NCBI GenBank assembly: GCA_963804955.1
Contig: CAWDSQ010000024.1
Span: 128,001-192,000 of the forward strand
From: an uncultured delta proteobacterium
GTDB lineage: Bacteria; Desulfobacterota; WTBG01; CAIYCZ01; CAIRTM01
DNA: 64,000 nucleotides
Direction: 5' to 3'
Numbering within the stretch: position 1 is the stretch's first letter; each line of letters starts with the position of its first letter. Below the pieces are notes generated by a model. The model saw nothing but the letters and a program-made list of their open reading frames with translations, made no database searches and was not told the origin of the DNA. The position numbers and the translations under genes were made by a program. Of this stretch, positions 1 through 64,000 are shown piece after piece.

Positions 1-1045
1 AAAAAAGAGGAGCAGGCACCCAAGTCAAACATCGCCGCGTGGAAGGGCGTCTGGGTTTTTGTCGAGCAGTTCGAAGGCCATGCACATGAAGTCTCCTGGG
101 AGCTTTTGGGCAAGGGGCGCGTACTTGCAAATGACCTTGGGGTAGAGCTTGCCGCATTCGTTCTCGGCGACAATGTCAGGCATCTGGCTGACGAGGCCTT
201 CTGCTGGGGCGCGGATAAAGTATATCTTATGGACAGCCCGCTTTTAAAGCATTACCGCACGACATCGTATCTTAAGGGCTGCGTTGACATCGTCAATAAA
301 TACAAGCCGGAAATAGTGCTCATGGGCGCAACGGGCCTCGGCCGCGACCTTGCCGGAGCTGTGGCGACCGACCTCAAGACCGGCCTCACGGCCGACTGCA
401 CCAGCCTGACCATCGACACCAAAATGCGCCTGCTCGAGCAGACCCGCCCGGCATTCGGCGGCAATATCATGGCAACCATTCTCACCGAAACACACAGGCC
501 GCAGATGGCCTCTGTGCGGCCCCATGTGATGCCCAAGCCGGAATACAAGGCGGGCGCCAAAGGCCAGCTCATTGAAGAGCCCTTCACCATGAAGGAAGAG
601 GATATTCCGACCAAAGTGATCGAAATCATCAAAACTGCATCCGAAGGCTCCGTCAATATCACCGGCGCCAAGATTCTTGTCTGCCGGCGGCCGCGGCATG
701 CTCAGCTCTGAAAACTTTAAAATGCTCGAGGGCTTTGCGGAAATGATCGGTGGCGTTGTGGCCGGTTCGCGCTGCGCAGTTGATGAAGGCTGGATCAAGC
801 ATGACCGCCAGGTCGGACAGACCGGCAAAACCGTGCATTCCAAGCTCTACATCGCCTGCGGCATTTCCGGCGCAATTCAGCATCTGGTCGGCATGCAGGA
901 CAGCGAATTCATCATCGCCATCAACAAGGACAAGACAGCCCCGATTTTCGATGTGGCCCATCTTGGCATCGTCGGCGATGCGATGGAAATCATACCTTCG
1001 CTGATTGAACAATTCAAACAGAGCAATGCCCGACCGAACGAATAA
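1..1045 (+). CDS. etfA: Electron transfer flavoprotein alpha subunit (5'-truncated by the window; frameshift near 680)
   Basis: Frame is open from base 1. Motifs GLTADCT and RPAFGGN; after the frameshift [21 protein letters not shown] and IIAINKD. Confidence 0.93.
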
Positions 1046-1079
1046 TGCGGGATTTTAACCTCTTTACATAAGAAAGGAG

Positions 1080-3093
1080 TTGCCCTTGAGCCCTTTAGAA
1101 AATATCATTTTTGCCATCCTCTGTGTTGGTGGCGTACTTTTTTTCCTGAAAAACGTCTTTCGGCTCCTTGCAATGATCTGCCTGGGACGCACTGAAAACA
1201 GATTCGACAACCTCATTGCCCGTTTCACCGGCATGCTGACCTATGGTTTCGGCCAGCTGCGCGTAGTCAGCGAAAAATTCGGGTTCAACCACTTCCTGCT
1301 CTTCTGGGGATTTCTCGTGCTGGTGTGCGTGAACTCGGAATTCTTTATCGCCGGCGTATTCCCCAAATTCAGCTGGGATTTCATCGGCCATACGCCCTGG
1401 GCCCTGGTTCTGGGCCTTGCCGATGTGATGAGCTTTGTTGTGCTGGCATGTGTTTTTGTGGCCCTGTTCCGGCGTTTGATTGTAAAACCCTTTTATATAG
1501 ATTCCACCTATGACGCCTATCTGATCCTGTCGCTGGTCGGCTCGCTCATGATAGCCTACTTCGGCTTGAACGCAGCCGAGGCTTCCATGAAGACCCTTAG
1601 AAACGGTGAATTCATGTTCATCTCTCCCGGGCTGTCAAATATATATGCCGGCATGCCGGTCGAAACCGTGCATGTCTGGGCCCGCGTATTCTGGTGGGCA
1701 CATGCCCTCATACTGCTGTTCTTCCTGAACTATCTGCCCTACAGCAAGCATCTGCATATCCTGACGTCGCTGCCGAACTGCTTTTTCCGCAGTTTCAAGC
1801 CCGTTACAACCGTGCCGCGGCTGACTTTCAAGAGGGGCTTCAAGTTCGGCGTTTCAAAGATAACGCAGTTCCGCTGGAAAGACCTGATGGACTTCACGGC
1901 CTGCACCGAGTGCGGCCGCTGCCAGGCGAACTGCCCGGCCTATCTTACTCAAAAGCCGCTCAATCCGAAAGAAGTCGTGCATAAGGGCAAGCTGAATCTG
2001 TTCGCCAACGGCAATGAGATCATGGCGCATCGCCCTGCAGATATGCTGGCCCCTGCCCCTGAGGACGCAGCAATGTGCGTACCGCTGATTAACGGCCGGG
2101 AAGAAAGCATATCACGGGATGCCATCTGGGCATGCACGACCTGCGGCGCCTGCATGCAGAAATGCCCGGTATTCATCGAGCATGTGCCAAAAATGGTTGA
2201 AATGCGGCGCCACCTGGTGATGGAAAAGTCGGAATTTCCCGAAGAGCTCACCACCTTCTTTGAAAACTCCGAGCAGCGCTCAAACCCCTGGGGCATTGCG
2301 CCTTCCGACCGCGCCAAGTGGACTGTTGATCTCAACGTGCCCGTGCTGGGAGACGGCGTCAAGGCCGAGTATCTGTTCTATGTCGGCTGCGCAGGTGCTT
2401 TTGATTCCCGCGCCCGCCAGGTGACCCATGCAATGACCAAAATCCTCAATGCCGCAGCAGTGAACTGGGCAATACTCGGGAATGAAGAAAAATGCTGCGG
2501 TGATTCGCTGCGCCGCCTGGGCAATGAATTCGTTTTTGAGAAAATGGCCAAAGAAAACATTGCGGTTCTTGAAAAATACGGCATCAAAAAAATCATCACC
2601 TACTGCCCGCACTGCTTCACAACTCTCAAGAACGACTATAAGCAGTTCGGGTTCGACGTTGAAGTCATTCATCACACAACATTTATCAATGACCTCATCA
2701 AGGCAGGCCGAATCAAGGTCGACGCAGGCGCTCTTGCCGGCAAAACCGTGGTGCATGATTCCTGCTATCTTGGCCGCTACAATGATATCTATGAGGCTCC
2801 CCGCTCAATCGTCAAGGCTTGCTCGGGCAAGGCCCCTGCCGAGATGGAGCGCCAGTGGAGAGACAAGCTTCTGCTGCGGCGCAGGCGGCGGCAGAATGTG
2901 GATGGAGGAGCTTATCGGCAAGCGCATTTATATCGAGCGCACGCAGGAAGCCCTCAAGGCAGCCCCTCAAACTATTGCTGTTGCATGCCCCTACTGCATG
3001 ACCATGTTTGAAGACGGCGTCAAGGATGAAAAAGCCTCAGACCGCACGAAGGTCAAAGATGTGGCTGAAATCGTTGCTGCCGCAATGAAGTAA
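1080..3093 (+). CDS. Membrane-anchored FeS oxidoreductase (DUF224/HdrD-like; ETF:menaquinone oxidoreductase type); frameshift near 2860
   Basis: N-terminal TM helices with His (HFLLFWGF, WWAHAL, SKHLH). Two CxxCxxCxxxCP motifs, CCG domains (KCCG, HDSCYLGR, CCGAGGG). Directly follows etfA. Confidence 0.88.
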
Positions 3094-3112
3094 ATAACGC
3101 TGGGAACACTGC

Positions 3113-3144
3113 AAAGGCGGAAGCATAGTGCTTCCGCCTTTTTT
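3113..3144 (+). terminator. Rho-independent terminator
   Basis: aaaggcggaagca-tag-tgcttccgccttt followed by a T run, just after the oxidoreductase stop. Confidence 0.85.
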
Positions 3145-3340
3145 ATTTATTATCTGCTTTATTTTATTCGGAAATTTGTCTATAAAAGGCAGCAAGCCAC
3201 CATCAGAGCGAATGGCTTGCTGCAACCCTGAAAGGGCGCAATCAAAAACACGCAGTGTTTGAGCCGCCTTTCTTCAGAAAACCATAGCCAAAGGCGATAG
3301 TTTTCTGAAAACAATCATGCAAATTCTTTAAGTCATTGCA

Positions 3341-3536
3341 ATGAGTACTGCCATACTAAAAAAACAGCCTGTCATCGACTGCAGAACCGGCTTCCGCTAC
3401 TGTGAAAAGCAGGAGCAGTACATTGCTGCCGAGGTTTGCAAAAAACGCAGCGAAGAAAAAACCTAAATGCTACCGCTGCTATGAAAAATGGCGCCGCACA
3501 AAGAACCAGCCCGGCCTGCCCTTTCTAAAAAAATAG
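3341..3536 (+). CDS. Possible small Cys-rich protein (~64 aa if one A is removed near 3460)
   Basis: MSTAILKKQPVIDCRTGFRYCEKQEQYIAAEVCKKRSEEK|PKCYRCYEKWRRTKNQPGLPFLKK*. No clear RBS. Confidence 0.35.
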
Positions 3537-3687
3537 CCCCACGCCTGTTAAAAAATTCCGGCTTAATGAATTTTGATACAATCGCGGCCCTGTATCCTCA
3601 GAGAAAGATGGAGAAGGGCATTGCTGATTTATAAATATGCCGGCACGCGCTGTGGAATCTAACAGTTTTTTAAAAAAAACAATAGGG

Positions 3688-3837
3688 GCAGGGTATTAAA
3701 AAATTATCTGATGCAAGGCGTGCGCTGTCTGTTACACCTGCTTGCAGGGAATTATGCAAAATGCGGCGTACTTTCTGTACGCCGCAGTGAAGAACGATGA
3801 CCGGACGCAGCAGATGGGCGTTTTTAAACAGCCTGCT
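3688..3837. repeat. MITE-like element with imperfect terminal inverted repeats
   Basis: Left end gcagggtattaaaaaa, right end tttttaaacagcctgc, and an internal palindrome tgcggcgtac...gtacgccgca. Confidence 0.55.
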
Positions 3838-3974
3838 CAAGAAAAAAGCCCGGCCACTCTAGGCAGTAGTCAGGCTTATGAGCACCACATCAACAACAGC
3901 AATACAGGAATAACTGCTAACGGGTAATGCGCAGTATGATGGAACAATCGTATGTTTCAAAAATTGAGCAGGTA

Positions 3975-4658
3975 TTATTTGCCAAACACTGATTTCAGAA
4001 CATCGGTTGTTCGTGCCGCAGGATCGGTTCTGATTTTCTTTTCCTCCTGGCCGACCATGACAAATAGCCCGTCCATGGCTTTATTGGTCACGTAATCCTC
4101 AATGTCTATGGATGTTTTAGGAACAAATGGCATAGCATTATATTTTGACATCATACCGTTAAACAGGGCTGTCGTTCCAACCTCTCCCATGCTTGAAGAA
4201 ATAATCGGCTTAAAGGCGCTGAAAATCTTATTGGACGTTTTCCCTTTAAAAAATTCAGTCGCAGCCGTATCACCGCCGCTGTAAATTTTATTTGCATCCT
4301 CAATGCCCATGTCTTTAATGGCGCCGCCGAAAATAGAGGCTGCCTGCGGAGCTGCCTTTTCTGCGGCCCTGTTCATGCTGAGCGTGAAATCATCAACCTG
4401 TTTTTGCATACCGGCTTTTGCCAGAGTATCTGCTACCATTTTCATTTTATCCGGCATCAGAATTTTAATTGCCTGATTGCCCAAATAGCCGTCCGGTTTT
4501 GAAACCATTTGCACTGCTTTTTCCGTACCGATTGACAGAGCCTGCTTGAACCCTGAAACCAGCATGCTTTCTGAAGGTGCTCCATTTTGCGCCTGTGCAT
4601 ACACGAACCATGTCAGACAGCAGAGAGCCAGGGCAGCAACAACAAAAAAATTTTTCAT
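3975..4658 (-). CDS. DUF4197 family secreted protein
   Basis: Signal peptide; G(F)KQALSIG, SMNRAAEKAAP, ATEFFK and EEKKIRTDPAARTT motifs; AGGAGG RBS. Confidence 0.88.
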   Translation of the reverse strand: MKNFFVVAALALCCLTWFVYAQAQNGAPSESMLVSGFKQALSIGTEKAVQMVSKPDGYLGNQAIKILMPDKMKMVADTLAKAGMQKQVDDFTLSMNRAAEKAAPQAASIFGGAIKDMGIEDANKIYSGGDTAATEFFKGKTSNKIFSAFKPIISSSMGEVGTTALFNGMMSKYNAMPFVPKTSIDIEDYVTNKAMDGLFVMVGQEEKKIRTDPAARTTDVLKSVFGK

Positions 4659-5028
4659 GGCAATCCTCCTTTCGCTGGAACAATACACTATTTTGATTCT
4701 TTTATTGACTATCGGGACCTGTTGTTTTTTAGCCTGCAGGAGTAGTAAATAAATTGCTTATAAAAGCAGCATTGGTTTTACAGACATCAACTGAAACCCT
4801 CTACCTGCTGTAGGATTTTTATTCATGCTGGAGGGAGAAATCACACTGTATCTTGTACGCCCAGCAGGTTTTTCTCAGCCATTCTGCAAAATTTCATGCT
4901 ATAAAAAAAAGTATAGCATGTTAATATGAATTACGAACAATTAAGTGATAATTTATTTTATACGCTTTTTTGAAAGAAACGCATAGGCTTGGGTTCAGAT
5001 TATAACAACAATACGGGGGAAAGCTATC

Positions 5029-5433
5029 ATGAGCATTATGAAAGAATTTAAGGAATTTGCGGTAAAAGGGAATGTTGTCGATATGGCCGTTGGTATCATT
5101 CTTGGTGCTGCATTTGGTAAAATCGTATCTTCATTTGTAGGGGATGTGATCATGCCTCCAATAGGAGTTCTTTTGGGCGGGGTCGATTTCTCCAATCTGG
5201 CATTTACTGTTAAAGAAGCTGTGGGGGCAGCTCCGGCTGTCGTCATCAGCTATGGAAAATTCATTCAGACGGTTATCGATTTCACGATCATTGCATTCTC
5301 TATTTTCATAGCGGTCAAGGCAATGAACTCACTCAAGCGAAAAGAGGAAGAAACGCCGCAAGCTCCACCGGAGCCATCACCACAAGAAGTATTGCTGGCG
5401 GAAATACGTGATTTACTGAAAGAGAGAAAGTAA
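5029..5433 (+). CDS. mscL: Large-conductance mechanosensitive channel
   Basis: [17 protein letters not shown] at the N-terminus and LLAEIRDLL at the C-terminus. Confidence 0.97.
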
Positions 5434-5480
5434 TTCATACAGCAGTGTCAGCCTGCTGCTTTGTGCGGGAGGGATCTGTC

Positions 5481-6483
5481 TTACTGCCTGAATCCCTGCG
5501 GATGGCCTTCATACCATTTCTGAAGGCTTCTGATGCTTGCCTCAAGGGTTTTTTCGGTCTTCCAGTGAAGGGTTATAGTGGCTTTTTCAGGCTGGGCGTA
5601 GATGCTCGAGTATTCTCCCTTACGGGCTTCCTTCTTGATGAGGGGTATGGAAACGCCGCACACCTCCTGAACTTTCGAGACTATCTGCTTGACGCTGTAG
5701 CCTGTGCCATTGCCGAGATTAAAAATGTCGCTTGCGCCGCCGGCATCGAGATACTCCAGGGCCGCCGCATGAGCCGCTGCAAGGTCCTCGACATCAATAT
5801 AGTCGCGAATCGGCGTGCCGTCAGGCGTATTCACCTTCGGGGCAGGTCAGATAAAAAGGCTCGATATTCATGGCGCCGCGCACCGCGTTCTGCATAAGAA
5901 GCTGCGACGGCCGCTTGCTGTCGCCGATGCGGCCGTCCGAGCTTGCGCCGCAGACATTAAAATAGCGGAGAATGGCATAGGAAATTCCGTGAATATCGCC
6001 ATACCAGCGAATCATCTTTTCTGACAAAAGCTTGCTTTCGCCATAGGGATTCATGGGCTGCAGAGGATGTTTCTCGTCAACAGGCAAATACCGGGACTCG
6101 CCATACACCGCACAGGTTGATGAAAATATAAGTTTTTTCAAACTTTTTTTCCGCATAGCTTCAAGCAGATTATATGTTCCAACCGTATTATTGTAAAAAT
6201 ACAGCTCCGGCTGTTCCATGGATTCGTTGACCAGACACAGAGCGGCAAAATGCATAACAGCGTCGATATCAGTATCTTTCAATACAGCATCTATATCATC
6301 GGGATTTCGCAAATCACCCTGAACAAAGCCGAGCTTCCCATAGGTCTTTAAAACATCAACGGCTTCACTGTAGCCGCGCGAGAGGTTGTCAAAAACAATG
6401 ACCTCGAAACCTTTTTCAAGCAGCAGTTTAACCGCATGACTGCCTATATAGCCGGCGCCGCCGGTAACCACTATTTTTTTCAT
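5481..6483 (-). CDS. galE: UDP-glucose 4-epimerase (frameshift near 5830)
   Basis: [50 protein letters not shown]. Confidence 0.92.
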
Positions 6484-7092
6484 TACACACCCTTCTGCGC
6501 GCCATGTTTTTTTACTTTTGAACCGCTCTGAATGAGCAAGAAAATTGCGCAGCAGCTCTTTCCCGCAGCTTGTCAGCACTGACTCAGGATGAAACTGAAT
6601 TCCTTCAACCGGATACTCGCGATGGCGTATGCCCATGATTTCATCATGATCTGTCCAGGCGCTCACCGTGAAACAGTCCGGCAGGGTTTCTTTTTTAACG
6701 ATGAGCGAATGATAGCGCGTGGCGTTAAAAGGGTTCGGGAGGCCTTTGAACAGATTTTTGCCGTCATGGAAAACAGCAGATGTTTTTCCATGCATGATGC
6801 GCTGTGCCCGCACCACTGCCGCGCCGAAAACCTCACCTATGCACTGATGCCCGAGGCAAACGCCCAGTATGGGATACACGCCCTTGAAGCGGTCAATCAG
6901 CTCTTTGGATATACCGGCATCAATGGGCCTGCCGGGGCCGGGTGAAATGACGATCATCGCAGGCTTGAGCGCGTCAACCTCAGCAAGCGTTATGGCGTCA
7001 TTGCGATACACGCGCACGTTCTGCCCGAGCTCGCCGAAATACTGAACGAGATTATAGGTAAACGAATCATAATTATCTATCATCAAAAGCAT
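6483..7092 (-). CDS. trpG: Anthranilate/aminodeoxychorismate synthase component II (glutamine amidotransferase)
   Basis: [40 protein letters not shown] overlap at 6485-6481 marks the likely true stop. Confidence 0.92.
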
Positions 7093-8580
7093 TTACAGTC
7101 CCTCATGAGCCATGGCAATGGCCCGAACCATGGCTTTGGCCTTGTTGACTGTTTCGACATACTCCCGCTCGGGCTTTGAATCCATAACAATGCCGGCGCC
7201 CGCCTGAAAGTATATCTTCCCGTTTTTTATAAACATGGTTCGAATGGTAATGCACAGGTCCATATTGCCTGAAAAGCTGAAATAACCGACAGCGCCCGCA
7301 TACGGGCCCCGCTTCTGCTGTTCAAGCTCTTCAATAATCTCCATGGCTCTTATTTTGGGCGCCCCCGAAACCGTGCCGGCCGGAAAGGTCGCGGCAAACA
7401 GATCAAAGGCATCGCTGCCTTTCATAAGCTGTCCCCTGACGCTTGAAACAAGATGCATAACATGGGAATAACGCTCAACGACCATGAAATCCTCGACACA
7501 CACCGAGCCCAGTGCAGCCACCCGGCCCACATCATTGCGGCCAAGGTCAACCAGCATGATATGCTCTGCTATTTCTTTGGGGTCTCGGCGAAGGTCATCT
7601 TCAAGCTGCCTGTCCTCTTTATCGTCTTTTCCACGAGGGCGGGTTCCGGCGATAGGGCGAACGACAATATCATTTTTCTCCAGCCGCACAAGAACTTCCG
7701 GAGAGGATCCGATAATATAATCCTTGTCCATCCGGATGAAATACATATAGGGTGATGGGTTGACAATACGCAGAGCCCGGTAGAGATTTAACGGGTCTGT
7801 AGCCATATCGGTTTCAAAACGCTGCGAGAGCACAACCTGTATAATATCGCCTGAGCGGATATAGGATTTGGCCCTTTCTACAATCCGTTTAAAATCATCT
7901 TTATGAATATTGGAACTGACCGTGCCGGGCAGGGCCGCCGCGGGTGTTTTATTTTTTCTGACCGGTTTCTGCAGCAGCGCGATAACCTGTTCTATGGTTG
8001 CTACAGCGGATAGATACGCCGCCTGGATATCCCGGTTTTCCTCAACATGCACATTGCAGACTACTTTCATGGTATGCTGAAGATTATCGAAAATCAGCAG
8101 CGTATCGGTGATCATCATGCAGGCATCGTTCCAGACGAGATCATCCCGGGTGGCATCAGGCAGCTGCTCGAAAAACCTGACCATATCATAGCCGATATAG
8201 CCCACCGCCCCCCCGTAAAAACGGGGCAATCCCTTGATTTCAACAGGATGGTAGCAGCGCATAAGCCTGCGCAATTCATCCAGAGGCCGGTCGCAGTCTT
8301 TGTGTTCAACCGAGGCCCCTCTGCGAATAGTGACCCGGCGGCCCTTGCTTTGAAAAATAATTGACGGGTTGATGCCGATGAAGCTGTAGCGGGCCCATTT
8401 TTCACCGCCTTCAATACTTTCCAGAAGAAAGCAATACCTGGATGAGCTCAGCTTCATAAATGCAGAAACAGGAGTTTCCGTATCGGCAATAATTTCCCGG
8501 TACACAGGGATCAGATTGCCCCGATTCGTTTTCCTTGAAAATTCTGCAAAATCAGGAAAATATCGCTGTTTTGGTGCCAT
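7093..8580 (-). CDS. trpE: Anthranilate synthase component I
   Basis: LLESIEGGEKWARYS, NPSPYMY, PIAGTRPRG, EHIMLVDLGRND, GTVSGAPK. Confidence 0.95.
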   Translation of the reverse strand: MAPKQRYFPDFAEFSRKTNRGNLIPVYREIIADTETPVSAFMKLSSSRYCFLLESIEGGEKWARYSFIGINPSIIFQSKGRRVTIRRGASVEHKDCDRPLDELRRLMRCYHPVEIKGLPRFYGGAVGYIGYDMVRFFEQLPDATRDDLVWNDACMMITDTLLIFDNLQHTMKVVCNVHVEENRDIQAAYLSAVATIEQVIALLQKPVRKNKTPAAALPGTVSSNIHKDDFKRIVERAKSYIRSGDIIQVVLSQRFETDMATDPLNLYRALRIVNPSPYMYFIRMDKDYIIGSSPEVLVRLEKNDIVVRPIAGTRPRGKDDKEDRQLEDDLRRDPKEIAEHIMLVDLGRNDVGRVAALGSVCVEDFMVVERYSHVMHLVSSVRGQLMKGSDAFDLFAATFPAGTVSGAPKIRAMEIIEELEQQKRGPYAGAVGYFSFSGNMDLCITIRTMFIKNGKIYFQAGAGIVMDSKPEREYVETVNKAKAMVRAIAMAHEGL

Positions 8581-8919
8581 AGTTCGTCAGGAATAATATG
8601 TACGTTATTTTCAGTTCTGTCCCCATCCGGCAGTCTGCCGCAAGGCATAGACCAGGGGTTTATGTATGTACGCGCTTGATACGCTGATGCTTTTTTTGAA
8701 GGCGCAGTCTGTGGGACGGTAAAAAAACGCCAAAAAAACAAACCGTGCACAATGCTCATGGCAAGCGTTTTTGATTATGTATCATTAATACAATGATCTG
8801 TAAAGATTGATAGTTTTGTAATTCCGCCCGCAGATTTTTTTATTTTAATTTCGGGAAAATATGATACTGTACACAAATTATATTGACATACTATCAACAT
8901 TTAAAAAGGAGCATTACTC

Positions 8920-9549
8920 ATGCGCGTACTTGGATTCCTGGGCAGTCCCCATGTTAACGGAAGATCCGCAAAGCTTCTGAAAAAAGCTCTTGAAGGCGCT
9001 GCAAGCGCGGGCGCAGAAATCAAAGAATTCGATCTTATTAAAATGAACATCAAATACTGCACGGGCTGCGGCGCCTGCTATCTGACAAAGCCCGAATTAA
9101 AAATCGGCAAATGCTCCCTCAAGGATGACGCACCGGCACTTTTCGAGGAGTATGTTGAGGCCGACGGCTATATCTACGCTTCTCCGGTCTACGATATGTT
9201 TATAACCGCTCTCATGAAAACATTTCTTGAGCGCAAAATCATGCTTACCTATCGCCCTAAGGAGGCAGCGGACAAACTTCCCGAATTCACGGTGCTGTGC
9301 CTATTTCAAAAAAAAAGCTTCCCTTATTGTCACGGGAAACTGCGCTGATGAATACCAGGAAGTTATGGGAGACCCCTGCTTTGAAGCCTATCAGGGACAC
9401 TTTATGATCGAGCAGATAGAAACCGTCGACCAGATGTACTGCGGCAGGTGTTGAGACATTGACGGAAGAAGATTTCAATAAAAAGCTTGATGAGGCATTT
9501 CAAATGGGCGTTAGACATTGTGCGGGAAATTGAAAAGTCCCGCCAATAA
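8920..9549 (+). CDS. Flavodoxin-fold iron-sulfur flavoprotein / NADPH-dependent FMN reductase family (several frameshifts)
   Basis: GSP..G.S, CTGCGAC...C..KDD and ASPVY motifs; the C-terminus continues in other frames to EIEKSRQ*. Confidence 0.8.
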
Positions 9550-9570
9550 AAGATTGCTTGTAAGAAACAG

Positions 9571-9619
9571 AACCAGAACAGGGTGTTGGGCTCGCAGAAC
9601 CCAACACCCTGTTCTGGTT
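9571..9619. terminator. Long perfect hairpin between convergent genes
   Basis: aaccagaacagggtgttggg ... cccaacaccctgttctggtt. Confidence 0.7.
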
Positions 9620-9640
9620 TAACGCGTCAATCGATTTTAG

Positions 9641-9672
9641 AAAAAAAAGCACCCCTTGCAAGGAGTGCTTTT
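9641..9672 (-). terminator. Terminator of the csp gene
   Basis: aaaaaaaagcacccctt-gc-aaggagtgctttt. Confidence 0.7.
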
Positions 9673-9688
9673 CATAGGCTGGTTGAGC

Positions 9689-9895
9689 TCAGCTGGACTT
9701 GCTTTTTACCTTTACAGCCTGAAGGCCTTTGTTGCCCTGTTCGACATCAAAAGTTACCTCGTCTCCTTCGCTGAGCGAACGGAAGCCACTGCCGTCAATG
9801 GCCGTGAAGTGAACAAAAACGTCACCATGCTCCTGCGACTCGATAAAACCAAACCCCTTTTTGTCATTGAACCATTTTACTCGACCTTCAGACAT
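9689..9895 (-). CDS. cspA: Cold-shock protein
   Basis: [15 protein letters not shown] and DVFVHF; GGAGG RBS. Confidence 0.95.
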
Positions 9896-10154
9896 GTGTA
9901 AAACCTCCTAAAAAAAATTATAAACTCAGCAGAACATATAGCAGTGATTTTCAGGGCGCATAAAGCTGAACGCACTGTAAAAAAACCAGCATGCCACTCC
10001 TGCTTTCCACAAGACATACCTGAAATGTGCATGTCTTAACTAACTCATAATTCTTCTTGCATCTTTTGTCAAATAATTTTGAAACTGAACATTTTAAAAA
10101 TTTGTTTTACCGTGATCTGCTCAAAAAAAGCGCCGGACCACTCGTGATAAGCGA

Positions 10155-10703
10155 TCAGCCGGGAAACTGTTCGGCATAGCGCTCTCGCCTGAAATGCCTG
10201 CCATGGGCTTCAATTATGGTTGCCAGAGCATGGCACCCCACATACATGCTGAAAGCCTGGCTATTGAGCATGTCCAGAGCAGGAAGACCATGAAAAAGGG
10301 TTTTGCGCATCCTGTGGAGAATGATCAGTAGAGCTAAAACCGTTGATTCAAAATCGGATTTTTTTCCGCACACAACAGCTTCAACAAACTCTTTCTGGCT
10401 TTTCGAATGGAAGCGCAGGATTTTAAAATGCGGGGTAAAGCCCGTTGTTTCGTAATAGCGTTTTTGATAGTACGTGAAGATGCGCTCCAGCTCGGCCCGG
10501 CATCTGCGCCTCTTGACTATTTCAACTGCCAGCTCTTCGAAAATGTTCATATCGGCATGAGAGCTGCACAGCAAACCCTCAAAGACATGCCACATGACTG
10601 TGAAATTTTCTACGGCGTTGAGTGTATCCGGAGTGAAATATGTTGCTGAAGGCACATTTGCAGTAATCCATTCTTTTGCCGAAAAAGTAGAAAAATCAGG
10701 CAC
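10155..10703 (-). CDS. Hypothetical helical protein with a HEPN-like R-x4-HG motif
   Basis: AAGGAG RBS and GTG start; F..MW..FE N-terminal helix and HRMRKTLFHG. Confidence 0.6.
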   Translation of the reverse strand: MPDFSTFSAKEWITANVPSATYFTPDTLNAVENFTVMWHVFEGLLCSSHADMNIFEELAVEIVKRRRCRAELERIFTYYQKRYYETTGFTPHFKILRFHSKSQKEFVEAVVCGKKSDFESTVLALLIILHRMRKTLFHGLPALDMLNSQAFSMYVGCHALATIIEAHGRHFRRERYAEQFPG

Positions 10704-10882
10704 GAAGCTCTCCTTTATTAAAAACTTCTATTGCAGCATAAAAAAAACAGTTTTCCACAGCTGCGGATCTGCACGTTCGATCAAAACAACCGTAATAAAC
10801 TAACAGCCCCTTCTTTTCTCTGAAGCTCTACCTTGTGCGTCTTGCAGGCAAAAAACACCTGCATGCGGAGAGCACCATTCCT

Positions 10883-11317
10883 CTACACAATTACCACAGA
10901 ATTTTCGCTGTCGCCATAGGGATTGGTGATATAGGAATCGGCCTCCCAGTCATTCTCCCAGCGGAAGTCATCAATAAGGTAGCGGTACTGGTAGTGCCTG
11001 CCCGGCTCAAGCTCCAGGCAAATGGTAAAATCACCGCTTTTGAGCCGCTTCATGGGATGCGAGTTGATGCTCCAGTTGTTGAAGTCGCCAACAATGCAGA
11101 CCAGTGAAGCACCCGGAGCCGCAAGGCCGGGCAGCACAAATGTGACGCTGCAGGCCTTCTTTGTCTTAAAATACTTTTTCTTGATGCCCGATGCAGGCCC
11201 GGTACTTTTACGGGGCTTCTGGCCGTGCTTAAGCTTACTTTCAACGAAGGTTTTTTGTTTTGAAGCTTTTTTTTGTCTGGATGCGGGTGCTTGTTTTGAT
11301 GGAGTCTTTGTTGTCAT
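10883..11317 (-). CDS. CBM48 / isoamylase early-set (glycogen-binding) domain protein with a basic N-terminal extension
   Basis: VTF.LP, IVGDFNNWS, YQYRYLID..RWENDWEADSY. Confidence 0.88.
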   Translation of the reverse strand: MTTKTPSKQAPASRQKKASKQKTFVESKLKHGQKPRKSTGPASGIKKKYFKTKKACSVTFVLPGLAAPGASLVCIVGDFNNWSINSHPMKRLKSGDFTICLELEPGRHYQYRYLIDDFRWENDWEADSYITNPYGDSENSVVIV

Positions 11318-11558
11318 AACGGCCCTCCCCGGCTTGTTATAAACTTTACCTATACGATACTTATAGTATGTGAACAAAAATATCAAATACTTATTACATG
11401 CTAATTGATAGTAAAAAGTGTTTGAAAACTTGATTCAGAATGACACCCAGGCTTTTTTCTACGGCTTGTACCGGGTGCTGTATGCAGGATGATTCATCTT
11501 GAGTTAAAAAGCAGGCCGCGGTATCATCGTGAGAAGATTGACCTGATGCTTGCTGAAT

Positions 11559-13915
11559 ATGCCGCCAAGAAAAAAATCCGTTCAGAAAAAAAGGCCTCGA
11601 AAGAGATCGCGCCGGGCGCTGCTCATCGCACTGGCCCGTATTGTACTGACCGGCAGCTTTACTGCCGCCTTTCTGCTGGCCCCGTACTGCCTGTACCTGT
11701 CCAAAAAAATCGATAACCGGTTCTCTGGCAGGCGCTGGGATATACCTTCACGCGTATTTTCCGATACCGTCCTCATCATGCCGGGCCAGGGCATACGCAT
11801 AGATTCGTTCAAGGAAAAGCTCAAAGCCCTCGGCTACCGCGAGGCCCCGTCAAAACCTCGCCAGAAGGGTGAAATGAAGGTGTCGGGGCAGGAAATTGAA
11901 ATTTTCCTGCACGACATTAAAATCCCCGGCCTTGACCGGCCCGGCTTCCCGGTGCGCATAACAGCCGGCGGCGGCACGATCCAGGCGATACGTTCCCTGC
12001 CCGGCGGCAAAAATCTTCCGATGATAGAGCTTGAGCCGGAAGAGGTCATGCTCTTTTATGGCGACGAGCATGAGCGCAGAAGGCTCATCACCCTCGACCA
12101 GGCCCCCCGGCATTTTATACAGGCCGTTCTTGCCGCCGAAGACCGGCACTTTTACAGCCATTACGGCCTCGATCCCATAGGCATCGTGCGGGCGCTGTTT
12201 GTAAACCTTCTGCATGGCGGCATACTCCAGGGCGGATCGACCATCACCCAGCAGCTGGCAAAAAATTATTTCCTGACCAGCGAGCGCACGATTATCCGCA
12301 AGCTCAACGAAGTGATCATAGCCCTGATTATTGATGCCAAATACGAAAAAAACCAGATTCTTGAAATGTATCTGAATGAAATTTATCTCGGCCAGAAAGG
12401 TTCGGCATCCATAAACGGCTTCGGTGAGGCAGCCTTTTTTTACTTCGGCAAGCAGGTAAGCGACCTGACGCTCAGCGAAAGCGCCGTGCTGGCAGGGCTT
12501 ATCAAATCGCCCGGCCAGTTCGGGCCCTTTGCCGACAAAAAAGCCTGTGCCGGGCGCCGGGACCAGGTGCTGGCCGCCATGCGCGAAAACGATATGATTA
12601 CGGACATGGAGCTGAAGACTGCTCAGCAGGCTGCCCTGCGCACATCCGCCTATAGCCCCACCAACAAAAAGGCTCCGTATTTCATGGATTACCTCGCGCT
12701 GCAGCTGCGCGACATGTATCCGCCCGAGGTGCTCAACGGCATGGGCCTGTCCATCTATACAACTATCGATATGCAGGTGCAGACGGCTGCCGAGCATGCC
12801 CTTGCCAGGGGCCTTGAGCGGCTTGAAAAGGCGCAGCCGGCGCTGCGCCGCGAGGAGCCCCGGCAAACAGCTTCAGGGGGCCGTGATAGTCATGAACCCG
12901 AAAAACGGCGCCATAAAAGCCATGGCCGGCGGCAGGGACTATGGCGCAAGCCAGTTCAACCGCATTACCCAGGCCCGCCGCCAGCCCGGCAGTGCGTTTA
13001 AGCCCTTTGTGTATTTGAGCGGGCTCGACGTATGCACTCCCGCGACAATTCTGTCAAATGAGCCGCGCACCATGAAAATAGGGCGCACGCAGTGGGAGCC
13101 GAAAAACTACGACGACATACCCGAGACGCAGCTCACCATGCGCGAGTCACTTGCCCGGTCGGTAAATCTGACAACCATCGACCTTGCCATGCGCACGGGC
13201 CTTTCCCGCATTCTTTTCACCGCGCGGCAGTTTGACTTTTCCACACCCCTTTCGACCTCGCCATCGATGGTGCTGGGCGCATCTGAGGTCATCCCCCTCG
13301 AGCTTGCCCGGGCCTACTGCGCATTTGCCTCCGGAGGCGTGCTGCCGGCGCCCTTCTCACTGAAAAAAGTTGTCGATGAAAACGGCGCCGTTCTGGCGCT
13401 GCGGCATATGAGCGCCAAACGGGTCATGCCGCAGGACAAGGCTTATATCATGAATTCATTGCTGCGAAGCGTGGTAACGGAGGGCACTGCACGGGGTCTT
13501 GCCGGTCGAGGAATCACCATCCCGGCTGCCGGCAAGACCGGCACAACCAATGATTCACGCGACGCGTGGTTTGTGGGATATACGCCCGATTTGCTGGCGC
13601 TGGTTTGGGTGGGCTTTGACGATGGCGATTCCATACGAAATACCGGCGCGACGGCAGCCCTGCCCATCTGGGCCGAGCTCGTGAAGGCTGTTCCGCAGTG
13701 CACGGCCGGCGTCATGGTTTGCTCAGCCAGAAGGTGTTATCACAAAAACAGTCTGCAAAGAAAGCGGGCAGCTGGCCCGTGAAGGCTGCTGCCCGCTGCA
13801 ACTGGATGAAGTGTTTCTTGCTGCCCGTATGCCCTCTGAAGTCTGCACCCTGCATCCGGAAGGGCCCGTTTCAAGGGTTATCGAAAAGATCAAAAATTTT
13901 CTAAGCCCGTTCTAA
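11559..13915 (+). CDS. mrcB: Penicillin-binding protein 1B (frameshifts near 12860 and 13712)
   Basis: TM anchor, UB2H region, EDRHFY.H.G, QGGSTITQQLAKN, PGSAFKPF, SVN, KTGT. Confidence 0.9.
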
Positions 13916-13917
13916 CA

Positions 13918-14400
13918 TCAGGTCGTCGGTTCTTCCGTACCTGCGGTGCAGGTCGTGATATCCGTGACCAGTAAAAAAATCTGCTTGAACAGGCACACCG
14001 GGTCAGCCTGGCAGGTTTGCATCCCCGTTAAAAAATCAATGACGGCATCTAAAATGCATATCGCCACGCCGATATCCCCGTCTGCCTGAACGATCTGCAT
14101 TTTGCCGGCGCCGTCGCCCTGTAAAATAATGTCAGCGCCGTCGACCTGCACAAGCAGCATGCGGCCAAAGCCGGGCGCAAGGGTGATCGTCGGAATCTTG
14201 CTGCCCTTGAAAGTAATGCCGAACATAAAACCATCGGTGCGGTCAAGACGTTCAATCTTCAAGGTTATGCCGCTGCTTTTCATCATAGTGTTCAGGCTGA
14301 TTTTTTTTACTGCAGCCTGGGCCGTTGTGCTGAAAGCAAAAAGAAAAACCATGGCTGCTATAACATATCCCGCTCCCCGTTTTGATGCACATGTATTCAT
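13918..14400 (-). CDS. Secreted hypothetical protein (paralog A)
   Basis: Signal peptide ending AQA; homologous to 15013-15490. Confidence 0.75.
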   Translation of the reverse strand: MNTCASKRGAGYVIAAMVFLFAFSTTAQAAVKKISLNTMMKSSGITLKIERLDRTDGFMFGITFKGSKIPTITLAPGFGRMLLVQVDGADIILQGDGAGKMQIVQADGDIGVAICILDAVIDFLTGMQTCQADPVCLFKQIFLLVTDITTCTAGTEEPTT

Positions 14401-14915
14401 ACTGTCTCCCTTCATAATCGTTTCTTTATCGGTTGCCGGTCGCACTGTTGCTCTATTATGAAAGCATTGCTCTGAGAATAACCGTGATAAGCAATAGCCG
14501 TTAAGAAAATGTAGTATGTGCAGTATTTTTTATTACTGCAGCGCTGATAATCACTCAGGCACATGTCTTCCACCCATATCAGCGATTGCTGCGTTTATCA
14601 GAATCTATTCGGAATTTAGTCCTGGTTACTCTTTAAAACAGTTTGACTATGAAGTTGTTTCACAATAATTATATTTTCATTAAAAAACCTCATGCACCTG
14701 CCGGTAGGGATTTGAGGGAGGTGTGTTTAAAAAATGCAACATTTTAGCAGCCTTTACTAGAAATTATCGGCAAATGTGCTGTTTTTCTGAAGACAATAAT
14801 TGTTAGGTGTTAAGGATACTGGTCTTTCAACCCTGGATATGACTTCGGGAATCCTTTTCGTCCGGCAAGTTCTGCCTCCACGATGCAGTGAGGAAACAAT
14901 CACGAAAACCGGCAT

Positions 14916-14951
14916 AAAAAAAGGGCAGCCAGCCTTTCAAGGCTGCTGCCC
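14916..14951 (-). terminator. Terminator after paralog B
   Basis: aaaaaaagggcagccagcc-tttcaa-ggctgctgccc on the + strand. Confidence 0.6.
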
Positions 14952-15012
14952 GAAGTATATCAAATACCGCAATTTTAAGCCGCACCCGGCTCGCTTTCAG
15001 TGCCGGCGCCGG

Positions 15013-15490
15013 CTAGGGGGTAACCCCGGTATTGCAGGAAGCCACGTCCGTAAACAGCGAAAAAATCGAAGTAATATAGCAGATATTATCGCCCTGTACG
15101 CAGGTGATCCAATTTTGAAACAGGCCGAGTACAGCCTGCGCAATGCAGAGCACATAGCTGACATCCGGGTTATCTGCCTGAATAATCTGCATGCTGCCTG
15201 ATCCGTCAGCCTGCAAAATAACTTCATGGCCGTCTGTCTGTACTAAAAACATGCGGTCAAAGCCCGGAGCTATGAACGATGGTTCTCCTGGGCCCCTTAA
15301 AGGAAAGCCCGTAGCTAAAACCATCCGTTCGGTCAAGCTTTACTATCTTCATGCTGATGCCGTTTTTGCTCAGCAGGCTCTTAAGGCTTGCATCCCTGGC
15401 CGAAGCCTGACCGACCGTCGTAAGTGTAAAAAGAAAAATCATGGTCGTGATGAGAAGCCCTGTTTTTTGCGTAGCTGTAACGTGTCTCAT
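15013..15490 (-). CDS. Secreted hypothetical protein (paralog B; frameshift near 15290)
   Basis: Shares LDRTDGF, APGF.RM.LVQ.DG, ILQ.DG.G.MQI.QAD and four C-terminal Cys with paralog A. Confidence 0.75.
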
Positions 15491-15544
15491 ACCCACTCCT
15501 TTCATAATGTTACGTAACTCATCTAGTATTTAATATAAATCCGA

Positions 15545-16966
15545 TTACGGTACAAGCCATTTCTTTTTAACGAAAAACACTATCGCAAAAATCGAAAGCA
15601 GCAGGGAAAAGCTGATAATCATGAGAAACGCATAGGGATTATTCTGTATCGGCAATATCACGTTCATACTAAAGTAGCTTGTTACGGAAATAGGTATCGT
15701 CATGATAATAGTTATCGATGTCAAAACCTTCATGACGATGTTCAGGTTATTGGAAATAATAGAGGCAAAAGCATCCATCATGCCGCTCAAAATATCGCTG
15801 TAGATATTGGCCATTTCGATTGCCTGCCGGCTTTCGGTAACTATATCCTCGCAGAGGTTCTCGTTTTCGTCATCCATGTTCAGCACATGCAGCCGAAGAA
15901 TGCGCTCCATCATCAGCGCATTGGTTTTCAGCGATGTTGTGAAATAGACCAGGCTCTTTTCTATATTAAACAGCTTAATGAGCTGTTTGTTGCGCGACTC
16001 CTGCTCAAGCTTTTTCTGAATGATATTGGCGGCATTATTGAGCTGTTTCAAATGCGTGAGATACTGCATGGTGGCACGCAGAATGATCTGCAGCACCAGC
16101 CGGTCGCGATTTGCCGTTGTGACATGGCGGACCTTGTTGTCGATAAAGTCACGAATCACCGTGTCGGGTTTTTCACATACCGTGATAATATAGCCATTGA
16201 CCAGTATAATGCCTATGGGCAGCGTGAAATACAGCACATCCGTGTTCTTCTCGTCATAATACGGCACCTTGGCGATAATAAGCGTGCTGCCGTTATCCTC
16301 GATTTCAATGCGGGCCGTTTCATCGATATCCAGCGAGGCGGTAAGAAAATCAACAGGAATTTTAAAGTGTTGGGCGATAAGAGGGATATTTTCCTTAGAA
16401 GGATTCACAATATTGATCAGGCAGCCCTTTTCAGTGCGATTCACCCTCTCCATCCGGTTGTTCACGGTCTTGTAAATTTCAATTTCCTCACTGATTTCAG
16501 AGGCGATTTCCTCATCAGTCAGTTCCTCTTCACCGGCCTGCATTTCAGCGATGATCTGGTCGAAATCGAAAATGATGCGCGCGAAATCCGCGAGCTGTTC
16601 GCCTGCGGCATCGTCGCTTCTCTGCTTGAAAATATCCCGCAGTTCTCTCTGCTTGTCCTGAGTCAGGCAGCGGAAAAAATTTTCACGGTCTTCGTCATCC
16701 ATACGGGAAACAAGATCCCTGACTTCAGCGGGGCTGATTTTTTCTATGAGCCTGATTTTTACATCATCATCGAAATTGGCAAAGATCAGCGCGCGCATTT
16801 CAGGCGAAAGATTTTCCAGAATCTCCCACTCTTCATCCGAGGTGAGCGATCCGAGAAATTCGGCAGCAATGGCAGGGGGTGTTGTATCGCAAAAATCCTG
16901 AAGTTCTTCAATGTTGTGGGTCGCGAGCATTTCCCGCAGTTCCGGAACCAGTAGTGGATTTTTCAT
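15545..16966 (-). CDS. corA: CorA-family Mg2+ transporter with an N-terminal MgtE_N-like domain
   Basis: MKNPLLVPELREML MgtE-like N-terminus; LDIDE.ARIE, IISNNLNIVMK and two C-terminal TMs with an SMN motif. Confidence 0.85.
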   Translation of the reverse strand: MKNPLLVPELREMLATHNIEELQDFCDTTPPAIAAEFLGSLTSDEEWEILENLSPEMRALIFANFDDDVKIRLIEKISPAEVRDLVSRMDDEDRENFFRCLTQDKQRELRDIFKQRSDDAAGEQLADFARIIFDFDQIIAEMQAGEEELTDEEIASEISEEIEIYKTVNNRMERVNRTEKGCLINIVNPSKENIPLIAQHFKIPVDFLTASLDIDETARIEIEDNGSTLIIAKVPYYDEKNTDVLYFTLPIGIILVNGYIITVCEKPDTVIRDFIDNKVRHVTTANRDRLVLQIILRATMQYLTHLKQLNNAANIIQKKLEQESRNKQLIKLFNIEKSLVYFTTSLKTNALMMERILRLHVLNMDDENENLCEDIVTESRQAIEMANIYSDILSGMMDAFASIISNNLNIVMKVLTSITIIMTIPISVTSYFSMNVILPIQNNPYAFLMIISFSLLLSIFAIVFFVKKKWLVP

Positions 16967-17044
16967 AGTGGGTGCCTCCTTTAAACAGTAGAGAAGGCAG
17001 CGCCTGGTTCCCATGCTCGCAGCAGGTGGGTGAAACCGCCTTCT

Positions 17045-17080
17045 TTAACAGTAGCTACAACCTAATGGGTCTAGGTCCAT
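17045..17080 (-). promoter_or_regulatory. Putative MgtL-like leader peptide MDLDPLGCSYC* with an alternative-pairing attenuator
   Basis: GGAG RBS upstream of the ATG. AGAAGGC immediately follows its stop, and GCCTTCT can pair with this or with the corA SD GGAGGC. Confidence 0.55.
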
Positions 17081-17246
17081 GGATTACTCCATAAGGGTTT
17101 CTCTTATGCGAAAGGCCGTATTGCCTGTACGCGCATTTTTAATAGCCCGAATAAAACAAAAAGTAAATGTTTTTTTGCCGTCAGATCGAAAAAACACTGG
17201 ATTTTTAAAGAGGTTGCTATCTTTGGGTAAGTGTTTATGCCACCGC

Positions 17247-17549
17247 TCAACAAGGGCCGCGGGTAATGCGAGACAGGTCGATATTGACGTCAAAAATTTT
17301 TGCGCTAATCCCTGTTATGCCTGAATCCTTCAACCGTGCCGCATGCTTCTCAAAATAGGCTTGTGCGCTTTTTTCATCCTCAAACAGATAAATTCCACCG
17401 GCCTCCCGGGCCGCTTCATTTTCAGTCCATATCTTCCAGACGAGACCGGGCTCCTGGCTGATTGAATGCGCCAGTCCCGACATTGTTTCAGCCAACTGCC
17501 TGCCGAATGGCCCTTGAAACACAAAGGTGATCTGTAGCAGCTTTGCCAT
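17247..17549 (-). CDS. YdhR-family putative monooxygenase
   Basis: [35 protein letters not shown]. Confidence 0.9.
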
Positions 17550-17708
17550 TATCCTTCATCTACTGTTTTGAGCAGGCCGCCCTGCCCGCCCTGTGAAAAA
17601 AATTGGTTCTGAGCCTTATCCGCAATAAAGCAGAACCACGATACTGTGTTGAGCCAGGACTGCTGTCGCCGATCAGCCCGTCACCGATGAACCTGCGAAC
17701 TCAAACAG

Positions 17709-18057
17709 TTATTGATCTGCCAGCCAGTCCATGGCCTGGCGCAGCACAATCTGCCGGCCTGTGAGGGCAATAAGCGTTTGAACCACGATTTTTTTCAGTC
17801 CCTCAACGCCGACCACAAGGCTTGCTTTCATATGAGGGGTTACCGTAGCTGAAAATTTTTTCATATGCTCGGCCCCCTCCCGGTCATAAGGCATCAGTCA
17901 CATTGGTCAAAAGGCGAACCGATTTCAGCGGCTCTTTCAGCATCAGGCTCTGCGCCCGGTCAAAAATATTCATGCATGCCTTCACATCCCCAAGTCCGGT
18001 CATATCCTGCGCCAGTATCATTTTGCCCTTATGCTCATTAAAATATACTCTTTCCAT
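17709..18057 (-). CDS. Small hypothetical protein, STAS/SEC14 (SpoIIAA-like) type; frameshift near 17893
   Basis: MERVYFNEHKGKMIL...LLTNVTD | ...SLVVGVEGLKK...AMDWL*. Confidence 0.6.
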
Positions 18058-18348
18058 GGCGCCACCATAAAGAGTTAATCCTGTCTTTTAACGGAACAAA
18101 AACTTCAGCGGTAATAAGGCCTTTGCTACTGCAACCGCTTTCCATACTGGATATAGAATGCCGAGGCGCCTTGTCAAGAACAAACAGTGTCACGGGGAGG
18201 CCGTGCAACAGACTTTCATACCGCCTGGCAATGTAATCGGTTGCTGGTGTCAACTCATGCATATGCCAGCAGGCCATCAGCAGTCAAACGCAGTGGGCCC
18301 GTCTGTCCCCTTTCTTTCCTCCGCACATACGAAATCCGTATTGGGAAA

Positions 18349-19350
18349 TCAGTCTGAGCCTGGATAGCCAGCAGGCGCATGCGGGCTGTCTGTAAGAAAA
18401 TGATAGAGAATCCGTACAAACTCATCCGGCTTTTCCACCTGGGGCATATGGCCGCACTGCGGAATGACGAACAGTGCTGATCGTTGTATATCCTGATTAA
18501 ACCGGCAGCCATATTTCAGCGGAATCCAGCTGTCATTTCTTCCCCATATAATTACGGTTTCCTGTTTAATGTCCTGTATGCGGCCCGAATATGTCAGGCT
18601 CAGTTCCTGATCAGTCGACAGTGCCTGCGCAATGGTGGATTCAATGCCGCCTTTGGTTCGCAGCCTGTCGAAATACGCATCGATTCTGGCATCGGTTATT
18701 TTTTCAGGATCGTAGAAAGCCTTCTGAAGGCCCCATTTTACCATCCAGCGGTTAAAGGCAAGGTTCACCCAGAAACCTGGAAATGGCAGGTATGCAAATG
18801 AGGCCGAAATAAAATTTTTTTTATCAGGCGGATAACCGCCCGCGTCAACCAGAACCAGCCTCCTGACTTTTTCAGGATAATCAAGAGCCAGGATCAAAGC
18901 TATTGCCCCGCCAAGTGAATTGCCTACTACGGTAGCATTATCAAGCCCGGCTTTTTCCATCCAGTCCGAAACTTCATCCGTTAAAGTAAAAAGGTCGTAC
19001 TGTGCATTACGGGGCTTGTCGGACCAGCCGCTCCCTTTTATATCAACAGCCCACACATGCGGAGCAGGTTTTTTTTCGTCTCTGAATTTTTTCTGCAGCT
19101 TCGGGACCATATCTTCCCAGGTTAATGTGGATGATGCGAATCCGTGGATGAGAACAATATTCCGGCCATCCCCGGGATACTCAAGATAATGGAGATAGAC
19201 GTCCTGTACACCGGAATCAATTTTTATAAATTTGTCGTGCACAGTGGGATTCAGAACAATTCCGGGGGCCAGTCGCTTTAAGCAGGCACTGAGTGCTAAA
19301 ACGGCACAAACACACAAAATCAGCTGCAGCCTCCTCTGCATGCTGCGCAT
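18349..19350 (-). CDS. Alpha/beta hydrolase, probable lipoprotein
   Basis: Lipobox LSAC; LIHGF, GNSLGG, WGRND and CGHMP catalytic motifs. Confidence 0.88.
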   Translation of the reverse strand: MRSMQRRLQLILCVCAVLALSACLKRLAPGIVLNPTVHDKFIKIDSGVQDVYLHYLEYPGDGRNIVLIHGFASSTLTWEDMVPKLQKKFRDEKKPAPHVWAVDIKGSGWSDKPRNAQYDLFTLTDEVSDWMEKAGLDNATVVGNSLGGAIALILALDYPEKVRRLVLVDAGGYPPDKKNFISASFAYLPFPGFWVNLAFNRWMVKWGLQKAFYDPEKITDARIDAYFDRLRTKGGIESTIAQALSTDQELSLTYSGRIQDIKQETVIIWGRNDSWIPLKYGCRFNQDIQRSALFVIPQCGHMPQVEKPDEFVRILYHFLTDSPHAPAGYPGSD

Positions 19351-19695
19351 GGTGTTCTCCCGTTGTTTTGCGTTGAAAAGATACAGCGGCCTTAAGAGAT
19401 ACAGACAAAGCATTCTTTTCATGGTAAAAGGCCTCACTGAAATTTATGAATAGTGCTTCGGACCGCAGGATCACGGTACCGGCAACACATACTTCACATG
19501 TGTATGCCGTCAGGTTTTCTCTAGTATAGCACAAGCATTGGGCTTACATGGCGCTGTTGCCCCCGATTTTAACTATCCCCTGTATTAAGCCATTGACCCT
19601 CAAGCACCCAATGCCTAAATTTATAAATATATCATCTTGCAGCCGTGTTTCTTCTATCCGCATCAGCACATAACAAACACATAAAAGAGAAAATC

Positions 19696-20175
19696 ATGAA
19701 AAAACATTCATCAGCCTTTGTTCTTGTTGTCGCTCTTGCTGCAATGATTGCGGCATGCAAGCCCGCAGGCGATCCGCTGGTGACCATTACCGGGTCAATC
19801 AATGTATGCAGTGCAAAAGATGGCTATGTCCTTGATCAGGCTGCATTTGACAGGTGGTCGGTCGAGCAAACCTATAATGATCCGTGGGACGGCGTGGCGC
19901 TCTATAAAGGCCTCCTGCTTTCAAAGATTCTTCAGCTGGTCAAAGCTTCTGACGAAGCAACAACCATCACCCTGACCGCAAAGGATTCACTGAGGGTTAC
20001 GATTCAAATTACCGATATACTGCAGCACGATATCTTGTTTGCCCGCTGGAAAAACGGCCAGCTCCTGACCGAAGAAACGCACGGCCCGGTGAAGGTTGAA
20101 TTTCCAGATGGCCTGGAAGACTCCTATACGCAGGATGACTGGGCATGGTGGGTCATTAAGGCTGAAATAAAATAA
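19696..20175 (+). CDS. Lipoprotein with a molybdopterin-oxidoreductase-like fold
   Basis: Lipobox IAAC; VTITG.I, YKG.LL..IL, HGPVKV.FP and W.WWVIKAEIK. Confidence 0.6.
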   Translation: MKKHSSAFVLVVALAAMIAACKPAGDPLVTITGSINVCSAKDGYVLDQAAFDRWSVEQTYNDPWDGVALYKGLLLSKILQLVKASDEATTITLTAKDSLRVTIQITDILQHDILFARWKNGQLLTEETHGPVKVEFPDGLEDSYTQDDWAWWVIKAEIK

Positions 20176-20231
20176 GGCCGGGAGTAAAAACGGGGTCAAA
20201 TTGAACTCTTGTTTCAATTTTCCATTAATAA

Positions 20232-20492
20232 TTATCCATGTTTTATTTTTAAAACCAGGACGCTTACCGTCAGCAGCAAGGAAGTTCCGTTTGCAATGAT
20301 TATTGGAAATTCCTTGAGCATACACCCGTATATAACCCACAAGAATACTCCGATTGTTAAAAACACATACATCAGTAAAGAAATGTCTTTGGTATTCCGT
20401 GTTCGTATAGTCTTGATAACCTGCGGCAATAAAGAGCCTGTTGTAAAAATGCCGGCAAGTAAACCGATAGTATTTGTTATGCCTGTATCCAC
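20232..20492 (-). CDS. SemiSWEET (PQ-loop) transporter
   Basis: LLPQVIK, TKDISL, LWVIYG, PIIIAN; three TMs. Confidence 0.92.
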   Translation of the reverse strand: MDTGITNTIGLLAGIFTTGSLLPQVIKTIRTRNTKDISLLMYVFLTIGVFLWVIYGCMLKEFPIIIANGTSLLLTVSVLVLKIKHG

Positions 20493-20707
20493 AATACGCT
20501 GTTCCTTTTTTTATTACTGCTCTGCATTTTTTCAGGTTAAAATGAAAACCAACTGCCCCTTCTTCTTAGTAAAATGGTGCAGGTGTTCGTCAAGGCAAAT
20601 GAAAGCGACGGATATTGTCTGGGACAGCGGAGATTATCCGACCGGTGAAGGTGCGACACCTTGTTTCACCCTGTCTGCCATCCCGGCATAACCCCGCTGG
20701 CCCGCAA

Positions 20708-21502
20708 TTACCGGGGGGGCACAGTGCCGCCACCTGTTCTGGTCTTCGGAGCGGGGCGCTGATCGCCATGTGCACGAGCATGCCTGTTTTTAGCCGGTTT
20801 TTTTGATTCTCTTTGGCTGTTATCAGTTTTCACACTGCCATCCGTTCCCCTGTCTGGAAACAGCTTGTCAGCCTTGAGCAGGCCACTCTGATCTGCAAGG
20901 TGGAGCCTTGTCTCTTCCTCTTTATTTTTTGCATTCACCTCAACACCCTGAGCTTCAGCGCCGGAGCGCATGGCAGCATCAAGAACAGGTTTCAGTAATG
21001 CAGCATAGCCGGTGTTGTGGAACTCCTCCATATATATTCGTATTGCATCTTCATTGGTTTCCCATTTAATAATCTGGTATCGCCGTTCCGCAGTGCGAAG
21101 CTCTGACAGCCTTTTTGCTGCTTCCTGTGCAAAAAGGCTTCCGGGATATTTGTTCTGAAAGCTCCTGTATTCTTCGGAAATGTCTTTTTGCCGCGCAGCA
21201 TCAAAATCGTTTATTTCCTGAATACGGGCTTCAGCCCTGCTTCGGTACAAGCCATCGGGGAAATCCTTCAGGTACATTTCATATGGCGGTATTGTCTGGC
21301 TTGACAGTATTTTGCCCCAGGCGTCAATATCCGCTATTCTCTGCCGTGCTTTTTCTGCAAGACCGGATTCGGGGTAATCGGTTATAAATTTCTGATAGGT
21401 CGGCATTGACGGCGCTTTTTCGGCTGTTTGAAATACGGATTCCGGACTTGAACAGCCTGCACTGCAGAGCAACAGAATAGGCAGCCAATAAACCTTAGTC
21501 AT
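20708..21502 (-). CDS. Lipoprotein with helical Y..F...YP.G repeats and a degraded ankyrin-like C-terminus
   Basis: Lipobox SAGC; repeats ending YPES, FPDG and YPGS; GVEVNAKNKEEETRLHLA. Confidence 0.6.
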   Translation of the reverse strand: MTKVYWLPILLLCSAGCSSPESVFQTAEKAPSMPTYQKFITDYPESGLAEKARQRIADIDAWGKILSSQTIPPYEMYLKDFPDGLYRSRAEARIQEINDFDAARQKDISEEYRSFQNKYPGSLFAQEAAKRLSELRTAERRYQIIKWETNEDAIRIYMEEFHNTGYAALLKPVLDAAMRSGAEAQGVEVNAKNKEEETRLHLADQSGLLKADKLFPDRGTDGSVKTDNSQRESKKPAKNRHARAHGDQRPAPKTRTGGGTVPPR

Positions 21503-21719
21503 ACACATTTCCCTGTACAAACGAATTATCGTGAAAGAAAGGCAAAAAATGATGCGCATCGAGACGTGAATCACTGTTAAGCTTTTGCATTTATCATCTA
21601 TTGTGGTGTACTATAACAAAGACCGGTTTTCCCGGCAGCAGCCTTGTTCGGGTTTCGTTGCACATTTTTAATAGTACCAGTATCCGCTGAAATAGTCATG
21701 AAATATCCGCATAGTTCAT

Positions 21720-22220
21720 ATGGCAACATTTAAAAAATTACAAGAGCAGACAGTTTCATTATTTCCCATGATTAACATCCTGATCTGCACATTAGGGGTC
21801 ATGATTTTTATTTTGACGACCATTACAACAATTTCCCTCGGCATCGATAAGACGGTAATAATTGTTCCGGAAGTACATGATTTGAATAAAACCCATGCTA
21901 AACTGCCGACCTATTTTGAATGGAACGGCTATGAACTGACAGCATACCCGTCAAAACAGACACTGGGATTCGGCATCGATATCCATAAATTAAAAACATT
22001 TAAAAAAACCTATGACTACATTGATACGAAAATAAAGGCCCATCCTATTGGCTATATACTGAATGAAATACAATCAAACAGTACTGCGAGATACATGGTT
22101 TTTTTAATCCGTCCTTCCGGATTTCATAATTTCAAGGATATTAAGGGCTATTTTGAAGGCAAAGGCATCGATATCGGTTATGAACCCATTGATCAGCAGC
22201 TGAATATCAGAAGGAAATGA
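21720..22220 (+). CDS. ExbD/TolR-like single-TM protein (Asn at the usual Asp position)
   Basis: SLFPMINILICTLG TM; C-terminal FLIRPSG...IGYEP. Confidence 0.6.
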   Translation: MATFKKLQEQTVSLFPMINILICTLGVMIFILTTITTISLGIDKTVIIVPEVHDLNKTHAKLPTYFEWNGYELTAYPSKQTLGFGIDIHKLKTFKKTYDYIDTKIKAHPIGYILNEIQSNSTARYMVFLIRPSGFHNFKDIKGYFEGKGIDIGYEPIDQQLNIRRK

Positions 22221-22223
22221 GCA

Positions 22224-22925
22224 GTGGCCTCCAAAAAAAGCAAATCACTGATTGCCGGGATCAATATTGACTCGCTGATGGATATTATGACGTGCCTGTT
22301 CGGCATAATCCTTTTTGCCATTGTTATTGCCGTTATTAATGCGCGCGGCGTGAATGTTAAAATGTACATGCCCATGGCTGCCAGCCCTCCGGAAAAAAGC
22401 ATCCGAAAAATCTGCATCTGCGCCAATGGAACGGTTCGGGTTTTAGATGTATCTGCCGCCCTGCTTAAACTTGGCGTCAATCAGGCAGAAACAACGTATG
22501 AAAGTCTTCCCTGGTATGTTGCGTACGCCAACAGTAAAAATATTTCTGATGATTATTTTCGCTATAAACTGGATTATGTTGAATCCGCAGACAGTGCGGG
22601 GCGCGTTCGAGGCTTGTCTTTTATCGTTGAAGAGCGACCGGGCTTGAAGGGTGATACCGTTAACGATCTAGAGCAGCCACACTCAAAATTTGACAGTGCA
22701 CTAAAGACCTTTGACAATAAAAAACACTGGGTCGCTTTCGCTGTGGATAAAGCGAGCGTCGCGGTATTCAAAAAAGCACGGGAGCTTTGTATGCAAAAGG
22801 GTTTTATGACAGGCTGGGACCCGGCAATCATACAATTTCCCTATAGAGAACCGCTGTTTGATGCTGATACTGCATCCGGCGATGTTTTACCAAGTCCTGA
22901 TTTAAGTAAAATCAATACAAATTAA
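22224..22925 (+). CDS. ExbD/TolR-like single-TM protein
   Basis: INIDSLMDIMTC TM with Asp; C-terminal F.KAR....G..TGWDP. Confidence 0.65.
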   Translation: MASKKSKSLIAGINIDSLMDIMTCLFGIILFAIVIAVINARGVNVKMYMPMAASPPEKSIRKICICANGTVRVLDVSAALLKLGVNQAETTYESLPWYVAYANSKNISDDYFRYKLDYVESADSAGRVRGLSFIVEERPGLKGDTVNDLEQPHSKFDSALKTFDNKKHWVAFAVDKASVAVFKKARELCMQKGFMTGWDPAIIQFPYREPLFDADTASGDVLPSPDLSKINTN

Positions 22926-22936
22926 GGAGGATACTC

Positions 22937-24751
22937 GTGGCGCTGATATGCCCAAAGTGCAATACCCTGAACGACAAGACGGCCGGGTTCTGTATGAACT
23001 GCGGATCGGCGGTTGCTGCGAACAGCAGCGGTGCCTCGGCAAGCTTTACCGCTGAAAAAACAGCAGCACTGGATCACATAAAGGACTATTCCGAGCGTAC
23101 TGTTGCCGCTGTTCTCATACCCATGTTTTTAAGCATGTTTATCACCTTTGTTTTTCAAAAATACATTGTTGCGTATTTTGGCCATGCCAATTTTTTATAC
23201 CGTCTTCTGATACCAACCGGTGAATGGTTGCAACTCCTGGTGCCGACATTGACGTTTTATATCTTTGTGTGGTCATGCATTGATCTGCTCTGGAAGGCCC
23301 TGAGGAACATAAGGATTTCACGATGCCTGGGCAATGCTGTTGTGTCACAGCTGCCGATATCTGTCAGGAGTAAATCGATTGATGCCATTCTTCAGGAACT
23401 TGCACAGGTGCCTGACGCCATCAGGCACAATATTGTTTTCATGCGCATTCTGTCACTCCTGCAGCATATACAGTCAACACGCGACTTGCAAAGAAGCCAT
23501 GAATTTTTCAAACATCAGACATCCATAGATTCTGATACTGCGCAATCCGGCTATACCCTTATTAAAATTTTCATCTGGGCAATGCCCATTTTAGGATTTC
23601 TTGGAACCGTTATCGGCATCAGTGATGCAGTAGGGAATTTTTCAGGATTTCTGAGCGGTGATATCGAAAAAGTAGATATTATTAAGAGGGAGCTTGCAAA
23701 AATTACCACAGGCCTTTCCTATGCCTTTGATACGACGCTGCTCGGTTTGGCCGGCAGTCTTGGCGCCATGCTGTTTTCCACCTTTGTGCAGACAAGAGAA
23801 GAAACCTCACTGACGGATTTGGAAGAATTAGGGTTGAGAATTGTTGCCAATGCCAGCACGGGAACGGCAGATACAAAAGCCGATGAACTAGCTGCCAATC
23901 GGGCTGAGCTGAGCGATCAAATAGCGGGATTTTCACAGGCGATCAATCACCTCACTGTACAGCTGCATGCCAATGCTGAGAGGTTACGTGACGCGCCTGC
24001 ATTGATCGAAAACTTTTGCAGAAGTTTTTCCAAAGAAGCGGGTCTTTTGACAGACTGTCTGGGTACGTCAACATCGCGATTACACGACATCACGAAGAGC
24101 CTCTCTGACAAAGAATCAGAGGACTCGATTATGCAGTCATTAAGCCGGTTCAAGATGATGATGCATGATCAGACACAGACCGTTTCAGAAAACATACGAA
24201 GCTTCATAAAGAGCATGCAGGAAAGCGCCATTGCACTATCCGGTGAATTTTCCCGGCTGCCTGATGAAATAAAATCGTATCGGGCTGGCTTGAAAGAGGA
24301 ATCAGAGCATTTATCGCGCAGCATGACGCTTGCAGCAACTCATTTTGAAACCCTCACTGAAAAAACTCAGCAGTTTCATGAATCAACGCAGCTATTAGTG
24401 AATGAATTTTCGCAGTTGTTCCCCATAGTGCACGAAAATGAACAGGTGATCAAAAACAAAATTCATGAATTTGAAGAATTAAGCAGCCAGTTCAAGGCGG
24501 CCTTTACCGCCAATACGGAAAGATTCGTCACGTCTCTAGGCCGCTTCTCCGGCAAGGTTGAGGACCTGAACGCTACACAAAAGACCACGGCGCAGGCTGT
24601 GCAGGCATTGGATGAACTGAACCTTTTAATAAGCGCCATGCAAAAATCGCAGGAGGACATCACGCGATTTTTAAGCGAGCTGACGGGCCCGCTTGAATTC
24701 AGGTTATTTCCTGCCGCAAAGGCCTCGTCGGAAAAGCCCTCAAAAAAATAA
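22937..24751 (+). CDS. MotA/TolQ/ExbB proton-channel protein with an N-terminal zinc ribbon and a long helical C-terminal tail
   Basis: CPKC...CMNCG; WAMPILGFLGTVIGI; LSYAFDTTLLGL; about 300-aa heptad-like tail; AAGGAGG RBS. Confidence 0.85.
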   Translation: MALICPKCNTLNDKTAGFCMNCGSAVAANSSGASASFTAEKTAALDHIKDYSERTVAAVLIPMFLSMFITFVFQKYIVAYFGHANFLYRLLIPTGEWLQLLVPTLTFYIFVWSCIDLLWKALRNIRISRCLGNAVVSQLPISVRSKSIDAILQELAQVPDAIRHNIVFMRILSLLQHIQSTRDLQRSHEFFKHQTSIDSDTAQSGYTLIKIFIWAMPILGFLGTVIGISDAVGNFSGFLSGDIEKVDIIKRELAKITTGLSYAFDTTLLGLAGSLGAMLFSTFVQTREETSLTDLEELGLRIVANASTGTADTKADELAANRAELSDQIAGFSQAINHLTVQLHANAERLRDAPALIENFCRSFSKEAGLLTDCLGTSTSRLHDITKSLSDKESEDSIMQSLSRFKMMMHDQTQTVSENIRSFIKSMQESAIALSGEFSRLPDEIKSYRAGLKEESEHLSRSMTLAATHFETLTEKTQQFHESTQLLVNEFSQLFPIVHENEQVIKNKIHEFEELSSQFKAAFTANTERFVTSLGRFSGKVEDLNATQKTTAQAVQALDELNLLISAMQKSQEDITRFLSELTGPLEFRLFPAAKASSEKPSKK

Positions 24752-25111
24752 ATCGCAGAAAACCAGTGGTTCTTCACATTTGTTTTTGTACGCACCCGAC
24801 CCGCCCCCCCCTGTCCAGGGGATGCGCTTTTCGGGTCAAACTTCATTTCAAAGCCGGTATTTTTGCCCAACCTGGTCAGAGGGGTTAGGGGGGGTGCTAA
24901 ACCGTAAATTTCAAATGTGACGGTCCACTAGCCTTTTTTTATATGCCCATAATTCCGGTACGTCCCCTGGTCCTGTTATTTTTTTTTAAAGTTAATTTAA
25001 AAACAACCGATTATTAAATTAAAATCAAATACTTCGACAGTGTTTGATTTTTACTCTCCGTCAATGAGGCGGAATATTATCGAAACCCAATATACAGGAA
25101 AGGGAAAAATT

Positions 25112-25192
25112 ATGGCAACAGCAAAAAAAGCTCCTGCGAAAAAAGCTCCTGCGAAAAAAGCACCTGCGAAAAAAGCGGCTAAGAAGAAGTAG
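25112..25192 (+). CDS. 26-aa Lys/Ala/Pro basic peptide (histone H1-like KKAPA repeats)
   Basis: MATAKKAPAKKAPAKKAPAKKAAKKK*, with a purine-rich RBS and an immediate terminator. Confidence 0.7.
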   Translation: MATAKKAPAKKAPAKKAPAKKAAKKK

Positions 25193-25210
25193 TTGCACCG
25201 GATTCCCCCA

Positions 25211-25243
25211 AAAAGGCAGAGCATTCGCAGCTCTGCCTTTTTA
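25211..25243 (+). terminator. Terminator
   Basis: aaaaggcagagc-attcgca-gctctgccttttt. Confidence 0.8.
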
Positions 25244-25271
25244 TTTTGCAGGTGCAGGGATCAAAGACAGG

Positions 25272-25318
25272 AAAAGGGAATGGTTCTCATTATAAAATAG
25301 AACCATTCCCTTTTTTTT
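25272..25318. terminator. Bidirectional terminator-like hairpin
   Basis: aaaagggaatggttct ... agaaccattccctttt. Confidence 0.65.
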
Positions 25319-25525
25319 CGCCCCTGCTGGTTCCCGGTTCAGGGGTGCTTTAAAACAGACCATTTATGTGCTATCAGATTACATGACCGCTTTACCTAAG
25401 ACTTTTTTTGCCTTGTTGCGTCACGTTATGGTATTACATACGTACCAGGGCAGCAGTATCTGAACGGCTAAGGACTGAATTTTTTTGCAGCGCCACTAAA
25501 ATTTCAAAGCAGAAGGGTTCCATCC

Positions 25526-26053
25526 ATGAAGCATCACATAACAAAAACCATAACGTATTTTTTGGGAGCTGCGGTACTTCTGTGTGCAGCCGGGGAAGGA
25601 GCATTTTCCATGGAAAAGGGAAAAATAGAGCTATTCGATGCCCGGACGGGCAAGACAACACTTGTCGATAAAATAATAAAAACAAATGCTGAATGGAAAC
25701 AGCTTCTCACGGCCGAGCAATATGAAGTCACGGCCAATGCGGGGACGGAAAGGGCGTTTACCTGCGGCTTTCTCAATCAGAAGGAAAAGGGCCTGTACAA
25801 ATGCGTCAGATGCGGAACAGATCTTTTTCAGTCGAGCACAAAATTCGACTCGGGCACAGGCTGGCCAAGCTATACAGAGCCCGTATCAAAGCTCAATATT
25901 GTGGAGCAGCAGGACCGGTCAGCCGGCATGGTGCGGACAGCTGTTGACTGCGCACGGTGCGGCGCCCATCTCGGCCATGTTTTTGACGACGGGCCGCCTC
26001 CCACGGGAAAAAGATATTGCATAAACGGAATAGCCCTGCAGTTTGTAAAGTGA
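25526..26053 (+). CDS. msrB: Peptide-methionine (R)-S-oxide reductase with a signal peptide
   Basis: [35 protein letters not shown] and two CxxC motifs. Confidence 0.95.
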
Positions 26054-26291
26054 TGCCCCCTGCCCCACAGGCAGACATGCTGCATCTTTGAATGTGCAGC
26101 TTTCCCTCAAGCCGGGGCAGGTTCACAACGCCTTCCGGTTGGCGCCCTGTGAGATCAGAAGTAAAATTAATGACTGTTGTTCATGCCCGGTAATCAGGCA
26201 ACTCTTTTGGGGCGCCAGGTTGAGTTATTCATTTATTCATGACTGTCACCTGGTTGGCCCCGCGCGGTTTTTGTTTGCGCCTTAGTTCTTT

Positions 26292-26663
26292 TCAGTGGAG
26301 TATGCTTTGCACGATGCTGACAAGCCGCGCGGGCTCGATGGGCTTTTGAATAAAGCCGATAAAGCCGAATTCGCGTATTTGCGTTGTAGCGGCAATTTGA
26401 TCCGCCAGGTTGCTTATAAGGTATATGGGTATGTCGCTGTTGTACCGCTTGATCTTTTGAGCGGCCTGAGCCCCCGAGTCCATTTCCTCCATCATCATAT
26501 CGCACAGTATCAGGTCCGGATTGGTCCTTTGCGCAACATCGAAGCCCTGCCTGCCGCTGGTGGCCGACACAACCACATATCCGTTGCGGGTCAGAACCGT
26601 ATTGACGGTTTCGATGATGTCGGGGTCGTCATCAATCACAAGCACTATTTTTGTTTCTGCCAT
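26292..26663 (-). CDS. Single-domain response regulator
   Basis: VIDDD, DLILCDMMM, FIQKP. Confidence 0.9.
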   Translation of the reverse strand: MAETKIVLVIDDDPDIIETVNTVLTRNGYVVVSATSGRQGFDVAQRTNPDLILCDMMMEEMDSGAQAAQKIKRYNSDIPIYLISNLADQIAATTQIREFGFIGFIQKPIEPARLVSIVQSILH

Positions 26664-26750
26664 GACGTTCTCCTTTGCTGCCGGTTTATCTCGTGCAAGG
26701 CCTCATGGAACGCAGATGATTGTCTGCCGGGAACCCACTGTACTTTTAAA

Positions 26751-26779
26751 ACTATAAAATGCAGGCCCTTGTGTGTCAA
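26751..26779 (-). promoter_or_regulatory. Sigma70-like promoter TTGACA-17-TATAGT upstream of the response regulator
   Basis: Minus strand reads ttgaca cacaagggcctgcattt tatagt. Confidence 0.55.
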
Positions 26780-27073
26780 GGCAAATGAGAGGGATAGTGC
26801 CCTGGACAGCGGACCTGATCCGACACATGAAGATGCGCCCTGTCAACTCAATAAACTTCTCCCTTTCTGATCAGGGCAATTTGCCAACTGCCCTGATCCC
26901 GCCTTTATTGATGTATGTATGGACGCCCCCCACGTTCAACTCTTTGTGTATTGCGCGGCATTCAGAATATATGCTATTGTTTGCTGAATTATTACTGCAT
27001 GCACGGATGGCCCGTATGGGCCTCCACACAGGCAGTGCCATGCGCACCTGATCCGTGTCAGGAAAAAATCGAT

Positions 27074-29290
27074 ATGTCAATTTCTATTAAAGAAAAGGAA
27101 CTCTCCATGCTTTATTCGAAAAACAATCTTGAACATGGCTATGCCAATAAGATCCTCAGTATCGATCTGGGGAAGGATGATATCCGCGTAAAAGATCTCG
27201 ATCCGGTTGTCAGGGATTATTTTCTTGGCGGCCGCGGTCTGGGGCTGTACCTGCTCTATCGCCATATCAGTCCCACGACCAGGGCCGCTGATCCTGAAAA
27301 CCCCCTGATCCTCTCGCCCGGTCCACTGGGAGGCGTCCCGCAGTTCCCGGGCACGGCCAAATGCATGGCCATTTCTCTTTCTCCCCTGACCGGGATACCC
27401 GGTGCTTCCAATTTCGGCGGGCATTTCGGGGCGTACCTGAAATATGCAGGCTTTGATGCCATGGAAATCACCGGCAAGGCCGGCCGTGATGTCATGATTG
27501 TCATTAACGCCTTCAAGGGTGAAATCACCATCGAGCCGGCCCCGGCTGTTGATCAGGTATTTGCCCTGGAGCAGGAGCTGGTTGCAAGGTTTACCGGGCA
27601 GGGCTACGACCGCAAAGACATGGTTTTTCTCACCACCGGCATTGGCGCGGCGCGCACGAAGTATGGCTGCATCAACAGCCATTATTATGACCCGACCAAG
27701 CCGGTGAATGGCTCCAAAGGGCTTTTCCGCGTCAAGCAGGCGGGCCGCACCGGCCTGGGAACCGTGATGATCGACAAGTCTGTCCGCACCATTGTAATCC
27801 TGTCGCACTATCCCAAGGGCGATAACCCCTACGGCGCAGCGGACTGGGACAAAGTCAAACAGGCCGGTCAAAAGCTCAACCAAGTCGTCCATGAGGTCGA
27901 TCCGAACTATCTCCAAATGAACCGCAAGGGCAGCGCCGGCCTGATAAGCTTCATGAACAAGGAGGATTATCAGTCGCTTCCGGTGCGCAACTACCAGGCC
28001 GGTTCCGACCCCGAGGCCGGAAAGATTTGCGGGAGCCACTATGCCGAGCACCTGTTCGAGCATGGCGGCAACGACGGCTGTTTCCCGGGCTGCAGCCTCA
28101 GGTGCACCAAGGGCGGCTGGACCACCCTGCAATCCGGTGCGGGAAAAGGGCGCAAGGTCTGGGTCGACGGCCCGGAATATGAAACCGCCGCGGGATTCGG
28201 CTCAAACCTCGGCATCTTCAGTCCGCAGTTCATCATGGAGGCCAACTGGCAATGCGATGACTACGGTTTCGACACCATCACCCTGGCGGTGATCATGGCC
28301 TTTATCATGGAGTGTTTCCAGCGCGGCTACCTGACCCGGGATGACGGGCAGGGTCTGGAGCTGACCTTTGGCGACGAAGCCGCGGCGCTCGCGTTCATCC
28401 ATCAGGTTGCCCGGCATGAGACCGAGCTGGCCCGCCAGGCAGGACTGGGCATGACCAGCCTGATCGAGTGGGTAGCCCGGCGCTGGACCGAGCGTACCGG
28501 CGGCCCGGACCCCCGCCCTGATCTGGCACGCTTTGCCATGCAGACCAAGGGCCTGCCGTTCTCGCTCTATCGCACGCACCGGTCGCTTTCCATGCAGGGC
28601 TCCTATGCCGCTGCCAGCGATATCGGCGCGCACCATGCCGCGGCCTGGCTCATCAAGGTCGATCTGCTGGGGGCTTTCCCGGATTTTCAGTCCAAAGCCA
28701 GGGCGCTGATCACCTATCCGCGGGTGCGGCTGGGCAATGACAATCTGGGGCTCTGCAAATTGCCCTGGGTGGATGTCTTTAATCCGGAGAGCCAGCACAC
28801 GAAAGCTGCGGATAAGCATATCAATCCGGCTTCACAGGAAATCTATGCCGATTTTTTCAACGCCATGCTGGGCACCAGCCTGACCTGGGAGCAGATTTTT
28901 GAGCGCACCGACCGCGACATTAACCTGCAGCGCGTCATGAATGCCGTGATCTTCGGCGAGCAAACGGGCGTGTATGACTGGATTCCGGACCGGGCCATCG
29001 GGCCCACCGATGATGCGCTCTACCAGTCCGAAGCTGCATATAGCGATGCCGACCTGGGCCGTCTGGCCGGGCTGTCTCCTGAGGAGATCAGGCGCATGCC
29101 GGTCACCGAGCGGCGCGTGCGGCTGATGAGCAGCCGCAAGGCCGCGCTAACCGAGCTGATCCAGGCCTACTATGCCGAGCGGGGATGGACTGAAAGCGGC
29201 ATTCCCCGGCCTGCCGTTCTCAAGGAACTTGGCCTCTGGGAATTTCTCAGAGAAGACACCAGGACAAAGATCTCCGCTTTGGCATGCTGA
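27074..29290 (+). CDS. Aldehyde:ferredoxin oxidoreductase (W/Mo-pterin AOR family)
   Basis: LGGRGLG, SPLTG, GGHFG..LKYAGFDA, AGRTGLG, C..GC..RC, GPEYET, CDDYGFDTI. The start may be 27107. Confidence 0.9.
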   Translation: MSISIKEKELSMLYSKNNLEHGYANKILSIDLGKDDIRVKDLDPVVRDYFLGGRGLGLYLLYRHISPTTRAADPENPLILSPGPLGGVPQFPGTAKCMAISLSPLTGIPGASNFGGHFGAYLKYAGFDAMEITGKAGRDVMIVINAFKGEITIEPAPAVDQVFALEQELVARFTGQGYDRKDMVFLTTGIGAARTKYGCINSHYYDPTKPVNGSKGLFRVKQAGRTGLGTVMIDKSVRTIVILSHYPKGDNPYGAADWDKVKQAGQKLNQVVHEVDPNYLQMNRKGSAGLISFMNKEDYQSLPVRNYQAGSDPEAGKICGSHYAEHLFEHGGNDGCFPGCSLRCTKGGWTTLQSGAGKGRKVWVDGPEYETAAGFGSNLGIFSPQFIMEANWQCDDYGFDTITLAVIMAFIMECFQRGYLTRDDGQGLELTFGDEAAALAFIHQVARHETELARQAGLGMTSLIEWVARRWTERTGGPDPRPDLARFAMQTKGLPFSLYRTHRSLSMQGSYAAASDIGAHHAAAWLIKVDLLGAFPDFQSKARALITYPRVRLGNDNLGLCKLPWVDVFNPESQHTKAADKHINPASQEIYADFFNAMLGTSLTWEQIFERTDRDINLQRVMNAVIFGEQTGVYDWIPDRAIGPTDDALYQSEAAYSDADLGRLAGLSPEEIRRMPVTERRVRLMSSRKAALTELIQAYYAERGWTESGIPRPAVLKELGLWEFLREDTRTKISALAC

Positions 29291-29513
29291 TGTGCAAGAT
29301 CTGCGAAAGATAAAAAGAAGATAAAAAGGGGGCGGTTGTAGTATGAAATTACAACAGCCCCCTTTTATTGTCTGCATAAAACCACCGCCTTTGGCGGTTG
29401 ATGCAGAAGCAACTCGGCACTGCGTGACTCTTGTTTTCCCCTTTCAGGGGAATCCCAAGCCGCCCGCTATGCGGGTGGTAATTGACTTCCGCAACACCAT
29501 CAAGGATCAGATT

Positions 29514-29882
29514 ATGATTGTCGGAATGATAATAATAACTTCAGCTTTGGTGTTTTATTCGATCGGTGTGTGGTCTGAGCGGTTTGCAGGCAGATTGAAG
29601 CCCTGGCATCTCGCTTTTTTCTGGCTGGGCCTGGTGTTCGATACCTGGGGTACGGGACTGATGTTTGAAAGAGCCGGTGGAATGGTATTTGATGTGCATG
29701 GAATTTCAGGCCTGCTTGCTATCGTTCTGATGCTCATACACGCTGTTTGGGCTACGATCGTGCTGCTGCGCAAAGACGAGCGCTGGATCACGAGCTTCCA
29801 TGCATTCAGCGTGGCCGTCTGGACCATCTGGCTTATACCATATTTCAGCCCGATGTTTTTTCAATTGGGAGTAAGAGCCTGA
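29514..29882 (+). CDS. HsmA / TIGR03987-family membrane protein
   Basis: ALVFYSIGVWSE, LKPWHL.FFWLGLVFDT.GT, HGISG, HAVWA, WLIPY. Confidence 0.85.
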   Translation: MIVGMIIITSALVFYSIGVWSERFAGRLKPWHLAFFWLGLVFDTWGTGLMFERAGGMVFDVHGISGLLAIVLMLIHAVWATIVLLRKDERWITSFHAFSVAVWTIWLIPYFSPMFFQLGVRA

Positions 29883-29975
29883 CGTGAAGTTCGGGAATCG
29901 TCTATAACGCTTTAGATACTTACAACCGCCCCCTTTTTACGAGCCAGGGCAGCATGAATCAGGGTTCATAAATCC

Positions 29976-31292
29976 ATGCATATGTTTTCAGTTTCCAATA
30001 CGTTCCGGGCCCTGCGGTACAGGAACTACCGCCTGTTCTTCATCGGGCAGAGCATATCCCTTACGGGCACCTGGATGCAGCAGGTCGCGATAAGCTGGCT
30101 AACGTACCGGCTCACCGGCTCTGCTTTGTTGCTCGGGATCATCAGCTTTGCAGGTCAGCTTCCCGCATTTCTGCTGCTGCCCTTTGCCGGGGTCATAGCA
30201 GACCGCTTCGACAAGCGGCGCGTGCTTATCATGACGCAGGTGCTGTCCATGCTGCAGGCGCTTATACTGGCATTTCTGGTTATAACCCAGCTTGTGGCCA
30301 TATGGCAGATCATCCTGCTGAGCGTGTTTCTCGGGATTGTAAATTCTTTTGATATGCCCGCGCGGCAGGCCTTCGTCATACACATGGTGGACCGCAAGGA
30401 AGATGTCTCGAATGCGATCGCCCTTAATTCCACCATGTTCAACGGCGCCAGGCTGATCGGCCCCACCATAGCCGGCATGCTCATTGCGATGCTGGGCGAG
30501 GGCATGTGTTTCCTTCTGAATGGCCTCAGCTATGCCGCTGTCATAATTTCCCTGTACATGCTGTCAGTAAACGGTTTCGTTCCGAAAAAAAAGGACATCC
30601 GTAAGCCGCTTGCAGATCTTCTTGCCGGCACGCGCTATACCTTCGGGTTTGTGCCCATACGGGTGCTGATCCTGCTGCTGGGACTGGTAAGCCTTGCCGG
30701 TATGCCGGCATTCGTGCTCATGCCCGTATTTGCCAAAACCATTCTCCACGGCGGCCCTCATACGCTTGGGATGCTCACCGGCGCATCGGGGCTGGGGGCT
30801 CTTGCGGGGGCGCTCTATCTTGCATCGCGAACGAGCATACTTGGGCTTGGGCGCGTCATAGCCGTAGCATCCGCCGTGTTCGGAGTGGCGATCTGCCTGT
30901 TTTCCCTTTCCGGCAATCTGTATATCTCGCTGTCAGTTCTGGTGTTTGTCGGCTTCAGCATGATCGTGCAGCTTGCCGCAAGCAACACCATTCTTCAGAC
31001 CATTGCCGATGACGCCATGCGCGGCCGCGTCATGGCCTTCTACGCCATGGCCTTTGCGGGCATGGCCCCCATCGGAAGCCTGATAGCCGGAAGCGCGGCA
31101 GACCGCTTCGGCACGCCTGCCGTTGTTTTTACCGGAGGCTTGCTCTGCCTTGCCGGAGCAGCTGTATTTTGCGCGTACCTTCCTTCGCTCAGGGCCCTGC
31201 TGCGGCCCGTGTACATACAAAAAGGAATACTTCCAGAGATTGCCCTGGGCATTCAAACTGCCGATACACTGACTTCGATTCAGAAGGAATAA
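29976..31292 (+). CDS. MFS transporter (MFS_3/DUF894 type)
   Basis: FRALRYRNYRLFFIGQ, GVIADRFDKRR, DMPARQAF, MRGRVM; about 12 TMs. Confidence 0.92.
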   Translation: MHMFSVSNTFRALRYRNYRLFFIGQSISLTGTWMQQVAISWLTYRLTGSALLLGIISFAGQLPAFLLLPFAGVIADRFDKRRVLIMTQVLSMLQALILAFLVITQLVAIWQIILLSVFLGIVNSFDMPARQAFVIHMVDRKEDVSNAIALNSTMFNGARLIGPTIAGMLIAMLGEGMCFLLNGLSYAAVIISLYMLSVNGFVPKKKDIRKPLADLLAGTRYTFGFVPIRVLILLLGLVSLAGMPAFVLMPVFAKTILHGGPHTLGMLTGASGLGALAGALYLASRTSILGLGRVIAVASAVFGVAICLFSLSGNLYISLSVLVFVGFSMIVQLAASNTILQTIADDAMRGRVMAFYAMAFAGMAPIGSLIAGSAADRFGTPAVVFTGGLLCLAGAAVFCAYLPSLRALLRPVYIQKGILPEIALGIQTADTLTSIQKE

Positions 31293-31443
31293 GGGCTACG
31301 CAGTATAGTGAATCGTTGAATCGAACGACGGTTTGAACCTGCGGAAAAAAGATATATAACATCTAAAAAAGGGGGCGTCACCTGGTTTGCGCCGGAAAGA
31401 TAAAAACGCGGTTATATCATTTTTCAACAGAAGGGAGTTTTTT

Positions 31444-31639
31444 ATGAAAGTAACTATAGATTAGGATCGTTGCATGGGAGACAGGCAGTGCAGTGAGATG
31501 TGTCCTGAAGTATTTGAATATGATGAGGGAAAGACTGAAAGCGCTCGTGCGTGTTGAGTTTGTTCCGCCTGAACTGGAAGAGCGTGTCAGGCAGACTGCT
31601 GCGAAATGTGATACGGAGGCTATTACCATCGAGGAGTAA
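31444..31639 (+). pseudogene. Single-cluster ferredoxin interrupted by an in-frame TAG (31462-31464) and a +1 frameshift near 31528
   Basis: MKVTID*DRCMGDRQCSEMCPEVF...AAKCDTEAITIEE*; GGGAG RBS. Confidence 0.75.
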
Positions 31640-31647
31640 CATAGTAC

Positions 31648-32003
31648 TCCGGACCGGGCCATCGGGCCCACCGATGATGCGCTCTACCAGTCCGAAGCTG
31701 CATATAGCGATGCCGACCTGGGCCGTCTGGCCGGGCTGTCTCCTGAGGAGATCAGGGGCATGCCGGTCACCGAGCGGCGCGTGCGGCTGATGAGCAGCCG
31801 CAAGGCCGCGCTAACCGAGCTGATACAGGCCTATTATGCCGAGCGGGGATGGACTGAAAGCGGCATTCCCCGGCCTGCTGTTCTCAAGGAACTTGGCCTC
31901 TGGGAATTTCTCAGAGAAGACACCCGGATACATATCTCCGCTTTGGCAGGCTGATGTGTACCCTGCGCAGGATAAAAAGAAGATAAAAAGGGAGAGGCTG
32001 TAG
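31648..32003 (+). repeat. Diverged duplicate of the AOR 3' end and downstream DNA (copy of about 28984-29342)
   Basis: Near-identical from tccggaccgggccatcgg to aagataaaaaggg, with scattered substitutions. Confidence 0.92.
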
Positions 32004-32070
32004 ATGCTCACTAATTAGGTAACTTTTTTGGTCGATATACATAGTATAATAATCCAAAGGAGATACGGCT

Positions 32071-32880
32071 ATGGTAATCCCATGGTACGGTTTGGTTTTT
32101 TTTATCTGCTATCTAGTCGTCATCTGGTTCATAAACGCTCTGATGATGCGAAGCCTGCGGGGCATGGCGGGGCAGAAGAAGAAGCATGCAACATGGCTTG
32201 CCCTGTCAAATATCTGTCTTGCCGCGGGAGACACCGTGCTGTTTCTCAGCCTGCTGATCAGCTTCGTGCAGAATGCGGCGCCGTGCGAGTTCTCATTTTT
32301 TTATCTGCCCCTCTTTTCGTCAATGCCCGGCACGCAGTTCCTGACCGTGCCCGGAGGGATATTCGCCACATCGGTTACCATGTCCCTGTATTATCTTTTT
32401 CTGGCGCTGTATGTTCGTGACGTGTTTGAAACCGGCATGACCGGCCCGGCAATGGCTGCCGTATATGTCCTGTGCGCGGCACGGATGCTGCTGCTGCTCT
32501 CTCCTGACAATATCTGGCTTGCTTCCTGCCTGCCGGCCAATACGCCCAATTACAGCGCCTGGCTGCGCAATGCGCCGTTTTTTGCTTACGGTATGCTTGC
32601 CATTCTGGCACTGGCCCGCGCCACGCGTCGGGCGGGCTCTCATGGCGGGAGCCGGGGTACAGGGTATTTGAAAAATATGACTGCTGTGATAGCCGCTTTG
32701 CTGTGCTCCTTCACCTTTTATGGCATTGACATCTTTTTCTCGCACAAGATCGGCGGAATGGGCATATGGATGGCCATGATAGCCAAAACCATCGCCTATA
32801 TTGTTGCGGCGATTGCCATGTGGCGTGCGGAGTTTAAAAGCGGACCGGAGCCGAGCGGCAGTTTATTATCTGACATATGA
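32071..32880 (+). CDS. Uncharacterised polytopic (~7 TM) membrane protein
   Basis: GDT, ATSVTMS.YY, WLRNAPF, SF.FY, MIAKT; AAGGAG RBS. Confidence 0.75.
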   Translation: MVIPWYGLVFFICYLVVIWFINALMMRSLRGMAGQKKKHATWLALSNICLAAGDTVLFLSLLISFVQNAAPCEFSFFYLPLFSSMPGTQFLTVPGGIFATSVTMSLYYLFLALYVRDVFETGMTGPAMAAVYVLCAARMLLLLSPDNIWLASCLPANTPNYSAWLRNAPFFAYGMLAILALARATRRAGSHGGSRGTGYLKNMTAVIAALLCSFTFYGIDIFFSHKIGGMGIWMAMIAKTIAYIVAAIAMWRAEFKSGPEPSGSLLSDI

Positions 32881-33062
32881 AGAATGTTACCCCGTTTGCA
32901 CTTCTGTATATCATGGTATTATCAGTAATAAACAGACTATTCAATAATGTATTTGACAATATTACTATAGTTTGAAATAAACAAATTAAACAAAAATCGG
33001 AAATCACAGAATTCTATAATATATGTTAGGCGTTTTCTTTACAACAACAAGGTGAATAAACT

Positions 33063-34241
33063 GTGAATCGAAATGATGAAAAACTTGAAGTGAGGAAACT
33101 TACAGTAGAGTTAGCCCTTGCCAATAAAGAACTTGCTCTTCAAAAAGAAGAGAAGAGAAAACGGGCAGCAGAGTTAGTCATTGCCAACAAAGAACTTGCT
33201 CTTCAGAAAGAAGAAAAAAGAAAACGGGCAGCAGAGTTAGTCATTGCCAACAAAGAACTTGCTTTTCAGAACGAAGAGAAAAGAAAAACGGGCAACAGAG
33301 TTAGTCATTGCCAACAAAGAACTTGCTTTTCAGAATGAAGAGAAAGAAAAACGGGCAGCAGAGTTAGTCATTGCCAACAAAGAACTTGCTTTTCAAAATG
33401 AAGAGAAAGAAAAACGGGCAGCAGAGTTAGTCATTGCCAACAAAGAACTTGCTTTTCAGAAACGAAGAGAAAGAAAAACGGGCAGCAGAATTAGTCATTG
33501 CCAACAAAGAACTTGCTTTTCAAAACGAAGAGAAAGAAAAACGGGCAGCAGAATTAGTCATTGCCAACAAAGAACTTGCTTTTCAGAACTGAAGAGAAAG
33601 AAAAACGGGCAGCAGAGTTAGTCCTTGCCAACAAAGAACTTGCTTTTCAGACTGAAGAGAAGAGAAAACGGGCAGCAGAGTTGGTCCTTGCCGACAAAGA
33701 ACTTGCTCTTCAGTATGACAAGAGAAAAAAAGCAGAGGTATTGGCAACGCATGACCATTTAACAGGATTACCCAATCGAGTCTTGCTCAATGATCGCATC
33801 AATCAATACTTACTTCTAGCCAAGCGAACGAAGACATTGGCAGGTTTGATAACTTTAGACATAGATGGATTCAAACAGATAAATGATACTTATGGACATC
33901 ATATAGGCGATGTCGTTTTAATGTCAATTGCAAAACGATTAACTGAACTAATTCGGGAATCAGACACAATTGCACGTCTTGGAGGAGATGAGTTCATTCT
34001 GCTCGCTACAGAAGCCAAGAGTATGAACGATATCAAGAATCTCGCCAATCGTATTTTGAAGATTGTCCAAAATCCAATTATTGTGGGCAAACAAAAAATT
34101 ATGGTTAAAATTAGTATTGGCATCGCCTGCTATCCATCTAGTGGACAAACAGCCAAGACATTAATGAACAATTCGGATAAAGCCTTATATGCTGCTAAAG
34201 CACAAGGCAAAAACTGCTATGCAATTTGGGGGGTCAAATGA
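33063..34241 (+). CDS. Diguanylate cyclase with an N-terminal 21-aa tandem-repeat coiled coil (three +1 indels in the repeats)
   Basis: HDHLTGLPNR, DIDGFKQINDTYGH, RESD..ARLGGDEF, SIG, ALY.AK..GKN. Confidence 0.9.
33108..33740 (+). repeat. Coding tandem repeat, 10 x 63 bp (ELVIANKELAFQNEEKEKRAA)
   Basis: Units start at 33108, 33171, 33234, 33298, 33361, 33424, 33488, 33551, 33615 and 33678. Confidence 0.95.
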
Positions 34242-34353
34242 TATGTATATAAACTAAAGTACGTTGTTGACAAATTGTACATGCTTAAATCCCCCCGCTT
34301 CTGTTTTTAATATTTTAAACCGCCAACAACATATTAATTCTGGACAATAATTT

Positions 34354-34439
34354 AGTTCGTAGGGCGGGTGCTAACCCGCCATTTTTAATTCATGATAACC
34401 CTTATCTGACTTATTGCGCGGCGGGTTAGCACCCGCCCT
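34354..34439. repeat. GTAG-type REP doublet (REPIN-like), right arm interrupted by the IS
   Basis: GTAGGGCGGGTGCTAACCCGCC ... GGCGGGTTAGCACCCGCCCT|. Confidence 0.85.
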
Positions 34440-34539
34440 TCTATGAGGACCGTTGTCAAGCCTCGGGTTAATTTTTTTTGTTTTTTTCTTTCTTTATCTT
34501 TTGATACTCATTCCGTTTTGGCCGGTTGGGCTTGTCGTT

Positions 34540-34710
34540 TTCCGGGAACCTTGCCCGGAACCACCTTCTATCCGTGCCGGTATTATAACCGTGCATCCAC
34601 ATACTGCGTGCGCCAATTGGCGTCAGTCCAACCAGTTTAAGAAGCCTTCAATCTACAAAGACGGTGCTTTTAGACCCAGGGCGGGTACGAAGGGCTTCAC
34701 CAACTGGAAT
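34540..34710 (-). ncRNA. Predicted bridge/seek RNA of the IS110 element (boundaries approximate)
   Basis: Guide-like segments match the target (34678-34686, 34653-34657) and the donor junction (34599-34606, 34565-34571) within stem-closed loops. Confidence 0.75.
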
Positions 34711-34745
34711 GCCTATCAAATCCTTTTCCTCCTGTTGTATGTCCT

Positions 34746-35888
34746 TTATGCCATCTTCAGTATCGCGCCTTCCGGCACGATGTCGTGATCAACATACTTC
34801 CACAGCGCTATGAGCAGTTTTCTGGCCAGCGCCACGATCCCTATTCGCCTCATTCGCTTGTTGCCCCCTCCAAAGCGCTCATGAAACCACGTGCTTAGCT
34901 TACTGCCAGGCTGCCATCTCAGCCATCCCCAGGCTAGCTCTATCAGCAAAGCTCGTATCCGCCGATTGCCCGCTTTGCTTATCCCTTGCTCAATCTGCAT
35001 ATCCCCGCTACTGTAGGGCATTGGCGCAAGACCCGCTGCACCTCCCACCTGCTTCACATTCTTGAATTCCCGCCAGCCAAAAAACTCATAGATCAAATCC
35101 CATGAACTGATCGGCCCAATTGCCCGTATCCGGGCAAGCTTGCTTACCTTGCGCATTTGTTCAGGACTTGCCGCAAGCTGCCGCTTCTTTTCCTCTTGTA
35201 TCTGCCTCAGCTGCCGGTCCAGCACCCCTATCCGTTCATACTCCCGCTTCATCTCCTGCACGATATGCTCTGGCAGTTTGCTTCCATCCCAGGCTCGCAC
35301 TTCTTCTAGCAGCTTCAGAAATTTACTGCCTACCTCTGCATGTATCCCATACAATACAAGTAATGACTTTATCCGGCTTACATGTGCTCCCCGTTCCTTT
35401 AACAGCCGATCCCGCTCTCGGTTGAGTCGCCGTTCATCTTCCTGTTCCTGTGTCGGAACCCGTACCACACTCCAGACTTTCTGCTCTCCTCCCAAGTGCC
35501 GTATCAGCATGGTTAACAACTTTAACCCATCTACCCGGTCCGTCTTGGCCCGCCGATGCCGCCGGTTCACTTCGATACTGGCCGAGTCCACCACGATATT
35601 CTTTATCCCTATGCTCTCCAAATACCGATGTATCCAAAACCCGTCTCGTCCCGATTCATAACAGCTGTATATGGCGCAATCTTCATCCAGGCTAAAATGC
35701 TTCCGGGCCTTGACCAGCTCTTCCTTAAACTCTTCAAGATCTGCTGATGTTATTGTTCGCTCCCTCCTGCGTTGCCCGTCCCCAAACGTCAGGTTCCATT
35801 TCTTGTTGGACAGTTCAAGGGATATGTACAAAACCTGCTTACCTGTGCTATTCTTTGCCTCGGTTTGGATCATTTGATTGTTCGCCAT
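34746..35888 (-). CDS. IS110-family recombinase/transposase (intact ORF)
   Basis: SLELS, CYESGRDGFWIHR, RAKTDRVD, GLAP....SG, ISKAGN, ALARKLL. Confidence 0.96.
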   Translation of the reverse strand: MANNQMIQTEAKNSTGKQVLYISLELSNKKWNLTFGDGQRRRERTITSADLEEFKEELVKARKHFSLDEDCAIYSCYESGRDGFWIHRYLESIGIKNIVVDSASIEVNRRHRRAKTDRVDGLKLLTMLIRHLGGEQKVWSVVRVPTQEQEDERRLNRERDRLLKERGAHVSRIKSLLVLYGIHAEVGSKFLKLLEEVRAWDGSKLPEHIVQEMKREYERIGVLDRQLRQIQEEKKRQLAASPEQMRKVSKLARIRAIGPISSWDLIYEFFGWREFKNVKQVGGAAGLAPMPYSSGDMQIEQGISKAGNRRIRALLIELAWGWLRWQPGSKLSTWFHERFGGGNKRMRRIGIVALARKLLIALWKYVDHDIVPEGAILKMA

Positions 35889-35959
35889 GTTTGTCTCCTT
35901 TATGCTGAAAGTTATTGACGTGACTTTTTTAGCATATCCGAGACGTGACGCCTGTCAAA

Positions 35960-36020
35960 TGATCCTTTCCTTCATAGTATCTACCGGCTAATACTTGATC
36001 CTTTCCTTCATAGTATCTAC
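35960..36020. repeat. Direct duplication of the 25-bp IS end, tgatcctttccttcatagtatctac
   Basis: Copies at 35960-35984 and 35996-36020. Confidence 0.92.
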
Positions 36021-36028
36021 AGACTGTT

Positions 36029-36472
36029 TTAATCTTGCGCCAGAACTTTTTTGGCAATCATCCGTTTATAAATCCACTGTGAGATATTAATAAAATAAAC
36101 AGCATTGGCAAAAAGCATGCATGCGGCCAATCCGTTCTGGCCCCAGTTTAACCAGAGCCCGGCAAAATAGAAAATATACGATAAAATAGCCGCCAGATTG
36201 CCAACATCCTCCCAGAAGAATTCACGGCACATGAAATATTTATTATAGAACTGCTTCTCCCAAATTATACCGATTATGGTATTGACCCAAAGCAGCACAA
36301 AATTAATCCAGAAGGTGATCAGCGCGCCGGTCCATCCCTGGCCGGTGAGCAGGACACGCAGCACATAATACAAGCTCATGAATAAAATTAAAATCTGCAC
36401 CCCGCCTATCATCATCATCGCGCGGGTCAGCGGCGACGCGTCCTGCCGGGTCTTTTGTTCTGCTGTATACAT
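36029..36472 (-). CDS. bchF: BchF-like (3-vinyl bacteriochlorophyllide hydratase family) membrane protein
   Basis: MYTAEQ..R.DAS..T, G.IWEKQ...KY....EFFWEDV, Y.IN..Q; AGGAGG RBS. Confidence 0.8.
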   Translation of the reverse strand: MYTAEQKTRQDASPLTRAMMMIGGVQILILFMSLYYVLRVLLTGQGWTGALITFWINFVLLWVNTIIGIIWEKQFYNKYFMCREFFWEDVGNLAAILSYIFYFAGLWLNWGQNGLAACMLFANAVYFINISQWIYKRMIAKKVLAQD

Positions 36473-37026
36473 AAGGACCTCCTGTCGTTTATTTTCCAGT
36501 TCCAAGTTGTTTGGACACGGTTGCTTCGTCATTCATGCCGAACTGCTTTTCAACTCGGCGATATAAGCCGGTTGTTAATGCATTGACTTGATCTGATGTT
36601 CTATGGCCACCCCATACATGCTTAAGATAAAAGACCAGAAATTTCCGGTACAGCTTCATGGGCATGAAACGACGGAGAACGTCACATAGTATAACCTGTT
36701 CAGAACCAGTTGCTTTGAAAAAAAAGCTGGGAAATTCATCTGTTTATTTTGTTCGATCATGCGGTTTATTGCGCTGAACATGCAGCAGGTTCCAAACAAA
36801 ATTATAACAAGGTGTTTAAAAAAATTTGTTTCTTTAAGGAAAGTATAAATTCAACGGCTTTTGCTGTCAATAAAATAGTACATGCGCGTTTACAAATTTT
36901 CAAGCTTTGCATCTTACCAGTTTATCCGTCACAACGTACCCACATATTTTTAAATTTTCACCGTTGCGAAAAATTGCCTGGGAATAAATCGAAAACAGCA
37001 AACAATTTAGCCTCACAGTCCGTCAT

Positions 37027-37110
37027 TCATTCAACTTCTTTTTCAGGCCGGTACTCTCCAAGCTCCTTGCCGCCGAACTGCGTAATGGTCAACTTGAAAA
37101 AATTTGAATG
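37027..37110 (-). repeat. 84-bp duplicate of the 3' end of the gene at 39025-39522 (copy of 39025-39108)
   Basis: Near-identical sequence, with TGA instead of TAA as the stop. Confidence 0.9.
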
Positions 37111-37113
37111 CCC

Positions 37114-37199
37114 AGTTCGACGGGCGGGTGCTAACCCGCCATTTTTAATTCATGATAACCCTTATCTGACTTATTGCGGCGGGTTAGCACCCGCCCTTC
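37114..37199. repeat. Second copy of the REP doublet, with degenerate GTAG/CTAC ends
   Basis: Near-identical to 34354-34441, including the spacer. Confidence 0.88.
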
Positions 37200-37288
37200 A
37201 CACTGAAGGCAAGGACGCGTTTGTGTAATTTGTCAACAACGCTCAAGCTACCACATATAAATTTGAATCAACCTTCTTGTTTGTGATG

Positions 37289-38927
37289 CTAACGAACAGT
37301 GCGCGACATATGTATAAGCTGCACGGTATCATTGGCATCAAAAATCATAAAACGCGGTTCCGGTGAGAGCTTTCTTTTTGGCCATACCGTCCACTCCGGC
37401 AGTTCCGGCACGTTCGGATCGCCCGTCCGGGCAAACTGGGCATTATAGGCCATTATGGCATCCGTTAGCGCCTGCCAGCCCGGGCGATTGTCTTCCCGGA
37501 AGATGAGCTTCTCAATACCGTCAAAAACGGGAGAATGACCCGGTAAGGCCGAAATTAAAGGGTATATCAAGGCCGTGGCAGGCCCCGAGTGCCTGGGCCC
37601 AGCTCATTCTATTTGTAGGGCCAATGTCGGTGGGCCAGGCATTATAGCCGAACCTGCGGTACTGGCCGTACTCAAAGATATAGCTGTAGACACCCGGCTG
37701 CGTGTCATGCGCGCTCATTTTGTATGCCAGGGAATCAAGCCCCGTGATGCGGGAAATCTGCGTTCCCTGTTTGCCAATCAACTGATAAAGGCTTTTAGGA
37801 AAAAACTTATACACACCAAACAGATACATGAACAGCTTGCCTTCTTCAGACGTGCTGCCGATGATAATCGGAACCTGGGCATATTTTGCAGGATCGTCAA
37901 AGGCGCCGGCGCCCTCGGCAGGAATGACCGCTCCATCGTTGAAAACATCCGGATTGCCCTTCAGCCCGGAGGTTGCCGAAAAAAAGTCTGCCGTGGTTTT
38001 TGACAGCAGATAGGCCCTGATCCCGGCATTGCTCATGCTCTCCCGCTCAGCGGCTGCCTGGTCCGCAGGCGTTCCATCCTTCACCAGCAGGGCCTCGATG
38101 ACGCTGTTGGCGTATTCTTCGCCCTCTTCCACTGATTTGGGCGCAAGGCCGCCGCTCTGCGATATGACCCGGTGAAAGAGGCCTTTGGCCGGGGGTGAAA
38201 TCATCAGGATCAAGCCATTCACCCCGCCTGCCGACTCTCCGGCAACGGTAATATTGTTCGGGCTGCCGCCGAAGGCCTCGATATTGTCGCGCACCCAGGC
38301 AAGGGCTTTTATGATATCAAGGATGGCAAAATTGCCGGAGCCGCTGAGGGGGTCCCGGCCTTCGCGCAGCGCCGGGTGGGTGAACCATCCCAGGGGGCCA
38401 AGCCGGTAGTTGATGGTAACAACAACCATGTTGTTCCTGCCGGCCAGAGCCGCACTGATGTAGGGGTCGGCAGAGCCGACCTTGTTGCTGCCGCCATGAA
38501 TCCAGAAGTAAACGGGCAGATTTTTCTCTGTTGAGCGCGGCCGCCATATATTCAGATAGAGGCAATCCTCGCTGCCCTTGAGGACGGTTGTGCCATTGTC
38601 AGAAGCGGTTTGCGGGCACCAGCTGCAGAACTCTGTGCTCTGTTTTGTCTCCATCCAGGCATCAGGATCCTGCGGCGCTTGCCAGCGCAGCTCTCCCACC
38701 GGGGGCCGGGCATACGGGATGGCCTTCCAGACCCGGGTTGTATAATTATCTTCAAAGCCCTTAACAGCGCCCCGGTTTGTGGTGACGGTTGCAGTATCCT
38801 CCCATGAAGCTGCTGCATACGCATTCGGGGTCGGACCGCTGCCGCCGTCTGCCTGCATGCCCGGAACAGCCGACAGGGCAAAAAGCAGAGCGGCAAAAAA
38901 AGCTGTTCGCAGGATATGTGTGCTCAT
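37289..38927 (-). CDS. Type-B carboxylesterase, secreted (frameshift near 37540)
   Basis: IPYARPPVGELRW, SEDCLYLNIW, HGGS, NYRLG, GESAGG, ACHGLDIPF, FARTGDPN. Confidence 0.92.
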
Positions 38928-39024
38928 AGGCTTCCTCCCTGTTCAATAAAAAGGAATGAAGGTTTGTGCATGCTGGATTAATCAGGGATAGCCACCGATG
39001 CTGCGCTCCCCTTCTGTCCTTTCT

Positions 39025-39522
39025 TTATTCAACTTCTTTTTCAGGCCGGTACTCTCCAAGCTCCTTGCCGCCGAACTGCGTAATGGTCATCTTGAAAAAA
39101 TTCGAATGTTCGGGGTCCTTCAGGATAGGGCCGAGAAATTTATCTTTCAAGCCAGGCGGAAACATGCCCCGGGCTTCCATCGTGTCGCCGAGTGCCATGA
39201 TCTCCTTCGGGTCGGTAATCTGCGAAAGCTCTCCGTCGAGAATGACGCTCCACCAGCCCCGCCGCCGCGGATCGCCGCCAATCTGAAAGGTATGAAAGAC
39301 CGTAAAGCAGACATTTTTGCAGGTCTTAAAGTAGTTGTACTTTCTGCCGCTCAAGCCCAGGCCGAAGTACAAACCGCCATTATCGTAATGCGTATAGGTG
39401 AGCGGCACGCCATAGGGCCGGCTGCCGTCGGTGAAGCACAATACGCCGTCGCGCTTGGATTTCAGCAGCTCTTCAATTCTCGGCTTTTCCAAAAACAGTG
39501 ATTGTGTTTTAAGCTCTGCCAT
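39025..39522 (-). CDS. Pyridoxamine 5'-phosphate oxidase-like (NimA-type) flavin-binding protein
   Basis: GVLCF....PYGVPL.Y, GRK, VCFTV, WWSVI..G. Confidence 0.85.
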   Translation of the reverse strand: MAELKTQSLFLEKPRIEELLKSKRDGVLCFTDGSRPYGVPLTYTHYDNGGLYFGLGLSGRKYNYFKTCKNVCFTVFHTFQIGGDPRRRGWWSVILDGELSQITDPKEIMALGDTMEARGMFPPGLKDKFLGPILKDPEHSNFFKMTITQFGGKELGEYRPEKEVE

Positions 39523-39630
39523 AGGGTACTCCTTTTAAAATAATTAGAATTCAGAAGCCAGTAGCCGGAATTCAGAATGAAGACAATAAAATCAAAAAAT
39601 AATTGATTGAATCGGTGCGCGGTGCGAACC

Positions 39631-40188
39631 CTACCTGCTTTCCTGTTTCTCCCACACCACATTGCGAAATCCTTTGCGCAGGTCAAGATAGCGTATCTTA
39701 TGCGGTTCAATGGTTATGATATTGAAATTGACATTGTTTACCGCCTGCTCAAGCCCCTGTGCAGCCACGGCCTCTCTGTTGCGGAAATATTTCATGACCT
39801 CCTGCGCCCGGGCCGGATCGTCATTTTTTTTAAACAGCGTTGCGCTGCCCCATACCTGCAGCCCCGAGGCGCTCAGATAGTCTTTTTCGGGATAATACGG
39901 ATCATTGATGGTGTAGGACACGGAAGGATTTTTTTGCATGCTTAAAATCTTGCTGCCCCCTTCGGACAGAATATAGACGGTCAGCCCGTTGTTGAAATAT
40001 TCCAGCGTGGTGCAGCGCGGCTCATTGTCGCGGCAGGTGGCAAGGTTGAGCACATTGTGCGAGCTGATGTAGGCAGCGGCGACTTTTTCAAACTCAGCGG
40101 CAGACATGGCTTCGATAAGATGGATGCCGAACTTTTCGAAGACAGCCTGCTCCTGCCTGTTTGCATGGGGGATTATAAGCTTTGGCAT
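39631..40188 (-). CDS. Pyridoxamine 5'-phosphate oxidase family protein
   Basis: LNLAT...EPRCT.LEY, GG.K....NP.VS, GLQV.G.A. Confidence 0.85.
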   Translation of the reverse strand: MPKLIIPHANRQEQAVFEKFGIHLIEAMSAAEFEKVAAAYISSHNVLNLATCRDNEPRCTTLEYFNNGLTVYILSEGGSKILSMQKNPSVSYTINDPYYPEKDYLSASGLQVWGSATLFKKNDDPARAQEVMKYFRNREAVAAQGLEQAVNNVNFNIITIEPHKIRYLDLRKGFRNVVWEKQESR

Positions 40189-40263
40189 AGCTGAAGACTC
40201 CATAAAAACAGAAATAAAAAAACAGAGGCCGGCATTCAGAAGTCAGAATAGAGAAAATAAAAA

Positions 40264-40497
40264 TCAGTTTATCGGTGGGCATAGCCCGGAAACCTTCTTG
40301 TTCTTTTCTATAAACCCCATTTTTCTGCCTTTTCGGGATATGGTCAGACAGATGGTTCCGGAATCATATAAATATGCCAGGGGTATGCCGTACGCGGCGC
40401 CAACGCCGGCAAGCGATAAAACGCCGACCTTATTCTGGCGTAAGAACGACTCGATGGCCTGCATTGAAAGTTCTTTTACATTGCTCTTTGTTTTCAT
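40264..40497 (-). pseudogene. Truncated NimA/PNPOx-like gene (N-terminal half only)
   Basis: VGVLSL....YGIPLAY...GRKM..IEKNKKV, then the frame ends. Confidence 0.65.
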
Positions 40498-40759
40498 CAA
40501 GGTTCCCTTTAAAAAATTACACGCTTGTTTTATTTTTGAATTGTTAATGGCGTGTGAAGTTCGTGCGGCTTTGTTCTCACCGGCTTTATAAGCATAAAAT
40601 ATTATAATGAATACTTATGAAATTTTGTAAAATCTGTCAATTGTAAAAACAACTTCGGCATGCATAAGCAAACAACCCGAGAATCAAAAGCAGTTGACAG
40701 TGTGCGCAGTGTGCACCGCATGACGATAGGGTATTTAAAAAATGGCGCGCAGTGCGCAG

Positions 40760-42223
40760 CTACACCCGCTTCATGTTGGCAATAAGGTCCTTCACGGAAA
40801 CCGTTGCCATGCCCGAGGTGGTATCGGACATGGCATAGGGGATAATCAGCTCCCCGCGGTTGATAAGAGCGCCGCAGGAATACACCACATTGGGCACATA
40901 ACCTTCCCGCTCTTCATCTTTGGGCTTCATGAGCGGCTCGTTCAGCACCGCTGTGACACGGCCGGGCTCTTCCAGGTCCAGGAGAATAGCGCTGATGCTG
41001 TACTGCCGCATGGGCCCGACGCCATGGGTGAGCACAAGCCAGCCTTCCGGGGTTTCCAGGGGCGAGCCGCAATTGCCGATCTGGATGAATTCCCAGGGAC
41101 GGCTGGGCCGCTGTATAATCGTTGATTTCTGCCAGAAGTGCAGGTGATCGGAAAACATTATATGATTGTTTTCGTTATCCTGCCGCGACAGCATCACATA
41201 TTTGCCCTTGATGCGCCGGGGAAACAGGGCCATGCCCTTGTTCTGTATGGCGCGGCCGTTGAGCGTTATCATTTTAATCGTGAGGAAGTCCCTGGTTTCG
41301 ATAAGCTGGGGCAGTATGACAAGCCCGTTATAGGCGGTGTACGTGGCGTAATAGGTCACCTGGCCGTCATCATCCACAAATCTCACGAACCGCGCGTCTT
41401 CAATGCCGCTGCGCTCATTTTCTGAGGCCGGGAAAATGACCCGCTCCGAGAGCGGGCTTGCCGGGTTGAACTTCAGCTCATAGTTTGACCGCGCAAGCCA
41501 CTGCACCACGTCCAAACTTTCATCGCGCTGTTTTTCGGTGAAGGCGCTCTCCCTCTCGAGCAGCATGATCTGCTCGCGGAGCTGATTATAGTTAAAATCC
41601 TCCGGCAGCCGGTCCAGCAGGCTCGTGGTTATTTCATTGCATGCCTGCATTTCATTGAGCTTGAGCTGAAACAGATGTTTGTTGTACGTGGTGTCGAGCT
41701 CCAGCTCGGCCCGCTCAACAAAATCGCTGACCGCGTCAAAGGCAATGGCATTATTTTCATCGATGATGCCGCTTCTGAACTCGATTGAGGAAATATGCCC
41801 CTCACCGACTGCGCGCAGGCTCATGATAAAGCGTATGGCCCCGGTATTAAGGCCGCATTGATCCGGATGCAGGACTATGGAGGGATTGAACAGCGCTGCC
41901 GAGTCAATTGAATACTCCATGGTGAAATAGGCGCCGATCAGCTGCTGCTTTACATCCGAGACCTGGTCTTCCGGCATCATCAGGCGGGAAACAACCGTGA
42001 AATGGCGCCGGAATACATCATCGATATTGCGGTGCCTTTCTGAAAACTCCGCGTACACGCGGTCAAGAAGAGCAGCGGCTTCCTGATCGGGCATGCGCAT
42101 AACCCGCTTGATGATCCGCAGGATGCGGACCGCCCGGTGCGGCAGATGCAGCCGCGTAATGACTCTGGTCGGGTCCCGCTCGATGCGTTTTCTTCTGCGC
42201 CGTACTATCGGCATGCCGTCCAT
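40760..42223 (-). CDS. GH130-family glycosidase/phosphorylase (long form)
   Basis: EYSI..AALFNPSIV, GIEDARFV, TYTAY, NKGMALFPR, REGYVPNVVYSCG. Confidence 0.9.
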   Translation of the reverse strand: MDGMPIVRRRRKRIERDPTRVITRLHLPHRAVRILRIIKRVMRMPDQEAAALLDRVYAEFSERHRNIDDVFRRHFTVVSRLMMPEDQVSDVKQQLIGAYFTMEYSIDSAALFNPSIVLHPDQCGLNTGAIRFIMSLRAVGEGHISSIEFRSGIIDENNAIAFDAVSDFVERAELELDTTYNKHLFQLKLNEMQACNEITTSLLDRLPEDFNYNQLREQIMLLERESAFTEKQRDESLDVVQWLARSNYELKFNPASPLSERVIFPASENERSGIEDARFVRFVDDDGQVTYYATYTAYNGLVILPQLIETRDFLTIKMITLNGRAIQNKGMALFPRRIKGKYVMLSRQDNENNHIMFSDHLHFWQKSTIIQRPSRPWEFIQIGNCGSPLETPEGWLVLTHGVGPMRQYSISAILLDLEEPGRVTAVLNEPLMKPKDEEREGYVPNVVYSCGALINRGELIIPYAMSDTTSGMATVSVKDLIANMKRV

Positions 42224-42531
42224 TAAACACCTCCATCATTGAATGTTGCCTGTCCACCGGCCGGTCAATATGCCGGCAGGGGACACGGTACTCAAACCAG
42301 CGGATCATGACTTTTTAGTTTAACACACCTCACCTGATGGCAGGGCGGTGAAAGGAAGAATATTTGACTGATAATTTTAAATGCCATGGACCTCTCGTTA
42401 TAGTCTCCATTGCTGTATTGTACCACATGTTGCTAATTTCAGCCTGAGATATCAACCTGAGCTTGCTCTGTGCGAAGTCGAAGCAAGCAGGATGATTCCT
42501 ATATTTTTTCTGTACGCCGCAAAAAAAAACG

Positions 42532-42565
42532 AAAAACCCTGCTGAACATAGTCAGCAGGGTTTTT
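42532..42565 (-). terminator. rRNA operon terminator
   Basis: aaaaaccctgctga-acatag-tcagcagggttttt. Confidence 0.85.
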
Positions 42566-42574
42566 CAATAAAAA

Positions 42575-42691
<117 letters not shown>

Positions 42692-42763
42692 ATAAGTCTT
42701 ACATATGGAAGATATTGAGATTATAAGCAGCGCTGATCGCTGTAATTTAACAAGTAAAGATAA

Positions 42764-45784
<3,021 letters not shown>

Positions 45785-45917
45785 AATGCTTGAGAAATTA
45801 CTTTGATCAACGCTATTATAATCTCAATTTTCCATATGTAATTTTCAAAGAACGGTATTAAAACAGCAAGTGACTGCTTTTTCTAAAAAAGCTTTCGCCT
45901 GCGGCTTTAATGGGGTA

Positions 45918-45990
45918 TGGAGGTAATCGGACTCGAACCGATGGCCCCCTGCGTGCAAAGCAGGTGCTCTCCCAACTGAGCTATACCCCC
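45918..45990 (-). tRNA. tRNA-Ala(TGC), CCA not encoded
   Basis: Cloverleaf with a G3:U70 pair and anticodon TGC. Confidence 0.96.
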
Positions 45991-45997
45991 TATTTCA

Positions 45998-46071
45998 TGG
46001 GCCTGGGTAGATTCGAACTACCGACCTCACGCTTATCAGGCGTGCGCTCTTACCAGCTGAGCTACAGGCCC
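45998..46071 (-). tRNA. tRNA-Ile(GAT), CCA not encoded
   Basis: Cloverleaf with anticodon GAT. Confidence 0.96.
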
Positions 46072-46175
46072 ATAATTCAACCTGTACCCGAAGGCTTAAA
46101 AAAAAAGATAAATAGAGAAGGTAACTGCTCGTGAGTTATTTTGCTGCTTGTGTTGCTTATTTGGTTATTACACCA

Positions 46176-47740
<1,565 letters not shown>

Positions 47741-48073
47741 ATTTTTTGAAAAGTTTTAACTCAAAAGACAATTAACCTTCTCTATTTATTTCAAAGAACA
47801 TAGTGCTCTAAGGCATCTACTCATTATATCCGAGTAAATTGTTTTGTCAACTTTTTTTTAAAAGTTTTTCATGCCTAATTGCAGCGCAAGCAAGGAACTT
47901 GAAAACTGCATAAAGACAATCACTGACGTGCCAAAGAACAACATAAAATTATCTTGTCATTATATCGTATCTAAATGATTTTGTCAAATCTTTTTTCATT
48001 TTTTTCATTTTTTTTGCATCTTGCTGAAATAGCTTACTTTTTTAATGCTTGCCATAAAAAAAACCGGTAGAAT

Positions 48074-49298
48074 TTACCGAATTTCTATCTTATGAAAACG
48101 CTTTTTGCCGGCACGCAGCATGATAATGCCGTTTTTAACGTGAGCAGGGTGTAATCCTTGTGTCAAATTGATCAAGCCGCTCTCCATTGATATAAGCGCC
48201 GCCTTCGGCAACAAGGCGCCGGGCATCACTGCGGGAACTGCAGAGGCCGGCTTCGGTAAAGAGCATAAATGCCGCTACCCCCTCTTCCAGCCGGCGTGGC
48301 TCAACGACCGTTGTCGGCACAGAGTCCAGATTTGCCCCGTCACCATAAAAAACGCTGCGGGCGCTTTCCTGCGCCTGTGCAGCTGCATCGCTGCCGTGGG
48401 TTATGGCTGTTGCCTCAAATGCCAGCCGCTGCTTTGCTGTATTAATATTTGCTCCCTGCGCAGTCAGACAGCCTATCTCTTCCATGGAAAGAAAGGTAAA
48501 AAACGCAAGAAAGCGGGCGACATCGCGGTCATCGGCATTTACCCAGTACTGATAATATTCATAGGCGGAGGTTCTTTCGGCATCAAGCCAGACAGCCCCC
48601 TTCTCCGTTTTCCCCATTTTGGCCCCTGCAGCCGTCGTAATCAGCGGAAAGGTCAGCCCGTAGGATTCCCTGCCTTCAACACGGCGGATAAGGTCAATGC
48701 CGGCTACAATATTACCCCACTGGTCATTGCCGCCTATCTGCAGCATGCAGGTATGATTTTGATTAAGATACAGAAAATCATATGACTGCAGAAGCATGTA
48801 ATTAAACTCAATAAAGTTCAGTCCTGTTTCGAGACGCTTTTTATATGACTCGGCGGCTATCATTCTGTTGACGCTGAAATGCCTGCCGATATCGCGCAAA
48901 AAATCTATATAGCGCACCGGCACGAGCCAGTCGGCATTATTGAGCAGCATCGCGGCAGAGCCGCCGCTGAAATCGATATACCGGGCAAACTGCTCTTTTA
49001 TTTTTTTACCGTTTTCCTCGACCTCTTCACAGGAAAGGATTTTACGCATCTCATTCTTGCCGCTGGGATCACCGATCAGCGCCGTGCCGCCGCCCAGAAG
49101 AACGATGGGGCGATGACCGGCCCGCTGCATATGGGCAAGGGCCATAATCGGCAGCAAATGGCCCACATGCAGGCTCGAAGCCGTCGGGTCAAAGCCGGCA
49201 TAGCAGGTAAGCGGCCCTTGAAGCGCATCTCGAAGAGCCGGCTCATTGGTCACCTGCTCGACAAAGCCGCGTTCTTTGAGAATGTCGTAAATGCTCAT
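48074..49298 (-). CDS. tyrS: Tyrosine--tRNA ligase (frameshift near 48140)
   Basis: GFDPTASSLHVGH, QIGGNDQWGNI, KMGKT; the S4 C-terminus LRAGKKRFH is in the shifted frame. Confidence 0.95.
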
Positions 49299-49394
49299 AG
49301 CGAACTCCGCCTTTTTAAATGTAAAACTATAAATCCTGTTTGCAGTGCAGCTCAGGTTACTGTTTACGCATACGCCATCATCTGCGCAAAACTC

Positions 49395-49460
49395 GCAGGG
49401 GCGGTTCGCGAACCGCCCCTACATTTTCATATCAGATTGCAGGTTGGGCTGCGCCCACCT
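49395..49460. repeat. Degenerate GTAG-family REP-like palindromes
   Basis: gcaggggcggttcgcgaaccgcccctac and aggttgggctgcgcccacct. Confidence 0.6.
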
Positions 49461-49499
49461 TATCAATACCCTGCGCAGCCGCTACTACGGCTGAAACCA

Positions 49500-51063
49500 T
49501 TACTTTGCATACTCAATTGCGCGGGTCTCACGTATGACGGTGACTTTTATCTGCCCCGGATAGGTAAGGGACTCCTCAATCTTCTTGGCAAGATCCTTTG
49601 AAAGAACCACCGCGCCATCATCGTTTATATCGCCGCTTTCAACCATGACACGTATTTCGCGGCCGGCCTGCACGGCATAGGATTTGCTGACGCCCTTAAA
49701 GGCATTGGCAATATCCTCAAGGTCCCGGAGATGCTTGACATAGGTCATCAGCATTTCGCGCCGGGCCCCCGGCCGCGCTGCGGACAGGGCATCAGCGGCC
49801 TGCACAAGCACCGCAAGCACGGTCTGCGCCTTGACATCATCATGATGGGCAGCTATGGCATGAATGATCTCTTCAGCCTCGCCGTGCTTCTTTGCAAGGT
49901 CGGCGCCGATAAGGGCGTGCGACCCTTCAACTTCATGATCAACGGCTTTGCCGATATCATGCAGCAGCCCCGCACGCTTGGCAGACTTGACATTGATGCC
50001 GAGTTCGGATGCCATCATGCCGCACAGGTAGGAGACCTCCAGAGAGTGCTGGAGCACATTCTGATCATAGCTGGTGCGGAATTTCAATCGTCCCAGCAGG
50101 CGCAGCAGCTCGGGATTTATTTTCTGAATGCCGACATCAAAGGTTACCTGCTCTCCGGCCTCCCGAATGGTGTTGTCCACCTCGCCCCTGACCTTCTCCA
50201 CGATCTCTTCTATCCGCGAGGGGTGAATGCGGCCGTCGGTAATCAGTTTTTCCAGAGCGATGCGCGCAACTTCGCGACGTATAGGATCAAAGGATGATAT
50301 CAGTATTGTTTCAGGCGTATCGTCAATGATCAGATCAACGCCGGTAATCTGCTCAATAGCGCGGATATTGCGGCCTTCGCGGCCGATAATGCGCCCCTTC
50401 ATCTCATCATTGGGAAGGGCCACCACGGATACGGTCTTCTCTGCGACATAATCGGCGCTGTAGCGCTGTATGGCTATGGCAATGATATTGCGGGCAATCT
50501 TATCGGCATTCTCTTTGGTTTCCTCCTCGATCCTGCGTATGGTTCGTGCAGACTCATGCTTGGCCTCATTTTCCAGGTTTTGCATCAGAATCTTTTTCGC
50601 CTCCTCGGAGGTCATGCCCGATATGCGCTCAAGCTTACGCTTCTGCTCTTCAAGAGACTGCGTATACTGGTCCTCCATGTCCTTCACGGCCTTTTCCTGC
50701 GCCGAAAGGGTCTTTTCACGTTTTGCAATGGTGATTTCCTTCTGATCGACCAGTCCGACCTTCTTTTCGAGGTTTTCCTCCCTCTGCGCAAGCCGCTTTT
50801 CCTGCTTTTGCATTTCGAACTTCTTGTTGCGCGACTCCTTTTCAAACTCTGCCTTTGTGCGGTACAGCTCTTCTTTGGCCTGCAGTTTGGCCTCCTTTCA
50901 CAAGCGTGTCTGCTTCCTTTTTTGCTTCATTTATAAGCTTGCCGACCGTCTCTTCAGCAGAAGATATTTTATTTTCTATAATTTTTTTTCTTAGAAAAAA
51001 TCCTACGACGATTCCGGCGACAGCACCGGAGATACCGGCTAGTGCTATGTATATCGGGTCCAA
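49500..51063 (-). CDS. rny: Ribonuclease Y (frameshift near 50890)
   Basis: N-terminal TM, coiled coil, KH ([14 protein letters not shown]) and HD (LLHDIGK) domains. Confidence 0.96.
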
Positions 51064-51553
51064 AGTTATTCCTCCTTTATCTGATTATTATATGTAGCAG
51101 CCGTAAGGCGATGTTACGACCGGTTGCTCGTATACCAAGCATATCTTTAACCGGCACATTCATCAACTTTACGCTGATGAGCAGCACCTGCACTGAAAAA
51201 AATTCCCGGACTTGTGAGAACTGTGAACGGAATGAAAGGCTGGCTGCAGAAGGTCTTTTACAATAAAAACATTATGCGGATTTATAGCTGCTGTTAGAAA
51301 CACATCCCATTGAATGAACAGGCATTAAAAACAAACCATCGTATATGCCCTGTGGGTACTCTGTATAAATGTTTAAAGGCCTTACACACCTTTTTTAAGC
51401 TCTTTTACTCCGCTATGCTTTCATTCACAGTTCTGTCTGAAAATCTATACACAAGGGCTTTTTAAATCCCCATATTAAAAAACAGTTCCCTCCAAGAAAA
51501 ATTTTATATAATTAATAGAATTTAACCGTATAGGTGAAACGAGTATACATACT

Positions 51554-51832
51554 TTACAATCGCGAATCAATCAGTTTTACAAGCCGCTCAGAATCCGCCT
51601 CAATGCTTCCGGCCAGACTCTTTAGTGCATCATCCTTTTTAATACAGTCATCTGCAAGATTTAAGGCCACCAGAACCATCAGGTTGAACGTATCTGCCGT
51701 CGCCCCTGTTTTGCGAGCCTGATCTATCTGATCATTAAGGAAATTTTCAACGCGCGCCACATGCTCTGCGTCATGTGTGCCCTTGAGCAGATAGGTCTGC
51801 CCCATTACCGTTATTTGAAAACTTTCCCCCAT
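51554..51832 (-). CDS. zapA: Cell division protein ZapA
   Basis: ITVMGQTY.L and LVALNLAD; zapB-zapA-rny synteny. Confidence 0.88.
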   Translation of the reverse strand: MGESFQITVMGQTYLLKGTHDAEHVARVENFLNDQIDQARKTGATADTFNLMVLVALNLADDCIKKDDALKSLAGSIEADSERLVKLIDSRL

Positions 51833-51847
51833 CTAGATATACCTATG

Positions 51848-52075
51848 CTATATGCCGAGCTCCTCGATTTTAGCCAGTATTGCATCTACCCGCTGACTGA
51901 CCGCACCACGCTCACTGGAGAACTCATCTATTTTTTTAATCATCTGGTCGCGCTCCTGTGCGTGAGCAGATATCTGCTGCTCAATTGCCTCTTTTTCTTT
52001 TACAACGGTTTCATACTTTTCAATAATCAGTTCAACCTTGTGAGCCAGCGTATCAAATGCATTCAGAGTATCCAT
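51848..52075 (-). CDS. zapB: ZapB-like coiled-coil protein
   Basis: Short coiled coil ending ER..V..RVDAIL, immediately upstream of zapA. Confidence 0.75.
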   Translation of the reverse strand: MDTLNAFDTLAHKVELIIEKYETVVKEKEAIEQQISAHAQERDQMIKKIDEFSSERGAVSQRVDAILAKIEELGI

Positions 52076-52319
52076 CCATAACCTCAAGCAATTAAATTAA
52101 TATTTTACCAGTTAAGTTAAAAGGTTATATGCTAAAAGTCAAGCTGTTTCTTAAGGCAACAGCAACCCTCGTAGCAGTTGGCTTGATGTAGCCTTAAAAG
52201 GGCATACTAAAAAAAACACGCTGTGTTGCCGTTGCCTTCTCCAGGGATACATCGCCACAGGCGATGGTTTGCGTGAAGACAATGAAACAGCAGCCCCTGA
52301 CCATCAATGGTCATTCCAT

Positions 52320-53384
52320 TTACAGACGGAACACCTGCCAGTTAAAAGATTGAATTTTCTTTACTTTTTCTATACTCGAGCGGGTCGCCGGCAGAATCAT
52401 GGAATCTTCAAAAAAACCTGCATGCGTATCGGCCGGTGACCCGCAGCTATCGCTCAATGCACGAAGGGTTTGCTTAACTGATTGCGCAATGCCTTGCAGA
52501 TGATAGCCGCCCTCAAGGACAAACAGCAGCCTGCCGCCGCATACAGTTTCAGCGAGTTGCCTGATAATCCTTGTCATGTCATAAAAACCCTGAGGGGTGA
52601 CATCCATAGTACCAAGCGGATCATGCTGGTAAATGTCAAACCCCGCTGACACCAGCACAAATTGGGGCTGGTACTCAACGGCAAGCGGCACAAGTATCTC
52701 ATTGAAAATACTTGCATAATCACCGTCGCCCTGCCCACCTGACAGAGGAACATTTACCGTAAAACCCCGGCCTGCATTTTCCCCTGTCTCTTCAAAAGCA
52801 CCTGTTCCCGGATAGTAGGGATACTGGTGAGTCGACACATACAGCACCCGCGGGTCAGCATAAAAAGAGTGCTGCGTTCCGTTGCCGTGATGGATATCCC
52901 AGTCGACAATCAGAACCCGCTGCATTTTATGCTTTTCAAGCAAATAACGGGCTCCGATAGCTGCATTATTAAAAAGGCAGAATCCCATTGCATGGCTGTT
53001 TTCGGCATGATGACCCGGGGGGCGAACCAGAGCAAAACCATTATCGGCCGCACCTGAAAGTATCATATCAATACCGTCCAGCACTGCGCCCACAGCATGT
53101 GCAGCTGCATCCCAGGAACCTTCAGACGTGCCCGTATCGGGATCAAGACTAGAGGGCGGCCTGCCTGCCGTGGCGGCTATACGCTCTATATATGCCGGAG
53201 AATGATTCAGGGCAATTTCAGCTTTTGTTGCCCTTCGCGGTGAAATCTCTTCGAAACATCCTGCCATATCCCCGTCCTGAAGCATGGCATAGATTGCTTC
53301 CAGACGCTCAGGACTCTCCGGATGGCCATGCTGCGTTACATGGCCAAGGAAGCATGTGTCCTTAAAAATAACGGTTCTTCCCAT
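52320..53384 (-). CDS. Histone deacetylase family Zn amidohydrolase
   Basis: HPESPERL, RPPGHHA, GFCLFNN, DWDIHHGNGT, SAGFD, LEGGY. Confidence 0.95.
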   Translation of the reverse strand: MGRTVIFKDTCFLGHVTQHGHPESPERLEAIYAMLQDGDMAGCFEEISPRRATKAEIALNHSPAYIERIAATAGRPPSSLDPDTGTSEGSWDAAAHAVGAVLDGIDMILSGAADNGFALVRPPGHHAENSHAMGFCLFNNAAIGARYLLEKHKMQRVLIVDWDIHHGNGTQHSFYADPRVLYVSTHQYPYYPGTGAFEETGENAGRGFTVNVPLSGGQGDGDYASIFNEILVPLAVEYQPQFVLVSAGFDIYQHDPLGTMDVTPQGFYDMTRIIRQLAETVCGGRLLFVLEGGYHLQGIAQSVKQTLRALSDSCGSPADTHAGFFEDSMILPATRSSIEKVKKIQSFNWQVFRL

Positions 53385-53499
53385 GGCATTGCTCCGCTAT
53401 AATTTATTCCGGATGTTATGTTGACAATACTGTAAAAAGCGGCTACAAACAACAAAAAGATTTAATAAAATACCACTATAAAAACAGGCTGTAGTAACT

Positions 53500-53751
53500 A
53501 TGTTCGGCTTGGGATTTCAGGAAATTATTATCATCCTCGTTGTTGCGCTGCTTATTATCGGGCCGCGCAAGCTGCCTGATCTGGCAAAATCGCTGGGCAA
53601 AGCATTTCGTGAATTCAAGCATGCAACAGACGACATCAAACAGAATTTTGATCTTGACTCGCTGACACGGGAAGCCCCCCCTCCCCTATCAAAAAAAACA
53701 TCCCCGACTGACGACGAAGCGCAAAAAACAGATCACAAAGAACCCGCGTAA
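53500..53751 (+). CDS. tatA: Twin-arginine translocase TatA/TatB subunit
   Basis: MFGLGFQE...IGPRKLPDLAKSLGKAFREFK. Confidence 0.88.
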   Translation: MFGLGFQEIIIILVVALLIIGPRKLPDLAKSLGKAFREFKHATDDIKQNFDLDSLTREAPPPLSKKTSPTDDEAQKTDHKEPA

Positions 53752-54488
53752 TGGAAGAAGAAAAACTCCCCCTGACCTCACATCTGGAAGAACTGCGCAA
53801 ACGCCTGGTAATCAGCCTTATCGCTACGGGCATCGGTTTCTGTGCCTGCTACGGATTCTCAGAGCAGATATTTCTACTGTTATCCGCCCCGCTTATTAAA
53901 GCCATGCCCGAAGGCAGCTCGTTCATATTCACCGGCGTTACGGAAGCCTTTTTCACCTACCTGAAGCTTGCTTTCTTTGCAGGGATATTTGTCGCGAGCC
54001 CTGTCATTATTTACCAGATATGGGCCTTCGTCGCCCCCGGTCTGTATGAAAAGGAGCGCAGCAGCATACTGCCGTTTGTCTTTCTGGCTGTTTTCTTCTT
54101 TATCGGCGGAACGGCTTTCGGCTATTTCATCGTCTTTCCCTCGGCCTTCAAGTTTTTCCTCACCTATAATACGCAGTATGTAAAAATCATGCCCTCAATA
54201 GGTGAATACCTTTCTTTCAGCTGCATTTTTCTGCTGGCATTCGGCGTTGTATTTGAAATGCCGGTCTTCATAATCTGTCTGGCCCGTCTCGGGATCATTA
54301 CCCATAATCAACTTCGAAAATACCGCAAAATGGTCATTATAGGTATTTTCATCTCTGCGGCAATACTGACGCCGACGCCGGATGCAGTCAATCAATTGCT
54401 GATGGCCGTGCCAATGCTGGTTTTATACGAGCTGAGTATTATTGCCGTACGGTTTTTTGAAAAAAAAAGGAGAGCTCAAATTGATTAG
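53751..54488 (+). CDS. tatC: Twin-arginine translocase TatC
   Basis: HLEELRKRL, FVAPGLYEKE, FEMP, TPTPD, LYE.S. Confidence 0.96.
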   Translation: MEEEKLPLTSHLEELRKRLVISLIATGIGFCACYGFSEQIFLLLSAPLIKAMPEGSSFIFTGVTEAFFTYLKLAFFAGIFVASPVIIYQIWAFVAPGLYEKERSSILPFVFLAVFFFIGGTAFGYFIVFPSAFKFFLTYNTQYVKIMPSIGEYLSFSCIFLLAFGVVFEMPVFIICLARLGIITHNQLRKYRKMVIIGIFISAAILTPTPDAVNQLLMAVPMLVLYELSIIAVRFFEKKRRAQID

Positions 54489-55593
54489 CTGAGTTTCTGC
54501 AGTTTTTTTCTGAATGCCGCCATAAGCCGATACCCGTCATGAACCGGCTGTTCTGCAAGCTGCTGCAAAATTTTTTTCTCCATGCGCGATATCTTTTTGG
54601 GCATTTCGATATGAAAGCGGTACACCATGTCCCCCTGTTTGCCGCTCTTCTCAGACACAGCCCCCGTGCCTTTAAGCCGAACCTCAGCTCCGCTCTGTAA
54701 GCCTCTTGCAATCTTTATCTTTTTTACACCTTCAAGAGCAGGCACCGTCACATATCCTCCCAGCATGGCCTGATAGAATGGAATTGGAACAGAACAGATA
54801 ATATCAAGGCCGTCGCGCTCAAAAAACGGGTGCTTTTCCACATGCACAACGACCATAAAATCACCCGCTGCGCCACCATCCCGGCCCCGCAGCCCCATAC
54901 CGCGCACCTGGAGCCGTGCTCCGGTTTCTACACCGCCTGGAATTTTTATGTGAACCGGCCGCTCAGACCAGGCAGTGCCTTTTCCTTTGCACCGCGGGCA
55001 CTGCGCAGTGGCTGTTTTCCCCGCTCCCTTACAGGCTGTGCATTGATGCGGCAGGCCGCGCCGGTCGTTGACCTGGCCACTGCCCCGGCATTGCGCACAG
55101 GCAACCAGCTTTGAGCCGGCCCGTATTCCTGTGCCACGGCACTGCGGGCAGGACTCCCAAAAAGGGGATATGAATCTCGGCATCGCATCCGAGGGCGGCA
55201 TCTCTGAAACTCACTTTCAGATTCCGCCGAAGGTCATGCCCCTTTATTGCCTCTATTTTTGGGCCCGTCCTGTCGAAAATAAAACCCCTCATAAAAATCA
55301 CGCAGCATTTCGTCACGGGGCATATAAAAATCGTTGCGCGGCGGGGGCGTGGTTTCGCGGCGTTTAAACTCAGCGGCCTGACGGCGCACAACCATATCAT
55401 ATTCGATGCGTTTCTCAGCATTGCCAATGGTTGCATAGGCCTCATTCACGAGCTTGAATTTCTCTTCGGCAAGTTCATCACCCTGATTTCTGTCAGGGTG
55501 ATAGTTCATCGCAAGGCTTCGGTAGGCTTTCTTTATAGAGGCTGCGCTTGCCGTATGCTCAACACCCAGCACCCTGTAGTAATCAGGCTTCAC
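54485..55593 (-). CDS. dnaJ: DnaJ-class chaperone with Zn finger (frameshifts at about 55165-55260)
   Basis: [14 protein letters not shown], four CxxCxGxG motifs, HPFFERDG. Confidence 0.85.
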
Positions 55594-56598
55594 GCGCCCC
55601 CCTGCTGTGCAGCCATCACTTCGGGGTAATAGCACATCGTGGCTCTGCACGAACGCTTGTAGGTTGCCGTATACAGCATGCGGGCGGCTGTGCGATATGC
55701 CGCCTGCGTTGGGCTTTCATCAAGCATGTCCAGAAGGGTTTTAAGAAACTCCACATCGCGCAGCTTGCGCTCAAGGGGGTTTCCGCGCCCGACGACTTTC
55801 AGGCTTCCGATGCCGAGCTTTTTAAATTCATACAGGGCGCAGGCGCCGCAGGGATGGTCGTCAACATGCACGCGCTCCCATATGCGCTGCCGCTCTATCA
55901 TGCAGGCCTGCCGCATGAACGGCACACTCTGATCGCGGGAAGCTATCTGCACCTCAAAAGGCAGCATGCAGGCATTTTTAAACATGGGGGGCACCTCTTT
56001 GCGCGCCAGCCCGTGCTGAAATGTGCAGAAGCCGTCAATATTTATGCAGCGGGAATTGAGAACAAAAGCCGTTGTTTCCATGGGCGGCATCTGCGCCGTA
56101 ATATCCTCTGATTTCCGCAATCGAGAGATGGCGGGGAAAGGTGATATTGCAGGCGCCCAGCTGTTTAAAAAAAGCTGCGGAGCGCCAGTTAAACACCGTG
56201 CCGCCGGTGCTGATATGTATGGCCGCCGGATAGCTCTGTTCTTTTATAAACTGCAGCAGCCCGAAATCGGTAATGATAAAAGCATCAACCCCTGATGCTG
56301 CCGCCTCGTCAAGATACCACCTGATAAGATCGTATTGCGCCTGCGTATAGTAATGCTCATTGACCGTAAAGTATACAGGAATGCCCAGGCCGTGAGCTCT
56401 GCCGACAGCCTCTTTCAAATCTTCAAAGCGCCGAAAATGCCCTTTGCCGGCAGGCCGCCTGTTTATGGATATAACCGGATATTTCTCATACCAGCTGTCT
56501 TCCAGGACTCCGCAGAAGAATTCACCTGCTCCGGCCTTTGCAAGCCCGTCGACTTCTTCGATGCTGTCAAGCGGCGATAGTATCTTCATTGCTTTCAT
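55590..56598 (-). CDS. Peptidase U32-family (Fe-S hydroxylase-like) protein (frameshift near 56110)
   Basis: ILSP, AGA.EFFCG, IHIST, FPRHLS, C.NIDGFC...C...CGAC, LKVVGRG. Confidence 0.85.
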
Positions 56599-56600
56599 AC

Positions 56601-57399
56601 TCAGACCGGCAGCTCCGGCTGCACGACAATACGGTCGACCTGCTGCCGGGTAACGGCATCGGGTATGGATTCATGTATAAAAAAAACGGCATTGCCCCGA
56701 CGGATAAGCGGCAGGGTCATGACGGGATTATACAAATTAAAGCTGTACTTCAGGCATTCTCTGCCGCAGGGGAAAATGCCGGTAGAGCCCATCTTTGCCG
56801 GATCATCGCAGTTCGCGCTCAGGCAGAAACGGGTTGCCGAAACAAAAGCAAACGGTACATACAGCGACTTGTGAAGGCTGGCGTCAGTGCCCTCCAGGTG
56901 CAGACCCTGCAGAAGATTATCAAACTCCACGCGGCTCGATGCCCTGCTGCGTCAAAAAACGCACGGCTGCCGGCACGTCAAGATTGGAGCCCTGAAAGTA
57001 GTCCTGCGTTTCGACGGGAAGCTGATCGAAAATATTCATAATGCGGGGCCCGCGCTTGCTCTTGTTGAGCAGTCTTCCGAGCACGGGATTGAGATCAGGA
57101 TACTCACTGCGCAGCAGCTGAAGAACACCCCAGTCATTCACAACCACTTCAGCATCAGGCAGGGTCTGCGCAAGCACGGGCAGCAGATCTTCAAGCAGCG
57201 CAAGGCCCCGGTTTGTCACAAACGGGGTCATAAAGGTAAATGCGAGGGATCTTTCGCGGGCGCTGCGCAGTGCCGTTTCAAGCTCATGCCGCGGCGGTAT
57301 CAGCCGCTCGCAAAATTCCGCTCCGAAATACAGCCGCGTAAAATCATCGCTTGCGTAGTGCAGGTGATCGACACTGTTTATATAAACTGCCTGTTCCAT
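56601..57399 (-). CDS. U32-like partner protein (frameshift near 56935)
   Basis: RLYFG.EFCERL.P, TP, EVVVNDWG, GRLL, TRFC...C.REC, RGN. Confidence 0.7.
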
Positions 57400-57492
57400 A
57401 TACTGTCCAAGGAAAGCGCCCCGAAGCACCTGCTGCTGCACCATGACCGGCAGCCGCTCTCACCACGCCGGGTCATGAGCACAAGGCAGCGG

Positions 57493-58107
57493 TCAGTCAA
57501 ACGGCGTTTCATTCATCAGGCGCACGACCGGGACGCCGTCAAAAAAATCTATAATATTCAGGCCTCCATACGCCTGATCAATACGGGGTATCATTTTCAA
57601 ATCAAGCCCGAGGGCATGACACAGAATAACACGGTTCACACCGCCATGGGCAACCAGCAGTATATTTTTGCCCTGGTGCTGATCAAGGCAGGCTGTCAGG
57701 CGCGGTATCACACGGTCGCGCATGTCGATAAAACTTTCGCCGCCCTGTATCCTGTAGCCCGCTATATCCGCGGAGCGTTGATCAAACTCCTGAGTAAAAC
57801 GCGCCGTAATCTCTTCGCGGGTCAAGCCCTCCCACTGTCCGAGATGTATCTCCCTGAAAGCAGGCTCCGCTGCCGGCTCAAGACCGATAGCTTTGCCGAT
57901 AATCCAGGCAGACTCTACCGTGCGCATAAGGTCGCTGGACAGCAGCACATCTATTTTTTCCATGCTCAGCCTTCGGGCAAGACGGGATATCTGGGCCCTG
58001 CCTTTATCATTGAGAGCCACATCCATATGCCCCACATACCGCCATTCATGGGAGGTGACGAGCTCGCCATGCCGCGCAAGATAGAGCCGGGTCCGGCCGG
58101 CGCTCAT
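57493..58107 (-). CDS. Histidine phosphatase (CobC/phosphoglycerate mutase family)
   Basis: LYLARHGE, SSDL.R, EI.LG.WEG, GGES, VAHGGVNR. Confidence 0.88.
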   Translation of the reverse strand: MSAGRTRLYLARHGELVTSHEWRYVGHMDVALNDKGRAQISRLARRLSMEKIDVLLSSDLMRTVESAWIIGKAIGLEPAAEPAFREIHLGQWEGLTREEITARFTQEFDQRSADIAGYRIQGGESFIDMRDRVIPRLTACLDQHQGKNILLVAHGGVNRVILCHALGLDLKMIPRIDQAYGGLNIIDFFDGVPVVRLMNETPFD

Positions 58108-58263
58108 CTGCTCAAGCTCACGGTGTAAGGAAAAACGGAGTCGATGCGTTTTTCTGCTCAATAGTCAGGGAACTGCTCATGGTGTGATCAGTATGAAAAT
58201 AATGGGGTTGTTAACGCATACAAACACAGCGCCGCCCATACCGCGCATCTCTGCAAAGCAGCC

Positions 58264-60427
58264 TCAGAGATGCATCCGGTCACGGATCATACGCACCATT
58301 GTTGTATTTTCGGTATGCCCGGTCATATTTGCAGTAATCCGTGCGCGGATGGGGCGCCCAAGCAGGTAGAAATCTCCTATCATGTCAAGAATCTTATGCC
58401 GCACAAATTCATCGGGAAACCGGAGCTCGGTGTTCACAATCTTCTCATTGTCGATAAGAATAAAGTTATTGAGCTTGCCGCCGCTTGCCAGCCCCCGCTC
58501 TTGAAGGGCCTCAATGTCGCGTAAAAAGCCGAATGTGCGCGCCGGAGCAATCTCCTTCTTGAAGGCTTCCTCGTCGTTCATGATAAAGGTGTATTCCTGC
58601 CGTCCGACCGGCTTTGGATACTGCAGCATATAATGAATTGAAAATCGCTCCGCCGGCTCGACTATCATGTGCTTTTTAGCGCCATCGATTTCACCGACAA
58701 CGAATTTTTCCGTCAGAATGATGTCATCGGCAGGAGCGTCCTGCTCTTCAATGCCCGCATCCTCAATCATCTTGCAGAAATCAACGGCAGAACCGTCCAT
58801 GATGGGCACTTCATTATTGATCTTGATCATGAGATTTGTGATGCGATAGGCATGCAGCGTTGCAAGGCAATGCTCTATCGTTCGTGCTGTTGAGTTGGTA
58901 TTCTGCAGGCATGTTGAATAGTCGGTTGACACAACATAATCGATAGACGCAGGAATAGTATCGTCGCTTGAAATATTGCCGAATACGATGCCGCTGCCGG
59001 GAGGCAGCGGGGTTAAAATAAGGCCTGTTTTGTCTCCGGAATGCAGGCCCTGACCGCTCACGACCATGGCACTCTTAAGCGTTCTCTGAAATCGTTTACC
59101 TGAAGGATTTTCTTTGGCAAAAACAATGCCGTACTCCTTTATTAATTTCTTCAGCTCCTTCTCCCTGATGTGTATTGCGGCAGCCGTTTTCGCTACATTG
59201 CGATCATTTTTGCGCAAATGATGCAGCAGATAATTTTTACGCCAGGCAACTTCAGCCTCTGCCATGCTTGCACATTGCTCATAGGAGCGGGATGAGGCAT
59301 GCTGAGACTCTTCGCGTATGGCCGAGGGCAAATCCTGAGCGGAAATGGTTTTTGTCGGTACCGATACAGCCATTTTTTCAGTGAGATTCTTCAGTTCCTT
59401 AACATTGCCCGGCCAATCATAGTTCACCAGAAGTTCAAGAGACTCGTCATCAAACTGCTTTTCCCTGCAGCTGTATTCCTTGCAGAACTGGCCGAGAAAA
59501 GCGTTGAGCATAACCGGTATATCGCTGCGGCGCTCACGCAGGGGTGGCAGCAGTATCGTGTGCTGAAAACTCTCGGCAAGCGACTTCTTCAAAACTCCGT
59601 CACCCGCTGTTTTGATCGTTGCTCCGACAACCCGCAAACATCCTTCTTCTGTATGCAGCAGCTTGCCCAGCTGATCGGCAAGCCGCTTTTGCATGTCGGG
59701 AGGAACCGCATCAAGCGCCTGCAAAAACAGCACCCCCGTCGCCTCTCCGGTCAGCAGGCCATGCTTGCCGGGCTGGTTGTCGCCGAAAAGTTTTGCCGCA
59801 AGTTCAGCAGGCGTCAAAAAAGCACAATTGATCTTTGTAAAGGTTTTTTTCTTAAATCCGGATCCGCTGTGGATCAACTGCGCCGCATGCTCCTTACCCG
59901 TTCCGATTTCACCCAAAAGCAGAATATGCCCCCTGCCGGATGCAGCGCTTTTGATCTGGTCCATGGCCCTTAAAATTGCATGACTCTCTCCGGACAAAGC
60001 CGGCAGTTCTTCGCGGGCATCTGCGGTTTTCGATCCTGCAGAGCTTTTGCCTGCCGTCTGCTGTTTTTCCTTGATCTTTCTTATGATATCGATAACGGCA
60101 TCAAACGAAAAAGGTTTTTCGAGAAAATCGAAGGCTCCGTGCTTCACTGCCTGAACCGCCGTATTCACCGTGCCGTGACCGGTCATCATAACAATATCAA
60201 TAGCACTGTCAAAGTCCTTAACAGCCTTCAAGGTCTGAATGCCGTCCATCCCGGGAAGCCAGATATCAAGAAAAATAATATCCACAGGATTGAGATTTTA
60301 CGATCTCCAGAGCACGGTTGCCGTCTGAGGCCGTCAGCAGAATATGGCCCTCGTCCTCAAGGCTGCCTCGAAGCGAATTTACAATGGAAGGTTCGTCGTC
60401 AACCAGCAGTATTGCTAAATTTTTCAT
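58264..60427 (-). CDS. lpxC: NtrX-like REC-AAA+-HTH protein fused to UDP-3-O-acyl-GlcNAc deacetylase (indels near 60290-60345 in the REC N-terminus)
   Basis: LVDDE, LDIWLPGMDG, GEIGTGKE, WPGNVKEL; then in frame QRTL, GLHSG, TIEHCLA, PIMDGSA, ARTFGF, RHKILDMIGD. Confidence 0.88.
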
Positions 60428-62690
60428 TATACGTTTCCCTTCTGAAGCTTATGGTCGGTGATACCGGCAGCTGAATGATGAAACAGGCGCCTCTCGGCTG
60501 ATTGTCGCGCACGCGAATAAATCCATTGTGGTCTGATACAATCGTGTTGACGATAGCCAGCCCCAGACCGGTTCCGGCCTGTTTTGTGGAAAAATAAGGA
60601 TCAAAAATTTTGGTTTTAAGCGCAGGCGGGATGCCGCAGCCGGTGTCCGCAACCTCGATGATTACCACGTCAAGGGCCTGATTGTATGCTGTCTTGACCG
60701 TTACCGTTCCGCCATTTTCCATGGAGTGAACCGCATTGTCAAGCAGATTGATAAGCACGCGTTTTATCTGGTCCCGGTCAAAATTAAACCGGATCGTGTC
60801 CAGCTCACGCACGGCGCTGAAAACAATGGTTTTATGCGCTTCACGGTACAACTTGAGGGTCTCATCAACGACTTCGTTGAGCTCATTGGGCAGGGGATTG
60901 GTTGCCGGCATACGGGCAAAACTCGAAAACTCATTGACCATGGTTTTGAGTTCATCGACCTGATTGATGATAACCGTTGTGCATTCATCAAACACCCCCA
61001 CATCGGATGTGATCTGATGCTGAAACTTCTTCTTCAGCCGTTGAGCTGAAAGCTTGATCGGCGTGAGCGGGTTCTTTACCTCATGGGCTATCCTGCGCGC
61101 AACCTCTTTCCATGCAAATGCCCGCTGCGCCTGCTGCAGCTGGGTGAGGTCTTCGGCAACCAGAACAAGCCCCATGCTTGTGCCCTCGGCGTCAAAAAAC
61201 ATATTGGAGCGCACGTACAAAAACACCATCCTGTCGGCAAGCGACAATGCTATCTGCTGCTCGACGGATCGAAGCCGGCTGACAAGAACCTCGCTGATAA
61301 AATCCTTTAGCGGCGCGAGCTCTTCATGCGCAAACACATCACCGTATGGGCGGTTGACGACCTGCGCAAAGGTGGTATTGAACATGCGTTCCGCTGAATT
61401 ATTGAATGCAGTAATGACACCGTCCTGATCGGTTGAAACAACAACGGAGGCGACATTATCAAGCAAAATCTCCATATACAGCCGCCGGTGCTCAAGCTCC
61501 CGGATGGTTTCCCGCAGGTTGCTGGTCGTTGATTCAACCTGCTGCGTGCTTGCTTTGAGATCATGGGTCATTTTATTGAATGAATGTATCAGGCTGCCGA
61601 TCTCGTCATCGGACGACGGCTCTATCACAACATCCAGATTCCCCTGAGCTATCTGTTCTGTCGCAGTCGCCAGTGAGCTGATGGGTACGGATATCACCTT
61701 TGAAAGGTGAAATCCGAACCACGTTGCAGAAAAAATAATCAGCAGCGTCACGGCAGACAGCAAAATAATATAAATGCCCTTAATGGGGCCCTTGGATATT
61801 TTAAGCTGTTTATATTCCTGATACGCCCGGTTGATCTCGTCCATTTTGATGACAAGACTCTTGGGATTATAAAAATTTACAATCACGGCGCCAACTATCT
61901 CCTGCTTGCCACCCGCAGGCCGCACAGGAACAACGCCGCGAACGATATCTCCGTTGTCGGCAGGCTGAATGCGGGTAACCTCCTTGCCTTCGAGCGCCAG
62001 GCGCACAAGGGCCGCATCTGATCCTATAAAATCCTTCTCGGGCACATCGGCACGGGCAACTTTGACCAGCAGCTCTCCACTGGCTGAAAATATCTCGACC
62101 ACGCCAAGATCGTACTCGGACTGTTTTTCAGCTACCAGCCTCCATAAGGGCTCTGATGCACGATCCCCGAGCATTTTTTTTGCTGCGATACTGCCTGCAA
62201 TCTGGCGGGCGTAGTGGAGCGCTTTTGAGGACGAGTTGCGGTAATAGGCATCAACAACATTGAGTGACTCTTCAAGAGAATTCTCAACTTTAAAGCTGAA
62301 CCAGTTTTCAATCGTATTGGTTATAAAACTGATGGATACCCAGAACAGCAGCATGGTCGGCACCAGGGACAGCCCCACAAAAGCTATGACCAGCTTTGTG
62401 CGCAGCTTCGACCCCAAAATGCCCCTTCTGCGCTCGAAAAAAAGCTTCACAACATTGCGCACAACAAGAAAAAGCAGAAGCAGCAGCAAAATAGCATTCA
62501 GATTGATGAGACTGAAAACAAGAATATTCTGCGGCAGAAGAGCCTCGCCGCTGCGGCCGGTCACATACATCAACAGCGATGTGAGGGCAATGACGACCGG
62601 TATGGCAATAAAAATAATAGTCTGTTCCCGCTTGCGTCGCTTCTGCTCCTCCCGCATCTGACGCTGGAGCCTGTCATTGTCGATGGCCAT
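60399..62690 (-). CDS. ntrY: NtrY-like sensor histidine kinase (TM-HAMP-PAS-HisKA-HATPase)
   Basis: GSKLRTKL, AWKEVARRIAHEVKNPLTPIKLSAQRL, NL.DNA, GTGLGL. Confidence 0.9.
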   Translation of the reverse strand: MAIDNDRLQRQMREEQKRRKREQTIIFIAIPVVIALTSLLMYVTGRSGEALLPQNILVFSLINLNAILLLLLLFLVVRNVVKLFFERRRGILGSKLRTKLVIAFVGLSLVPTMLLFWVSISFITNTIENWFSFKVENSLEESLNVVDAYYRNSSSKALHYARQIAGSIAAKKMLGDRASEPLWRLVAEKQSEYDLGVVEIFSASGELLVKVARADVPEKDFIGSDAALVRLALEGKEVTRIQPADNGDIVRGVVPVRPAGGKQEIVGAVIVNFYNPKSLVIKMDEINRAYQEYKQLKISKGPIKGIYIILLSAVTLLIIFSATWFGFHLSKVISVPISSLATATEQIAQGNLDVVIEPSSDDEIGSLIHSFNKMTHDLKASTQQVESTTSNLRETIRELEHRRLYMEILLDNVASVVVSTDQDGVITAFNNSAERMFNTTFAQVVNRPYGDVFAHEELAPLKDFISEVLVSRLRSVEQQIALSLADRMVFLYVRSNMFFDAEGTSMGLVLVAEDLTQLQQAQRAFAWKEVARRIAHEVKNPLTPIKLSAQRLKKKFQHQITSDVGVFDECTTVIINQVDELKTMVNEFSSFARMPATNPLPNELNEVVDETLKLYREAHKTIVFSAVRELDTIRFNFDRDQIKRVLINLLDNAVHSMENGGTVTVKTAYNQALDVVIIEVADTGCGIPPALKTKIFDPYFSTKQAGTGLGLAIVNTIVSDHNGFIRVRDNQPRGACFIIQLPVSPTISFRRETYNEKFSNTAG

Positions 62691-63011
62691 GGTAGGTCTA
62701 TCCTTCGAGAGTGCTGAGTTTTTATAACCATAACACATATTCGGGTTGAGTTGCATGTGTTAAAATACTGCATCCCGGGCTGATACAATAAACAACAGCA
62801 GAAGGTAACCGAAGGCAAAAAAACATATTTTTCTATAAGATTTTTTAGCACCTTCTGCAGTATAATGATATGAATAACCTTGACAATGCAGTTGAATTAT
62901 GTTTTTTTATACGTTCGTATTTTGTGGAAGAACATAAAACTCAAATTATTGTAACAGCTTAATAAAACGCACTACATCCAAAGCACTATTTAAGAAAACA
63001 GGGAGACGACC

Positions 63012-63146
63012 TTGAAACAGACATTCCAGCCAAGCATCTTAAAACGCAAAAGAACTCATGGGTTTCTTGAGCGCATGAGCACAAAGTCAGGACAGAACGT
63101 CATCAAAAGAAGGCGGCGAAAAGGCAGAAAAGTGCTGAGTGCATAA
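63012..63146 (+). CDS. rpmH: 50S ribosomal protein L34
   Basis: TTG start; [20 protein letters not shown]...[12 protein letters not shown]. Confidence 0.95.
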
Positions 63147-63158
63147 CGCAAAAGATAT

Positions 63159-63497
63159 ATGTCCAACTTCTCCTTAAAACGCGCTGAAAAAATAAAAAAA
63201 AGCGCTGAATTTCTAATTATATATCGAAAAGGAGCAAGAAAAGAGTCTCGGCACTTCAAGGTTGCAATCCTGGGGAACAACCTTCCATGGAGCCGTTTGG
63301 GGATAACCGTCAGCAAAAAAATCGGCAACTCGGTACAGCGCAACCATGTAAAGCGCCGTATACGGGAATATTTCAGACTGCATAAAGCATTGCTGCCAGC
63401 ATCAAGCGATATTGTTTTTACGGCAAAACCTGGGGCGGATCATCTGCTCTATGCGGGCATAGCCAGCGAAATCGACCGGTTATTTGATTGCTCATGA
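63159..63497 (+). CDS. rnpA: Ribonuclease P protein component
   Basis: RLGITVSKKIGNSVQRNHVKRRIRE. Confidence 0.95.
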   Translation: MSNFSLKRAEKIKKSAEFLIIYRKGARKESRHFKVAILGNNLPWSRLGITVSKKIGNSVQRNHVKRRIREYFRLHKALLPASSDIVFTAKPGADHLLYAGIASEIDRLFDCS

Positions 63498-63514
63498 ACC
63501 TGAATCGCATTTGA

Positions 63515-63766
63515 ATGAATAAACAAATACTTTGTTCTGTATCGGAGCCCGGCAACCGGATTAACAGGGTCTCCATATTTCTCATACGCTGTTACCAGGT
63601 GCTGGTATCTCCCTGTCTTGGTTCTCACTGCCGTTTTATCCCCACCTGCTCCAATTATGCCATAACGGCCTTTGCAAAGTACCCATTTTTCAAAGCATGC
63701 CGGCTCACATGCTGTCGTCTGCTCAAATGCCATCCGTTTCATCCGGGCGGCTATGATCCGGTCTAA
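63515..63766 (+). CDS. yidD: Membrane protein insertion efficiency factor
   Basis: [11 protein letters not shown] and [16 protein letters not shown]. Confidence 0.95.
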
Positions 63767-63862
63767 ATTTTTTACGACTGCCACACGACACTACAAGGAG
63801 CAACCAGGGATTCAGCATGTCGGCTGAATCCATGCAATCAATCCTTAAATAAGGAACTGTTC

Positions 63863-64000
63863 ATGGATAATGAAAAAAGAATTCTCCTGGCTGTTGCGCT
63901 CTCAATTGCCGTACTTTTCAGCTATCAGTACCTGTTCACCCCACCTGCCAAAAAGGCAGACACCCAGGCTGTCCCGGCAGCTGAAAAAACGCACAATGCT
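63863..64000 (+). CDS. yidC: Membrane protein insertase YidC (N-terminus only; truncated by the window)
   Basis: MDNEKRILLAVALS.AVL..YQY; conserved rpmH-rnpA-yidD-yidC order. Confidence 0.85.
   Translation, partial: MDNEKRILLAVALSIAVLFSYQYLFTPPAKKADTQAVPAAEKTHNA

Follow-up and report, generated by a model that had tools for sequence, protein, structure and literature searches.

We analysed a 64,000-nt stretch of DNA from an uncultured delta proteobacterium (hereafter the window) and asked whether the mobile element that interrupts a REP-like repeat in it is directed to that site by an RNA of its own. The initial annotation had proposed a bridge recombinase of the IS110/IS1111 type with four legible RNA guides, and a sequence check found both junction strings and all four guide strings in place. 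Our analysis indicates that the locus is very probably an active or recently active IS110-family insertion sequence with an IS1111-type layout, whose own bridge RNA guides its insertion. As an example of a known mechanism, first described in 2024, it is new and well supported; the mechanism itself is not new, and its understanding is left unchanged by the element. The features are collected in Table 1.

Table 1. Features of the element and its target site, in window coordinates.
Feature	Position	Strand	Remarks
REP-like inverted-repeat pair	34358-34439	+	arms 34361-34381 and 34420-34439; 23-bp stem
Left target half, ACCCGCC	34431-34437	+	end of right arm, followed by core CT (34438-34439)
Left junction	core 34438-34439; element from 34440	+	cacccgcc-CT, then tctatgagg; read from sequence
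Insertion sequence	34440-35982	-	1543 bp including one CT core; ends common to four copies
Right end, non-coding	34440-34745	-	306 nt, downstream of recombinase gene
Subterminal inverted repeat, right-end arm CTATGAGGA	34441-34449	.	partner 35968-35977, TCCTTCATAG on + strand
TTGACA near right end	34454-34459	-	candidate junction promoter; 17 nt from TACTAT (35979-35974) on circularisation
Putative bridge/seek RNA core	34518-34709	-	about 190 nt; target-binding arm and donor-binding domain
Candidate handshake guide, donor loop, GU	34563-34564	-	3' of guide D; G pairs with core-adjacent target base
Donor guide D (annotated RDG), AUAGAAG	34565-34571	-	complement of CTTCTAT, core plus right-end terminus
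Donor guide C (annotated LDG), CAGUAUGU	34599-34606	-	against left-end terminus plus core TAGTATCT, 6/8
Candidate handshake guide, target loop, AU	34651-34652	-	just 3' of guide B
Target guide B (annotated RTG), UUUGUAG	34653-34659	-	UGUAG (34657-34653) complements CTACA
Target guide A (annotated LTG), ACCCGCCCU	34678-34686	-	equals left target plus core; pairs with opposite strand
Recombinase gene	34746-35888	-	380 aa; E25, E78, D117, D120 and S294 conserved
Left end	35889-35980	-	92 nt, upstream of recombinase gene
Sigma-70-like promoter (putative), left end	35931-35958	-	TTGACA, 16 nt, TATGCT; 10/12; upstream of recombinase ATG
Right junction	35973-35980; CT 35981-35982; ac 35983-35984	+	catagtat-CT, then ac; read from sequence
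Right target half, AC	35983-35984	+	follows CT in all full copies (4), in the truncated copy and in the orphan
Orphan duplicate of left end	35996-36020	+	25 bp: last 21 nt of left end plus CT-AC; 11 bp beyond element

The element is present in four full copies in the 4.26-Mb genome, which are 98-100% identical over the same span and whose flanks diverge outside it. In window orientation, each full copy is preceded by GGCGGGTT[A/G]GCACCCG[C/T]CCT and followed by AC, with unrelated sequence beyond. Mapping of the other copies, a check put forward with the initial annotation, placed 4/4 full copies at the same REP-like site, between ACCCG[C/T]CCT and AC; the window copy occupies the tip of the right arm of a REP-like pair. 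The core CT stands at both junctions, and no other duplication was seen at the site. A paralogue of the site of copy C30b, at C7:253035, reads ...GCCCGCCCT-AC-gttct... (also given as ...GGCGCCCGCCCT-AC-gttct...) and is uninterrupted by the element; the repeat half therefore belongs to the target, and insertion occurred between CCCT and AC. Insertion at the CT of the repeat, as first proposed, is borne out by the four full copies and this empty paralogous site. The description of the element as intact applies to three of the four copies, the window copy included, which keep the 380-aa ORF, but not to C30b, which is one base longer and has its recombinase ORF broken by a frameshift. One further copy is truncated. 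Searches with the 11-bp spacer between the element and the orphan duplicate returned nothing specific on the source of that 25-bp fragment.

The target was annotated as a REP. It is a REP-like repeat with inverted pairs, but the family is small: a census with a REP-like 20-mer gave 13 matches at ≤3 mismatches in 4.26 Mb, some as inverted pairs. The 64-kb window contains five occurrences of the 9-mer ACCCGCCCT, where 0.37 would be expected, and 0/100 shuffles reached five; one occurrence is the guide itself and three lie in REP-like arms. The complement of guide B had been given as CTAC(A), of which CTAC is present at the window junction but the (A) is not, the element's own junction reading CTACC; CTACA with the A is found at the orphan end copy and at two other copies. 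Two sub-threshold Rfam 15 matches to mir-3923 were set aside as spurious, being due to the long REP-like hairpin.

The recombinase belongs to the IS110 family, as annotated. Its product scores 171 bits against NCBIfam NF033542, ‘IS110 family RNA-guided transposase’ (cut-off 140), and matches the C-terminal Tnp domain PF02371 in Pfam (E 1.8e-16). The match to PF01548 (DEDD) is 25 bits, under the 29-bit cut-off; an N-terminal RuvC-like DEDD domain is indicated by the full-length NF033542 equivalog and by the fold. An AlphaFold2 model built on 14 relatives (mean pLDDT 81.1) has ISCro4 and IS621 synaptic-complex chains as its best structural matches, over 362-370 columns (E about 1e-11, TM 0.58-0.66 by target length, identity 17-19%), and the modelled fold matches that of these bridge recombinases over its full length. 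At the sequence level, similarity to ISCro4 and IS621 is detectable in the C-terminal domain only; ISCro4 is the best match both by sequence profile (E 4e-8) and by structure (E 2e-11). E25 (..LELS..), E78 (CYEAGRDGFW) and D117/D120 (KTDRVD) are conserved in the 14/14 aligned sequences, D117 at at least 90%, and S294 is invariant in 14/14, within GLAPMPYSSG (residues 286-295), and falls opposite ..YESGSS.. of IS621 and ISCro4 in the alignment. By their position, these residues would correspond to D, E, D, D and S of IS621 (excerpts of PMC11208158), the first acidic residue being Glu in all 14 sequences. E25 is placed as the probable counterpart of the first Asp by its position in the motif rather than by residue-level superposition; a phmmer search with the N-terminal 200 aa against the PDB returned only a chance PilQ match, and its equivalence to D11 of IS621 is not shown by sequence. 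Relative L029 was left out of the protein alignment for a stop codon within the match.

In its layout the element resembles the IS1111 group. Non-coding sequence amounts to 306 nt downstream of the recombinase gene against 92 nt upstream, and the IS1111 seekRNA elements ISEc11, ISPa11, ISKpn4 and ISPst6, as described in excerpts of PMC11187229, likewise show site specificity, the GL-P----SG motif and subterminal inverted repeats, and their tnp is followed by a long non-coding stretch. GLAPMPYSSG fits the motif as defined there, GL-P----S(t)G. The subterminal repeat, CTATGA(A)GGA, spans 9-10 bp (7-17 bp for the group); read by eye, its arms match at 9/10 positions with one indel, and the distance between core and start of the arm is 1 nt for the right end and 3 nt for the left. 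Relatives keep a CTATG..GG motif at both ends (in element orientation, AG-A..CTATG on the left and CTTGAC...CATAG[A/G]-AG on the right). Guide order agrees as well, guide A complementing the element's top strand and lying 5' of guide B; this is the ‘reversed order’ of excerpts of PMC11187229, with the top-strand match 5' of the bottom-strand match. A difference is protein length, 380 aa here and 330-350 aa in the account of the group, a comparison by description rather than by sequence. Given this excess length, we file the element as IS1111-like in layout only and do not claim group membership as proven.

Downstream of the gene, a segment of ~190 nt is conserved among relatives, which comprise 34 loci encoding recombinase homologues with 39-58% protein identity. 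A structure derived from the window copy alone was only 61.7% paired in relatives and was rejected; we used instead one from relative L019, with intra-loop pairs removed, refined by a covariance model (R1). In the window, R1 matches 34513-34709 at 119 bits, and its hits in the whole 4.26-Mb genome are the four element copies and nothing else, all with equal scores. Across 29 sources there were 26 matches, including L024, which was not used in model building; L030, L041 and L044 had no R1 match. The alignment A2, which is model-fitted and leans towards the structure, has 77.8% of cells paired against 35-48% in slid controls, with compensatory changes in 29/40 pairs; a plain MAFFT alignment gives 73.2% against 36-50%. 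Good support, at 75-97% paired, goes to the stem that closes the target loop, its distal hairpin and both hairpins of the donor domain; two outer helices are weakly supported (59% and 67% of cells). Of the two stems originally drawn around the target guides, gaagcc/ggcttc is recovered as helix 2, conserved with compensatory changes; ccagtt/aactgg can form in the window copy, but in relatives the RNA's 3' end seems to be the partner of that stem's 5' strand. A single-sequence fold of the non-coding end (34441-34760) was no more stable than shuffles (z -0.79), and a search of 33800-36600 against Rfam 15 gave no bridge-RNA family match at E up to 1. The RNAalifold result for the MAFFT alignment was discarded, as it held only 13 pairs owing to the misalignment of several helices.

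To judge from the sequence, the loops of this RNA can pair with target and donor alike, on both strands of each. In element orientation, where the core is AG, guide A is expected to read as AG and the next 7 nt of right flank in reverse complement, and guide B to match 5 nt of left flank plus AG. At the window copy guide A fits at 9/9 positions, and guide B at 4/7 at the copy's own junction and 6/7 at the orphan junction. Over 21 distinct RNAs, guide A matches its cognate flank at a mean of 7.43/9 against 4.15 for non-cognate flanks; for guide B (18 RNAs) the means are 5.78/7 and 3.87. When flank assignments were permuted among relatives, 0/20000 shuffles were as high for either guide. The relatives in this set (about 20) have unrelated insertion sites, and since the flanks lie outside the element, the covariation does not come from shared descent. 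Distant relatives (about 40% identity) match guide A at only 4-7/9. Two loci of one MAG, L019 and L043, carry AUUACGGCU and GUUACUGCU as guide A, differing at two positions, and their flanks, ccgtaat and cagtaac, differ at the positions matching these. This single genome holds two different targets for L019 and L043. A held-out set consisted of plasmid elements from Cupriavidus necator N-1, Saccharobesus litoralis, Paraburkholderia dioscoreae, Paraburkholderia sp. FT54 and Novosphingobium resinovorum; R1 matched just downstream of the gene in 4/5 (69-106 bits), and the Novosphingobium element L052, with a partial match of 12.5 bits, was left out of the guide count. In the remaining four, guide A matched the right flank at 8, 9, 9 and 8 of 9 positions and guide B the left flank at 7, 6, 5 and 4 of 7.

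The donor guides gave a more graded picture. Guide D matches at 7/7 in all 8 distinct forms, and the six loci with right end ATAGG carry AUAGGAG, following the A-to-G change. Guide C, which fits at 6/8 in the window copy and is mismatched there at the first core base, gives a weak signal in relatives (4.95/8 against 4.07, the first core base usually being mismatched); its covariation test is itself weak, because both partners lie inside the element and shared descent confounds it. In IS621, each loop carries, 3' of its right-hand guide, two bases that pair with the other DNA once the first strands are exchanged, and the reaction is blocked if these handshake bases pair with the cognate DNA (excerpts of PMC11208158). 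Candidate handshake bases are found at both corresponding places. In the target loop, the AU after guide B complements the donor bases beside the core (..AT|CT) and not the CC of the target, and it covaries as AA/AA in L026 and L050. In the donor loop, the base that directly follows guide D can pair with the core-adjacent base of the target in 24/26 distinct elements (18 Watson-Crick, 6 G-U; eight rows that are L012-type RNA repeats or have no right flank are omitted). Against shuffled means of 8.4 and 12.5, 0/20000 shuffles were as high. This indicates that the donor domain meets target DNA, as the bridge model needs. Taken with the held-out elements, covariation with flanks and ends in the relatives upholds the four-guide reading of the initial annotation, which had named an alignment of homologous elements as a check.

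These results bear on an alternative in which the target arm alone guides, as a short seekRNA, and the end-matching segments are conserved for other reasons, for instance as protein-binding sites or by overlap with the subterminal repeat. An imperfect, weakly covarying guide C speaks for such an arrangement, and a short seekRNA with two target matches is the predominant species in excerpts of PMC11187229. Yet guide D tracks the right-end change in every one of the six loci that have it, the covariation of the base after guide D with the target is sensible only if the donor loop meets target DNA, and the donor-domain hairpins are the best-conserved helices of the RNA, 90-96% paired. We regard guidance by the target arm alone as improbable.

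The guide matches could also be fossils in a relic whose RNA and protein no longer function. The frameshifted copy, the truncated copy and the orphan end fragment speak for decay, and the joint of a circle junction was absent from the contigs of four sequencing runs, which drop rare forms and of which each run holds ≤1/3 of the sampled words. Against this, three copies retain an intact 380-aa ORF with all conserved residues, the four RNAs score identically with R1 in copies that are 98-100% identical, and three exact ACCCGCCCTAC sites, one of them the partner arm 70 bp away, are still empty. Saturation is therefore not the cause of the low copy number, and we consider a relic very unlikely. 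Least credible, and largely refuted on the covariation data, is a passive guide-flank match, with the protein reading the hairpin and the element having captured a REP-like piece or including the repeat half: a 21-bp repeat half does accompany all four copies, and REP-type hairpins are bound by proteins in other systems, but the uninterrupted paralogous site assigns the repeat half to the target, that half is more variable from copy to copy (A/G, C/T) than the element is, and where the flanks of relatives are unrelated and non-REP, the same RNA positions shift to match them.

Under the preferred bridge-RNA reading, a DEDD/serine recombinase of 380 aa would be made together with, and would bind, a structured RNA of ~190 nt encoded just downstream. 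The target arm would read both strands of ACCCGCC-CT-AC at the tip of the REP-like hairpin through guide A and (U)GUAG, and the second domain would read the joined ends of an excised circle (..ATAGTAT-CT-TCTAT..), in which the two ends presumably abut, through guides C and D. After a first exchange, the two bases 3' of guide B and the two 3' of guide D would pair with the other DNA, as in the ‘handshake’ of IS621. The recombinase would swap strands at the common CT and the circle would be inserted without target duplication.

The annotated likeness to IS621 in LTG-RTG-LDG-RDG order and CT core stands on the strand opposite the transposase, but in element orientation the core is AG. According to Durrant et al. 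2024 and Hiraizumi et al. 2024 (excerpts of PMC11208160 and PMC11208158), IS621, of the IS110 group, shares with it the full-length protein fold, a CT core and a REP target. The excerpts of PMC11208160 further describe for each loop a 9-nt guide on its 5' side that equals the left half plus core, and a shorter 3'-side guide that complements the core plus right half, as here. The two-base handshake sites 3' of the right-hand guides also agree, down to the A-U of the target loop, within the published portions compared. The two elements differ in several ways: identity is 17-19% by structural alignment; the RNA lies downstream of the recombinase gene here and upstream in the IS621 account; as a module, gene and RNA face the other way with respect to the recombination sites; and our element has subterminal inverted repeats of 9-10 bp and a protein of 380 aa, with Glu as first acidic residue, against the 328-aa IS621 chain. 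Its donor-binding domain and handshake positions are described by analogy with IS621 and not with the IS1111 papers; among IS1111 elements, the target logo of ISPa11 was confirmed by Siddiquee et al. 2024 (excerpts of PMC11187229). ISCro4 (PDB 9t56), whose entry describes a structure solved with DBL, TBL, target and donor DNA, is the best profile and structural match, but again at 17-19% identity and with the sequence match in the C-terminal domain only. In Pseudomonas putida, ISPpu9 is an IS110-family element located in REPs with a small-RNA gene, Ssr9, downstream of its transposase, but in excerpts of PMC12288879 that small RNA is not required for transposition and moves alone. Here the RNA carries guides, and the R1 search found no solo RNA copies in the 4.26-Mb genome.

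The left end contains the only sigma-70-like site of the element; shuffles give 1.6 per region, and this promoter is suggestive only. A second TTGACA, near the right end, may form a junction promoter with TACTAT in the circle. Relatives keep CTTGAC, but their TTGACA-to-TACTAT spacing varies over 14-20 nt, and a conserved junction promoter is not claimed. The evidence from RNA libraries consists of two contigs and may include DNA carry-over: a lake metatranscriptome, in which nothing fell on the recombinase ORF, holds a 151-nt contig inside the RNA (34554-34704, 1 difference), a weak hint of expression.

To our knowledge, no natural system besides that of bridge and seek RNAs has a single RNA specifying both recombination partners, and we know of few members tested so far. 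The present locus is a clean natural case, with an empty site that proves the junctions, all guide and handshake positions readable, and a comparative set at hand that shows which RNA positions may vary; it is therefore a reasonable candidate for bench tests. It also adds a data point in which the IS621 handshake rule extends to elements with an IS1111-type layout. A broader claim, that the element and its relatives of 39-58% identity form a distinct uncharacterised lineage of bridge recombinases, with Glu for the first catalytic Asp, ~380 aa, a downstream RNA with a multi-branch-junction donor domain, and guides and handshake bases quickly retargeted in nature, is one we put forward tentatively, as possible rather than probable. 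If true, programmable recombinases, with a 9+5-7-nt target code, would have an independent source in this lineage. To call the element uncharacterised is plausible when judged against the named IS elements found in plasmids (ISSso6, ISEc45 and ISEc66 families), which are ~25% identical to its recombinase. These relatives were found in MAGs (Desulfobacterota-type, Myxococcota, Acidobacteriota, Chloroflexota and Gammaproteobacteria) and on plasmids of Cupriavidus and Paraburkholderia.

Among relatives of the element, two close ones from a single MAG (loci L019 and L043) have RNAs in which guide A, one of the two target-reading guides, differs at two positions, and their insertion sites differ correspondingly. 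Judged from these sequences, the pair looks like a case of natural retargeting. At a third locus (L024:2638-2897), a tandem duplication in the donor loop of the RNA splits guide D, and the RNA still scores 86 bits with our covariance model of the RNA (R1). Downstream of position 2628 in locus L017, one of the seven copies in its MAG diverges from the rest within the RNA target arm, which suggests an insertion or rearrangement at that point.

Genome G000 holds four full copies of the element and a truncated one on contig C7 (see table). About 30 bp beyond the truncated copy lies a REP-like target that is still intact (…GCCCGCCCT-AC…) and is paralogous to the occupied site on contig C30. The copy at C30:23788-25354 has a broken recombinase ORF, which could reflect a true frameshift or an assembly error. 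In the window, the free target ACCCGCCCTAC and the occupied target are 70 bp apart and lie in the two arms of one hairpin.

Beside the element lies a second left end, exact for the element's last 21 nt and the adjoining CT-AC. Guide B fits the outer flank of this orphan fragment (CTACA) better than that of the full copy, with a match at 6 of 7 positions versus 4 of 7. The fragment could be the leftover of an earlier copy or the product of aberrant recombination.

Features of the element, its copies and its surroundings
Feature	Location	Description	Detail
Recombinase residue 25	window ~35814-35816	Glu, first acidic residue of catalytic set	14 aligned relatives
Truncated element copy	G000 C7:252705-253060	left end and about 70 codons	93% identical
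Copy with broken recombinase ORF	G000 C30:23788-25354	one base longer than other copies	longest M-ORF 254 aa
Unoccupied perfect target ACCCGCCCTAC	window 34361-34371, minus strand	partner arm of same hairpin as occupied site	
Duplicate left-end fragment	window 35985-36020	11 unrelated bases, then 21 nt + CT-AC	sequence
Repeat-bearing upstream gene region	window 33063-34241	tandem repeats (…RAAELVIANKELAFQNEEKEK…)	sequence

All 14 aligned relatives of the recombinase, like the recombinase itself, carry Glu as the first acidic residue of the catalytic set, where IS621 has Asp11; residue 25 would be the equivalent of Asp11, matched by motif position only.

The tandem repeats of the upstream gene region (…RAAELVIANKELAFQNEEKEK…) are open in two reading frames, and the region ends in an ORF with a GGDEF, spotted by eye, in its C-terminal part. 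From its sequence, the region may encode a signalling protein that is repeat-length-variable or frameshifted.

Follow-up and report, generated by a model that had tools for sequence, protein, structure and literature searches.

A BCHF-family gene of a class-restricted subfamily, displaced from a conserved gene cluster, in a Desulfobacterota lineage without photosynthesis genes

The stretch of DNA analyzed here (64,000 nucleotides, referred to as the window) carries an intact member of the BCHF family, which belongs to a distinct, class-restricted subfamily and is found in a host lineage without photosynthesis genes. The host is an uncultured, oxygen-avoiding sediment bacterium of the Desulfobacterota. 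In relatives of the host the gene is part of a conserved cluster, from which it has been taken out in the genome containing the window (the window genome) by an IS110-associated rearrangement, and it is now found alone with a stub of its old upstream neighbor. The reading favored here, with confidence slightly better than even, is that the gene encodes an intact BCHF-family protein of this subfamily which does not serve bacteriochlorophyll synthesis, would act as a vinyl hydratase on a tetrapyrrole-type pigment, and has been displaced in this genome.

BchF is the 3-vinyl bacteriochlorophyllide hydratase known from Rhodobacter and Chlorobaculum (PF07284, TIGR02020), and it serves as a marker of phototrophy. 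BciB, a second vinyl enzyme that concerns us here, is the ferredoxin-dependent 8-vinyl reductase of Chloroherpeton thalassium and belongs to the FrhB family. BchF is described as an integral membrane protein that, as a hydratase, accepts a broad range of substrates (PMC7242693), and Cardona considered it exclusive to the producers of bacteriochlorophyll a (PMC4783071). BciB is an FAD and Fe-S protein that is supplied by ferredoxin and frequently appears as frhB in annotations (PMC4836224).

The gene lies within an open frame of 167 codons on the minus strand (36029-36532), present in the ORF list of the window, and the following features belong to it.

36029..36472, minus strand: bchF-like coding sequence, 147 aa, four transmembrane helices, BCHF family, divergent non-photosynthetic subfamily (Pfam, TIGR02020, AlphaFold2 model and careful tree)
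36478..36483, minus strand: Shine-Dalgarno sequence AGGAGG, 5 nt ahead of the ATG at 36472 (direct reading of the sequence)
36842..36870, minus strand: sigma-70-like promoter match TTGACA-17-TATACT, 11/12, a candidate replacement promoter (consensus scan only)

The start was assigned to the ATG at 36472 because AGGAGG is located 5 nt upstream, because the same Met begins most of the 51 homologues found (143-147 aa long in most cases), and because the stop codon of the preceding gene stub lies 16 nt before this ATG, as it likewise does in G004, a genome of the same genus. The promoter match is weak, since the sigma-70 consensus scan returned five sites where 3.8 were expected in shuffled sequences.

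In the first-pass annotation, made from the letters alone, the gene was recognized as a bchF homolog by the motifs YTAEQ..R.DAS..T, WEKQ...KY and EFFWEDV. All three are present, and they are genuine hallmarks of the BCHF family, as the protein matches Pfam PF07284 over its full length (91.1 bits against a cut-off of 25; profile positions 1-137 of 139). The NCBIfam equivalog model of BchF, TIGR02020, gives the window protein 69.3 bits, which is under its cut-off of 101.35. Among the 90 family members covered by the TIGR02020 scan, 14 fall below this cut-off, namely the 12 members of the window clade (58.9-89.2 bits), the divergent P0094 (67.9 bits) and the partial P0053 (99.5 bits), while the remaining 76 score 109-199 bits. 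A similar gap is seen in the representative search, in which 164 clusters were retrieved at E <= 0.001: three are 55-70% identical to the window protein, after which the best full-length matches fall to about 35% identity.

The phylogeny proposed as a check at first pass separates the window protein from BchF proper. In the careful IQ-TREE analysis of 64 rows (from which the copies G016 (frameshifted), P0107 (fused), P0152 (partial) and P0094 (very long) were omitted) the 30 canonical rows are found on one side of a branch and the window protein on the other, the label "canonical" being partly anchored, by a Bradyrhizobium BchF cluster, a Chloroflexota MAG protein and BchF-BchN read-through proteins. 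This branch has an UFBoot value of 100 and an SH-aLRT value of 93 and is present in 100% of 200 bootstrap trees. The window protein is placed outside the clade of BchF from bacteriochlorophyll producers, in a clade of 12 rows with support of 100/100. Not all copies from the class of the window genome score as low as the window protein. Those of G018, G006 and G013 (two copies) reach 116-128 bits with TIGR02020, over the cut-off, and retain W15, K57 and H99, and the seven other class copies score 52-89 bits. Every class copy, high- or low-scoring, falls outside the canonical clade in the careful tree. The four copies above the cut-off mean that equivalog-grade BchF exists in genomes without photosynthesis genes.

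In an alignment of 56 sequences seven columns are invariant (G68, W71, E72, D89, Y126, N129 and Q132), and the window protein keeps all of them. It also keeps 19 of the 20 columns that are at least 90% conserved in both the canonical group and the window clade, the sole exception being Q10, a position held by Arg in the 55 other aligned sequences. At 14 columns each of the two groups is fixed for another residue (W15L, V18A, Q19M, S53T, K57N, I64N, M65T, L80F, F81M, A82C, S92N, V95A, H99Y, and R138M). One of these switches had been pointed out before, the replacement of the His that follows WED. The replacement is real, with Y99 of the window protein aligned to the canonical His, but the argument built on it is weaker than was held, since canonical BchF also varies at this position (H in 27 of 30, Q in three). 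Given these three Gln-bearing sequences, His 99 is not essential to the family. Thus, the protein resembles BchF in its full-length PF07284 match, similar size, membrane character and seven invariant residues, and in the kept YT..Q..R..T, WEK and FFWED motifs. It differs from BchF in its score under the equivalog cut-off (69.3 vs 101.35), its position outside the canonical clade and the 14 switched positions, and the gene has neither a photosynthesis gene cluster nor a bchC or bchXYZ partner and resides in a non-phototroph.

The AlphaFold2 model, computed with the homologue alignment as input (pLDDT 93.3, pTM 0.85), consists of a short N-terminal helix and long helices at residues 14-43, 47-76, 83-107, and 112-146. 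Hydropathy peaks over helices 1-3, as in a small integral membrane protein. In the model helix 2 carries W71-E72 at its end, helix 3 has E88-D89 at its start, helix 4 bears Y126, N129 and Q132, and the N-terminal helix contains the Y-T...R...T residues. These conserved polar residues all face one side of the membrane, and their conservation suggests that the active site is located there. This side is predicted to be the cytoplasmic one, since the N- and C-termini are basic (positive-inside rule). Comparing the model with the PDB by Foldseek returned nothing at E <= 0.001, PDB sequences searched by profile yielded 0 matches, and the ESM Atlas without its PF07284 clusters contained no usable match. 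The best candidates of the wide VIA-align search, designed or generic four-helix bundles and helices of oxidase subunit III and CcsBA, were rejected, as their Z of 11 is below the value of roughly 13 that is meaningful for helical bundles. The Foldseek, VIA-align and PDB profile comparisons say nothing on function.

The window genome (4.26 Mb in 36 contigs, 87% complete, 2% contaminated) has one BCHF gene. No further bch, puf or crt gene was found among the window proteins scanned, in agreement with the earlier observation. One of the two explanations then offered was that phototrophy genes are located elsewhere in the genome, and this is not supported, no Photo_RC, BchY or BchH match having been found in the 87% complete assembly. 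In its own genome, at that completeness, the gene does not co-occur with bchC, bchXYZ and reaction-centre genes as it would in a phototroph. The same holds for the lineage, which is without photosynthesis genes. Type II (Photo_RC) and type I (PsaA/PsaB) reaction centres are each found in 0 of the 42 genomes of the class, 21 of which are at least 90% complete, and BchY above the cut-off of 425 bits is likewise found in 0 of 42, with weak matches of 18-39 bits in six genomes. BchC, BchN and BchG above cut-off were each found in none of five BCHF carriers (G000, G010, G016, G030, and G018).

BCHF genes are present in 11 of the 42 genomes of the class. In an even sample of the phylum 5 of 401 genomes exceed the BCHF cut-off; four of them are members of the class and the fifth barely passes with 25.3 bits, so that outside the class BCHF occurs in about 1 of roughly 380 sampled genomes. 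Among the genomes searched, the subfamily is restricted to a single small class of Desulfobacterota that are not phototrophic. The class is also rich in genes of the Fe_bilin_red family (32 of 42 genomes with 6-22 matches each, 10 in the window genome). All 11 BCHF carriers belong to Fe_bilin_red-rich lineages, and BCHF and Fe_bilin_red are both absent from family f3 (8 genomes), the counts of both coming from related genomes that are not phylogenetically independent.

Bch-type genes have been reported in this phylum before. Murphy and co-workers described homologues of bchF and bciB in Ca. 'Anaeropigmentia' (Desulfobacterota) without reaction centres, listed bchXYZ, chlLNB, bchE and bchC as well, and read these genes as a near-complete BChl a pathway or as a relic of phototrophy from a lost phototrophic ancestry (bioRxiv 10.1101/2021.03.22.436540). 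The likeness to the present case is at the level of the phylum and consists of bch-type genes, including bchF and bciB, without a reaction centre. In contrast, no BchY, BchN, BchC, BchG or BchH above cut-off was found here in the genomes searched for each. In the passages of the preprint consulted, neither a subfamily split nor a gene cluster is described (bioRxiv 10.1101/2021.03.22.436540). It is the only report on non-phototrophic BchF homologues that our literature search returned, and its supplements may list the genes. In the portions of the literature covered, the subfamily split, the residue switches and the gene cluster were not found described, and a term search of papers on pre-PcyA gave no mention of BchF in the text searched. 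That a BchF paralogue can change its substrate or stereo-preference has a precedent in BchV and in a third, uncharacterized BchF paralogue of the brown green sulfur bacteria, which is without a known function; these two differ from the present protein in that, by their description, they belong to phototrophs and to bacteriochlorophyll c/e synthesis (PMC7242693).

In relatives of the window genome a conserved cluster surrounds the BchF-like gene. It is most extensive in G010 and G016, two genomes of one genus, where it is co-directional and starts with MarR, a membrane protein of ~260-320 aa, a 530-aa NapH-like polyferredoxin membrane protein and an AOR-family oxidoreductase of the tungsten type. 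Next come a signal-peptide protein of 470-515 aa that weakly matches ferrochelatase and a flavodoxin-like protein, then an FrhB-family protein of 405-419 aa, the BchF-like gene, and one or two further exported flavodoxin-like proteins. The FrhB-family neighbor has two FrhB domains and is 52-59% identical over ~95% of its length to proteins of Chlorobiales, Chlorobium and Chloroherpetonaceae, and several of those Chlorobiales matches have been auto-named BciB by JGI. BciB is thus the closest known relative of this neighboring gene, not of the BchF-like protein. Differently from BciB, the neighbor has a non-phototrophic host, and the copy in the window genome, on contig C30, is interrupted.

BciB-like genes occur in 14 of the 42 class genomes, that is, in 7 of the 11 BCHF carriers (they are absent from the other four) and in 7 of the 31 non-carriers, and directly adjoin the BchF-like gene only in the genus of G010 and G016. 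Ten further BciB-like loci were inspected with 1.5-kb flanks, and three of them adjoin portions of the conserved cluster, namely the ferrochelatase-like and flavodoxin-like genes in G006, AOR in G023 and a pair of flavodoxin-like genes in G007. In G030, G034 and G036 the BchF-like gene is found at the MarR end of the cluster or beside MarR, and it is flanked on its other side by genes for a membrane protein of 241 aa, a secreted protein and an oxidoreductase of the CrtI family (TIGR02734, 128 bits, under the cut-off of that model). In two of these genomes, G030 and G036, the BchF-like gene has a Fe_bilin_red gene at a distance of 4 kb. The order in G013 is AOR, BchF-like gene and DUF169, and in G018 AOR is 0.5 kb from the BchF-like gene. 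Over the fetched flanks of all 11 loci, AOR is present in six, flavodoxin-like genes in four and MarR in four.

The description of the gene as an orphan is therefore true of the window genome only, where it has been displaced from the cluster conserved in relatives. Contig C5 of the window genome still carries, at ~102.6-116 kb, MarR, membrane proteins, AOR, the ferrochelatase-like protein, two flavodoxin-like proteins, a PAS histidine kinase and FeoB, without a BchF-like gene. In G004 the BchF-like gene, which is the closest genome copy (80% aa identity to that of the window), follows a gene for a 259-aa membrane protein and is located upstream of a stretch with flavodoxin-like, kinase and FeoB genes. 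The surroundings of the window gene are as follows.

36489..36665, minus strand: 58-codon stub, 3' remnant of a G004-type 259-aa membrane-protein gene (72% nt identity over 203 bp to G004 L021:10271-10472)
34419..35984, minus strand: IS110-family insertion sequence, transposase at 34746-35888 (NF033542, 171 bits), one of four near-identical copies
35996..36020, plus strand: isolated exact copy of the final 25 nt of IS110, 8 nt past the bchF-like stop codon; no other solo right end occurs in the genome
37114..37199, plus strand: second copy of the 65-nt IS left flank with the first 23 nt of the IS (repeat comparison, genome search)

At the amino acid level the stub is 47% identical, over 60 residues, to the C-terminal end of the 259-aa protein of G004, and a stop is found further upstream. 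The insertion sequence next to the gene, already noticed at first pass, is indeed of the IS110 family (the NF033542 cut-off being 140 bits). Three other copies, one on contig C7 and two on C30, are 98-99% identical and share common ends, and metagenome contigs end at 34418-34420 and 35982-35989, matching the boundaries of the element. The complete IS110 begins 11 nt beyond the solo right-end copy. Copies of an 88-nt unit, at 34354-34441 and 37114-37199, bracket the IS, the bchF-like gene and the stub. These had been called REP doublets, and repeats are present at both places, but there is no genome-wide REP family: the unit occurs at these two places only in the 4.26-Mb assembly and its last 23 nt are the left end of IS110, which makes the repeats IS-end-derived. 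Displacement thus follows from the C5 cluster without bchF, the stub of the upstream gene beside the window gene, and the IS ends around the segment. As to the solo IS-end copies, no single simple event of origin could be derived from the layout.

The right flank of the segment (carboxylesterase) is 87-94% identical in the genus members G001-G003, which are without BCHF; altogether three of the four other genomes of the genus have no BCHF gene. No clean empty site was obtained from G001-G003, the left neighbor being different in each. In public DNA runs, the best of which contains 0.20 of the sampled words, the contigs obtained from four runs are short and none bridges a junction of the IS110/gene segment. 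They comprise IS110 relatives and the pieces 36055-36205, 36279-36429 and 36495-36603 of the gene and stub, with 1-3 differences each. One low-support contig, from run X2, connects 34287 with 37219 through 26 other letters (23 nt on the shorter side); it may represent an empty site in a relative and is too weak to build on.

As to function, the earlier suggestion of a repurposed vinyl-tetrapyrrole hydratase is the better of the two readings then offered, and indirect support for it comes from the separate tree position, the residue switches specific to the subfamily, and the linkage, in relatives, to genes resembling BciB, ferrochelatase and bilin reductases; its vinyl-tetrapyrrole substrate is putative. 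Going by sequence and gene neighborhood, the protein would most likely hydrate a vinyl group on a tetrapyrrole-type substrate as part of the anaerobic processing of pigments. Like BchF, the enzyme would add water, without a cofactor, across the vinyl C=C bond of a membrane-soluble substrate to give a 1-hydroxyethyl group, and this chemistry is probably retained because the invariant core is intact. The 14 fixed switches, among them W15L, Q19M, K57N, I64N, A82C and H99Y, may retune the substrate pocket. The context in relatives points to a chlorophyll-, haem- or bilin-derived pigment, since the linked genes are homologous to a chlorin vinyl reductase, a metal chelatase and bilin reductases. Such a substrate is also suggested by the characterized relatives, which hydrate the chlorin 3-vinyl group with broad tolerance (PMC7242693). 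Putative partners would be the BciB-like ferredoxin-dependent vinyl reductase, the exported ferrochelatase-like protein, the exported flavodoxin-like proteins and the AOR/NapH-like electron module.

The main rival of this reading is that the subfamily is a membrane hydratase for the C=C bond of a non-tetrapyrrole lipid, such as a carotenoid, a quinone or another isoprenoid, with the tetrapyrrole-type neighbors being there by coincidence. We consider this unlikely, though it is the strongest of the alternatives. The CrtI-like desaturase near the gene in genus g14 would fit a carotenoid or isoprenoid substrate too (the sub-cut-off TIGR02734 match of 128 bits in G030, G036 and G034), AOR, the commonest neighbor (6 of 11 loci), is without a known tetrapyrrole role, and residues of pocket type are among the 14 fixed switches. 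On the other hand, every characterized member of the family acts on a chlorin 3-vinyl group according to the account of the family in PMC7242693, the tightest linkage is to a close homologue of the chlorin vinyl enzyme BciB and to the ferrochelatase-like protein, and all carriers belong to lineages with expanded bilin-reductase-like families. The next alternative, loss of function in the window genome, concerns the window copy, which would be a stranded and decaying leftover, cut from its operon by IS activity and functionless here even if the subfamily works elsewhere. It is somewhat less probable still. Its plausibility comes from the displacement itself, with a truncated upstream partner and an adjoining IS, from BCHF missing in three of the four other genomes of the genus, from the R10Q change unique among the aligned sequences (Arg in the 55 others), and from the terminal branch of the window protein, which at 0.19-0.25 in the trees exceeds the branches of its sisters (0.06-0.16) by a factor of two to four. 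In addition, the BciB-like gene on C30, its likely partner, contains in-frame stops in the assembly, for which reason the pathway may be decaying in this genome. Frameshifts are found elsewhere in the assembly as well, in the C5 AOR and in the esterase adjoining the window gene, so assembly indel errors may be an alternative reason for these stops. Against decay, the reading frame of the window gene is intact and has a strong ribosome-binding site, in an assembly in which other genes carry frameshifts, and 7/7 invariant residues are kept. Pairwise dN/dS among six copies (15 pairs) ranges from 0.12 to 0.41, and the subfamily is thus under purifying selection; between the window gene and that of G004 it is 0.16 at a dS of 0.76, a value that averages over the whole divergence.

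Finally, the gene could be a true BchF of a cryptic phototroph whose photosynthesis genes escaped binning, or else a contaminant or a chimeric join at the IS. The genome is 87% complete, the gene abuts a four-copy repeat of a kind prone to assembler mis-joins, and there is no junction-bridging read or contig among the four public runs. Nevertheless, we regard such an origin as highly improbable. Reaction centres and BchY number 0/42 in the class with its 21 genomes that are at least 90% complete, the protein is below the TIGR02020 equivalog cut-off and outside the canonical clade, and its closest genome copy is found within the same genus (G004, 80% aa identity). Further points against such an origin are the right flank, 87-94% identical to three genus members, and the same 65-nt flank on both sides of the segment.

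If the reading of the subfamily as a tetrapyrrole-type vinyl hydratase is carried further, the BchF-like, BciB-like, exported ferrochelatase-like and AOR/polyferredoxin proteins and the 6-22 bilin-reductase-like paralogues could together constitute a route by which pigments derived from chlorophyll or haem are dismantled or reused in sediments without oxygen, with vinyl hydration and ferredoxin-driven vinyl reduction taking the place of oxygenases. This scheme is tentative, and we hold it to be possible but doubtful. Geochemists assign vinyl-to-ethyl and demetallation steps to the early diagenesis of chlorophyll (the Treibs scheme), and if the route exists, it would be the enzymatic counterpart to these steps. 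Should the proposed function hold, the gene would give a first handle on the oxygen-free processing of the vinyl side chains of chlorophyll- and haem-type pigments, a step of carbon turnover in anoxic sediments for which we know of no enzymes, and the BchF-like, BciB-like and ferrochelatase-like genes would be a defined set open to expression and assay. The pigment-handling neighbors in relatives point to an undescribed, light-independent use of a BchF-type enzyme. BCHF-family genes live in non-phototrophs, as this class shows, and automatic annotation and metagenome surveys will miscall them as bacteriochlorophyll synthesis, since four copies (in G018, G006 and twice in G013) are over the NCBI equivalog cut-off.

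Copies of the BCHF family (PF07284) that score 116-128 bits against TIGR02020 (NCBIfam) are present in non-phototrophic genomes of the same class as the window's genome (loci L005, L006, L015 and L007, in the relatives G018, G013, which has two copies, and G006). All of them exceed the equivalog cut-off of 101.35 bits and would therefore be annotated automatically as 2-vinyl bacteriochlorophyllide hydratase, despite the fact that neither reaction-centre genes nor BchY above cut-off were found in the 42 genomes searched in this class. In the relative G036, the BchF-like gene is immediately preceded by a radical SAM protein encoded on its own strand, and its sister genome G030 has no radical SAM protein at the corresponding upstream position:

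L023 (G036) 778-1806 (+), radical SAM protein, 342 aa

Paralogues of Fe_bilin_red (PF05996) are greatly expanded in the class: 32 of the 42 genomes have 6-22 matches each, and the eight genomes of family f3 have none. The window's genome has ten, on contigs C7, C13, C14, C22 and C32.

The bchF-like gene of the window has the following genes around it:

26915-29290 (+), AOR-family protein, 791 aa
33063-34241 (+), GGDEF diguanylate cyclase with upstream repeat array
37289-38927 (-), carboxylesterase in two overlapping frames
39025-39522 (-), pyridoxamine-phosphate-oxidase-like (split-barrel flavin) gene
39631-40203 (-), second gene of the same type

The two pyridoxamine-phosphate-oxidase-like genes are 2.5-4 kb from the bchF-like gene, and since the pair is kept next to the esterase in the relative G001, it belongs to the native flank and not to the inserted bchF-like segment. 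The AOR-family protein, 7 kb away, is unusually long and has an N-terminal extension; as the bchF-like segment is a secondary insertion, their nearness may be due to chance. The long coiled-coil array ahead of the diguanylate cyclase gene (unit of about 21 residues, motif ...AAELVIANKELAFQ...) spans three overlapping frames, and is thus either a frameshifted repeat array or a collapsed assembly.

Broken frames are also found in other genes of this genome:

C5 105569-107381, AOR of the MarR/AOR/ferrochelatase-like/flavodoxin-like cluster, likewise in two overlapping frames
C30 ~149038-150228, sole BciB-like (FrhB-family) gene, broken across three frames and interrupted by TAA and TGA codons in frame

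The split esterase and C5 AOR suggest frameshifts or indel errors of a kind common in this assembly, and the BciB-like gene is either a pseudogene or a product of assembly indels.

Stray copies of the ends of the IS110 element adjoining the bchF-like gene occur in the genome:

window 35960-36025, lone copy of the right end, next to the full-length element
C7 252705-253056, rearranged remnant, 301 bp
C33 121-185, inverted pair of left-end hairpins

These copies point to repeated activity of IS110 in this genome.
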